This document shows, piece by piece, positions 1-64,000 of a DNA stretch of 64,000 nucleotides. Below the pieces are notes generated by a model that was not told the DNA's origin, did no database searches, and was given only the letters and a program-made list of their open reading frames with translations. Source of the stretch: Camelus dromedarius (taxonomy: Eukaryota). How positions within the stretch are numbered: the first letter of the stretch is position 1; the number at the start of each line of letters is the position of its first letter. Location of the stretch: NCBI RefSeq assembly GCF_036321535.1, contig NC_087436.1, positions 77,316,001 to 77,380,000 on the forward strand, in the 5' to 3' direction. The translations under genes and the position numbers were made by a program.

Positions 1-417
1 TATTGTTTTGTTCTTCTTTCCACCTTCCCTTTTATCCCTCTCCCCTGCCCCTCTCTCTTCCCTCTCCCTCTTTTTTTCCTTTTCCAGCCTATAAGCCATA
101 TTTAGTTGTGCTAATAAAGTAATATAAAATCAGAGTGGATAATAAATGTTTCAGTTTTGCAGTATAGTCTCTGATCTGACACTATGATTTTAAAACATAG
201 AATGAGAGAAAAACAAAAGACTCAACACTGGATTTCAATTGGCTTTTCAATTCTTTGAATTTATAAATATTTTCGAAGCACTGAAAAATAAAGTGTAAGA
301 GTACAGTTTGTTGTTCAAGTATATGAACAATTCTCCTTAAAATAACGTGTCAAGTAATAAATACTATAGAGAGAGCGTCTGTGCCAGACACTACCCTCGA
401 TGCCCCAGACCAGAGAC

Positions 418-946
418 CAGTGGTCTTCAAACCATGTGCTGCTGATGCTAGGGTTTTGCAGAGGCTCTGCAAACATTCCTTAAAATATAACTTAAAACAC
501 TCTCATGTGTGTTGTTAAGTTTTTTGAGTCCACCAATTTATTAATTTATGAAGACAGGTGTACTTGTTTTGGGGGTAGACCATGAAATAAACTCTCAACC
601 ACAGTGCACTTGGCTCATCTTATAACTTTTTTTAATCAAATGAATGACTGTATCTTTGCATTGGTCATGTTAAAAAGAAAAACTCACTTCTGTTCATGTC
701 CCTTAGATAAATGGTGGAAGTGACAAATAATTTTACTGCATTCAGAACTATGGAATCCAAAGTTGACTATGCATATTTCATGAAACATAATATGTGCAGA
801 ATTACATGCATATAATTTATAAATATACATATAAATATGCATATATATGGATAAGTATATTGATAAGCATATTTTATAAATAAATATAGATAATCCTCCA
901 ATAATTTTACTGGTAGAAATGTGTGAACAAAAAGTTTGGAGACTGC
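418..946 (+). mobile_element. hAT-Charlie-type non-autonomous DNA transposon remnant
   Basis: Begins CAGTGGTCTTCAAAC and ends AAAAAGTTTGGAGACTGC, degenerate Charlie-type terminal inverted repeats around an AT-rich interior. Confidence 0.5.
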
Positions 947-1274
947 AACTCAAGAATATAAGTTCTATAAAGAAGAGGATCTTTTTAGCATTATAATTCT
1001 TGAGCCTGGCACAGTTTATCGCATGTTTTGGGAGTTAGTAAACATGAATTAAATTAATCAATGATTACTTCAACTCACCTGCACAGAGTGTAATTAAACA
1101 TCAGTCAGGTCTCAGACACATTGCTGCTCTTATCTTTGTAGTCAGCTAAATGATATCAAATAATATTTTAATGGCAAGTACTAAAATGCTATTATGGATA
1201 GATTTCACATGTATTTTATGTTTTCTCTGTATTTTATGTATTTAGAAGGGAGTCCAAATACTAAGTAGTTAGTA

Positions 1275-1990
1275 CCATAGAAAGCCTCTAAATCTACATT
1301 TCCTGACTCACTGGAATATGAAATGATCCATTTCCTCTGAAAGCCCGTGGTGGGATGGATATTCAAAGTTAGCGAGATGCTTGGTTGCGTGCTCTGTGCA
1401 CTCCTGCCCCCTCTACTGTGCTGTGTGATAATTAAGAGCCATTTATTTTGGTTTCCAAACCTGCTTATGCTAGTTTTTCTCTTTTTTACTATTACATTAA
1501 ATTTAATATTGAATCATTCACGTAATTGAATTGAATGTTAGGTAAGGAAATGAAATATGGGGGCAAAAAGAAATGCTGTTTCTAAGAAAGGTAAGTTAAA
1601 TGCTTTGGAAAATTTTGGTTAAAATCACAGTTAAATTAGGAGTAGAAAAAACAATTATAAATTACTGGGAACTTTCATGTGAAAGTTGCTACTAAAGTAT
1701 CTTTAAGTTCCTGCTATGTTTTAAAGAAAAACACTAGACTTTATAGATGATGCATTGGAGAAAGAAGGATTATAAGCAGCTCTGAAGAGCAGCTACTTGC
1801 TTGGAAAAGGCTTTATCCATAATTTAAAAATGGCAACTATGTGGCCTTTTGTATCTTTTACATAAAAAATTGTTTGTATCCTTTCATAATCCTCTCCCTG
1901 TGGTTTTGTTTTTTGGGTTTTTGTTTGTTTGTTTGTTTAGTTTTGTTTTGTCACACAGACTCCTTACCAGTCTAATTGTGTCAGTGACAA
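1275..1990 (+). mobile_element. Tigger (TcMar) DNA transposon remnant
   Basis: Broken reading frames give Tigger N-terminal HTH-like motifs: KLNALE (~1593), VKLGVEKTIINYW (~1630) and IDDAL (~1742). Confidence 0.55.
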
Positions 1991-2469
1991 GGACTTCTAC
2001 CATAATTCAACTTAGACATTTCCTTCTACTCCTCTTTCATGCTTCTGGGGCAATGTTACTAAAAGATCTTGGGATTGGAAAATAAGGTTTTAAACATCTT
2101 TTGCAACTTAATTTTGTGAGTCACAATTTTTTTATATTGTACAACCTAGAGAAACTTCAAAATAAATGAAAAAGTTTAGCTGATGGACATAAAAATAAAT
2201 TTTACTCAGATTTCTCTTTTCAGCTGTCTCTCAGAGCAGCCTCATTGTTTTCAATGATTAATTACAAAATACCTAAAGATCATAAATGCAAACATAAGCA
2301 AGAAATTCTAAAGCACATTTTAATACATTGGGGGATTTATGTAAGTTTTCATCTGAAGAGTGTTTATCAAAATATATTTCAAATATTCCATTTTTGAGTG
2401 TACAAAAGTGATTCCAATCCTGCCTGGGCTTTCTAGAAACAAGAGTAAGAACAAAACAATATCACATTG

Positions 2470-2980
2470 ACACAAAGGAAATCAGAGGCTGGTGAGCTTA
2501 CTTCCCAGTAAGGGAATAGAGGAGACTTCACATAGGAAATATAGTTTAAACTCAGCCTTACAATTTTCTGGCAGATAGAGGGAAAGGTAATTGCAGAGAG
2601 AGGAAATTCAGCAAAGGATGGTACAAGAGAAGGAGAAAGTATTTATAGAGAAGGAAAGAAGCTATTGGTCCTGGAGTCAGGAGGAAGCTGCCTGAGGGCC
2701 AAGGCATTGGTAAGTGGCTTTTTTGAGCCACTGCTGTTGCCTGAGTCTGAAAATGACACCTATCACTAATTTATGGAACATCTGTTAAGACGAGTGTAAG
2801 GTATTATGGGAGAATCTATGAAGCAATGACTAATTCTCCCTGTTGGGAAGCTCCTTCATAGAGGAGATGACATTTCATTTTGACTTGACGGATACGTATT
2901 TTGGATCTTCTTACTGGACATAATTTGAAGGGGGAGGAGACCAGAGGCAGGGACAGCAATACTGATATGGTGCAATGCAA
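2470..2980 (-). mobile_element. L2 LINE fragment
   Basis: Purine-rich antisense L2-like sequence, e.g. ggagacttcacataggaaa and ggaggagaccagaggcaggg. Confidence 0.45.
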
Positions 2981-3779
2981 AATAATATATGACTTTAATC
3001 AAAAAGTTTCACTTTGTTTGAAGGCAATTACTGTTGATGTTTAAAAATAAATTCCAAATTAGTGGAATTAAGAAATTTTCATTTACTTCTACTTTATTGG
3101 TGCTTTCCCCTTCTATTCAGAAAGTCCAGTTAACTCAGTATTTCAGAGGCATTTGACAAAAGTGAAAAGTTAATTTAAAAAACTTTAGATTAAAACTAAT
3201 CATTATTTCTAAATAAAATGAAAAGGTAATATAAAAACACAGTTTTATTGTGTAGAAAAATGTTTGGTCAAGTAGTATTATTACTAAAAGACCACTAAAA
3301 TTGGAATCCTAAATGTTTTTGAAAGATTCCTAATTGTTGTCATATAGTTCAGTTTCATCTATGTTAGGCATTCAGGAGTTTCCTTCCATAAATCACTGAA
3401 GAATATGTTCCTTGCAAAATGGGCTTTTAGTTTTATTCATTAATAAGGAAAAGAAGTACAACTGTATTACCTTTTTTCAGTGCTGCACTGGCTTTCAGTT
3501 GAGAGGTTAGCTTGTAAATAACCAAAATAGTGACAAAATAGTTTCAGTAGTACAGAAGTGCCTTATATAACACATATAGTACAAGAAAATATGAATACAG
3601 AATATATATAGAACCATTTTAAAATATGTTGTGAGGGTTAATAGTTGCAAGAATTTGCAGAATTCATGGTATTCATATATTGAGAGCTGTGATTTTTGTA
3701 TATTAGGGTACTTACTTTTAACAGGACAGTTTTACATTAATACTTAAAGAAAATGGTTTTAGAAGCATCAGTAAGACAA

Positions 3780-4480
3780 AAAAGTTACTTTTTATTCTAC
3801 CATCCCCAAAATGTACTTTGTAGTATATAACTTTTATAGATACATACAACTATGAAACCTACTTTTTAAAAACTATTTTCCTATAAAATTACATTGATAC
3901 ATCATTTTTTAAACTTCAGTTCTTTACTTAGCATATCTCTTTAGCATCTTTTAATATTCTAAATCATTTTTCAAGAACAGGATCTTAGTGACTAACACAA
4001 ATGTTATCATCTAAATGTATCACATTTTATTTAGCCAGTCATCTAAGGTTGGGATATGCTCTGTTCATATTGTCTCTGAGGTAGCCATGAGGATGTGCTG
4101 CCTGAGACCTATTCATGCCCATCTCTTATAGGACAGTACTGGGATGTAGTCAGTAAGCATCTTAAGGCTTTTGATTTGTAATGTGAAATAGTTACCCAAT
4201 TTAAATGCCTACTTTCTCTAAAATCTCCCATCCTAGATGGTATCTTTATTTCATTATTGTTTTTGTTATTTCTTATTCTTTTGTAATATTCTGCTTAAAA
4301 ATAATTTCTTTGATAATGAACATGTTTTACATATATTGGCTATTTGATTTTTTATGAATTGCACATCAGTGTACTTTTCTGTGAATTTAGCTGGTATCTT
4401 TTGTCATTTAGGTTGTCAGTATTTTTCTCCCCTTGTCCTTGGCTTCAATATTTTGTTTATAGTGTTTTTGAAATACAGAT
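3780..4480 (-). mobile_element. Old L1 (L1ME-like) 3' fragment
   Basis: Degraded antisense L1 3' motifs: cacattttatttagccagtc, gaacatgttttacatatattggctattt. Confidence 0.5.
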
Positions 4481-5149
4481 ATATATATTTTGATTAGTCT
4501 AAAGATCTCGTTTCCCTGTCTAGGCTGTTAGGTGCATGCACACGTGTTTGTGTATGTGTGTGAGGTGTGGTACTGTAGTAAATGGGCACATTAAAGGAAA
4601 AAACTCTCAGTTAAATTTTGAAGTATTAATCTGTTACATAGAATTCAGTTTCATTCAGGACAAAGTCAAAGCCCATTTAAACAGTCCATATATTTATGAA
4701 TTTGAGAATTCACTTAAACTGCAAGGTTGAGGAATTAATAATGTTGCAGGGCTAATAAATTCTCTCTAAGAGAAAGATAATGCTCTTACAATGAGAAACT
4801 AGGACATACTCTACTCAAAATTAATGCATTTGGGTGGTTTTGAAAGTAGAACAGAGCAGAGAATTCCTAAGAAGATGAAAAGCTACACTTATGCTAGAAG
4901 ATAAAAATCAGTGGTACGCTTGTCTTTCAAAACACACAAGACAAATTAGGCTGTGATTGTCACAACAAAATTTTCATCTGATGAGAACTTGAAGCTGACT
5001 ACATGGTTGCCAATAAATGTTTTGCATTAGAAATGACACTGTACATTTTAGATGATGAAGTACTGTTGTTAATGGATGTAGGACTTCAGCAGTGCCAAAA
5101 ATATTTCATCAAGTGGATTCTCTGCATGCGGTAAATTTCACCAGGTACA

Positions 5150-5420
5150 AAAATTTTATGAACAATATTTTATAAAGTATGTATTTATACATTTGGCAAA
5201 ACTATAGAAAGAAGTAAAAAATGAAAAACAGTAATTTCAGGCTAGTAGTTCCTCTGGGAGAGAGGGCAGGGAGTGTAATCAGGGAGGGTGAATAGGGGCA
5301 ACAAAGGTACTGAGAATGTGTCAGTTGGTGGTGGTCACACAGGTTTTTGTTATAATTATTCCATATATATATACATTATGTATGTATAGACTTGCTTTGA
5401 ATAAGTTGTTAAAATATGTT
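5150..5420 (+). mobile_element. Old L1 (L1ME-like) 3' end
   Basis: aatttcaggctagtagttcctctgggagagagggcaggg...ggtggtggtcacacagg is typical of L1ME 3' UTRs. Confidence 0.55.
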
Positions 5421-5899
5421 AATGATTAATTTTTTAAATCGCAAAGGTATTTGAAATAAATATAAGAACAGTCAATATTTCTGAACATGTCCTGTGTGCC
5501 AGGTACTTCCCTCATGTCTGGTGCCCCCCTCCCCATCATGTGCCCACACTGTTTTGACCTCCTACCCTTCTTGTGTGTCTGTTCTACCTCTGGTGCTCCC
5601 TCACTCCTCTCTTGTGGATGCCCTCCTGATTTGGCTGTTCAGTTTTCTCTGTCAGAAATACCTTGGCTAAGTTCTCTTGCCCAAGCAGCACGTAAAATGA
5701 ACATAAGCTTCTAAGCTAGCCTCACCTCCAGTTTACTCACCTTGTGTGTGCTATGTTGGCACAGAGTCTCAGACCTCCATGTTTTCCAGATGGAGAACTG
5801 GCGAGTCTAAAATACTGCTACTGTGTCAAACTTGTTAATAAAAGACGTAGAGCCTCTTCTTTCCTTTGCCTTATGTTATCAGTGGCCTTCACAGACAAT

Positions 5900-6400
5900 G
5901 CCCCTTGCCTCTGCTGTCCACTTAAGACTGTAAAATGATGCTTAATTTTTATTCCAAAGCTCTTTTCTCAGCTCCACACTTCTGTATTCTGCTGCATGCC
6001 CTACTTGTATATCAACGACAGATAAAAGCAGATGCTTAATTCCTCACACCCAAACCTCCTTTTCCTGTGCCATGTTTTGATGAATTGCAGGGCTACTGCC
6101 AAGTGGTACAGGTAAGACTCCTAAGGAGGCGTCTTCAAGTTGTCTCCCCTTCACCTCTCCATTTCCAGTGACTCCACCTTAGCCATCTGTTTCCTTTCCT
6201 CCTTCCCTCTGATTGTTGTAGTTTAGGGCTTCATTTTTATTCAGCTGGATTACATGTGTAGTAAAAAATTAAAAATTATAAATTGCCTTCTTATTGATCT
6301 ATTATATTGCCTACTCAAATTTATTCTCTACACAGAGTGAACATTCTAGAACACTGATCTATCGATACTATCCTCCTGTTCAAAAATCATGTCACCTCAG
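5900..6400 (+). mobile_element. L2 LINE fragment
   Basis: Resembles L2 core: cccaaacctccttttcctgtg, and attctctacacagagtgaacattctagaac. Confidence 0.5.
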
Positions 6401-6501
6401 TGTTCATATCAGTGGTCTCCAAAGCACAAACCTCAAGGGTGGGCAAGATAAGCCAGTGTGGGGCATGGAGAAAACATTAGAATTCATATGTATATTTGGG
6501 T

Positions 6502-6668
6502 TTTATTTATTTTAATTGAGATAAAATTGACATATAACACTGTGTAAGTTTAAGGTATACAATGAGTTGATTTATTACATTTGTATACTGCAATATGGTT
6601 AAGACTAGCTTTAGTTAACACCTCTATCACATCACATTATTATAATTTCTTTTTTGTGCCGAGAAGAT
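6502..6668 (-). mobile_element. L1 3' end (L1MA-like)
   Basis: ttttaattgagataaaattgacatataacactgtgtaagtttaaggtatacaatg is an antisense L1 3' terminus. Confidence 0.75.
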
Positions 6669-7020
6669 TTGTGTTTGTTTTCAATGTAAAAAATTGGGAA
6701 GAAATTAATCTTTATTAGTATTAAAATATGGATTAGCTGGATTGGCGCTGTTTTTTTTTTTTCATTCAATCTATGTATTCCATTCCAATCTGCATATATG
6801 TCATTGGCTATTAACAAAAACACAAAATATTGATGAAAGAGGGGGAATTAAATAATTCTAGCAGTTGGCAACGGTACCTTGTTTTCTTTCTTTCAGCATA
6901 TATTGACATATTGCAGTTAATGTGTGCCAGGTCAAATGCATTTATCAATTACAATATCTAGTTTTAATTAAACTAACCTTCAGAAAGTGGACAAGAAACT
7001 GACAACTATTTGTGCAAAAT

Positions 7021-7104
7021 GAAAGAAAGGGAGGCGAGGAGGGAGAAGGGGTAAAAGGAGGGGAAAGAAGGAAGAAAGGAAGGGAAAAAAGGATGAAAGG
7101 AAGG
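7021..7104 (+). repeat. GA-rich low-complexity tract
   Basis: About 84 nt of almost pure purine. Confidence 0.85.
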
Positions 7105-7532
7105 TGATACAGCTCATCATTCACACTGGAGATAAAAACAGTGATGCACTAATTAGAATAACAAGAAGTTGGCAAAACTAAAGTAGATTTTAAATTAGAT
7201 TTTATAATTCGATTTTAGCAAGAAAACAGTTGGAAATGTAGATTCACAGCCACTATCTTTAACAGTAAATCTTACGAAAGTGTGTACAGAGCCTTCAGAT
7301 ATTAGTAATGAAAGTATGAAGCTTCAGTGATTTGCAAGTCAAGCACCTAGAACATGAAGACAAACCACTTTTTGAAGCAACTCTTGTTTGCTATAGGAGA
7401 GAGCATTTTGAAATTTGATTTGAAACTGTTTCACTTCTGTGTAACTTCATTGCTGAGTAATTTCAGGACAGTTCTAAATAATCATCTATGCATTTAAAAT
7501 TTTAGAAAATAAATCTTTAAATCTTCTAAATC

Positions 7533-7768
7533 TTTTTTTAATATATTTTTATTGAAGTGTAATCAGTTTACAATGTTATGTTAATTTCTGGTATACAGCA
7601 CAATACTTCAGTCATATAGGAACATACATATATTCATTTTCATATTCTTTTTCACCGTAAGTTGCTACAAGATATTGAATGTGGTTCCCTGTGCTATACA
7701 GTATACACTTGTTGTTTATCTATTTTATATATATTAGTTAGTATCTGTAAATCTCAAACTCCTAATTT
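7533..7768 (-). mobile_element. Young cetartiodactyl-type L1 3' end
   Basis: T-run, then attgaagtgtaatcagtttacaatgttatg...gttccctgtgctatacag; homologous to 29787-29967 and to the reverse complement of part of 8309-8714. Confidence 0.85.
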
Positions 7769-8308
7769 TGAAGAGGTTTTTGTGACTTTTGGAAACTATT
7801 TGTGAAAAATAAAAACTATATTTTTTAAGCACTGTCTTTCCTACACATTATTGAAAACATTTTCTAAATGTGAAAAAGCTTCCTTTGCGGACAGTAGATT
7901 AAACAAAAGACATTTTAAAAAATTAAAAAATATAATGTCTAATATCTTTCAATTAATTTATCAGGAAAAACAGATTAACATTAGAGAAGATGTAAATTTG
8001 CTAACCAAGTTTTAACCAAAACTATTGCATAATTTGTAAATGTAATTGAAAAATGAGGGTTTTAATTTAGTTCGTGCTTCTCGATTTGTAATTTTTCTAC
8101 TTACATTTAAGTAAGTTTGTGATTATCTTTTTTTCAGCTCTGACAGACATCAAAAGCAAGTGGGCAATTAATCCAAATTTAGAACCAGATTTTTAAAACA
8201 CTACTTCACAAAGTGTGAGATGTAAATTTGGGGGGGAAATCAGGCATGCTTATTTTTAAAACTATTCTATATTTCATCTTTAGCACTTTTTTTAAAAATA
8301 TATTTGAT

Positions 8309-8714
8309 TATCATACTAAGTGAAGTAAGTCAGACAGAGAAAGACTAATATCACAATATGATATCACTTATATGTGGAATTTAAAAGCATGATACAAATG
8401 AACTTATTTATAAAACAGAAATAGACTCACAGACAGAAAGCAAACTATGATTACCAAGGGGGAAAGGAGGGAGGAGGGATAAATTAGGAGTTTAGGATTA
8501 ACAGATACAGACTACTATATGTAAAATAGATAAACAACAGGGACCTAATGTATAGCACAGGGAACTATATTCAATATCTTGTTATAAGTTATAATGGAAA
8601 AGAATCTGAGAAGGAATATATATATGTATGACGGAATCATTTTGCTGTACACCTGAAGTTAACACAACATTGTAAATCAGCTGTAAAATAAATATGTATA
8701 CTTCAATAAAAATG
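8309..8714 (+). mobile_element. 5'-truncated L1 3' end with TSD
   Basis: catactaagtgaagtaagtcagacagagaaagac...cttcaataaaaa, flanked by the direct repeat TATATTTGAT at 8299-8308 and 8715-8724. Confidence 0.9.
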
Positions 8715-11700
8715 TATATTTGATATATGTTTAAACATATATACATAATACTAAAATAATAAACATATGTATGTATTTATTTGTCTATTTAAAACAAAAA
8801 AGTCACAAATTTAAAATACATTTGTTTTAATTTTACTGATACTGCACATTCTTTAAAAAGACTAATTAAAATTAGCATAAATTTAGGGTATTTTTGGAAT
8901 ATAGGATATTTAAGAAAGGTAAGATAAAATCAAAATTAAATTTTTTGATAGATAAAAGGGGCTATTCATAATCCTGACCATCTAATTTAAACAGAGTGTG
9001 TTATAAATTTCAGTATCTGATTTCCCAGTTCTCCTAGAGGAAAGTACTTGTGTGGTAAGCACAGGCATAAAAGTGTGAAGGGACAGCTGATGTCTGAGAG
9101 CAAAGGGAAAATCAGAAACTGTTTCAAAAGAGGTTACTCAGTTATACAATGCTTTTTATAATACAAGATGGATATTCACAATGGTATCAAGAGATACTAT
9201 ATTTTTATATTAAAATGGTTTTGATTTTCACTAAAATTACTGTTTATCACTTGAAATATTACACTCCAACACTGAAATTTTTTTCATAGTCTAAGGTATT
9301 TTTTCTCAATAAATTAGACAACAGTCTAGTGTTCTTTTCTTGCTGGACATCTCACGTGAGTGTTTTATGAAATTATTCACTGACATGAAGTCTGTGTCCA
9401 ATTTGCTTACATATCAGTAATGTCTATAATGTATATGTGGGTATGCGTAGAATGCTAATTAAAGAGAATTCATTTTTGTATATGAATGTAGTAGACAAGC
9501 ATTAAGTTGGTTTAATTTCAGGTGCTTACTTGTTGTAGTTAGTTACTACATTTCAAGTGTAATATTTGCTTCAAATTATGGCTAACCTGATCATTAAAGC
9601 TCCATGATGCTAGAGCACTGGGGAATGATGGGCATCTTCTAAAAGCTGATTAACAAGGTAGACAACATCAGTACGCTGTTGGATTCATGTGTATCTGTCT
9701 GGTTGCTCCTGTTGAAGGAAGATGAAGCACATTTAGTGATTCATTATGTTCTCAGGAAAAAGAGAGGCACAAAAAAAGGCATAAAGTTAGATGGCAGGTA
9801 TTTAGGTAGTATTTATTCGTCAGTGTAGATGGCTCATGGAATTTTTGTAAACTCTGCAGTGCTCCAAAGTCCCAATAGTTTTTATTAGGTCTTGTTGAAC
9901 TTTATACTAAATAATGTGTTTGTGATTCGTGTTCTCTCTCCTTTATTCAGGTTTTTGGTCACTCTGTGTTTTATGTCTGATTCATCTATCGTGAAATTTT
10001 CTGATATAAATAAGTGATTATCTGAGGATAAAATGTCAGTAGAAAATTAAAAGTTCACTGGAAAGTACTAAGATAAGCTATCTTCCATTGGTACCTAATG
10101 CAACATTACTAAAATACTGATTTTAAAAACAAATATTCTGGAATCATGGAAGTAACTACATTTCATGTGTCTTAAACTGAATCTATATAAAAGCTAGAAA
10201 GGACACTGAGTAGACAGAATTGGTATGGTAAGTGTGTTCTGCAGCTGTGTTGGCTTCAAATATGCATTGCATGTGTTGTTCTTGAGAGCAAATAATAAAG
10301 CAATCCCCTCATCTTCCAAGGGCATGAGAATATTTTTTCCTTTTAATAGTAGTCCCAAATATGAGCTTCATTTTATTTTCTTAAAATGTTTGAAATAGTG
10401 AGTAGACACTTCAACTTGAAGACACAGCTGTTCAGTCGATCAAGCACAAAAGAAGCCTAACAATATCCTCAAAGTGAAATTGAAATTGTAATTATGTGAA
10501 TTTTAGCTGCTGAAATTATAAATGTGGGGCCCCCTCAAGGAAAGCTGGAAAGCTGCCAACTGCATTTTACAAAAACATTCACAGATATCACAAAGAAATT
10601 TACATTTTGTCACCCTATTCCCTTTATTGGCATGTAAACCATCTCCCTGCTCTCTGCCACTTCTTCTATTTGAAGGTGGAAGTCAGGTGGTTGGACATTG
10701 CTTTAATGATTTCCTCTCATCTGCTCGAAATGAACAGCTGCACTAAATTGTGCAACATCATTTTGAATATGCATAGACCAATTCTCAGCTCAGATTAAGA
10801 GAAAAGTGAGACTTTATCTCCTTGGCTATTTCAGTGTTTGCACTGAACATTTTTAAGGCAGAACCATTACTGTTGCATTTTGATACTGTACAGAATAGTT
10901 ACGGGACCTTCAAGATATATTTTAAGTTACTTTATGTATACTTTGAAAATTCTTAGCAATCTCTGTCAAAAGCTAGAGAATTTTTCTTTTTCAAAGTTTC
11001 CAAAAAATTCTATTTAGTTTTTTTATGATTACTCCTCAAAATCATTGACAGTTTTTGATTCTCAAAGATACTCATTTGCTCTTGTCAAAACCGAGTCAAA
11101 TAGTTAATGTGCTCTCTGACATGTATTTCTCGTTATTAGGATAAAGCTAGAACTTAGTGACTTTTCATTAGTTTTCTTTTTGTTTATCCAATTCTTTTGT
11201 CTCTCCAGCTATACATTTGTTCTATTTTTAAATCCTTTACATTTTTTTTGAAATTTTAAATGCTTTGAAAAAGTTACCTCTCTGAATGTACCTTCTTATT
11301 ACTTAAATTTTAATTTATTGTTAATAGCTTCTGATTTTTCATAAAGAATCACCAAACAAAAAGAAAAATACTGGTTATCATTTGCATTTGGGGTCAGCAT
11401 CTACTGTTTAAACCAATGCTGAAAATATGGAACTTTTATCTGTAGTAATCTTATTTATTCCTTGAGGATTCTAAATGCTTAAGGATTCCTTAAAGGAAAA
11501 GAGAACATTTAAAGTGTAAAAATTGTTTTGATACCCATTATTATGAATTGTGAAGTGGCAAATGATTCTGAATTATTATCAATATTTTAAAATATTTTCT
11601 AAATACTGATAATATGAAAATGTCATTAAATTATTTTTAAATATACTGCTTGTATATCTCAAAATTATGAGATATCTGGGGTTAGAATTTGTTAACCATG

Positions 11701-11899
11701 GCTAAATCTGTTGCTCACTTCTAAGACTTGATTGAATTATTTTTGTAGCATTTGACAGTATTAGATGTTTAAGCTTTTTGCCTTTTGCAAACTCTCCCTC
11801 CTACCCCTCAACCTGGTCCTTTTTTTCCTAGTAGTGTCTCATGTCACTGCTAGCCTCTTAAATATGTCTCAGAGTTTTATTCATGTTTGTATATTCCTT

Positions 11900-12250
11900 T
11901 CTCATGAAGCTTACTCTACCCTGGATACTTCTTCCTCTGCCACCCAAGTTTTCATCTCATACCCAGGGCTCACAGATCTTTCTTATCTCAGCTCTCACCT
12001 CTGAACTCCAGAATCATGTCATCAAGTGCTGTTAGAAATCCTCACTGAGTTGTTCTACAGGTACTTTAAACTCAGCTTATCCAAAACAGACCTTATCATT
12101 TTTCATTTTCCCCTGTTCCAACCTGATCCTAGCCCCGTATTTCCTCACCACTACTTGAAAAGTCCAGGAACATGGAAATCATCCTAAAGATAATACCTTT
12201 CTTCTCACCTCATCTCCCACAATATTCAACGCTTATCAAATTTAGTTTTT
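11900..12250 (+). mobile_element. L2 LINE fragment
   Basis: ctctgaactccaga...aaactcagcttatccaaaacagacc...ggaaatcatcc matches L2 ORF2 3' region. Confidence 0.65.
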
Positions 12251-12257
12251 CAGTACC

Positions 12258-12725
12258 TATAGCGGGGTGTCTCATTCAACATCCATTCCAACCCCCTTCT
12301 GTTATAACTTCTCATATTCTAGAATCTGGAAAATAACATTACGTATTTCCAGACTCTCTTGCAACTAGGTTTCTACATGTGACATAGACACCAACAAACA
12401 GGGAAGAGCCAAGCAAGAAGAAGCAGTCGTCACACTCATCAAGCATCATATCTCCTGTCAAACCTTGATAGTACCATCTGATTTTTCTTTTTGGACAGCT
12501 AAAGTAGAGACCCTAGCATCAAAGTTCCCAGGGGATGGAGAGTGGTTGAACATTTCTTCTGACTGAGTTGCTTTCAATTTCCATAGTCCAGCATAGTCCA
12601 GTGACTCTCCAAGATCACTCCATCTACTTTTATTTTCTATTTGTCTTTCCGTTACTCTGTACTGCAGACAAACAGAACTGCTTTGGTTATTTAAGCCTAA
12701 ACCATAATTTCCTGTGGTCATACCT
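12258..12725 (+). mobile_element. ERVL solo LTR (LTR33-like)
   Basis: catccattccaacccccttctg...ctggaaa...tatttccagactctcttgcaactagg, a motif order I recall for LTR33/LTR16-type LTRs. Confidence 0.55.
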
Positions 12726-13024
12726 TTATTCTGCATTTTCTTCCCTTTTAGGCTCCTAACCTCTTTTAGTCATGGTGTTCCTAGATCACTCAAATTCTGT
12801 TAATTCTCTTATCACTTTATATACATTGGAATCCTTTTGTTTACATGATGATTTTTTTTCTGTTCTACTATTTTGTAATTTTCTTTAAGAAATAGTTAAT
12901 ATTTTTCCTTGTATCCTTGCAGCTTTTAGCTTTTGGTTTTGGGACCTTGAATATGTAAATATTTTGAATGAATGAATAGTTTTGATTAAGAATTAATGAG
13001 ATACAACTGTAATTGTTGACCAAC

Positions 13025-14542
13025 ATTTTATATTGTGGTAAAATACATGGAACATAAAATTTGCTTTTTTACTTTTTTTACTTATACAGTTTAATGGCAT
13101 TAAGTACATTCATATGGTTGAGCAGCTATTCATACCATCCATCTCCAGGACTTTTTCATCTTTCTGAACAGAAACTTTGTACCCATTAAACCAAAACTTC
13201 TCATTTCACAATAACTAGCCTCCACCCCTGGGAACCAACCTTCTACTTTCTACCTCTATACATTTGACTACTCTGGGTACCTCATGTAAGTAAAGTCACA
13301 TGCTATTTATCATTTTGTGTCTACTTACTTCACTTAGCATGGTGTCTTTAAGGTTCATCCAGGTTGTCACATGGGTCAGAGTTCCATTCCTTGTTAAAGC
13401 TGAGTAATGTTCCATTGTATGGATATACCACATTTTGTTTATCCATTCGTCTGTCAATGGGCACTTGGGTTGCTTCTACCTTTTGGCTTTTGTGAATATG
13501 CTATGAATATGGGTGTCAACATACCTGTTCAAGTCCTTGCTCTCAATTATCTGGGGCATATACCCAGAAGTGGAATTGCTGGATCATATGGCAGTTCTAT
13601 ATTTCACTTTTTGAGGAACTGCTATACTGTTTTTCATAGGGGCTATACCATTTAAATTTCCCACAAGCAATGCTCTAATTTCTCCACATCCTTGAAGACA
13701 CTTTTTATTTTTTGTTTTTGTTTTTGTTTTTGTTTTTTATAGTAGTCATCTTGGTTGATATGAAGTAGTATCTCCTTGTGGTTTTGATTTACATTGCCCT
13801 AATGATTAGGCATGTTGAGCATCTTTTCATGTGCTTATTGGCCATTTGTATGTTTTCCTTGGAAAAATGTTTATACAAGTTCTTTGCCTTATTTGTTAAT
13901 AGGAGTTGTTTGTATTTTTGTTGTTGAACTATAGAAGTTCTTTTATATATTATGGATATTAATCTCTTATCATATATATGATTTGAAAATATTTTCTGTT
14001 TTACGAACTGCTTTTTCACTCTGTTGGTAGCATCCTTTGATGTTCAAGTTTGTAATTTTGATAAAGTCCAATTTATCTACATTTTTTTGCCTATGCTTTT
14101 GGTGTCTTATCTAAGAAATCATTGCCAAAATCAGTGTCATGAAGTTTTTCTCCCTTTCTTCTAAGAGTTCTATATTTCCAGATCTTATGTTTAGGTCATT
14201 GATCCATTTTGAGTTCAGTTTTTGATTATGCTATAGGGTAAGGGTCTAACTTCATTCTTCTGCATTTGGATATCCAGTTTTCTCAACACCATTTGAAAGA
14301 CTGTTGTTTCTCCATTGAATTACTTGGTACCCTTGTTGAAAATCTTCGACCATACATGTGAGGGTTTATTTCTGAGCTCTCCCATTCTGTTGGTCTGTAT
14401 GTCTCTCTTTATGCTGGCACCATAACTGTTTGATTACTTTGTATTAAGTTTTGAAATCAGGAAATATGAGATCTCCAACTTTGTTCTTTTTCAGAGTTGT
14501 TTTGGCTATTTGGGGTGCCTTGAGATTCCAGATGAATTTTAG
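13025..14542 (-). mobile_element. L1MB-like LINE, 3' UTR plus end of ORF2
   Basis: Antisense L1 3' end; ORF 13789-14019(-) translates to L1 ORF2 C-terminal-like sequence (KIFSNHIYDKRLISIIYK, FSKENIQMANKHMKRCST). Confidence 0.93.
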
Positions 14543-14656
14543 TTATCAACCATATTTTTTGTCCTCTCTTTCTCAGCCACACAAATGGCCATAAGAATAA
14601 AAGAATATTGTATATTTAGGGATATTAATAATGCCTGAACCATTAGAATACAAAGA

Positions 14657-14845
14657 AAGGCAGTGTTGTGTAATGGAAATAACCCTGGAATAGCATTGGA
14701 AGTTGAAAGATTCTGCTCCAACCTCTAACTAGCTATGTGGGTCATCAGTAAGCGATTTATTCTACCCGGGCTTCAGTTTCTTTGTTCTTATACTGAGAGT
14801 ATTAAAATGGATTATGTCTAAAATGTGTTCCAACTCTGAAATTTT
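14657..14845 (+). mobile_element. MIR SINE
   Basis: aggcagtgttgtgtaatggaa...ctctaactagctatgtg...gggcttcagtttc core. Confidence 0.75.
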
Positions 14846-15277
14846 TATGAAAAATATAATCTTTGGAAACTCTGCATGATAGTGTTTTAGTTCCTTTCCC
14901 TATCTACTCCTAGTTAATACTATGATTATGAAAAATAGTTCTTCTCTCTATTGAATGTTTATTATGTGTATCCCTTCCTGTGGCAGAGGGAAATCTCTCT
15001 TGTGAATTCTGTACATGCATATGTTTGTTAATGTTCCATCAATCAGGAGATTGATGAGGTGGAAATTTAACAAAGGATGAAAGACAAGTTGTACCCAGGT
15101 GTGCAGAAAGGAGTGAGTTGGGTAAACAAGAAAAATCACAAGGGGCTAGCACCAGAGGCAAACATTTATGAGAGGCCAGTGAAGGAAAGGAGGTGGGAAG
15201 CCTGTAGGACTGGAAAGTTTGGGCCTGGAATGCTGGAATGTGGGGCAGTAGAGGACATTTCTATTAAGGCATCTGAG

Positions 15278-15703
15278 TGAGAATTAGGGCTGCCCACTTC
15301 TTCAGTTGCCCAGGGACCTAGTGATACAGAAGCAGAGAAAAAGAGAGAGCTATTCCTGAAATGTTGAAAGGGAAAAGTAAAGCATAAAAACAGGATGAAA
15401 TTAGAAAGAGAATGTAATGTAGCATGGGACTAGCCAAAGGTAAATTAACAGGTGACAAAACATATAAAATGCATAATGTGATCCTGACCAGTAACTACCA
15501 AGTACTCGGTAAAGTCAACTAAGCTCATGAATGCTTTGTGTGGGAGACATTTTGGTGTGTGCCAACTGACAAAGGGCTAATTGTCATGCGTGCATCCATG
15601 TAACCCAATACGAAAGGAGCCCTTGGGAATTCTAGAACCTGGAGAATAGTAGACCACCAGAAGTTTCCAGAACTTTGGGGAAGGCCTTGGAAACATAACC
15701 TCA
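15278..15703. mobile_element. Probable ancient solo LTR (ERVL-like, possibly LTR67B-type)
   Basis: 426-bp segment bounded by TGAG...CTCA and compositionally distinct from its flanks; no TSD retained; family name is a weak recollection. Confidence 0.4.
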
Positions 15704-16394
15704 AGATCTGGTGGAGAATAAAGATATGAAAGAGAAAAAGGAACAGTTAGCTTTTGAATGGGCTGAATTCAGTGGGATATACAAAAAAGGTAAATTTTAT
15801 TTTTCTCTAACCACTGCTTTCAGATTTGTTCTGTGGAATCTGCCTTCCTTTTCCCTGGACCATATCACAGGCTTAGTTTTCTGGGGATTTTTTCCCACTA
15901 AAAATAGTCTTATGTTAATTTAATTTCACTTTCAGTTTTTGAAAGTCCAGTCCAGTCTTAATCAAACCTTTAGTCTAATGTGCAATTATTATTATCAGAT
16001 AAGGTCTCACCTTACATTTGGTGTAGGAAGCTGTGATCTGTTTTGTGATTTATTTTATATTCTTTTGAACCGGTCTCCCTCTGTATCTGGTTCCTCATGT
16101 TGGAGAAAGAGAGGAGAATGGTCTTTTGTGATTGGTGCAGTTATATTCAGCATCAGTTTCAACCAATTCTTTTGGTTATGAGTCATGTCCAAAAGATGAT
16201 CTCCCTCATGGAATATGCCACTGGGCTATTCAGAGGACCTCTCCTCGCCCACTCCAACCATGGCAATACCCACTATACAGCGTCTCAGTATAATTGATGC
16301 AATTTTTAGTTAATGTCTTTGCAATACCAGTTCAGTTTCTTTCTCCCACCATACAATCTATTAGAGTTAAGGAAGAATATTATGGGGCATTAAC

Positions 16395-16540
16395 TAACTC
16401 TGTGACACTGGGAAATTTACTAGATATCTGAACTTCCCATTTGTAAACTTGGAACTGTAACCTCCACTCGTAGCTACACTAATTTGACATATAAAGTGCT
16501 TAGAACAGTGCCTAGCACATAGTCTGTAATATTGCCTTTT
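16395..16540 (+). mobile_element. MIR SINE
   Basis: actaactctgtgacactggg...taaagtgcttagaacagtgcctagcacatag. Confidence 0.8.
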
Positions 16541-18411
16541 ATTTGGAGGGCTGAGTTCCTTTTGTCCCAATAAGATGTCTTCTAATATAAGTAAGAGGAG
16601 AGGGAAGTTCTCAAACCTTCCACCTGAAGGCTTGACCCACAAGAATGGAAGCATTCTTATCCTGCCTCACTGCCAACTACTGCCTCCTGGCTGTACTGCC
16701 TTATACCACTCCAGTCACCCATCCTAGGGGAAAAGAGCAAAACAAAGCTCTCTGTATCCTACAAATTTTTCTCTTCATAACTCTCTATTTGTCTTTTAGC
16801 AGGGAAGAGAAAAGAGAGCATTTGATGGAGAGAGGGATCTGTCTAGCTCCTCAGTAAATCCGCCTGCCTAGCATCTCTCCTTAGAATGTGGGAACACTTG
16901 TCAACTGGTATCTTCACTGTCAAGTTTTAATTCAGATTCTGAGGCAACAGATGCAAAATTTTATTTAAAATCCTATTTAGGAGCAACATTTTCAGAATGG
17001 AGATTAAAGAACAAAGAAGAAACCATTTCAACCCTTGGGGGTAACAACTATCTAATCAATTGGTCCTTCACTTTAAATCACAAGCAGCAGGTTGACTCTT
17101 GAAGGTTTTATTTTTTATTCTCCAGTTATAAATCTCATTATTGTGCTTATAATATGCTTAATTTTTTATATTCAACTCCATAAATTTGATTTACGGGGGC
17201 ATTTTTTGGGAAGCAGGAAGAAAAGAAGTGGGACTTATTTTCTGAACATCTTCCCCACATTCTAGTAGCCATCAGAGAAATATTTGAAAGATACTCGCAT
17301 TATTTAAAATTGAGTTTTAAATAATGTGAGTATGAAAGTCTCAGAAACTATAGGTTCAATTTTAATTTAAAATATAGTATTTTAACAGTAGGATCAAGTT
17401 GTCTGTCTGAAGAAGGTAATTTTCAAACTGTTAGTGTTCTTTGTTTACTCCAAATATATGAAAGATGGTTGGAGATTTTAAATACACACCATCTGTTGAA
17501 CAAGTTTTTCTGCTCAACTTCCTGAAAATTATGGGAAAGAAGTGTCATCACTTACAAAGTGCTATAGCCTCAAGATCCTTAAAACACTCTCAAATTTCTT
17601 GGTTACATTTTTATTTTATTTTATTTTACTTTGATTAGTGAGCTTAAGAAATGAATGTCTCCACTTGTCCTTGCAAATGCTCTGGGTTTGATTCCCTCTT
17701 ACTATCTCTTCATGTCTCTGGTAAATAAACCATGTAGATAGAGTTGTAAATGATGCAGGTGAGATGATTTTTGGAGAACTAATCAGAGACAGGTTGATAG
17801 ATTCAGTCTCATGTTTTAAGATTTCAGTTCTTAGTTAAAGTAAGTATGCATGAGACAATCAAATAATCCAGCCTTATCAGATATTAACAACGGTTAAAAT
17901 TGTTAATTTCAAATAAAAGTGAAAAAAAGATAAAAGAGAACATTGTAGACTAGAAGGGATTAGCAGAAGACTAAGTATGGGGGAAACTCAGTTCGGGAGA
18001 ACTGCTTTCTTTCCAGTTTTCTGGAGACCAGCCCTGAAATGAAGTTGGTTTTAATGAGTATCAAATGAAGCCCTCCAGTATATGATTTTACATTAAGTAA
18101 ATTCTTAATTAATAGTAAGTGTTATTAATAATAAGACAGATGGTCAAAATGTGGAACTAATTCAATTCTTGCCAATAGAATATTCAATATGGGCTATAAG
18201 TGTTGGAGTGAATCATTCCAATTACCTATCTTTTAGATAATGAAAGTTTGACTTCGTTAAATTACTTTGTAAAATACATATTTTCTCTCTTGTCTCTGGT
18301 TTCTTTGTGTTTAAAACCAAGACTTATTGTGAATACATAAGTTATTGCCAAAGGCCTTTTAATTCTCTGTCAGTTTGAATTGTTTAATTTAGAGGATATA
18401 TTAATGATATC

Positions 18412-18655
18412 TATTACTAATGTTTTTTGAGCATTCCCCATTAGCCAGACTTGTGCTAAGAGCTTTGCCCATTTTATCTCTGGAATCCTCCCTCTCAACA
18501 ACCCCATGATTTAGCTATTCTTACCATTCCCATTTTATAGATGAGAAGCTGAAGCACAGGGACCAAAGTAACATGTCCCCAACCACACTTCGAGCTAGTG
18601 ACAGAGCTGGTCAGTCTCATTTCCAAGTCCACGTTTCCCCTCTCAAAACTGTGCC
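18412..18655 (-). mobile_element. MIR SINE
   Basis: ctcaacaaccccatg...cccattttatagatgagaagctgaagcacag (antisense MIR core). Confidence 0.8.
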
Positions 18656-18859
18656 CAACTCTTTTATCTTAAAAGATCTGAACTGTTACTAACATTCTAT
18701 ATTCTTAAAAGTGATACAGTTTTAATGATTGGAAGAGCAGCAGTGCGTTCTGTTGAACAGCACATGACATTTGTCATTGTGTTTTATTTTGATAGTTTGC
18801 CATGGAGTCACAGTGAAGTACTTGGCAGATTCCAGTTATCCTCTATGACATATTTAATA

Positions 18860-19050
18860 AGAACAGTAGCTAAAATTTATCAAGTACTAAACTGTGCATT
18901 TTATACGCATAGCACATTTACTATTTGTAAGGCCTTGCTGTTGCCTCCATTACATAGATGAGAGAACTGAGACTTAGAAAGTGAAGCCCCTTTCTCAGAG
19001 GTCACTTTTTCAGTGCTTTTAGGCTAGATCTTTCCCACCAAGGCAGCATT
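18860..19050 (-). mobile_element. MIR SINE
   Basis: ccattacatagatgagagaactgagacttaga. Confidence 0.65.
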
Positions 19051-22000
19051 TTCTGCGTATTGCTTAGTTTCATTTTTCAAGTTTTACCATGTCACTTCTG
19101 GCCCATTGAGATCCTTCCAGTCTTGTTTCTGCCATCCCACCTCTTTCTCCTAGCTCTTAAAGGCTGCCAGTGGATAAAACCTTCCCTGTCATCATCCCAG
19201 TTTGATAAAGAGGTCGAACAGAATGGTACCAAGAACAGAGCCCTGAGGTCTTCTGCCAGGTAGCACTCCCTCCTTATGTTGTATCGTATGTTCATCCTTC
19301 AGCATTCTGTGAGGGATGCTGAGTTACAGGTTGCGAATTAACTCTCATTCAGCCCACTTTTAAAAATCTTGTCTGCAGATTTTGTCAAATTCTTTCTCCT
19401 TCTCTAGTATAACACCTCTATCTCAAGTATAATATGAGAATGAATTTGCCATTTTATGGGCTGATGTGGTGATGGTGATGGGAAGAATACCATGTAAATA
19501 TGAAGCATCTATAGACTATTATTTATAGCATCACAAGGGTGAAGATATCTCCAGGGGTCTCCCACTACATTCCCCTCCATATCAATACATTAATAATTAT
19601 ATCATTAAATTCATAAATATCTATAGGTCCTCATGCTTCTTAGTAACAAAATCATAGTCCCTGATGTCTAAATTTTCATAAAGTCCAAAGTCCTACAGAA
19701 GTTCCCTTTGATCATTGAATACAGTATTTTTTTTACTGTATCATTACCAAAAGATGTTTAATAGAGGAGACTGATATTTATTTTATAACATAAAACCTAA
19801 AGGTATACCTGAAAAATCTCTACTTTCTTTTAACTAACCTAATATGGATCAATCCACATTGAATTAAATGAAATATCTCTTGACCATATTTATATTTTTA
19901 GCTTAACTGTTAAAGTTAATGAGTTCCATATGTTTACTACTCAACTGCCTAAAATAAGTATTTTAGAACTTTTAAAAATAATTTTAGTTTTGAAAAATAG
20001 GAATAGCACACAGTTTATGAGATATTTATTGAGTACATACTATTTACACAGTGCTTTATTCATAGCAGATGCTCAATAAATATTTAAAAAGTTTTTGTGC
20101 TATCATGGAAGTCTAGTACATTTTCTTTTCTGCATCATAAGATGTCTTTCTTTGAGTGTCAAGGAGTACACATTAGTTCTAGTATCTTAATATTTGACAG
20201 ACAAGTCCATTTTTGTAAGTTTCAGGGTTTCATAGACTTTAATCATTTCTATTTTTCGATTTCACTTTCTAAACTGGAGTCCCAGTCATTTCAAATATAG
20301 TTTTGTACGAGAGCTACATGCCATCCTTGCTAATTGCAGCTGTCCATTTCCGATTCTTTGCCAGATTAGTTATATCTTTTCTGTTCTATAACTGGTGAAT
20401 CAGAGTGTAAGCTTCCAGGTATGAATGACCATTGTTTGTTGTCCGGGGCATCATAAGACTCTTCTGTTTTATTTCTGTCATTTACCCTAAGTTATCTATT
20501 TTTCTAATCTTTCTAACTATTACATGCTGGTTTAGTTCTTTAGAATCAGAAAGTAATTAATTTTATCTAAACTAGACCTCTTCTGTCCCAAATGAATTCC
20601 ATTGTTCTTGTTCTCTATCCAGTGGATAAGGCTTAGCCTCTATTTGCCACGACTACTAGTCTTTGACATCATTAAAAACTCTTATTACAGTCACCTTCAC
20701 ATTTCTCTTTTTCTGTGTAATTGTACATCTTTCTGTATATTCTATTATGGCTATTCACACAGTCTCAAAACGCTGTTTCTCTTCCATTGAAGCCTAGGCA
20801 CTTCAGACATATGTGTATATTATGGTTGTCCCAAAAAAGTCTCAGAAAAAAATGTTAAAAATAGATAGAAATGGTAAAATATTAAAGTTCATATGAGCAA
20901 TACAGTGATATTGATATATATTATTTGTGTAGTTATACATAATTTGAAATACATTAGGAAAGTATTTAAAATTTGGGCCTGGATGTTGCTTTATCAAGAC
21001 AACAAAAATAGGAAACTTACTCACAAAGCCAGAATCAAATAGTCTATGCAATGCTATTGTCCTTTAAAATTTTCAGATAAAAGAGACTTTGGGGCTGGCC
21101 TTACACATTCACCTAACTTGTCTCTGGAGTTTTCATCATTTATTCTAAGAAGCTCTTACTCAGCAAATGAATTTTCAGACTGTTATTAAATTTAGCTTAC
21201 TAGTTTCTTAGATTTGGTTTGAGATCTCTGAGGGGAAAACGCCAGAGCTTCACTATTAGCTACCCAATGCATAATGTCTGCTTTCAAAACAATGAGCAGG
21301 GAAATGTGACCCCGTGCTTGGGAATTGAAATCTTGCCAATTGCACTGAAGTGTTACATTCATTATGTCATACCACACACATCTGATAAGGGAAGACATAA
21401 TGCTGTTGGATAGGTTCTTGTATACAAGAACTCCGTAGGTCAAGTAAGGGACTGTTTTTCATTTAATAACTGAACTATGCAGGTGCTAATTTGGACCATA
21501 TGTAGGACAATGCAGAAATATGTTACTCCACAGTGGGATGGTAGCATGTGTGTAGGTTGATATTAAGGGGAATTTTTTGATTAATTAAGCTGCCTGTGCT
21601 CTGGTTAATTTAAACCATAGAAATCAATTAACATAACTTTGTAAAAAATAAAGCTTGCAGAAAACTGTCATAATGCTGAAATTTTTCCTGTTCCTTCTCT
21701 TCATACACCCTGACTTTTTGAAGCTCCCCGTGGACCAGTTCATTTGAGAGAAACATATTGGACACTGGGAAAGGCCAAATTAGAACTGAGGCAGCAATTG
21801 ACTCCCTCATTAAATATGCCTGCCATGGGATCTACATAGTGTATCTGGCACAAGGAATACTGAGGGATTCGGGTTCTTAATATTTTTCATCTTCTTGTGA
21901 GAACTAAGTTAGGAAAAAAGACTCCAGAGGTAACATGCTAAGAACTGTTTTCACAATTTAATTGCAGATTTGCACTCACCAACCAAGTATAGCGTACATA

Positions 22001-22648
22001 TTGAGGATTAAATAAATCCATGAGAACGTTGATGAAGATTTTATTTGAGTGCTATTGGAATCAACCCCTAAGAGAACTTTTTAGATTGTTGACCTATCTA
22101 GTGAAATCCACATTCTGCAGCCTTCTGCTCTCTCGTTGATCATATGCCTCTCTGGCTTTTTTGTACTTCCTTCTCGTTCCTTTGAGATAATGTTATAAAA
22201 ATCCTTTTATTTGCATTGCAAACATTATTCTCTTCCTAAAAAAATTGTTAGAGCAAAGAAATTTTTTAGTTAATTATGGTCATATAAATCTATGTAAAGA
22301 AAACTTTTGTCACCTTGCTGGCCCTGTTCTAGTTCATGTGTGTTTTACTGCAGTTGAGCAACAGCAGGGCTCACAGTGGCAGTGGCAGCACACAGATGCC
22401 ATTCTTAATTCTGAGGAGCGAGGTTTCCAGAGAATATAATTATTGTTCGTATCTTTGGCACTTAAACAGGATATGGCCTTTCCTGAGCCTAGATTTCTAC
22501 TGTGATGTGAAGTGTCTACCCTGCAAAATGAAAATACAGACTGGTTTCCTCCAAAGATGGGTGTAAAACTGACCTCCACCCTATAGTGCAGTGATTTGGG
22601 GACCATGTGCATGGTATAACATTTCTGTTTTTCCCTTTGCTCTTCCAG

Positions 22649-22663
22649 CTGAAACCCCCTGAG
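22649..22663 (+). CDS. Candidate 15-nt microexon of an unidentified host gene (phase 0: LKPPE)
   Basis: Branch-point-like TATAAC, tract tttctgtttttccctttgctcttcCAG, exon CTGAAACCCCCTGAG, donor GTATGT. Length is a multiple of 3 and only phase 0 is stop-free. Confidence 0.5.
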
Positions 22664-22789
22664 GTATGTTCCTTATATACCTGTTCCTGTATCCTTGTAG
22701 CTTCCTAATTGGACTTATCACCTCTAATACACCCGTATATATCAGTTTCATAAATCTCTATAAAGTATGTTTTACAAAAGTTGCCCCTT

Positions 22790-23090
22790 CTCCTTAGAAA
22801 ATGCTCTTGCCTCTATAATAAATCCTGAAGCCCCAGCTGGATAATCAAGTCATTATGCCACCTGGCCAAACTTACCAGTTGACTTTCTCTCCTGCTACCC
22901 TCCCATGTGTCTCCACTTGAGCAAGCCTATCCCATCACTGGACTTCTGAAACTATTATGTCAACTCTCCTCTAATCTGTGCTCGCCCAATTCCAATTCCC
23001 TGGAATGTGCTCCTCCCTCCTATCTATTTATTAAAGCTCCATATTTCACATTCTTATCTCAGACTCCAGCTCTATCACCCATGATCTCTT
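22790..23090 (+). mobile_element. L2 LINE fragment
   Basis: ctcttgcctctataataaatcctgaagcccc...ttccctggaatgtgctcctccc. Confidence 0.5.
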
Positions 23091-23094
23091 CAGC

Positions 23095-23240
23095 CTCAGA
23101 ATTCTTGAAATTAGTTATTGTGGAATCTCAGAATTTTCATACCTAAAGGTAGCTTTGTAAGTGATCTATCTTAATATCCTCATTTTATAAGTAAGAAAAC
23201 TGAGACTCACGGAAGATAAAACTAATAGCCTGCTGTTGCA
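23095..23240 (-). mobile_element. MIR SINE fragment
   Basis: cctcattttataagtaagaaaactgagactca. Confidence 0.65.
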
Positions 23241-25639
23241 GAAAGCTTTAAAGATACACAGAGGAGGGATTTATCCTGAGATGGGGCAGCACAGTTGTAA
23301 ATTCTTTGAGATCAGGTTTTGAGTCTTACACCCATCACCTAGCAAGTATGTAATGAGTGCTTTGTAAATAATTTGATGATGACATCCTGATCAGATTTAC
23401 ATGATAGAGTATGGTGACCGTTTTTAGTCATCTAAAGGCTATCCAAAATGTAGAATATTAGCTTCCAAACTTTGCAATGATAATAATTTGTAGAAATCAT
23501 TCATTCATCTCAGCAGATTAATGCCCTTAAAGCTGTCATAAACAGCTAAATTTAATCATAGAGCTAAATTTATTCATTTCTCAATTGTTTATACCTAAAA
23601 ATTATAGAATCCTTTCATTTGGAAGTTTATTATGAATAAAAATGTCACCGCCCTAACAATGATGGTGTTTCTGCCTCACCACTTAATATTGGAAATACAA
23701 CAGTTGAGTTCTGAAAGTCACACATGGAGTACATTCCTTGGAATCTTCTTTGTTTGATCACTGCTAAACAACACGCAAAGCTTTGTATTTTTTCACCTGA
23801 ATAAATAGTGCCCTGCATTTCACCCTTTGAGGTCAATACATACGTCTCACAAGACAGGCGCTCTCCAGCTCTTTGCCTGCAGATTCTAATGAAAAGCAAA
23901 AAGCTCAGCACTCATGCCACCTGACTAGGAGTGGAGGAGTCTGTTTTTTATTCTTATTTTGGAAGGCCAGATGCTGGTCAGCAGTAGTTATCTATATGGT
24001 TATGTTTTCTCAGTAGGAAAGAACAGTATATATCTATCTGCTGCTCTCAGCTTTGATTATCTACCAACATAGCTTCAAAGCAGATGACTTGCCAAACACT
24101 CTGAATATTTAAATTTCATTGTAATTTATAGTAACGGATGTGTGAAAGAATTGCCAGTATCTACATAGCATTTGTGAATTTAATTATTGCTTGCCAGAAT
24201 AATTGATGTTTAACTGACATCTTGAATTCTAACTTGCTAGTAGCTCTTTTAAAAGTTACAACTTTCATTAGAAATCATTGTATTTATTTATAAATGTCAA
24301 CTGTGTGTAGAAAACATGTTTACTATTTTTAAGAAATCTCAGATTATCTGCAACATGTATTTAGTTGAAATTGTTTGCTTTGCTTGTGTCTTGAATTTGA
24401 CAGTTTTTAAAATAAACTAAAAAAATTACTATAATTTAATTGTTCAGAACACATGCATTATACGCTTTACAGTCCAAAGTAGAAACAAAAAGCTCATTTG
24501 CATAGCTTGGATGAGTCTCTGTAACTTGACCTTTTTTTAGATGCAGGTGCCAGATTTGGGGGCCAACATTATTCCAGTGGTTACCAGACCATTAAGGCTT
24601 GCTGTCAAGCTCTGTACATTCTGTAGTATTTGGAAATGCCTCACAGTAGCATCATTAAAACAGACTAAGTATACACTTAAATATGATGAAAGCCAAGTTA
24701 ATACAAATGTGCACATGGGTTTCTTATTTGGGCACAGGATAATATTATAATAATATATATAGCACATCCACACTTTATCATTCATTCTGGTAAATTTTGA
24801 TGTGTTGTTAACTATTAGGCAGTGTGAGCTAGTCTGGAGAATCTTAGATGTATTAGAAAATTGATCCCATTAGCGTCTCTTACTGGTTAGGTCTAGTGAT
24901 AATGCATGGACTGCTAGAGCCTCCTTATTTTGTTTTCTTTTTTTTTTTTTCTTTTCCTTTTTTCTTTTAACCACCTAGTTTCTTCCCACTTACCTTATTC
25001 CAGGGACAGCTTCCTCACATGCAGTGAGGTCCAATTGCCATCCTTGGCAGATACCTTTGCTACCCAGATGGGGCAAGCTGTACTCTGTTCATCTACATGC
25101 TGTTTTTCAGAATAATAATGTGACCCAAATGGATGTGAGCATCAGTATAAATATTGTTTGTCTTATTCCCCACCATCACATCCTCAAATGATCCTCTCCT
25201 CTCATAAAGCTAGAGTTGACTGTATCAGAAATCAACCAATGCAGACCACATCTTTAATGCTACAAAGATGCCTTGGGCATCAACTGACAAAAGCCTCATA
25301 TATGTAGAATTTTAAAAATTATAGAATAAAAGTTTGATTCACTGTGTCTTAAATACACTAATTTCAAATGAGTCATTTGTTCAGTGGACATATAGGAAAG
25401 AGAAGAAGCTGGATTTATGAAGAATAGTGTGGTCTTACCACACCATGTGAGGGAAGAGCATTCCTGATAGCAGTCAAAAGTGACAAAGGACAGTCAAATG
25501 CCAAGATAAGAGAGAGAAAAACAGAGAAAGCAGCACATGATCTGTAAAAGTACAGTAAGTCTGCAAGCTTTGTCACCTGGTCTCTAAAATGATTCTTTAA
25601 TTATTGCTATCTTGTATGTTCTAAATAGTAAGGATACAG

Positions 25640-26150
25640 AATGTGAATCAGGTTATAGAACAGTGAATAAGGATATAGACATTGAAGATGTAGAGTAGAG
25701 GATAAAACCAAGTCCCTGTTTCTATATAATTTATGTTCAATTAGGGAAGAGAGACAATAAGCATATAAATAAAAATAAACTCAATCATTTCATGAGATAA
25801 ACGCAAAAGTGTATAAAAACAAGGTAGGTGATAAAGAATTTCAAAAGGTGGTTATGAAGGGCTTGTCTGAGATGGTGACAATTGAGGTGAGGGCTGAATG
25901 GCTCGATGAGCAAAGGGAAGAACTGCTGAAAGTGTCCCAGACAGAAGGAACAGTAAGTGTGAAGACCTTGAGGCATAAATGAGCTTAACGTGTACGAAGA
26001 AGGGTAAGAAGGCCAACGTGCTTGGATTCTGTGTGTGCGGGGAGGAGCAGTATGAGATGAGGGTGGGAGCGGGTAGCCAGACACAAATCATGTGTGACCT
26101 TTTGTGAAGAGAAGCAATTTGGATGATTTTCTGTTGTGTCAGTGGAGAAG
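25640..26150 (-). mobile_element. L2 LINE 3' region
   Basis: gagagacaataagc...gagatggtgacaattgaggtgagggctgaatgg...cagacagaaggaacagtaagtgtgaagaccttgagg. Confidence 0.8.
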
Positions 26151-27104
26151 ATGATGTGAAGTTCAGGACTCCTGAGACATAGGAAGGACTAATGCTTTTA
26201 TAAGGATTTTAACCAGAGTACTTAAATCTTTAAAAATTAGTCATTCCTTAAAGAGCCTTTTCTAGTTCTCAGAAAAATGATCTATCTCAGGACTGGAGAT
26301 CCTGGTTAAATGGGACCTTGAAGAGAATGAGTTCTTTATAAAATTATATATATAATTATAAAAATTTCTTTAGAGGATAATCTAAGGTTTGGAGGTAATT
26401 TTAGAAGCAGACATGTTTTTACAGTCACTGTTTTTGTTATCTTTTTAATTCCTGCCACTGCTTGTAATGGAGCCCTATTGCTTCACCTTTCTAAGTCTAT
26501 TCAGACAAGTACAGGAGCCATGACTAGTTTCATCTCCAAACAAACAAATAAATAAACAGGACAAACCACAACTGCAAAAGATAGACTGAAACAAGAATCA
26601 AGTGGCCCGTGGCCTTTTGGACTTGTTGTTATAAACCTACCCAATTTAGGCTAAACCTCAGCAGTGACATTGGGTGACAATAGTTGGGAGCCACTCCCTG
26701 GGAAGGATCATGGACACCTCTTAGTTTTGTTGAATCGTGACTTTGGACTGTAGTGAAAGGGAAGCATGATCATAACAATTAGATTTCTCACCATGAGGGC
26801 AGACAAGAACAAGATTTATGGCCGCTACCACCTGGCTTCCCTTTGGCCCTCCAGTTTCACATGAAGTCACATGACACAGCACACTATGTCCATACAAAGT
26901 GACACTCAAGATGATTTGTGGTAGTATGAGGACAAACTTTTTATTTTGATACAAATATTTATTGTATATTATGAAAGAAAGGAAGTAACAAATCAAACTA
27001 AGGATTTCGTAGACATCATTGCTTTAGACAAGTAATATTTAATTGGAGGTCGTACCTGATACGACAGAAATTGTCAGTGTCATAGCTGAATGATGAAAGA
27101 TTGA

Positions 27105-27330
27105 GGAATAGTAGCACTGACCCAACATAGACCCCAAAATTGAAATTCTGGCTCTGTAACTTCCTAACTGTGTGACTTTGGCAAATCACTTTAATCTTTG
27201 AGGGACCACTTCTTAAAATGGGGAATATATTCCAAATTTCATCATTATTTTTGTGAGAAGTAAATAAAATAATTCATTTATAGACACTAACATTGTGTCT
27301 ATCCTGTAGTAAGTACCCCAAATTTACAGT
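27105..27330 (+). mobile_element. MIR SINE
   Basis: ctggctctgtaacttcctaactgtgtgactttggcaaatcactttaatct. Confidence 0.8.
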
Positions 27331-27344
27331 TGCCTTTACTTCTA

Positions 27345-27450
27345 TCACAGTAGACTCCTTGAGGACAAAAATTTTCTTTTGTACCATTACATCTCTAGAA
27401 TCTAGCCCAGTGCCTAGCAGTCAATGAATGCTTTTTGAATAAATAAAAGA
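27345..27450 (+). mobile_element. L2 3' terminus
   Basis: agactccttgaggacaaa...tctagcccagtgcctagcagtcaatgaatgctttttgaataaat. Confidence 0.7.
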
Positions 27451-28879
27451 ATGTATATACAGATATTTCAAAAATACTAGTAACAGTTATCAACTTTAAT
27501 ATAATATTATAAAGGACAAAAACAGAAGAGTTCTTATTAATAAGTGATAACCTTAATAATAAATGAGTTCCTGGCAAAAATAAAAAAGAATGTATAAAGA
27601 AATACAATGATTCTAAGACATTTGAATTGCTTGGTAAGTTAAATTAATTGGACTTTTTTCCTCAACTTTTATTCAATCTAGTAAATATTTTTTAGGCACC
27701 TACTATGTACTAAAAGCACTCTTTTAGGTTAGATGATCATTAGCTTCAGAGACCTCACAACATATGCTGCAAAATGATTCCAACACAGATAAGTCAGAAC
27801 ACTAAGCAGGTCAAGTTTATCTGAAAAATTACTAAATGTTTAATATATCTGGCACAATTTGAATTTCCTTAGTCCCTATGAGTTTATTGGTGCCAAATAA
27901 GTCATTTAAGAGTGATACTTAAATTTTGCAACTTCTTCCTCCTTTACAGTAAATACTTTAGGTTCCCAGACTTCAGAGGGATATAATTGATACACCCCCC
28001 AACACCAGTAACCTAGTTATATCTGAGATTAGTCAATATCATCTCAAATGTTTTTATAAAAATCTTGGTTCCAAATAGGTTCTCCATGTGCTCTGTTAGG
28101 CAGGGCAGGCTCCCTACTGGACCGTGGGTGGCCTGTCAACATTTCACTCTACAGCACTTCATTGCTGCTCCAACAGATACCATGTTACCTATGGCTGCTT
28201 TACCAGACCCCACAATTCCCAACCTATTGCCACATTTCTTCCAGATTCAGAAAGCACAATTACTGTTTCACCAGGCAGTACCAGAAACACTCTGAATCCC
28301 CATAGTGCCCACGATGGGAAGCAATCTATGGCAAAATTGGCAATGGGAAGGTGACTTTCTCTCCTCCAACTTGCACTTTATTAGTCCCAAGAAATGCTGG
28401 TAGCTAGTATTTTACAGTCTCTTCAATTGTTACTGGTAGTTAAGTACCAGAGAACAGTTGAAGAGGTGGTCAATGTGATACATTTGAAATAACTCCTTAC
28501 CTCTGGTAACCAGAGCTTTGTTACTAGCACAAGTTTATTTGCTGTACATTGCCGCAAGGATTTGTCACTGGCTCCTCAAATTCATATTTTCCAAAATTTA
28601 ACTCATTGTGCTATCTTTCAAACTTACGTTGACTCCTAATCCCTTATGCCATTTTTTGGCTAGTTTTTGGTTTTATAAGTTTGTTTGTTTCTTTGTCCCT
28701 AGATTTAAATTCTCCCAGAAAATTCCTAAAGTTCATAGCTCAGCAGACTGCTAGGTTATCACACTTGCCTGAACTTAAGCTCTGGACACAGCCTGTACTC
28801 AGTTTGGGATCCTCAGTTATATGTGTGGATGAAAGTGACAAGAGTTGGCATTGAAGAGGTAAAACTTAGTTGTTAATCT

Positions 28880-29778
28880 TCAAAGTCATTGGGAACCACT
28901 GAAGCAGGGAAGGAAGCCATCAGAATTTAATTTTAGATAGATCCTTTTGGTGGGATTAGGGTAGATGCATTGGAAAGAACTAGAAGCAAAGAATGTAGTA
29001 ATCATACAGGTGAGATGAAATGAAAACATGAAGAGATTTGTTAGGTATATACGAACTAAAATGAGCAGAATTTGGTATATTACCCCGATAAAAGAAGTGA
29101 AGGAAATTGAGAAGTTAAAGGTGACTTTCACCTTTCTGGCTTCCAAGCTGAGATCAGTAGAGTAAAGTGGTTAAATGCATAGGCTCCAAAGGCAGAATAC
29201 CTGGTTTTACTACTTCCTAGCTGTGTGACCTTGTACAAGTTACTTAGGCCTGCTTTTTCATTAGATATAGGTAGTAATTACTTCCTAGGATTTTTTGGAC
29301 CACTAAGTGAGTTAATGTTTGTAAATACTTGGAACAATGCTTGGCACAGAGGAGACATTCAGATAGCTTTAGTTATTACTTTTATAGTTTGTGGTTAAGA
29401 TAATGCTTGTTGTTATTTTAATACTATCAAATGGATGGTAGTGGTGCCCCTAGTTGGAACGGGCAATAGAAGAGGCAAAACATACTTGAAAACTAAGGCA
29501 GTGTTTTAATTTAACATTACTGAGTCTGAGGTGCCAGTCATATATCCAGGTAGAGACGTACAGCCAGAAGATGAGCCTGTAGTCCTAGCAAGGGCTCTGG
29601 CTAGAAGAACATGAATAGGAAAAATTGCCTTCTAAAATTTTGCTAGGTTTGGGGAACTAAACGGAAACCAGTGCATTCAGGAATAAATAAAATGAGAATG
29701 TGGTGACAAGAGGTTTGGCATATTTGTTCAAGAAGTTGTAAATGAGAGAAAACTATGTATGGCAGTAGCTAGAGAGAC
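28880..29778 (-). mobile_element. L2 LINE fragment split by a MIR
   Basis: gttaaaggtgactttcacctttctggctt, resuming after the MIR as ggatggtagtggtgcc...tgagtctgaggtgccagtcatatatccagg. Confidence 0.7.
29153..29385 (+). mobile_element. MIR SINE
   Basis: gtggttaaatgcataggctcc...cttcctagctgtgtgaccttgtacaagttactta...aatgcttggcacag. Confidence 0.85.
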
Positions 29779-29786
29779 GGAGAATT

Positions 29787-30130
29787 TAAAAAAAAATTTT
29801 TTTTATTGAAGTATAGTGAGCTGACAATGTTGTGTCAATTTCTGGTGTGAAGTATGTTTCAGTCATCCATATACATATGTATATTTCTTTTTATATTCTT
29901 TTTCATTATAGATTACTACAAGATGTTAACTATAGTTCCTTGTTCTGTACAGTAGAAACTTGTTTATCTGCTTTTGTGAGGCTTCTCCTTGTATTTCCAA
30001 TGTAAGAGATATTCTGCCAAAGTTCAGTAGGTATTCAGGGTGAATTGTTCCATATGTAGATGTAGTTTTTGGTGTATTCATGGGAGAGGGTAAGCTATGC
30101 ATCCTTCTCCACCATCTTGGCAATCACTCA
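29787..30130 (-). mobile_element. Internally deleted (possibly spliced) mini-L1: 5' end fused to 3' UTR, TSD-flanked
   Basis: Minus strand reads CCAAGATGGTGGAGAAGG...ACATCTACATATGGAACAATTC (L1 5' end), then CAG|ATAAACAAG...CTTCAATAAAA (L1 3' UTR and tail). Direct repeat GGAGAATT at 29779-29786 and 30131-30138. Confidence 0.85.
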
Positions 30131-30289
30131 GGAGAATTCTTTTAGTAAAAAAAAATTTTTAATAGAATTTTAAAATATTTTAAATAGAAATAGAATAGAT
30201 TTTATATATTTGTAGACTGAGCTTCTAAGAAGCCAGAGAGGGCAAGGAAAGAAAAATATTTAATAAAAATCTAAATTAAAACTAATATT

Positions 30290-30490
30290 AATTATTTACT
30301 ACTGAAAAGACATATTTGTTTTGTGTCAGCCACTGTTCTATGCACTTACACACATTATCTCTCTGGACCTTCAGAACCAAGCAAGATGGGTTCTGGATGT
30401 GGAAGCTTGGAGTTTGAGAGTAAGCTGGAGTGTGTAGCCTTGCACCCAGGACCACTTGGTACCCAAGTTCATGTCTCTAAGCACTGTACT
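30290..30490 (-). mobile_element. MIR SINE (degraded)
   Basis: catatttgttttgtgtcagccactgttctatgcacttacacacattatctc. Confidence 0.6.
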
Positions 30491-30669
30491 GTTTTGCCTC
30501 TCATACTTGGAGTAAAAAATGTTCTAAGAACAATAGGAGGGGTCAGAAATGAGACCAAAAATGGAAAATCAGGGACATCAGACAGTTGAGGATATGGTTT
30601 AAGAATCTTTGGGTTGGGTTAGAAAGGAAGATATTAAATGCCTGAGAGGATATAGAAAGCAGATTTCTC

Positions 30670-31030
30670 CCCTGGGGAAGCTACATGACAGTCAGATGCT
30701 GGTTTCAGAAAGATTCACCGTTCTTTCCACCCTCTGTTCCTCTCTTTCCTCCAGAAGGAAGTTGATCCTAGAGATTTCAGCCCATGCATTAAACAGGAAA
30801 CAATAATAAATGTGTAGAATTCATATTTTTCTAAAGGGAGCTTAAAAACTGCTGCTAAATGTTATGTACAAAACTGGTTTATGCCACATGAACAGAGAAT
30901 CACACATTCAGTTTCGGTACTTTCGTTCCTCTTTTGTATTCAGTTGTATAGTACTTCCAAATTCAAAATGAGAAGAAAACCTGTTCTGTATCAAACCATC
31001 TAAGCAATAAATGTTATATTTAAAAAAAAA
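30670..31030 (+). pseudogene. 5'-truncated processed pseudogene (mRNA 3'UTR retrocopy), parent unidentified
   Basis: AATAAA at 31006-31011, A-tail from 31022, perfect 16-bp TSD AGAAAGCAGATTTCTC at 30654-30669 and 31031-31046; interior does not resemble a repeat I know. Confidence 0.88.
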
Positions 31031-33674
31031 AGAAAGCAGATTTCTCATACCTTGGCCTCTGTGAAAATAAAAATGACATGATTTATATTAAAATGTTAAA
31101 TCCTAATATTCAGTTGTCAAACGCTAGTCATCAAACAAGTTTAACTGACTTGTACTTTTTCAAAAATACCTAAATGTGTTAGTTCTCTTGAGAAGGTGGT
31201 AAGACTCCTTTGGCAAGGAGGATCTGAAAGTGATATTTAAAAGTAGTAGTCCTAGATGTTCATCTATCTACACTGATTTTAGGCAGGAAATACAGTGAGA
31301 TTTACTGGTGTGTCTATTTTTTTCCACAATAGTTTGAATGTGGTTAATGGGGTAATTGTTAGCAGAACCTTCTCCTTACAGCAATGTTGGTGGGCTTTAA
31401 AATCCCTTGTACTTAAATTATCTTTCCACCCCTTGTTTTAGCTATCCAGTATTTACTCGAGAGAAAAAAAAATCCCTATTGATTCATACTAGGCTTATAA
31501 AACGGAATGTGTGCTTCTACTTTTTATAGGCAAATGAAATAGAATGATTATAAACAATGAACTTGCCAGCGTGATACTGCTAATCAGCTTGTTTAAACAA
31601 AACCTGATTCATGTGCCAAATACCTGCCATCTTGTTAAGGAACACTTTGTGTTCTTTGTATGTGGCCAGATTTTATTCCCCAGAGATTTGATGCTATGAG
31701 GCTGGAATTCAATTTGTATGTGGTTAGGAATGATATTAGGTTCTAGACACACTGCCAGGACATATCTTTCCAAACAGGTGGGAGAATGAGGTGGAGTGGA
31801 AAAACTCTACAGTGGTGCTTGAGGAGATGCATAAATAGATTTATTTTTATAATGGCCTTTCAGAAATCTTCTCAGCCTTTTTCAATTACTCAAGTTAATC
31901 ACAAGGTTGGGACATTCTCATGACATACTTTGTATTTTCTTTTGCTTAACACAGTGGAGAGGATGTATTTCAATGTTTGTAAATATCCATTTTTCAGAAA
32001 CTCTTTACATACATTTCATGAATCCATATTTGGTTTATTCCTTTTTCGCCTTCTGTTAAAAAGACATTTATCAATTTAAAAAACGTATGGCACAGAAACT
32101 TTCTCCTGGAAGCGCTAAAGAAATAAATTATTTCTGTGCTTTTATATACAGCACTAAGCTGTCTCTTAGTGGAATGGAGATAAATATCTTACCAAATGTC
32201 TGAAATGTTGGCATCAGTGCAGGCTAATCTGCATGTCTGTGGTGGATATGAGGTCATTCTAGAAAACTGTACTCAGATAAGGCCATACAACTACTTTTAT
32301 TTGTCCCTTTTTAAGTTATTGCTACTTGGGTAAATTCTGGAATTTTATGGAGTATTTTTTTCCTGGCCATTTCGCCTCACTGTGTCTGCTAAGTAAGAAA
32401 GAAATGCATCTCTGCAAATATTTTACATTTTATATTTTTTAGAATAAACATATAAAGTCTGCATTAAGTTTGCCTATATTAAGCATTTCATCCTAGTTAA
32501 TTGCTAGTGGGGTTTAAAATCTTGTATCATAAAACAAACATGCCTCATCAGATAAACTGGAAACTGTTCCAATTGAGTCTGTGTTCTGATTCACGGAGCA
32601 TTTGGGTACTAACCTTGGAAAAATTGACAAAATGGAAGAAAAAAATGCTTAACTTTCTGGAAATATATTATGGAAATAAACTGTGTTAATACCATCCTTC
32701 ATAGTTAGATCAGCCTCCAGCTCAGTATATGCTCAGCTGTCTTTTTCCGACTTACGTCTATTTCACGTTCCATGACCTATCTTGACTTAGTGGGACTGGA
32801 GAGGAATCTACTTCTGCCCCTTAACATAAACACAATGTATGTCTACCTAACAAAGAAGTTAATAGGTCTTGGGTTGCTTCAAGTTAATACCAATCAACAT
32901 AGCTTTCTAGTTCATTAAACTGAAACCTTTTCACCAATGACTGTCTTTGATTGGACCTGGATCTGCTGACCTACTGCTGTCTATAACTAACATTCTGTGA
33001 CCTTAGAGAAAATGTCAATTTCTGGAAGATATAATGAAAGAATAATCTAGCTTGCCGTATACATATCCTTAAAGACAATGAATTGTTAGTGTAGTCTTTA
33101 GATTATGGAATTGATACTGATAATCAGCATCTCTTTAGTCCTTCTGTACAGAATAATAGTACCTTTCTTGTTACCAAGGATGAAAATTAAGAGCAGTAAG
33201 ACTGAGTTTAAGTTAAACTCTGGGAAATTAATACCTATAAACAAAATTGAATTATCTATAGAAATGTACAGAAATGCTTGTGGAATTTTCTCTGGTCTCT
33301 GCCCCTCTCTTCTCTGTGAGAAAACTCTAATTCACTATTGCTGCCCACATGTCCTCCTGTAATCGACAGTGCATAAATAATCTTAGTCCTTCAGTTCCAT
33401 CTAGAAAAATGATCAATTTCTGTTTAGTTATTGCAGAGCAATATCACTGGCTTTCTAATCTGAAAACCAGGTAAACTAAAATACACAAGTTTGCTTGTTA
33501 TTGAGAGAAAATAGAACATCTCTTTTCTCAGGTCACTTTCCCTTAAATTATGACATTTTTTGTGAAGATACTCCTAGCCTCTGTTGTCCACATGAACTAT
33601 TTTTACTGGGATTAACATACTTGGGATAGGTTGTACATAGAAGTGGCAGCTTTTGGTGCCTTAGGAAAGGCCCA

Positions 33675-33855
33675 AATGATGTGATGAAAAGAGTATGGGC
33701 CAGGTGCTCATCTGCCTGGGTAGATCCTGTCTCTTACACTTTAGCTCAAACCCTAGGCTTCTCTGAGCCACTTTTCATATTTTAAAAATTAAATAAGTTA
33801 ATTAATGTTAAAGCATATAGAACAGTATCTGGAATACAGAGAAAAATCATTAAGT
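33675..33855 (+). mobile_element. MIR SINE
   Basis: gtgatgaaaagagtatgggcc...cttctctgagcca...aaagcatatagaacagtatctgg. Confidence 0.7.
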
Positions 33856-34734
33856 TGAAAATCAATCAGTCAGTTCCTGCAGGTATGCACATATCAGGTC
33901 AGTCCATGGACTTTGCTTCAACAGGCATCTGAAAACCATTACACACCAGAACTCTCTGAGGAAGCTCAACAGAACAGTGACAATTGTATGTAATTAATTC
34001 CTAAAAGAGCAAATCTATTTGCAAGACTGAATTATTGGTTCAATAAGCTCCCCATTATAGTCACAGTAATCTTATGGGAGAATCATCTCTCAAGAAACCC
34101 ATAAGAAATATTGGAAGTGATAGTAAATAGTTATTTCTCATTCTTTTAACCAGAATATCCCATATTAATGGCTTACTTATAGTCTCCGATTTCTCTTCAG
34201 TGTATTTTATATATTACATGAAATACATGAAAATGAGTGTTCTGATAGTGGCAAAGAAAACTGAATTGTCATAATGTGATAAGGACATTGATAATTAGAT
34301 TTGGTCTAAAGGCAGAAGAATACAATACCAAGAAATAAGCGACAGGATATAGCAAAAGACAGGGATGTGGGACCCAAAAGAGTAACTCAGGTCCCTTACT
34401 TACCCATTTTCCTGAATTTAAAGTGTATTGTCATATTTTGGTGGTTTTAGAGGTTGTGAAATAATTATTTAGATAAAAATAACTACAATGAAACTACTTG
34501 GGAATATGCTGCATAGATGTTGAAATTTAGGGCCCTTTACACTCTGTCATTTTCTACTTCCCCAGCCCTTTTTCCCTCTCTTTCCCCACAGCCACCCAAT
34601 AAGATAAGCATTCTTTCCTCCAAATACATTGTCCTTTTGTCTTACCTTTGCTCCCCTACTTCCATGGTTATCTTAGCCCATCTTCAGCTGACAATATCCA
34701 GCCTACCTCCTCATATATCTAGTTTAAGATGAAT

Positions 34735-35360
34735 TAAGAAGCCAGTAGCTGTGGAAGAGAAAGAAGCAGAAAAGGTAGATTATCCTTCTAAAAGTTTGTT
34801 AGTGAAAAAGAAGAGAAAGGTGGAATAATATTGAGAGTCCTTGAGGAAGATTTCCTTTCTTTATTCTTTTTATCTTTATGGATATATAGAATTTTGCTTT
34901 AGACTGAGAAAATAAATTAATAAGGAGGAAGAGAAAATGGTATGTACTGGAAAAATGAGGAAGCATCATAGAGAAAATCTGGAGGAGGTAAAAATTAAGA
35001 ATTAAGAGTAAGGATGGGGGTATATCTAGAGTCTAGGATGTAGTGTATGATAAAGCTTCAAAGAGATGCTGGAAAGTTATTCATCTGCTTTGGGAAGTAA
35101 GGAAGAGCATATAGATGAAAATGTGTGTAGACAGGTGAAAGGTGAAGAATTTGTGTGACCTTATTATGATGCTCTGCATTGTCTCAGTAACATAACTGCT
35201 GAAAATGAGAAATGCAGGATTGGAGGTGGACACCTAAGAAGAGTAGAAAATTTCTGGAAGGGCTATCATAGGAAATAAGATAGATTGTCAGCTGAATTTA
35301 AGGAATGCAAAGTTAAATTGAAGACCTAGCTGAGATTAAATACATATAGAGTTGATGTAA
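34735..35360 (-). mobile_element. Degraded L2 fragment
   Basis: Purine-rich antisense L2-like text, e.g. aaggtagattatccttctaaaagtttgttagtgaaaaagaagaga. Confidence 0.45.
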
Positions 35361-36024
35361 GTTGCAGTTAAGGAATCTCCTATTTTGTTCATTTAAGAAT
35401 AAGGCATGATACTGTACCGTTACATTTTATGATTAGGTTCATGATAGGTATAGCAGATCATTGGCATAGTTACATGTCAGTGTTATTGTTGGCAAAAGAT
35501 CAAACATTCCTGAAATTGCAGAAGCAGCATGCCTTTCTTCAAGACTTTAATTATAATAAAATAGATAAATATTGGTTTCCAAAACAATCTAATGTAATAC
35601 TAACCTGTCCTAGATAGAATTATATCTGCAGATGTACCAAGAACTTTTGGAGGTTTCATTCCATTCTAATACATTCTGTTTTGTAAAATGTTGATATACA
35701 TGGTTTTACATTATCAGAGTTGTCAGTTAAGAAGATCTAAGACTACAGGATTTAATGGTTATTTTACCATTTTAGATGTGATGATAGAATCTAGATAAGG
35801 TTCACTCAGTTTGGGTATAGATAGGAGATCATAGAAACATTGTTTTTAGACTCTACTACAGGTTCAAATAGAAACTCGATATGGTAATGGCAAGGAAGTC
35901 AAAAATGGTGCAGGCACTGGGGGGACAAAAGTGCTAGCAGTTTTATCTTGGATAGAAGAGGGAAAGTACAACCTCTTCTTTTACCTATATCCCCAAATAT
36001 TATATAATAGAGTAATAGTAACTA

Positions 36025-36447
36025 TTGTAAAAAAAAATTGACCAGAACATTTATAATTGCTCGAACATCTAGAAGTTTATTTCTTGCTCACAAGACACAG
36101 TCATGAACTTTTTCAGTTTAGTGGAAAATAAGAGATAGTTTCATCCCACTTAGTCAATTAAGAACCAGGTTATTGGTGTCCCTGTCATCTTCAAGACATG
36201 GATTCCCAGGTTTTATAGCTGTCTCCTTCCAATGAAAGAATAAGAAAGGTCGTGGAAGTTGGCTTCTAGGATGTTTAATGAGGCAATGTAGAATCCTTGC
36301 ATGTTGGATTGTGCTAACATTCTATTACCCAGAACTCCGTTATGTGGCCAAAGCTAATCAAAAATGAAGCTGAGAATGTGATCTATCTGTGTGCCTGTGA
36401 AAAGAAGAAAAGAGATGTGAATGACTGTTTCACAGTTGGTGCCGTAC
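36025..36447 (-). mobile_element. MaLR solo LTR (old MLT1 type)
   Basis: aagtttatttcttgctcac...cattctattacccagaactc.gttatgtggcc...gctgagaatgtgatcta: antisense MLT1K/L-like motifs. Confidence 0.7.
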
Positions 36448-37821
36448 TAACTGCTGAGTAAGACCTATGACAACAGCAATTGGTATATTAATCTAATAGG
36501 GAAAGTTATCTCCTACTTAACCCCAATCTACCCTTAATGATTAGGAACACTTGAATGGTTTCTTTCTAGTTAGTTCTTGTTAGAATACATTTTTAAAGTT
36601 AAGAAATCAGTAATTAACCTCCTTTCCAACATTCGAAGACTGTTGAATATAATTAGAATTCACCTACTCAATGACATTACTATAAGTACCCTTAATGATG
36701 ATAATGAGACCATGCAGAAAATTCTTTTTTTTCAAAGACACAAAGTTTTATCCCCACAATGATTGGCAACTGTAAAAATAATGAGTGCATTTTGACTTGG
36801 GGGCAGGATAATATTGATTTGTTAAAATAGTGGGATTTTGCATAGTTTTTCGTTTTTAACCATTTTCACTATTGCTTCAATATAGTTTATGCAATAAATT
36901 AAAATTCTTGCTTTTTAAATGATGAGTACAAGTTTCTCACATGTGTTTAAGTGCCTACATTAAGATATGTTCATGTATATGTTATGTTTAAAAGGCTGCT
37001 ATGGAATTATCAAAATTCAGAATATACTTCTCTTATAATCTTGACTTTGAATGTAGGCTCTCCATAGCAAGTATGCCCAGATGCATTCCTTGAACAAGTG
37101 TCATCATTACTGGCTTTTTTACTATGTGGTCTGTGCTATGTCTTAAAAAATGTAGTTTATTTTTTCTTATATTTGGGAGTTAGGTTTGTGTGAACATATC
37201 TTAAAATGTAAAAAATTTTAATTAAGACAAATGAGAATATTCCAGAACTTTTGTATTGTCTAAGGATTAAATGAAAATTATTTATATTAAATCTTGGCTT
37301 CATTAGATAGCACAAGCTTCAAAGTTTCACAGAATAAAGATTTTGCCAAAAACAAAGGGTTTTTGAGGGAGAGCATAATTCAAATCAGATTTGCAATTAT
37401 TCTCTTCTCTCCTAATATCTTCCCAACATGAAAATATACAAATTCCTGATAATCATAGATGAAATCATATGTCAAATTATAGCTTGAGTAATTATAAGGA
37501 GAAATTTATAAAACTTTTATAGATACATTAAATTATTTCCTACTGTAGGACAGAGGATTTTGTGTCAATGTGTATGTCTCTGTGTGTGTACTATGTGTGC
37601 ATGTTTAGCATGCACGTATGACTGAGTTTTCTAGTTTTCCTTTGTCCTAGTACCAGTTCGTTAGAATGAGATTTATTGAATAGGTTAATGCCACAGTCAG
37701 TTTTTACAACATGTCTATAGATAATTAGATACACATATGGGCTTCTTGGGTTTCACCCATGTCCATGAAACATTGATTTGGTCACTTATAATACCTACCA
37801 AAATATTTCCATATTAAGGAA

Positions 37822-37976
37822 GTTGTTCTTAAACTTAATACACAAAAATTAACTGGATAGCTTAAGAAAAGTATAGATTTCTAATGAAATAAAATTAGAG
37901 GGGCATGAATATGCCTTTATAATAAGCACCCCTTCCAAGGCGTTTGCTCCGTGGATCACGTGTCAAGGAACACTGC
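37822..37976. mobile_element. MER5-like hAT MITE
   Basis: gttgttcttaaactt...ataagcacccc...gtcaaggaacactg, degenerate MER5-type ends. Confidence 0.5.
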
Positions 37977-38176
37977 CTTAAGGAGTGAGTCAAGGGATAT
38001 TTTGATGTTTGATTCTTTTATCATGCATCTTACCTCAAGGCTTAAGCAAAATGATATTTCTGCAATGAATATTCTGTGCCATTCATATTTAACCTGAATT
38101 ATAATGACACATGAAATTCCTGATTAATAACTCACCCTGTTTTGCCTTTAAACATGAAACACCCTAAGCTGTAGAA

Positions 38177-38850
38177 CAGGAGCTTGAAAACTATGGCTCA
38201 TGACAGCCAATTCTGGCCTGCTGTTGGTTTTGCTATGCCTGCAAAGCCTAGAATGGTTTTTACCTTTTGAAATGGTTGAAAAAAATCAAAAGAAGAGTAA
38301 TATTTCATGACACATCAAAATTATATTCAAATTTCAATGCCTATAAATAAAGTTTTATTAGTTTTATTTATGCTCATCTGTTTATGTATCACCTGTGGCT
38401 GTTTATATGTCATAATAACAAAGTTGAGCAGCAACCACAGAAACTATATGTTATGCTGTCATCACTTTGCATTGCACTTCCAATCACAGTGGCACAATTA
38501 TAATTCTATAGTCTTTTAAGTGCCACATATATGGTCATATCACATCATTGGCAAAGCGGTGGCGCTGTGGTTGTGCTAAAGTAATAAAATGTATATCTAC
38601 GTTACCAAATGAAGCAATCATCAATTATAATCCCAAATCATAAGAAAAGAATAGTTAGAAAAATTTAAAAACTAAAATGAAATGTCTCATCATAGCAGAC
38701 TTCCTTCACAAAAGTAAAAAATGAAAATGAAGATACAGCCATTGTTACTTTCTGAGTCATTCATTTGTTAGTTAAGCAAGGAAAACCATTTGCTGATGTT
38801 GAGTTAATTAAATCATGTTTGATTGCAATAGTTGAAGAAACTTATCCAGA
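38177..38850 (+). mobile_element. Cheshire/MER58B-type hAT-Charlie element with transposase remnant
   Basis: MER58B-like left end (aactatggc...gaatggtttttacc...aaaaaaatcaaaagaagagtaatatttcatgacac). 38774-38850 encodes [25 protein letters not shown], a Charlie transposase-like motif. Confidence 0.8.
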
Positions 38851-41800
38851 TTTATTCTTTTTTTTTTCCTCAAAATTGCTTTGGCATTTTGGGGTCCTTT
38901 GTGGTTCCATATGAATTTTAGGCTTATTTGTTTTAGTTCTTTAAAAAATGTCATGGGCATTTTGGTAGGGGTTGCATTAAGTCTGTATATTGCTGTTGGT
39001 AATATGGATATTTTAACATTAATTCTTCCAGTTCAAGAGCACAGGATATCTTTCCATTTCTTTGTATTATCTTGAGTTTTCTTCATCAGTGTTCCATAGT
39101 TTTCAGAGTATAGGACTTCCACTTCCTTGGTTAAGTTTATTCCTAAATATTTTTTTCTTTTTGATGCAATTTTAAACAGGATTACTTTTAATTTTCTCTA
39201 TCTGATGGTTAATTATTAGTGTATATATAGAAAAGCAACAGATTTCTGTATATTGATCTTGTATCCTGAAACTTTGATGAATTCATTTATTAGTTCTAAT
39301 ATTTTTTGGTGGAAACTTTAGGGTTTTCTGTATAAAGTAATCATGTCATCTGCAGCCAGTGACAGTTTTACTTTTTCCCTTCAAGTATGGGTGCCTTTTA
39401 TTTCCTTTTCTTGTTAAGTATGATGTGAGTTTGTCATAAATGGCCTTAATTATGTTGAGGTATGTCCCTCTATACCCACTTCGACGAGAGTTAGTTTTTG
39501 TTTTGTTCTGTTTTGTTTTCTTTTTTATCATGGAGGGATGTCCATTTTTGTCAAATGCTTTTTCTGCATCTGCTGAGATGATCAGGTAATTTTTCCCATC
39601 CTTTTGTTAATGTGGTGTATCATATTGATTGATTTGAAATATTGAACCGTTCTTGCATCCCTGTAGTAAATCCAACTTGATCATAGTGTGTTATCCTTTT
39701 TATATATTGTTGTTTTTGATTTGCTAATATGTTGTTGAGGATTTTTGCATCTATATTCATCAAAGATATTGGCCTATGGTTTTCTTTTTTTGTAGTGTCT
39801 TCATCTCATTTTGGTATTTGGGTAATGGTGGCCTTGTAGTATGAATTTGGGAATGTTACATCCTCTTCAATATTTTGGACTAGTTTGAGAAAGATAGTTA
39901 CTAGGTCTTCTTTATATGTTTGGTAGAGTTCTCCTGTGAAACCATCCAGTCCTGGCTTTTGTTTGCTGGGAGTGCTTTTATTACAGAAATTTTATTAATT
40001 TCACTACTAGTGATTGGTATGTTCAAATTATTTGTTTCTTCTTAATTCAATCTTGGCAGGTTTAATCTTTCTATAAACTTGTCAGTTTCTTCTGTATTGT
40101 CCAGTTGCTTGGTGTATAAATATACGTAGTATTTTCTTCTGATTTTTTATATCTCTGTGGTATGGGTTCTATTTCTTCTCTTTCCTTTCTTATTTTGTTT
40201 ATTTGTGTCCCCTCTCTTTTCTTCTTGGTGAGCCCGGCTAAAGGTTTATCAATTTTGTTTATCTTTTCAAAAAAGCACCCCTTGGTTTTATTGATCTTTC
40301 CTATTATTTTTTTAGATCTCTATTTTATTTATTCCCTCCATGATCTTTATTATTTCTGCTTTCTGCTGACTTTGGGCTTTGTTTGTTCTTCTTTTTCTAA
40401 TTCCTTTAGGTGGTAGGTTAGGTCATTTATTTGAGACTTTTCTTATTTCTTAAGGAAGGCCTGTATTGTTATAAATTTCCCTCTTAGAACTGCTCTTGCT
40501 GTGTCCCCTAGATTTTGGAGTGTTGTATTCCTATATTCATTTGTCTTGAGGTATTTTCTGATTTACTCTTTGATTTCTTCATTGACCTGTTTTGGTTTTT
40601 AAGGAGCATGTTGTTTATTCTCCATGTGTGTTTGTTCTTTTCCCACTTTTCTTTATGAGTTGATTTCCAGTTTCCTATTGTTGTGGTCCATGAAAATGCT
40701 TGATATGATTTCTATCCTCTTCAATTTGTTGAGGCTTGTTTTGCAACCTGGTATGTAATCTATCTTGGAGAATATTCCATATGCATTTGAAAGAATTTGT
40801 ATTCGGCTGTTTTTGGTTGTCATGTCCTGTAAATATCTATTAAGTTTAACCAGTCTGTTGTAGCATCTAAGACCTTTGTTACCTTATTGACTTTCTGTGT
40901 GGATGATCTATCCATTGGTATCGGTGTAACATCCCCTATTATTATTGTATTGTCAATTTCTCCCTTTAAGTCTCATAGCATTTGCTTTATATATTTGCTT
41001 TATATGTTTCATATTGAGTGCATACATGTTAAAAGTATAATATCTCTTGTACTGATCTCTTTATCATTGTATAATGTCCTTCTTTGTCTTTTCTTAGAGC
41101 CTTTGTTTTAAAGTCTATTTTGTCTGGTACATATATTGTTACTCCTCTTTTTGTCATTTCAGTTTGCACGAAACTTCTTTTTCCATCCACTCACTTTCAG
41201 TCTATGTGTATCTTTAGCCCTGAAGTGAGTCTCTTGTAGGTAGCATATTGAATGGTCCTGTTTTTCAATCCAATCTGCCACCCTATGTCTTTTCATAGGA
41301 GCATTTGATCCATTGACATTTAAATTAAATATTTATAGGTATGTATTTACTGCCATTTTATTGCCTGTTTTCCGGTTGTTTTGTAGTTTTTTTTGTTCAT
41401 TTCTTCTTTTTGTTTCTTTCCTTGTGGTTTTATGATTTTCATTAGTAGTATGCTTGTGTTCCTTTTGTTTTAGTTTTTGTGTGTGCATTGTAAGTTTTTG
41501 ATCTGTGGTTAGCATGGGGTTCATATATGTTAACCTATTATATCTACTTGTTTATGCTGGTAGTCATTTAAATTCAAACACATTCTAAAAGATCTACATT
41601 TTACCTCCCTCCTCCACATTTTGTGTTTTTGATGTCATATTTTATGTCTTCATATTTATCCCTTAACTGTTTATTGTAGTTATAGTTGCTTTTATATAAT
41701 TTTTTGTCTTTTAATCATTGTACTAGTTTATTTAAGTTGTTGACCCTTAGTCCTTACTATATATTTGCCTTTCCTAGTGGGATTTTCTCTTTCTATAGAT

Positions 41801-41870
41801 TATTACTTCTTGTCCACTTAGAGAAGACTCTTTAACCTTTCTTTTAGGATAGCTTTATTACTGATGAAAG
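38851..41870 (-). mobile_element. L1 ORF2 fragment (about 3 kb, decayed, no 3' UTR)
   Basis: Antisense L1 ORF2 sequence; ORF 39346-39531(-) contains GTYLNIIKAIYDK (RT region), and 41333-41524(-) covers the ORF2 start region. Confidence 0.93.
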
Positions 41871-43344
41871 AATTAAGTTCTTTTGACTTTATTTTCAAAT
41901 CCATATTACTCACGTATAAATTTGGTTCCAACTTTTATCTCTAAGGTAAAGAAATAAGTTTTCTTCTTGCACTTGGTTCAGTGTCATTGAAAAGTAGAAG
42001 GAACTCAACAAATGTGAGATGGTTATACAAAAGAGTGAAGGAATTTATCCTTCTCAAGTATATTGTTAGCAAATTCACACATTTTTTCCTTTCACTCATC
42101 AATTATATTTACTTTTAGTAACTTCAGCATTTATATAGTGACAGTCTTAATGTTCTGATCTTATAATTTCTTGTCCTTCTGACTCTTTTAGGTTCCTTTG
42201 CTACAATTTGGCAGTTACCCACTTGCACAGTTACTCCACATGTCATTCGAAACTGCTTCATGTCCAGCATCATCAACGTTGTAAAACAAGAAACTCCTGT
42301 ATTTTCAGCCTTCCCACATTTCAGTCATTAATTATGGCTACTCTGGCCATAAGTTTTGCTCCCCATGATAGTATGTCTTCAATCTCATTCTTATGTAACT
42401 TGCTTTCTTCTTTTAGCCACATTGGTTAAACAGCCATTCTAGCAGTCTCTCAACTAACATTCTTTCATCATATCTTTCTTTCCTGATAACCTTTGTAGTC
42501 ACCAATAATCTACTTCTTCACTTTGACATTTAGATTGCCTCTACTTTAGACTATGCTGTAAATATTTATTTTGAGTATTAAATTTATGTAAATTCTAGAG
42601 CATACATAACCTCACCATTACTACAGCTTAATAGCTCTCCTTTCAAAGTTTTTTTTTTTTTTCCACAATCCTTCTTAATTCCCAATATTCTGGTCCTAGG
42701 CATAGAAAATAAATTCTAGAGCCCCAAGTGTTTTATTCCACTTTATTTCTGTCTCTTATCTGGACAGTAATCCCATTATTTCCAACTTTGAACATTTTAA
42801 AACTTCATTTAGTGAGTCACACATGTTGCTAAATTATAACTATCTGTGTAGCAAACACAAAATTGGAGCAAATGAGCATTCTTCTATAGTTCAAGAAATT
42901 AAAGTTGTACATGTATCCATTTGCCACAACTACTCTAGCTGTGATGAATTAGATTAAGTGGTCTTTGGGGGAAGGAAAATGTAAGGAATTTGATGAGGGA
43001 CTATCTGAAGACCCAGCCAACACAAATCAGGACCTTTTGATTATTTTCATCCATGAAGGACAAGTAGTTTAAGCTTGAGACTATTTGTTTCAAATCAGGA
43101 AATCTGGACCCAGTATCAATAGCCATCAGGAGTGGTAACTTTACTAGTATATCTGAGTGGCAGCCGGTCACTAGCATATTCAACTCTGTGCAAGTTTTTC
43201 AGTTAAATTGTTTCATTTGGTATGAGTTTCACAGTTTGATCATTTGATGCATACACAATGTTTTCCTGTTAGATTTCAATCAGCTCTCCTTTTGAGCTGG
43301 CTAGAAAGAAAGGACTGATCAAATGTATGCTTTATGCTTTTACA

Positions 43345-43529
43345 CTTTTTATTGGGTTATACTTAACTTACAATATTATATTAGTTTTAGGGGTACAACA
43401 TAGTGAATCAATATTTTTGTACACTGTGAAATGATTGCAATAAAGCCAGTTACCATCCATCACCATACAAAGTTGTTGAAATATTATTGGCTATATTCTC
43501 TATGTGTTCATAACATCCTGTTATTTATG
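43345..43529 (-). mobile_element. Short L1 3' end with TSD
   Basis: T-run then attgggttatacttaacttacaatattatattagttttagg; direct repeat TGCTTTTACA at 43335-43344 and 43530-43539. Confidence 0.85.
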
Positions 43530-45664
43530 TGCTTTTACATTTTTGTTATCTTTGTAGACCACTTAGATTAGAGTTCAATCCTAGTAAGGAACTTTTTTTT
43601 GTCTTTTTGCTCTTCATGTGAATGTATTCCAGATTCTTTCTATTTTTCTGAACCTAAGTTAAAAACTGAGTCCAACATTCCACACGATGTCTGTCATTTT
43701 CTGTATTAGATTCAATGTACTAATTATAGTTCAAATTATACTCTTCATAGAGAAGTTCAATTGGGAAAGACTGTCAGGTGGTATTTTTCTTATAAGGTTT
43801 GCTAGGATTCTATTTTAAATTAGTGTAAAATATTTATTAAAAATGCCTTTGATGTTAGTATTTTTAACATACTGAAAGAAGTACATATGGGCCTGTGCAA
43901 ATAGCTTTTTCAATGGAGAGGGTCACTTAAGCAGTTTTCAACTCATTATATGATAAATTCTGTGATCACTCACACAAAAAAACAATCAAAATAATAATGT
44001 AGTTAAAAGCAAATAGCATATAAGGCTGATACATCATAAGAAAATGCCCTTGAATTTGAACTTTTTATTACTAATAACCAAAAACACAGTATAAAATACT
44101 AAAATAGATGACTATAAGCATTTTTTCAAATGTAAATGAAAACATATTTAAAGAGGGAATTGAGGTGTGGTTAATTTGACATCTGACCTGTGGAGTATCA
44201 GCCTTAAAACTGTAAAAGTCACACAAAATAAATGTCAGCTCTGTTTTTTCTATTATAAATACTATGGCTATTAACACTTTTGCTTTTTTTCAAAATTTGG
44301 GAAAAGTATACTAAAACATAATGAGCCCAATAAATGTTATAACGAAAGCATATATATAACCAAGTGTTTTTACATTTAGATATCAGTAGCTGGGAAAATC
44401 CATTTTTCTTTTTAGAGTTTAGCTGTTTGATTCTTCCACATGTTCTACATTTGTTAAAGGATGTGGCTCCTTTGAAAGACGTTTTGACTTACAGCTCTCT
44501 GTTGTATGGGTAAATGAAAGCAAATGATGCTGTTGTAAAGTATAAAAACAAGAGAAAATTTTGCCAAGGTTGCAAACAAGTATAAGCCTGAAAGACATAT
44601 AAATAATCTGGGTTAAATATCAGGGTTGTCAGAAGCATTGTTATTTATTGCTGTTGTCCTCATTCATATTTTAGTATAAATCACTACCCCTATGATTTAG
44701 AGCTATTATTGAGCAAGTTTCTTTCCAAGTTTAACTTGCTTCTTCAATCTTAGTGGATCAGTGCTTCACCTACCCTCTAGTAGTTCAGATGCTGGACAAT
44801 CTGATTAGTGCAGGCCCGTGGTGTTCCATCATCCGCAAGCTAGATAAAATGTAACACAAACACAGCCTGGGTCCTTTCAGTCACTAAGCACAGGGTTGAA
44901 CAAACTGGTTGAACGAGAAGTGTATTTTGCTAAGTCAACATTTATACAATGATCCAAATTTCACTCAGGTTGGTGGCACTGTACAAAAATCTTGGGTTTT
45001 GCTTCAACACTGATTGAACATTGTAGGAGCTCAAGACATAACTGAGGAAGAAAGGTAGGAAGATGGGGGGAGCATGGGCCAATGGATGATGGGGACTCTC
45101 ATTTTCTTTAAAATTATTAAAACTTTAAAGTCCCTGTGATAGTTATTAAGCACATAAAATGTTAACAACTATTACAGTTATTCAGCCAGAGCACACTAGC
45201 ACCTGTATACTTAATATTTACAGTTACATATGTGGAATAAGTTGTGCACAACTGATTGACTTCTCATTATATCACTGATAAGCAATAAAAATCAATGAAT
45301 GGTAGCTGGAGATACTGGTCTCAGAACAATGAGAAAGGTAAATCAAAATTGAATTATATGAGACCATGGTGATAATAGAATAGCTGAACAAATTTTTAGG
45401 GATTTAGAAATTGGGGCTTAAAGAGGAACTAAAGCTTTGTAACCTGAAAAATCAGAAGAATGTGAGCTGAGAGAGCATTTTATCTGAGCCTCATTATTTG
45501 AGTCCCAGTGTGGAGGTAGGTGAAGTTGTCTTTTCATTGGCCAGAATGATTGAGGAAAATAGACTTCCTTTATCCCAGGAAAGCAACATGCAGAAAACAG
45601 AAAACAAAATTCAATTTTTTTAGAGATGCCAGAAAGAGATAAACTTGGGAATGAAAGAAAGAAG

Positions 45665-45785
45665 CTCTAGGGAAGCAAATTATGATTCCATCTCTGCCAC
45701 TAAGCTAGTGGGTGATTAGAACAAGAAACAATCTCCCTGAGCATTGACTTTCTTACTTTTAAAATTATTATGTTGGAATATCAAG
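45665..45785 (+). mobile_element. MIR SINE fragment
   Basis: tctctgccactaagctagtgggtga...atctccctgagc. Confidence 0.55.
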
Positions 45786-46049
45786 CATTACATATTGATG
45801 GCCTGGTCTCTATTTTGAAGAACTGAAGTGAGACTATTTTGTCCTTGATGTTTAAAAGATTTTGAATCTACAGCCTTAAAGAGGCTTTCATACATTCCCT
45901 GATTCTACCCAGGACTTCTTCGCTCTAGCCGGGGCATTTGCTTTGCCCCTGACAGCATTTGAATTTAAGACCTCTGTACCTCTCTGTTGTCTTTTATTGT
46001 TGTTTTTGGCTCTAAAATTCCATTAGTCTCTACAGATAATGATTAAAAA

Positions 46050-46275
46050 ACAATAATACTGGCTAATTATTGGCCTCCTTTTATGTGCTGAGACCAACTC
46101 TCAGAACCACCTTATAGGGTATTTAACATTTACGTTCATTTTACAGATGATGAAATTAATGCTAAGGGATGCTAATGACTTGTCTAAGGCCCGTATTTTG
46201 TGAGTAGCAGGGCCAGGGTCCTAATTCTCACCTAACTGGAACCAAGACTGAAGGTCTTCCCATTATACCATACTT
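46050..46275 (-). mobile_element. MIR SINE
   Basis: cattttacagatgatgaaattaatgctaaggg...gacttgtctaagg. Confidence 0.75.
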
Positions 46276-47406
46276 CCTTAAACTATGGCTATAGCCTTTA
46301 CTATGGATATTTTTTAAAATTACAGGCCTGAAAATAAGAAGTATTTAGTCATCTTGGAGATGTTCTGATCTAGAGTGGCATATTTTCTAATTATGCTGGA
46401 AAAATGAGTTGCTATCTTTCATCAAGATGAGGTTACTTCAAGTTTGGACCTTCTAATTAGGCTTAAGAGATACTTCTTTGGGCATTGTAGAACACAATCT
46501 TAAAGTAGATTAAAATGTGAAGTTCCAGTTCTCATCCCAGTGTTTAAAGTTACGTCCTTTGCATGCATTTCATTTCTAAAATGGAGACTCCTCTGTGCTT
46601 AAATTAGCAGTGAAGAGGCAGTAGTCATCTAGTTCAAAATGTCATTCATAAACTCCTTCATATTTTAATTAAGCCAAATTTCTGGTGGGTTCACACATGC
46701 GGATGCTGTAGTTATGAGGTAAACACACTTCTTGAAAGCTAAAGGTATAGGTCTGTGACAACATGCCCCCTTTATGTACCTAAGGCATTTGGTTACTGCT
46801 CGATGACCCTACTGTCCTGAAAACCATTATCTCCTAACATCTGCTCCTTAAGTACTATCTGAATTATGACTGTTTAGCATACTGAGGAAAAAACCCCTAC
46901 ATCTTTACCACTGTTAACATTACAAAGGTGATACACCCAGGATAGAGGAGATTAGCTTCACTTAACCTCATGTGTCAATAAAAACTTCAGATAAACACTA
47001 AGTCCAGAAACTAGGTTATATGTGATAACATAAAGTTATCCAATGGCAGACCAACTAACAACGGCAATCATCGTTTCTTAGCTGCTAGCTTGAGCTTGTA
47101 GTGCTGGCTGTACAAAAAAATCTTGTTTTGACTTGAGCAAATTAAATGTGTAAGTCAGTAATGATGACTAATTGTATGATCCATTCTTAACAATCTTTAA
47201 TTTTTTTTTTTTGCTAAAATGTAAACTTTCAAATCAACAATCAAATATAATAGATCCAAAGATGTTTTAGAAATCAAATATGAAAATGATTTGGAATCAT
47301 TTGTCCTTCATAATAACCTGATTAATTCAACAAATCAGTGAATAGTTTATCCCAAAATGAGCTATTGACCTTTAGATTAAGCAAAATGGTACTAAAAGTT
47401 CTGCTA

Positions 47407-47428
47407 TGTGTGTGTGTGTGTGTGTGTG
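47407..47428 (+). repeat. (TG)11 microsatellite
   Basis: Perfect TG dinucleotide run. Confidence 0.95.
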
Positions 47429-47544
47429 AAGACTTTTTCACAATCTGATCAATATCACACTTCAAACCTGCAAACTGAATCTTTCTTATGCCTCCCATTT
47501 CCTCATCTCTCTGTAGTATGGTATTCTATCAGAGGGATATCCTA

Positions 47545-48000
47545 TCATTCATTTGTTCTTTGAGCACTGTGCTGGGTGCTGGAGGGCAGTGGTGAGTTAG
47601 CCATTGAGTTGGAAGGGTAGGAGAGGGTGTAAAAACTGACTATTTCAGGATATGCAGGAGTTAACCTGATAGATGGAGCATGAGAGTGTGTTCCAGGAGA
47701 GCAGAAAGACTGGAGCAAAGTCATGGAAGTGAGAGATAGCACCATGTATAAAGAACTAAAGGTCAATGGTGTTGATTGATTATAAAGTAAAAAGAAGAGG
47801 CTGGAGAGCTGGGCAAATGCTTGGCTACAAGGACTCTGTTAATAGGTTTGAGCGGGGATCCTTGAAGAATTGAAGTCAGAAAAATTGCATATCCAGCTGT
47901 GCAATAAGCAGCTGTGTGCAGTTCTGAGAAGAGAACTATCAGACTTTAAGGCAAGAGGCCAAACAAGAGATGACGGTAGTCTGAAGTGGGCTGTTCTTAG
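47545..48000 (-). mobile_element. L2 LINE 3' region
   Basis: tcattcatttgttctttgagcactgtgctgggtgctggag...gagagaactatcagactttaaggcaagagg. Confidence 0.7.
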
Positions 48001-48104
48001 TCCATAGGAAATAAATTGTTTTCTATAATGTAGGAAGAATCTGAGGATATCAGAAGAATCCCACAAAGCCATCACCAAAGCAACAGTGGAAACATTGGTG
48101 GCAA

Positions 48105-48320
48105 CATCAGTAGCAACCAGAATTTATGGAGCCCTTACTAGGTGCCAGGCACTCCGCCAAGTCTTTACATGCTCCAGTGCAATCCTTACTTTGACTTTGT
48201 AAGTTAGGTACTCTTGTTATCCCCTTGTTTAGAAAAGTTCACACAACTAGGAATTGGATGAGCTGAGACTCAAAGCCAGATCTTTTTTAGAGCCATGATC
48301 TTAACTACTATGCTGTGCAA
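48105..48320 (-). mobile_element. MIR SINE
   Basis: atttatggagcccttactaggtgccaggcac...gagctgagactcaaagccagatc. Confidence 0.8.
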
Positions 48321-50699
48321 CCAAGTTTATGTAATATGTAACTTTAAGTTTGCATAAAATAATAAAGTCATGACTTTCAGAATAAAAACTGAATAAATGT
48401 GTCTCCTAAAGTAATCAAGTAAGTCACTGCTTTTGCCCAAGCTGCAAAGAGGCATTTAACTTCCAAGTTTGCAGTCTTTCTGAGAGGTGCTTAAACTCCA
48501 GAGGAATCTGCTCATCCCCAAACAGAAGTAAACCACAAAGCAGGCCCTATTAAATGAATGAATTAGTAGAAAATATCTTCAGCCCTTCTTGTCTCTTCAC
48601 CCTTATTTCTTGTTGGCTTTTATCCTCTTCCTGAGGTTATTGGTGATTTAATGCTGTTTCCTCCACCTCTTAGGATAAAAGCTATCTGAGACACTGATTT
48701 TAACATCTGTGTTAGTGACTCAGTGGGATATTCCTCCTTGAGGATTTTTTTACATGAAGAGTGGGCTACAGAGGGACAGAAGGGAAGAGAGAGGCTTGGA
48801 AACGGTTGCTTCCTGAAAGGATTAACTCTAATTTTTAAATAGTTATCTGGTATGATGAATTTAAACATGCAGATTACATAGTAAATAATCCTTATTTGGA
48901 TTCTGTCCTTCAAAGCAAACTTCTGATTACAATTTCACTTTCATTGTGATTGGACTGCCTGGAGAGAGTGCTCTGAGGAAAGGCTGAGCACCTGGATATG
49001 TAGGCTGTTACAGTTCTCAATTTTAATCCTTAGAATAGCATCTGGTTTTATCTGTTACATGTCTACAAGCCTCTCTGAGTCCATTTCTGAGATGCAAATC
49101 CATTCCCAGAGTACTCACAAATCAAATTTCTAAGTCTGACACACTGAGGATTGGCTTGGCGTAATGGTGAATCCATCAAAGAAAATGCTCTCTTTTAATG
49201 CTGTGTCACAATAATCCAGTTTATTTACATATGTTACACCCTCACCTTGCTATATGCCCCTTCCCTTTGGAAAGTCTTACAAGACCTGTTTAGAAACTCA
49301 AGTTGTAAGCATCTTAGGACTTGGAAGGGAGATAAAGTTTCGAGAAAGCTGGCTTTCCCATTACCTCCAGACTATATCATGTAGGAAAACTGAGCTAGTT
49401 TTGGAAATCTACTAATCACACTTCCGACACTGACTTCTTACATTATTCCAAGGAAAAATATCAGTTCGGACAGCTGACAATTTTTTATAATTGCTTTTAA
49501 TCAAAGAGTTTATTTTAAAGCTGCCTAGAGTTTTTATTGCATTCCACATGGCTGACTCTTGGCAAAGTCAGATGTACTGATAGCCTTACTAAAACCTCAT
49601 AATTTTCCAGGTAGTTCCCTGTCTTAGCCCATAAATCTCATTTTCTCTTCACAAAAGTTGTTAGACTTCCTGGGCAGTGTACCAACTTGGGCAGATGTTT
49701 TGAAGATGTTCTGATCAATCCAAATTAGGAAATAGGTATCTGAAGTTCACTATATAAACATAATAGTACTGAAACTTGGCTGTGTGATTTGGGTGGAACA
49801 CAGTCAAAGAAACACAAAACATTTTGCTGCCTCTGTATGACCCAGCCTTTAAGAGAGGAGAAAAAAAATGACAAGTTGGCTTACCTCAGAAATATTTTGA
49901 TCTCCTTGCAAATCCTGAAAATACTTAGGTCTGTTTGCTGTTGATAATAACAGATCAAGAAATATTTTCCCCAAAAAGTTTTGTTTTGTGTATCGTGATG
50001 GCATAATCATTTTTCTTGTTTCTGATGTGGAAATAGCATACTTTTTAATTGAGAGTTGTCATAAATATTGCATTTCCAAAAGGCCTAAATGAGTTGACAT
50101 AGTGTTGTCAAAGAAATATACTCTCTTGCTCATCAATTTAGTTAACATTAGAGGTAAGTGCTTTTCAGAAATAAAACATTTGTTTTTAAAAATACAAATA
50201 AAAATTGATTTTAATACACCTTTTCCCTTTGAATGCATGTCTTCTTTAAATATTGACTATGTGAGTAACCCTAAACTCTTTATAATACTACTATTCACAA
50301 TTTGATGGAATTTGATGATTTTAAGAAGTTTAGGGTTTGTTATTATCCCCATTTTATTGGTAAGGATTTCAAACTAAGGGTTGTAATGCTGATAAATGCA
50401 GAGCTATGTTTAAAAGTCACATCCAGTTTTGTTTCCATCAAACCTTGAATTTGTACCCATTTCAGTGGTAACCAAGATAAAGCAAACCTTAAATGTAAGC
50501 AGCTGTTATTTTTCTGGGACCTTGATTTGATTTTTCATCATGTCAGAATCTGAAAATAACTTTCCTATATGTAAACATACTAGAATAATTTTCATAGGAC
50601 TTAAAAAATCCAGGAGTAGTAACCTAAAAGGCTATACAACTCCAAACAAAAATAAGGACGAGAACAGACGTTGTTCAGTAAAGCAGAGTAAGAAAATCA

Positions 50700-50960
50700 A
50701 GATGATAGCTATGTTAACAATCCCTTTAAAACCTTGAAGTGCTAATACTAACACAGTGCGGCTTCTATATGGGTGTCTTATTTGTTCCTCCAAATGACCC
50801 TATGAGAGGAAAAAGGCACATAGTAGTTTCACTTCACAGATAAGGAAAAAGAAACTTAGAAAGCTAACATATCTCATGTCTGACAGCAGGAGAAATGTCA
50901 GAAAGGATAACTCCTAGAATACCCTATAGCTAAAATACACTTGGTTATCACTAAGGTAAT
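50700..50960 (-). mobile_element. MIR SINE
   Basis: gaccctatgagagg...cacttcacagataaggaaaaagaaacttagaaag. Confidence 0.65.
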
Positions 50961-51559
50961 TTGAGCTTCAGTTGAGTCTGTTGATGACATGTGCAGACCT
51001 GCTCATGCCTATGCAAAAACAACTTGAACATAATCGCTTCACTGTGCCTTACCGTAAAACGTTCACTCCCGACATGTGAGCTTACAACTTGTATATGCAT
51101 CCTGGTTCTTTTATGGGTAATCTACATGATTTAGCTAAAGTTATGATATCTTTTGTAGCCACTATCCTTATCTATAATAGAAATGATCATCTTGCTCCCT
51201 TATAGTTTGTGCCTTTGAGTAAAATGACATGATAAAGCACATAGCTCTCCAAGCCTGATACATAGCTACTTCTCTACGACTAGCTTAGTTGAATCTGAAT
51301 ATGTACACATTCAGTGCGTAGCTCTGGATTAAGAGGTCCTAGCTGGTTCTAAAGCAACGCCAGTCCTGAAGGTCTCTGAAGGTCTGCTGTGACCATCAGT
51401 AATAGAGAGGTTGCCCTGGAGATGCAGATAATGTTTTCTCACTCTGTCAAAACCTTTGGAGGAGTGTGCTTGCATGTTCTCTGTTGTTTGCTTCAGACCC
51501 AGATTCTAGAACTATCTCTGGCTCTTCATAGAAGTTTGCACATCTGTTAGGGAATTTAT

Positions 51560-51880
51560 TTGTTTACTCAATCATTTATTTAATAAATATTGATTGAGTT
51601 TCAAACATTGCGTCAAATAGTCTTCGTGGTGCTGAGGCAACAAGGAATAAAGCAGACATGTCTCCTCTTTTTATGGAGTTTGCAATATATTGAGAAGAAA
51701 TATGACTACACAAGAAATATGAAAATCGTGATGAATATTATGATGGGGGAATTTGGGGTTAGGCCATAGGACCAATTCTAGTAGTCTAGCCTAAAGGGGA
51801 TGGCTTCACTAAGGAAGTGAGCATGTTAAAGCAGAAAACCGAAGGGTGAGTTGAGTCGGCTGTTTTTAAATAAGAGAAGA
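51560..51880 (-). mobile_element. L2 3' terminus
   Basis: tcatttatttaataaatattgattgag...aaagcagacatgtctcctctttttatggagttt. Confidence 0.7.
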
Positions 51881-52171
51881 GAACCAGAACGTCTGGCAAT
51901 GATTTTCTCCTGTGTAGTTCCAGCTTCTCCCATGACATTTGAAATATACAAAGTCATATTTGAATGCTTTGTTGTGACCACTGTGTGTTACTGGAAATAA
52001 ACTCAGGTCAGCAGAAATCACATATGACTTCTACTCTTTCTTTCCAACTACTGGTAGACAAAACATTTAAATTCCTCCAGAATGTATCCTGGAAAGGCCT
52101 TTAAGTTATTTATGTCTGAGGATCTTTGTTTAAAAAATTTTTATGTCTATCTTTACATAAGAATGCATTAA

Positions 52172-52320
52172 TAATAATGAAAACAAGAACTACTGTATAT
52201 CCAGTGCCTGCTATGGGTCAAGAAAGCCTTTGCATTTGTTAGTTCTGATCTTATCAACAATCCCATAACGTTGGTATTTTTATCACTATATTGTACAAAC
52301 AAAAATTAAGGTGGAGTTAG
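52172..52320 (-). mobile_element. MIR SINE fragment
   Basis: agtgcctgctatgggtcaag...atcttatcaacaatcccata. Confidence 0.55.
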
Positions 52321-53049
52321 TCTAATTCTTGCTTTATTCTATTAATCATGAAGTTTTACTTTTATAAAATCTTAGATGTACAACTGTGAACTAGTTGAAA
52401 CATTTGACTTTCCCCATTTCAAAAATACCTTTTCATTATTAATCACCATAACTTTTTGACCATGTTTAGTTTTATAATTATAATTGTATGTTAATTCTCC
52501 AGTATCTATTATTTTTCTATGACTTCTCCTTTAGTATTACACTTGATAATAGTAATGCCCTACTAATTGTTGAAGCCAAACTCTTTGTAACTCAAGGAAA
52601 GGTAAGACAGAATATGAAGAGGTGAAGATGATACACAATCTGTTGTTAGTGATCATCAACATGGTGTTTCTAGATAGACTCTACAATAATTTGAGTAACA
52701 CTTCATGTGAGTAGTAAGCCTTTGGAATATTGCACTTTAAAATATGGAAACAAAACCATGAGGGGTTCTAGCAAAACTCGAGGAGGAGAAAACCCTGGCA
52801 GATTAGCATGCTTCCTCTAGGACAGGGACCGAGTCTTCAACCTGGTATCTGTGGTACCCACATTATGCTCACATTTTTGGTGAACTGAAGAATACACAGG
52901 TGGAGAGGGAAGGATCTCTTCAGTAAGGAATGTGCTTAAGACAGTTATTTTTATTAATGCAAATATGCAGGAGCAGTGTCTCTGAATAGTATTTTGAACA
53001 GTTGTCAAGAGTAAATAATTAATGGTAGGGGGACTGTAGGGAATATAAT

Positions 53050-53480
53050 TGAAGTCAAAGAGAGGGTTTTTAAACTATTGAAAATAAGGACAAAAAATAA
53101 AGTAGTTCTTAAAAAACATATAAGAATTTGAAAATTCAATCATATATTAAGTCATAAATAAAACATCAGTAAGTGTCCTGCTGTAAAAATATTACAAAAA
53201 ACACTCTTCAATCACAAGTTAATAAAATCAGAAATTATTCACAAAATAAAGACCTAAAAGTCCTTCCATCTATAAATGAAAAATAAAATCTTATATTAAA
53301 CAACTTTCAGATAAAAAGGGAAAAATATACTGAAACAACAAAATTTGCAAATAATAATAATAATTAAAACACCACATATTAGGACCAATGACATAGTTAA
53401 ACAGCAATCAGAAGAAAAGTTGAAGCACCAAATGTTTTTAATCACAAAAAAATGAAAGAAGAGAAATTAATGAATTAAGA
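53050..53480 (+). mobile_element. Old L1 ORF2 fragment (continues at 56510-56780)
   Basis: aatcatatattaagtcataaataaaacatcagtaag...aaaacaccacatattaggacc...gaagagaaattaatgaattaag; endonuclease and downstream region. Confidence 0.65.
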
Positions 53481-53579
53481 CCTTTGCTGCTCCTGTCTTA
53501 GTGCATAGATGGAGAAGTGAGAGAAGAAGCAGGTGAATGAGAGATACCAGCCCTGCTTGGTGTATAAATAGTTAAGATT

Positions 53580-56462
53580 TTATACCTGACCACTGTGGAG
53601 TAATGGGGACCAGATTTACCTCCCTTATGAAACAACTAAAGAAAGTAGATAAAACATATGAAACAACAGTTGTCCTGACATTGGATATCAGGAAACAAAG
53701 GGCAGTTACCCCTGAAAAATGGAAAATAAGTGAGATGTGCCCCACAATTTTCCCAAATCACTGCCTAGAGAAAGTGCCTGGGTTGCAGTGCAGGGAGGGG
53801 AAACCCAGAAGTCTCCATGAGTTGAAGAGATGAAGCTGGTAGTCTGGGAAGGCCAACGCCGCTGTGGTTCACCGGGCAGTAGACTGGAGAAGAGCAGGCC
53901 ACACAGAGAGATGACATCTAGGTCTGTGGAGGGCCCCTCTCAAGCAGTCAGCTGAGTATCAGTGATGCATGTGGGCAGCTTTCCTGGAGTGGGAGGAATT
54001 AATTACCTGAAAGGATGACAAGGAACAGGCTTTAAAGCCAATGCAGGGCCACTAGCTTGAGTGGAAAAACCTCACAATTCACAGAGCATCAGGTAGAATA
54101 CTCAGAGGGGATTTGCCTCGGTAATAGGAAAAATTAACCCTAGACTAGATGTTGCTCTTGGCCCACCTAACAAAGCAAAAACTGAATGGATGAAACTAAT
54201 TTAAGTAATTGGACAACTTTCCAGAATAAACTCAAGAATATTTATAGGAATACAGAAATATTCAGCACCCAAGAGGTAAAATTCAGTCAGGCATCTAATA
54301 GAGATCACAAAAAATAAAAAAGAAACAGGAAAATACTACAGATAATAGGTTCTATTGAATGAGGAGAAAAGTCAGCCAACAAAACTGACTCAGGATTGAT
54401 ACAGATGAGGGAATTAGTGATCAATAATGTTAACATTTATTACTTATGATCCATATATTCAAGAAATTAGAGAAAAGACTGAACCAATGTTAAGTAAAGA
54501 GAAGTTTTTTAAATAACCCAAATTGAACTTCTAGTGAAAAAAAAGTGTTGAAATGAAAAATATTTTGGATAGGATTAAAAGTAAATTAGACATTGAGGGA
54601 AAAATACAAGCAAAAAAGACACAGTTGTTGAATTAACAATAGAATCTGTACAGAACTAAACACAGAAAGAAAAAAGCACGGAAAAATGTGTGGCAATTCT
54701 GTAAGCTGAGGGATAACTTCAAACAGACTAATATACGGGCAATTTAAATTAACAAAAGAGAGACAGGGAAGAAAAAAATATGAGAAATAATGCTGAAAAA
54801 TTCCAAATTTGATGGAATCTATAAACCCACAAATCCAGAAACCTCAATGAACTCCAACTGTAAGAAGTATAAAGAAAATTACACCAAAGTACATCAGAAT
54901 CAAATTTCTTAAAGTGAGTGACAGAGAAAAAATTTCTTAAAAGCAGCAGAAGAGGGGAAGGAGAAAGAAGATACATTATATCCAGAGAGACAAAGGTAAG
55001 GAAGACAGGATATTTCTGGTAGGAAACAATGCAAGTGGGAAGACACTGGAAAAATACCTTTAAACAACTGAAAGAAAAATGTCAACCAAGAATTTTTTGA
55101 CCCAACCTTTACCCAGTTTACCCAAAATTATCATTCAAGAAACTAGCAAAATAAGATTCTCAAACATAGAAAAGCCGAAGTAATTCATCATCAACTGACC
55201 AGTACTACGAGAAATGTTAAGGGAAGTCATTTAAGCAGGAGAATTATACCAGACAGAATCCTGGATGTACACAAAGGAATGAAGAATACAAAAAATGATA
55301 AGTACTTTGGTAAACAGAAAGATTTTTAAATTTATTTCAATATGTTTAAAATATAATCAACTATTTAAAGCAAAAATAATGACAATTTGTGGGTTTTCTA
55401 ACACGTGCAGAAGCATAATCCATACAAGGAAAACTGAAAAATTGTACTTCATGAAAATTAAGAATGTCTATTCTTCAAATGATACCCTTAGCAGAATGAA
55501 AAGGCAAGTCACAGACTTGGAAATACTTTTAAAGCATATATCTGATAAAAGACTTGGATCCAGGCTATATAAAGAACTCTCAAAACTCAATTATTAGAAA
55601 ACAAAGAAGGCGATAATAAAAGCAGGCAATTGACTTGAACAGGTATCTTACCAGAAACAGTACATGGATGGCAAAGAAACACTTGAAAAGATGTTCAACA
55701 ATAATAATCTCACTAGGAAAATACAAAGTAAAACCATAATGAAATACACCTCACACCTATCAGTATAGCTAAAATAAATGACTGATCATATCACCTTTTG
55801 GCAAAGATGTGGAACTCTCATTCTCTGCTAGTGGGAATGTAAAATAGTACAATCACTTTGGAGAATTTTTTTGACAGTTTCTTATTGGTTAAATATTCAT
55901 CTACTATATGAATTAGTCATTCTCCCAGTTAGTTATCAAAAAGAGATGCTCATACAAACACTTGTACGTGGTCATTGGAGCATGATTCATAACAGCCCCA
56001 AACCGGAAACAACCCAAATGTCCGTTAACAGGCTAATGGATAAAAAAGCAGTAGTGTAGACATAGAAAGGAATACTAAGCAAAAAAATCCCAAAAAACAA
56101 ACAAACAAAAAACAATAAATTGCTGATCCATGTTACAACATGGGTGAATCCCAAAATGATTATGCTGAGTGAAAGACGCCAGATAAAAGAGTCCATAAAT
56201 GATTCTATTTATACAAAATTCTAAAAATGCAAACTAATCTATAGTATAAGAAAGCAGATCTGTGATTGTCTCGGGATGAGAGGTTGGGGAGAGGTGGGAG
56301 AAAGATCATACAAGGTGAAAAGAAAGGTTTTGGGGTAATAGGTGTGTTCATCATCCTTACTGTCAGTACAGTTTTATGGATTTTATGCAGGCAAAACCTA
56401 AATAATGCACTTTAAATATGTGCATATTTTAATGTATGTCAATGATACCTATTAAAATATAA
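53580..56462 (+). mobile_element. L1MC/MD-like LINE: 5' UTR and ORF1 joined to ORF2 end and 3' UTR
   Basis: 5'-region motifs (ggagtaatggggaccagatttacc), ORF1 remnant (54650-55290), then ORF2 C-terminus (RMKRQVTDLE...HISDKRLGSRLYKELSKLN) and a 3' UTR ending near 56460. Confidence 0.85.
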
Positions 56463-56509
56463 AAGTAAAATGAATAGATGGATTAAATAACTACAGCCTA
56501 CCCCATCCC

Positions 56510-56780
56510 CCAAAAAACAGATAAAAAAACAGCAAATCAAAGGAAGCTCAAAAGAGGAGTTACTAAATATAAAAGTAAAGACAATGGGAAAATAGTCTAC
56601 CTTACTAATAATTCAGTCCTGTTGTCATGAAAAAAAGTAACAAAATAGACAAACCACTTGCTAATTTCACAAGGAAAAAGGGTCAGGAGAGCAAAATTAT
56701 ATAAAATAAGAAATGATAATAGGTAAATCACTATTAAAACATAAAAATCTCATTTCACAATAAATTCTAAAAACGTTAGT
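56510..56780 (+). mobile_element. Old L1 ORF2 fragment
   Basis: gaaaaaaagtaacaaaatagacaaaccacttgctaat encodes the L1 ORF2 motif NKIDKPLA. Confidence 0.7.
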
Positions 56781-56824
56781 ATTGTCCATCCATATCTTTG
56801 TTTCCTTGAGTTCATTTCTTCTTA

Positions 56825-57056
56825 GACTCAGTAGCAGCTGCAACAACTGTTTAGCAATTAGATGCACACAAAATTGTTGTGGATAAGAATACTTTATCAC
56901 TGATGTGGTTTAGAATTGTTGACTCATGCTAATAATAAAAAGCAGACTAGTTTTAGTTGGTTTTATTACTTTTAAATTTTCTGCTCACCGTGCACCCCTT
57001 TCTTGCCTGCATCCAGGTTAGACCACTCCCACTGTTCCATTCTTGATACATCACTA
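56825..57056. mobile_element. Possible hAT-Tip100-type DNA transposon end
   Basis: gtagcagctgcaac...gtgcacccctttcttgcctgcatccagg resembles ancient hAT ends; family uncertain. Confidence 0.35.
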
Positions 57057-57059
57057 CAT

Positions 57060-58120
57060 CCAAGTACTTTCTTAATATTTCCTGAATATTTGTTTCCATT
57101 ATTTTTCTAATTCTTAAAAGATTTGTCTTATTCTCTGAGTGTTTCTTTTTTACATCATGGTGAGCTACTTTCTTTCAACTCTTTGAGGATGTCAATTTTG
57201 TGTATTTTGAGATTTTTATTTTGCTTTCTTCATTGACTAAATTTCTCTTGAGTCTCCTTTTCTCTTTGTCTTTTTTATCATTTTTGTTTATGTTAGAAAC
57301 TTCCCTCCAATGTCTGGAGTTCCTTAGTTTATTTATATGTAAGAGAAAGGACTAAAAACTCCATTTGGAAGGTCTCTGTCTCCGTGGCAGAATTTTTCTA
57401 AAGGTACCAAAGTAGATCTCATCATGGAGCTCCTGAGTGAAGAAGAACCCAATTAGTCAAGGGGGTCTTAACCCAAGTCAGGTTCTTTCTCTTCAGAGGT
57501 CAGTTTCACCAGCAAAGACTTCTCTAATCATCTGCCCATTACAGGGACAAAATGGTGGCAAGTATAGACCTCATTGCCAGTCTGAGAGTTAATCAGAAAA
57601 GGGAGCTGGGATGTTCTTATTTAGACCTTCTGGTTTGTTGACACTTTATGATTATGTTTTCAGTGTAGCTTCTGATCCTCCTGCTTGACTGGTCTCTGAG
57701 TTACAGAGACCCTGTATTTTTCAACGTCTCTAAATGTGTGCAAGGGAAGGAAAGACACTTTCCTGGATGCCAGAGCTACGTTGGGGATGGAAGACTGTTC
57801 TAACCAGTACTCATACAGGTTTTCACATAACTTGGATACCCAGTGGAGCTTTCACGTGCCTAGTGCCTCTAATTTTCTCTCCCTTTTGCAGAGAACACTC
57901 AGGCATCCACCTCTTCTGCTGCATTAACCAATGCCCCACAATCTGCTTTACATCGTCTATGGTTTTGTGGGTTTCTCTCTTTGTCATTCACTTCCTCCCT
58001 AGTTCTCATTGCCCTTGTGAGTTTACACAATTTTTATCCCTTTACTGTAATTTCATTAGGCTTTCCAGAGGGAGCAGAGGTAAATGGGTGTGTTCAATCT
58101 GTCAAATTTAGCCAGAAGTT
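57060..58120 (-). mobile_element. HAL1 (half-L1) 5' portion
   Basis: Minus strand begins ACTTCTGGCTAAATTTGACAGATTGAACACACCCATTTACCTCTGCTCCCTC, matching the HAL1-type 5' end as I recall it. Confidence 0.7.
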
Positions 58121-59309
58121 TGGACTCTTCCTCTATGACATAATTAGAATAATAACATTAAAATTTATAGATTGAAGCTGCCTGTAATTTTCAAGTGTTT
58201 GGGTGGATTTTCTTTTGCCTTAAAAAAAAAATGTGTCCCATTAGGCAATCACAAATACTCGGTAAATTTAACTTAGAAGAGAGAAGAAAATATCTCTTAA
58301 AAAGCCTCCAAATACACTTACTTTATACTTATTTTATATTATATTTTAAATATACTTAAAAATGAAACAAATACATTTATACAACTGGTGTTCAAAGTTG
58401 AATAAGTGATTATCAGATAATGAGAATTAAAAGGAAAGTAAAAGCAAAATGTATCAAGATTAAATTTTCCCCCCACACTTCACTGGTGCTGAAATGTGTT
58501 ACGAACTATCTTTCTTTGTAATGCTTTTGGCGTTTCACATTCATAGCAGATCAAAACTAGCATATGTTCTTTCCCTGATTTTCCATTTCTTCACTAACTT
58601 AAACATTGTGGAGACTGGCTGTATTACTCACCAATGGTGAACTAAAGTAGTTGGCTTAAAATTGATTTAAATTAAATCTGATATTTCAAAGATACAAACC
58701 ATGTTTTAACAGTATTACCACAGCACCCAAGAGATATTATATAATCAGTTGGTTGGAGGTATGAATTTATCAATTGGTCTTTTCTCATCTAGAATACTTT
58801 TCATGGTTGTATTGTTTTTCTTTTACTTCAGATAAAATCTAAAGTTTTCATCTTTCCACCCAAGACCCTCAGCCTTTCAGCAAAAATAAAGTAAAAACTA
58901 ATAAAAGAAAGTAGATCACCATGAGTTAGGGCATTGCTCTATATGTTCCAAGATAACATTTAGATAGTTCAAGAAAAATATTTACTTTCAATGTGAAAGA
59001 ACATCTATGTATCATTTCTAGAAAAAAACATTTTTATTTTGGCTCACAAGTAAAATATGACATAGTTCAACATTCCAGGTCATTTAACAGAGGTATGTAC
59101 ATATTCTTATTTTCCTTCTGGAACACTTTATTTACTACTTTACTACTGTAATATTTTTAAATAGCTAAAATACCTTCAGAAAATTATTTAACTAGGCCGT
59201 ACTTCACTTTACTCCTCCAAAAGGATAAAGAATGTAGAAAATGAACTGTATTAACTCAAGTGCGCTGGAATGTTTCATTGCTTTAAGGACAATAAATGCC
59301 TGGAAAAAA

Positions 59310-59555
59310 CATACAGAAGTGGTTAAAAGTCATGGACTCTTCAGCCAGACTGCCTGAGTTCAAATCTTGATTCCACTGTTCTTGTCTTGTGGAAGCATGG
59401 CCCTTGGTGTCCTCATCTTTAAAATAGGGCTAATAATAGTCCCACATAGAAATGTTAAGGAATTTAAAGAAAGAACACACCTAAACAGCCCTGCATAGTG
59501 TCAGTTACTTAGTAAGAACTCAATAAATGTTCTATATTGATTGTCATTATTATCA
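59310..59555 (+). mobile_element. MIR SINE
   Basis: gtggttaaaagtcatggactcttcagccagactgcctgagttcaaatc...cctcatctttaaaatagg...ctcaataaatgtt. Confidence 0.88.
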
Positions 59556-60419
59556 TAAACTATTATTGTTACCATTATTAACAAGTCAAGGAGGCTTATT
59601 TTAAGATGTTGCCTAAGTATATTCTGTTGTTAGATCTGGGACAGATCCTTTAGGTTTCGGTTTCTAAAATCCTGTGCTCCCATTGACAAGCAAAATATAT
59701 TTCAGAAAATGGTCTAGAGAACAAATGTAAAATTATTGGTAAAATATGTTAGGAAATTCTTCATCCCACTTTGAAGTGATAGCAATATTAATAAATTTGT
59801 AAATAGAATTTCTTTTTGCAACAGTTAATTGGAAGGCTAAGGAAAGCTCAAGTCAGTTTTGCATCTAATGAATAACAAACAATTTCTGTGTCTAAAACCA
59901 TGAATGTGGGGATTTTCCTTGAGAACATATTATAATTTAAGAATTAATAGCAACAACAGAATTCCACTTGGTTTTGGAAAGAAAACTATCCTTAATATTT
60001 CCATATTCAGACCTCGGTAAATAATCTTAAAACTGACATGATTTGTTGCACAATAGTAATATTCTTTTTTATCCCCTTATTTTTCCAAACGTGTAGAATA
60101 TTATTTTCTCTAATATTATTTGTTTCTTTAATTCTGAGTCTACAAAACTTTGGCTTAGCACTTTTCATGTATTCCAATGATAATAGAGTAATAAACTGAA
60201 AAATACTGTGGTAAAACAAAAAGCAGTAGACTGAAGAATGTTACTATGGATTCTGTTTGCTTTTTAAAAAATTTTTTCCAGTAGCATGATTTATTTTAGT
60301 TCTTTCTTCATTTTCTTTTGACCTCAGATTTTTGAAACTTTTCAAAGCCATATTCTGTATTTATTCTTTCCTATTATAAATTCTTTCAAATGTACATTTC
60401 CTTCTGTATTCCCAATTGA

Positions 60420-60800
60420 TCTCATCAAGTAAACTAGGAGACTGGGAATTAACCTAAGTCCTTCGTTCTTCCATACACTCTACATTCAATCCGTCATCAT
60501 CTCATGCATTTTGCTTTTAAAAAAACTCTCAATTCCATTCTCTGTCTTTTCTGCCCCTGTCTTAGTTCCTGCACCAGTCCCAAATATGAGGATTTGAAGA
60601 AGTAATCATCCTTGAAACATAGCCTTCAAACCCACTCTTCCTTCCACATTGGTATCAATGTGCTTTCTATAAAGCATAACCCCTTCAGAGGTCACACATC
60701 GCCCACAGCATTAATCTAAGCTTTTAAGTATGAGAGACAAAGCCTACCTTTTCCGGTTCCTGCCTACTTATCCAGTATCTTGCTTTGACCTTCGCACCAA
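60420..60800 (+). mobile_element. L2 LINE fragment
   Basis: ctacattcaatccgtcatc...ccttccacattgg...cacagcattaatctaagc. Confidence 0.55.
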
Positions 60801-61252
60801 TAGTATACCCATTTTTTAAAAGATGCTTTTACTCTTCGAACTTGCATACAACCAAAAGAGATTAACTCCTTTTTCCTGTGCTCAGGAAAAGGGATTTTGA
60901 TTAACCAAGACAAAGTTTCTTAGATACATGAAAACAAGATTGCAGGTTGCTGCTATTGGCTGTCTCCCTTCAATGGTGAGGTTGAGATTCCAAAAAAAAA
61001 AAAGGAAGGTAGATGCATCTTTATCCTAATAAATGTCTGTACTCTGGGTGCTGCCACAAAGCTTTCACAGATTTCCTAGTCACCTGCAGAATTGAGGCCA
61101 CCAGTTTGGTCTCATAGGCAAAAGAATATATATAAGGTTCTATGTGAAAGCTTTGGCTTACACTAATGCCAGCTCAACACTCTTTTGGTTGTTGACTCCT
61201 CAGGCTTGGCAATGCCACCATAAGCATGCCTAGAGGGAAATTCATGTGTGTT

Positions 61253-61748
61253 TGTGGTAGGCAGCCCCTTACGTGGCTCCAGTGCTCCTCCAGTGCTCCT
61301 CCCATCCTGATATTCATGTCCTAATGCCATCACCTTACCTTGAGTGGGTTGGACTTTGTGACTCACGTTTAACAGACAGAATACAGCAGACATGATGGCA
61401 TGTCACGCATGAGATTGAGTTATAAAAGACTGTGACTTCCTTCTTGAGCAAGGAAGTCTTCTTCCTTTCTTAGATTGCTCATTCTGGGGAAAGCAAGCTG
61501 ACATATTATGAGCAGCCCTTGGGAGAAACCCACTTGAGTGAGCTTGGAAATGACTCTATTCCCAATCAAGCCTTGAGATGACTGTAGCCCTGGCCAGCAG
61601 CTTGCCAACAACCTCATGAGAGACCTTGAGACAGAGGCACCCAGGTCAGCAGGGACCAGATTCTTGGCTCACAGGAACTGTGAAATAATAAATGTTGTTT
61701 TAAGCTGCTAAATTTTAAGGATAATTTGGGCAATAAATAACTAATACA
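61253..61748 (+). mobile_element. MaLR solo LTR (MLT1F-like), full length
   Basis: TGTGGTAGGCAGCC...AATAAATGTTGTTTTAAGCTGCT...AACTAATACA termini; near-TSD GTGTT/CTGTT (4 of 5). Confidence 0.9.
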
Positions 61749-64000
61749 CTGTTCTTCACAACTGTCACACTGCCATGCAGTGCATTGGCTGCTGTTAGCT
61801 TAATTACACCACTAAAATATTGAACAGCTCTAGAAATTCCCAGATGCACTGTGTTGTTTCACTTCTTCCCCCTTTTCACGTGTCTCTTTTCTTCTTAGAC
61901 TGCCCTTCATCTCCACTTGTTCTCTATCTAGTCTTACTTTGAGATTTCCTGAGGTGGTAACCTTACATAGCATTTCCTCTGTATTACTTCTGGGCTTTGT
62001 ACCTACTGCTCACATTTTGTTGTAATGATTTGAGAGATCTGCTAACTCAAACTCACAACCGAATGCTATGTGCCCCTTTTCTCAGTGTGTATGTTTAAAG
62101 ATGACACCTACCTTTCCTCTTGAAAAATCTAAAGGAAAACCTTTGTGAGAGTAGTAAGCATCTGATTTATTTAGTTTTTTTAATTTTTGAAAGCTTTCAA
62201 ATGCCAATCAAATCATGCATTGAAAAAAGTACGAGGTAATTCCACGTTGTTAAAATAAACATTAAGTTAGAATATCTGGGTAAACAAAACCAGCACAGTA
62301 AAATCACCAGATCTTCTGCATTTTAAAAATGCCCTGTGGCAATTTTCCTTGAAACCTCCACTGACAATAAAAAGGAAGGCATGCATGAGGAAATGCACAA
62401 TAATGGCTTATAAAATAGCTTTCAAATTACAAGGAGTCAAACGTTCTGGTTTCTATCAGGACCCAGTGGCCATAAGCAAGCTTTAATGGGTGCAGGTGCA
62501 GTTGTTTCTAAACATGTTTTTGTTTTCACTTAATCCCGTTATCACTGGCTGTTACCCCAGTGCCTGCTCCATCTGTTCGCCCTCACCGTTCGCTCATTTA
62601 GCACTGCCCTGGCAAGCTCAGTTTACCAACAGGAAGAAGAAAATGCCTTGATTTCACCATGATCTAGTAGTGAGTGACCTAGTTTTCTTAAGTTCGTTGG
62701 CCTAAAACTGTGGAAGGCTTTGGCCAAGTTGATTTTCATCAACTATTCATGATTTTTTTTTCCTTGTAATGTCATTTCCTACATATAGATTTCTAAAAAA
62801 AAAAATTGCTGATTATTTTTATTTTCATCAGTTCTCATTGGGGTTCTTTGCTGATTTATTTTTATAATTCATAGTTTTTATTATCAGCTTCTCATGTGTT
62901 TACTATGCTATAACCCAAAATTGCCTCATTACTAAAAGCTTCCATAAACTTTTCTCTTTATTATAGGTGATTTCACCTTTAAAATGCTGTGCAAAGATTT
63001 CCCTGCATTTAAAAAAAAAAATTGTTTGTTTTGAGTGTAGACACTGGAAGCAGGAAAAAGACCAATCTGATTGGAAATGTGCCAGAAAGGGTGGAATATT
63101 TGAAAGAAATGATTCAGTTTCATGGTTTTCCTTTATAAATCTTGCTGTTTACTTGGAGAACAGCCATAGATACTCTGGGAGTTTGCTTTAAGAATCACAC
63201 ACCTTGAACTCTTGAGTTCTGCTTGCTGTTTCCAGATGGATAGACTGACCTGCTGCCTGTTCTTCTATTACACATTAACTTTGCTTCTCCAGCTTTTTAA
63301 TAATTAATAAATATCTCCCCTTTTGACTGAAAATACAGAAGACAGTGAGATCATATAAGAGGCTTGGTTAGGAAATGCATATGAGTTTTCATCTACTTAG
63401 TCAATAAAGAAAAGAAACAGCAACTGGAGTTGCATTATTATCTTCTGTTTACTTTTCTATATCCCTCTAGACTTTGAGCTCATTCTTCTCTGTATTCTTT
63501 GTGTTAGAAAAGAGCTGGTTATATAATAGACTCTCTACAAATGTTTTGAGGAAAGGAAGAAAAAGAAACCCAGTATAAATTTTTCATTGTCCGCCAAATG
63601 CCATGACAATCATTTTAGCATTGTTTTCTAACTTTTGATGAACTATAAGCCTTATTGAAACACTTGGTATAGGTTAGTTTTAAAACTCCCAGGAATATAC
63701 ATGTATACTACTAAATCAGTATTAATTGTGCCCACATCAGTAATGTGGTTATGGTCACTTATCATCTGTATGTGGCTATAATTTTGAGATAAGGTAATGT
63801 ATTAAGTTCTGTAAATAATAACTTTGAAGTCTGCATAAATCTCCCAGCCTGAACTGTAACAGAAAATCTATGAAGGGGCATTAGATATAAATTAAAACTT
63901 GTAAAGGCATGCAAGTAAACTTTTAATGAACTACTAAATTACTTTTTGAACTTATAAAATAAGAAGTGTATAGAGTTCTTACAGGGAAAATAAGGCATTT

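Follow-up and report, generated by a model that had tools for sequence, protein, structure and literature searches.

How an L1 element can come to consist of its two ends alone, inserted as one piece, is the question raised by a short repeat in a 64-kb stretch of dromedary DNA (hereafter the window). The repeat occupies 344 bp on the minus strand (30130–29787), where 163 nt of L1 5′ end are joined to 181 nt of L1 3′UTR and tail; there is no ORF of note within it and both L1 ORFs are missing. A preliminary description had proposed this arrangement, a 5′ end abutting a 3′UTR inside one direct repeat and lacking the ORFs, and it is confirmed on the sequence. The unit is a real, multicopy, ORF-less L1 derivative and most likely a spliced retrocopy.

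The unit and its insertion

The features, all on the minus strand, are given below in the 5′ to 3′ direction of the element; in this and other motifs a slash marks the point of the break or cut.

30131–30138, minus strand: 5′ copy of the target-site duplication, an exact match over 8 bp that may reach 30143 or 30160
29968–30130, minus strand: L1 5′ end (start of the 5′UTR), the putative first exon, homologous to the 5′UTRs of pig L1B10 and L1B12 and multicopy in genome runs
30112–30119, minus strand: CAAGATGG, a motif at the L1 start
29967–29968, minus strand: junction CAG/ATAAAC, its left side homologous to a donor-like G/GTA site of pig, its right side following an L1 3′UTR AG
29802–29967, minus strand: last part of the L1 3′UTR with AATAAA (29807–29802), the putative second exon, recognized by similarity to the window's L1 3′ ends
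29787–29801, minus strand: decayed poly(A) or A/T tail, from the sequence
29779–29786, minus strand: 3′ copy of the target-site duplication, an exact 8-bp repeat

The motif CAAGATGG at 30119–30112 is presumably a YY1-type core. The same motif opens the pig L1B and L1C entries in supplementary file 1 of PMC6501411, and the 5′ part of the element can be taken as L1 because it is collinear with the 5′UTRs of pig L1B10 and L1B12 given there, to which it is about two-thirds identical in a by-eye comparison. Self-comparison found no second copy of this 5′ part within the 64 kb, and in the same comparison just two other L1 3′ ends of the type carried by the element came to light, at 7546–7768 and 8481–8712; these share 76% and 81% identity with the element's 3′ part. 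The unit is, on the divergence of its sequence, an old insertion, since it differs at 14 of the 125 positions where both of these comparators agree (11%) and its 163-nt 5′ part has a CpG count of 0.

An 8-bp repeat of this kind is found by chance at 1.15% of 20,000 randomly chosen pairs of positions separated by 345 bp. A longer duplication is possible because a 15-nt A/T run is common to 30160–30146, upstream of the element, and 29801–29787, in its tail, so that the original duplication may have measured 13 bp, its 3′ copy having decayed, or about 30 bp, 7 bp of it having since been lost. Both of the longer readings start at a T/AAAA site, of the type described as L1-endonuclease-like in the accessible text of PMC5860796. 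The tail, the duplication and the endonuclease-like site, which are marks of retrotransposition, are thus all present in the unit. A loose 22-bp A/T-rich tandem repeat at 30150–30208, which adjoins the insertion site on its upstream side, makes the left end of the duplication hard to place.

The 5′ break

The nearest parent L1s used for reading the donor position are pig L1B and L1C, from the available part of the PMC6501411 supplement, rather than the camel parent itself. The spacing is collinear. From CAAGATGG to the break there are 152 nt in the window, 152 nt in L1B10 and 156 nt in L1B12, the pig figures being hand counts, and from the end of CTACTGAAC there are 54 nt to the junction in the window and 55 nt to G/GTAG in L1B12 as the supplement gives it. 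At the corresponding place in the pig file ACATAACTGG is followed by GTA at 18 of 18 matches and ACATTACTAG at 5 of 5, all 23 coming from related consensus sequences and so not being independent events; as background, GT(A/G) stands at 2.3% of window positions. Because of this collinear spacing and of the GTA after every one of the pig motif matches, the 5′ break is judged to sit on a conserved donor-like dinucleotide, as read in the pig homologue.

CAG is the consensus end of a donor exon, and the last three bases of the element's putative first exon are CAG. Contigs resembling the parent cease to align at 29964–29972, which fits a GT donor and does not itself reveal the GT. The preliminary description had predicted that GT would follow the 5′ breakpoint in the parent: it does so at the homologous position in pig L1B and L1C (23 of 23 motif matches in the portion available), and there only, and for the camel parent L1 a GT at this point would be the natural expectation.

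The G/GTA about 155 nt into the 5′UTR is kept in both L1B and L1C of the pig file despite base changes nearby. Related L1s may carry this pig site as a latent donor, paired with different acceptors from one lineage to another.

The 3′ break

The two comparators in the window are these.

7546–7768, minus strand: 5′-truncated L1 3′ end with TACTAAC at 7743–7737 and AG at 7721–7720
8481–8712, plus strand: second L1 3′ end with the same AG at 8528–8529 and without TACTAAC

Both read AAAATAG/ATAAACAAC at the homologous point (2 of 2), which bears out the earlier claim that the 3′ breakpoint falls directly after an AG present at two other L1 3′ ends of the window. In the 7546–7768 copy the branch A of TACTAAC lies at −19 from the break with no intervening AG. 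The heptamer also stands at the matching place in the consensus of the loose ends of eight run-X19 contigs whose match to the element extends as far as the AG (agreement 0.69). Such an arrangement is rare, as TACTAAC occurs at −15 to −45 from 16 of the 8416 AGs in the window (0.2%), and just 4 of the 8416 are the first AG downstream of a TACTAAC. No polypyrimidine tract precedes the AG, the preceding 15 nt being A/T alternations and an A run, and the acceptor is unusual in combining a perfect branch point with the lack of a pyrimidine tract. At the 37 sites where the comparators differ, the element has the base of the 8481–8712 copy at 20 and that of the TACTAAC copy (7546–7768) at 12.

The acceptor appears to be lineage-specific and not common to pig, because the two pig 3′UTR entries available have GG rather than AG at the homologous point; there is no branch-point match in these two entries. 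Were such a lineage-specific gain of the acceptor real, it would amount to a change in the 3′UTR switching on a latent 5′UTR donor that is also present in pig L1. The two L1 3′UTR types of the window, 7546–7768 and 8481–8712, differ at the branch-point position, and since TACTAAC is present in one of them only, the comparison suggests a gain or loss of the acceptor signal from one L1 subfamily to another.

The same join at other loci

Assembled contigs of four public runs were aligned to 29600–30320 at 80% likeness. A contig was taken to bridge the junction when at least 31 nt matched on each side of it, and a looser count used 20 nt. The records from other loci that bear on the join are as follows.

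X5 (DNA run), record 18: aligned over 29888–30105 with 34 differences and 80 nt to the right of the junction; bridges by the 31-nt rule
X15 (RNA run), record 2: aligned over 29931–30056 with 18 differences; bridges by the 31-nt rule and may be the locus of X5 record 20
X5, records 19 and 20: aligned over 29948–30091, 20 nt past the junction, the contigs ending 8 and 5 nt further on
X5, record 21: extends 8 nt beyond the junction, its remaining 20 nt unaligned
X5, record 22: extends 7 nt beyond the junction, its remaining 58 nt unaligned
X5, records 23 and 24: lead into unlike sequence of 4.9 kb and 0.4 kb, as expected of parent L1s

The early ends of records 19 and 20 are what a high-copy 3′UTR would produce by breaking the assembly there. 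The junction is crossed by at least 20 nt in 3 of the 7 other-locus X5 records listed, representing three distinct loci, the listed records being the longest of 9477 and hence biased towards those that cross. Records 19, 20 and 21 reappear in run X8 with equal difference counts (19 and 20 as X8 records 27 and 26). The junction-crossing X5 records look like separate insertions, since they have single-locus depth (17.5–19.8, as against 20.5), the crossing contigs from other loci differ from the window by 14–16%, and the 1.5–3 kb flanks of records 19 and 20 do not align to the flank of the window locus.

The same join is therefore found at at least three other loci, and its copy number is probably in the tens. 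Relative to a single locus the summed depth is about 310–485-fold over 30000–30049, 64–102-fold over 29975–29999 and 35–57-fold at 29982, values that form a rough ceiling including parent L1s and give no copy number, with copies less than 80% alike being missed. Among the outcomes named beforehand as speaking against splicing were the lack of a GT in the parent and a join present once in the genome; a GT is present in the nearest parent examined, that of the available pig file, and the join is not single-copy, being identical in the contigs of these other loci.

Sequencing depth dips at 30200–30224. In the RNA run X15 a 2129-nt contig matches the unique flank 29600–29782 without differences, perhaps because this part of the window is intronic or because the library contains DNA; contigs of that run, whether from the flank or across the junction, say nothing about whether the element is transcribed and are left out of account as regards expression.

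Origin of the unit

Splicing from 5′UTR to 3′UTR would explain the donor position, the AG, the branch-point match, the exact recurrence, the tail and the duplication alike, and so a spliced origin is for the unit as a whole the best explanation, one that we hold to be probable. A full-length L1 would be transcribed from its own Pol II promoter, and the spliceosome would join a GT donor some 160 nt from the start of the 5′UTR to an AG some 170 nt upstream of the poly(A) site, so that the remainder of the 5′UTR, both ORFs and the beginning of the 3′UTR would be excised as a single intron. The resulting short, polyadenylated, non-coding RNA would be reverse-transcribed in trans by the proteins of other L1s, with target-primed reverse transcription leaving the tail and the target-site duplication. 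The process would have recurred, the simplest course being that parent RNA was spliced repeatedly, as with the human spliced integrated retrotransposed elements of L1, or SpIREs (Larson et al. 2018, PMC5860796, in the text available). That such splicing of parent L1 RNA took place repeatedly in the germ line, each copy then being largely a dead end, has in our view an even chance of being correct.

Several points count against splicing. The donor GT has been read only in pig and not in the camel parent L1; the acceptor is without a polypyrimidine tract; and the 8481–8712 copy is without TACTAAC, yet it is with that copy that the element more often sides. Of the seven listed X5 records from other loci, two run on unlike the element and two pass the junction by just 7–8 nt. 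An RNA without ORFs would, furthermore, have no cis preference to aid it.

A spliced origin could also have had another sequel, in which one or a few short copies whose 163 nt retained sufficient promoter function gave rise, as masters, to a Pol II-transcribed and L1-dependent family without ORFs. Such a course, which we regard as doubtful, would demand promoter function of the 163-nt piece, a putative property. Start motif, poly(A) signal and tail are all retained in the unit; at least three other loci have the join, with a summed depth just left of the junction 35–57 times (at 29982) and 64–102 times (over 29975–29999) that of a single locus (rough figures, parents included); and bipartite LINEs without ORFs do amplify in RTE, Ingi, Vingi and R2, according to the accessible text of PMC5786205. 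Less favourable is the human precedent, as the promoter of SpIRE97/622 is weak, 7-fold over empty vector against 267-fold (PMC5860796, in the text available), and the gap counts hint, by a weak inference, at several parents with short and with 3-nt-longer 3′UTR starts (record 19 versus records 18 and 20). In its fullest form this proposal, for which our confidence is low, has a single splicing event occurring after the L1 3′UTR of the lineage gained the AG and perfect branch point, and founding a 344-bp ORF-less Pol II retroposon whose family was copied via L1 proteins; it would be SINE-like and the first ORF-less bipartite family of the L1 clade. If true, there would be a SINE-like self-copying family in a lineage otherwise poor in young SINEs, contrary to the 2018 statement, in the part of that paper available (PMC5786205), that names RTE, Ingi, Vingi and R2 only. 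The preliminary description had offered both a spliced L1 retrocopy and a self-propagating, SINE-like parasite; the former is supported, by the donor-like GT in pig and the branch-point match at −19, and the latter is as yet unsupported, as the data do not separate amplification from a short master from repeated splicing.

The join could instead have been made without splicing, by a microhomology-guided deletion of DNA or a template jump of reverse transcriptase, and then copied or made again. The contexts of donor and acceptor are loosely alike (A runs, AG, TA, AACAA), which would suit a deletion as well; the AG at the break and scattered identities are common to the two contexts, as read in the window and in pig. 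Known bipartite LINEs are ascribed to internal deletion in the accessible text of PMC5786205, and the lack of a polypyrimidine tract at the acceptor also speaks for such an origin. This origin, a serious rival on account of that likeness of contexts, is nevertheless unlikely, as the break falls precisely between the G that ends the exon and the GT on one side and, on the other, behind the first AG downstream of a perfect branch-point match, the spacing left of the break equals that of the 5′UTR (4 nt after the A run, not 3), and deletion gives no reason for TACTAAC at −19 or for an identical position at other loci.

A one-off deletion in a long L1 after its insertion here, spread by segmental duplication, or an artefact of assembly, is highly improbable: none of the listed contigs of the window locus in the four runs spans its junction, and no empty-site joint was seen in 4 of 4 runs (as expected for an old fixed insertion, and so not discriminating), but the other joined loci differ by 14–16% and have long flanks unmatched to this locus, and 14 of the 24 listed runs, 7 of these 14 being flagged as a possible source, contain 95–99% of the sequence words of 28.5–31.5 kb. 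Chance juxtaposition of two L1 pieces is rejected because of the shared duplication and the same join elsewhere, and a tRNA-headed SINE because the head is L1 5′UTR and the window has no Rfam match.

Relation to known elements

A spliced L1 retrocopy has its closest counterparts in the human SpIREs. In the available text of PMC5860796 there are 131 copies, about 2% of full-length L1s and spread over several subfamilies, with weak promoters, and they are described as dead ends. The unit resembles them in keeping the L1 5′ end, in a break early in the 5′UTR (in the unit at a putative donor, its GT read in the pig homologue), in an AG acceptor, in its tail and target-site duplication and in having the same junction at several loci. 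The human classes described there have acceptors at 620, 788, 851 and 974, in the 5′UTR or early ORF1, and keep ORF2, whereas the acceptor of the unit is in the 3′UTR, both ORFs are gone, the whole is 344 bp and both proteins would be needed in trans. Judged by published descriptions, the unit appears to work like a SpIRE but to fall outside the described classes.

A literature search returned, among the matches listed, no description of an L1 family spliced from 5′UTR to 3′UTR, most subscription papers lying outside its scope. Belancio et al. 2006 reportedly may list human L1 acceptors nearer the 3′ end. A spliced unit of this kind would extend L1 self-splicing from the human 5′UTR and ORF1 classes to loss of the whole coding region, and to another mammalian order, and such copies would preserve in the genome a record of the germ-line production of ORF-less L1 RNA and of its mobilization in trans. 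Counting and tree-building could address whether L1 can found ORF-less bipartite families, and whether splicing, not deletion, can found them.

The bipartite ORF-less LINEs (Bov-A, RTESINE, RIME and Vingi-N) are listed for RTE, Ingi, Vingi and R2 only, and are ascribed to internal deletion, in the available text of Kojima 2018 (PMC5786205), where the word stem 'splic' has 0 occurrences. Like the unit they consist of just the two ends of a LINE, encode no protein, have a Pol II type of head and occur in several copies; the parent of the unit is instead an L1, its join looks spliced and its self-amplification is only a proposal. HAL1 (half-L1) is likewise a non-autonomous L1 derivative with both L1 ends, but it retains ORF1 and the unit has no ORF (PMC5786205 and PMC4494074, both as available in part). 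Pig L1B and L1C (Chen et al. 2019, PMC6501411), which share with the unit a homologous 5′UTR start and the G/GTA at the break position, are in the available entries full-length elements, and two of their 3′UTRs have GG and no branch-point match at the acceptor point. The accessible part of bioRxiv 10.1101/2025.02.02.635956 deals with chimeras of mRNA and L1 and with a single SpIRE that a host promoter had reactivated.

By the definition of SINEBase (PMC3531059, in the text available), a SINE has a Pol III head from tRNA, 7SL RNA or 5S RNA. The unit fails this definition, its head being L1 5′UTR and the window having no Rfam match. ALPINE1 and ALPINE2, which we take to be Repbase names of short alpaca interspersed repeats, could cover the unit or its 3′ part; neither name occurs in the literature searched.

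Sequence context

Pattern scans for further copies gave 0 and 0 matches in viral contigs and 0 and 0 in prokaryote genomes, and plasmid and phage collections held no match to the element. Five metagenome pattern matches are chance ones, with unrelated flanks and no BLAST match to the element. The element's motifs had no match in the available parts of the supplements of two L1 surveys, PMC5203782 (2 files) and PMC5381506. No Rfam match was found in the 64-kb window and no Pfam match among its 20 candidate open stretches, and no host gene was found in it. Self-comparison of the window gave 6 repeat pairs of at least 50 bp with no abundant young SINE, a lack that fits the description of camelid SINEs as nearly all MIRs in the accessible text of PMC8605555. 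Two old repeat fragments of the window, at 13410–14077 and 55436–56072, lie in opposite orientation and are 67–72% alike; by strand skew they are probably L1. The stretch at 38–42 kb is strongly T-skewed, like an antisense L1 remnant.
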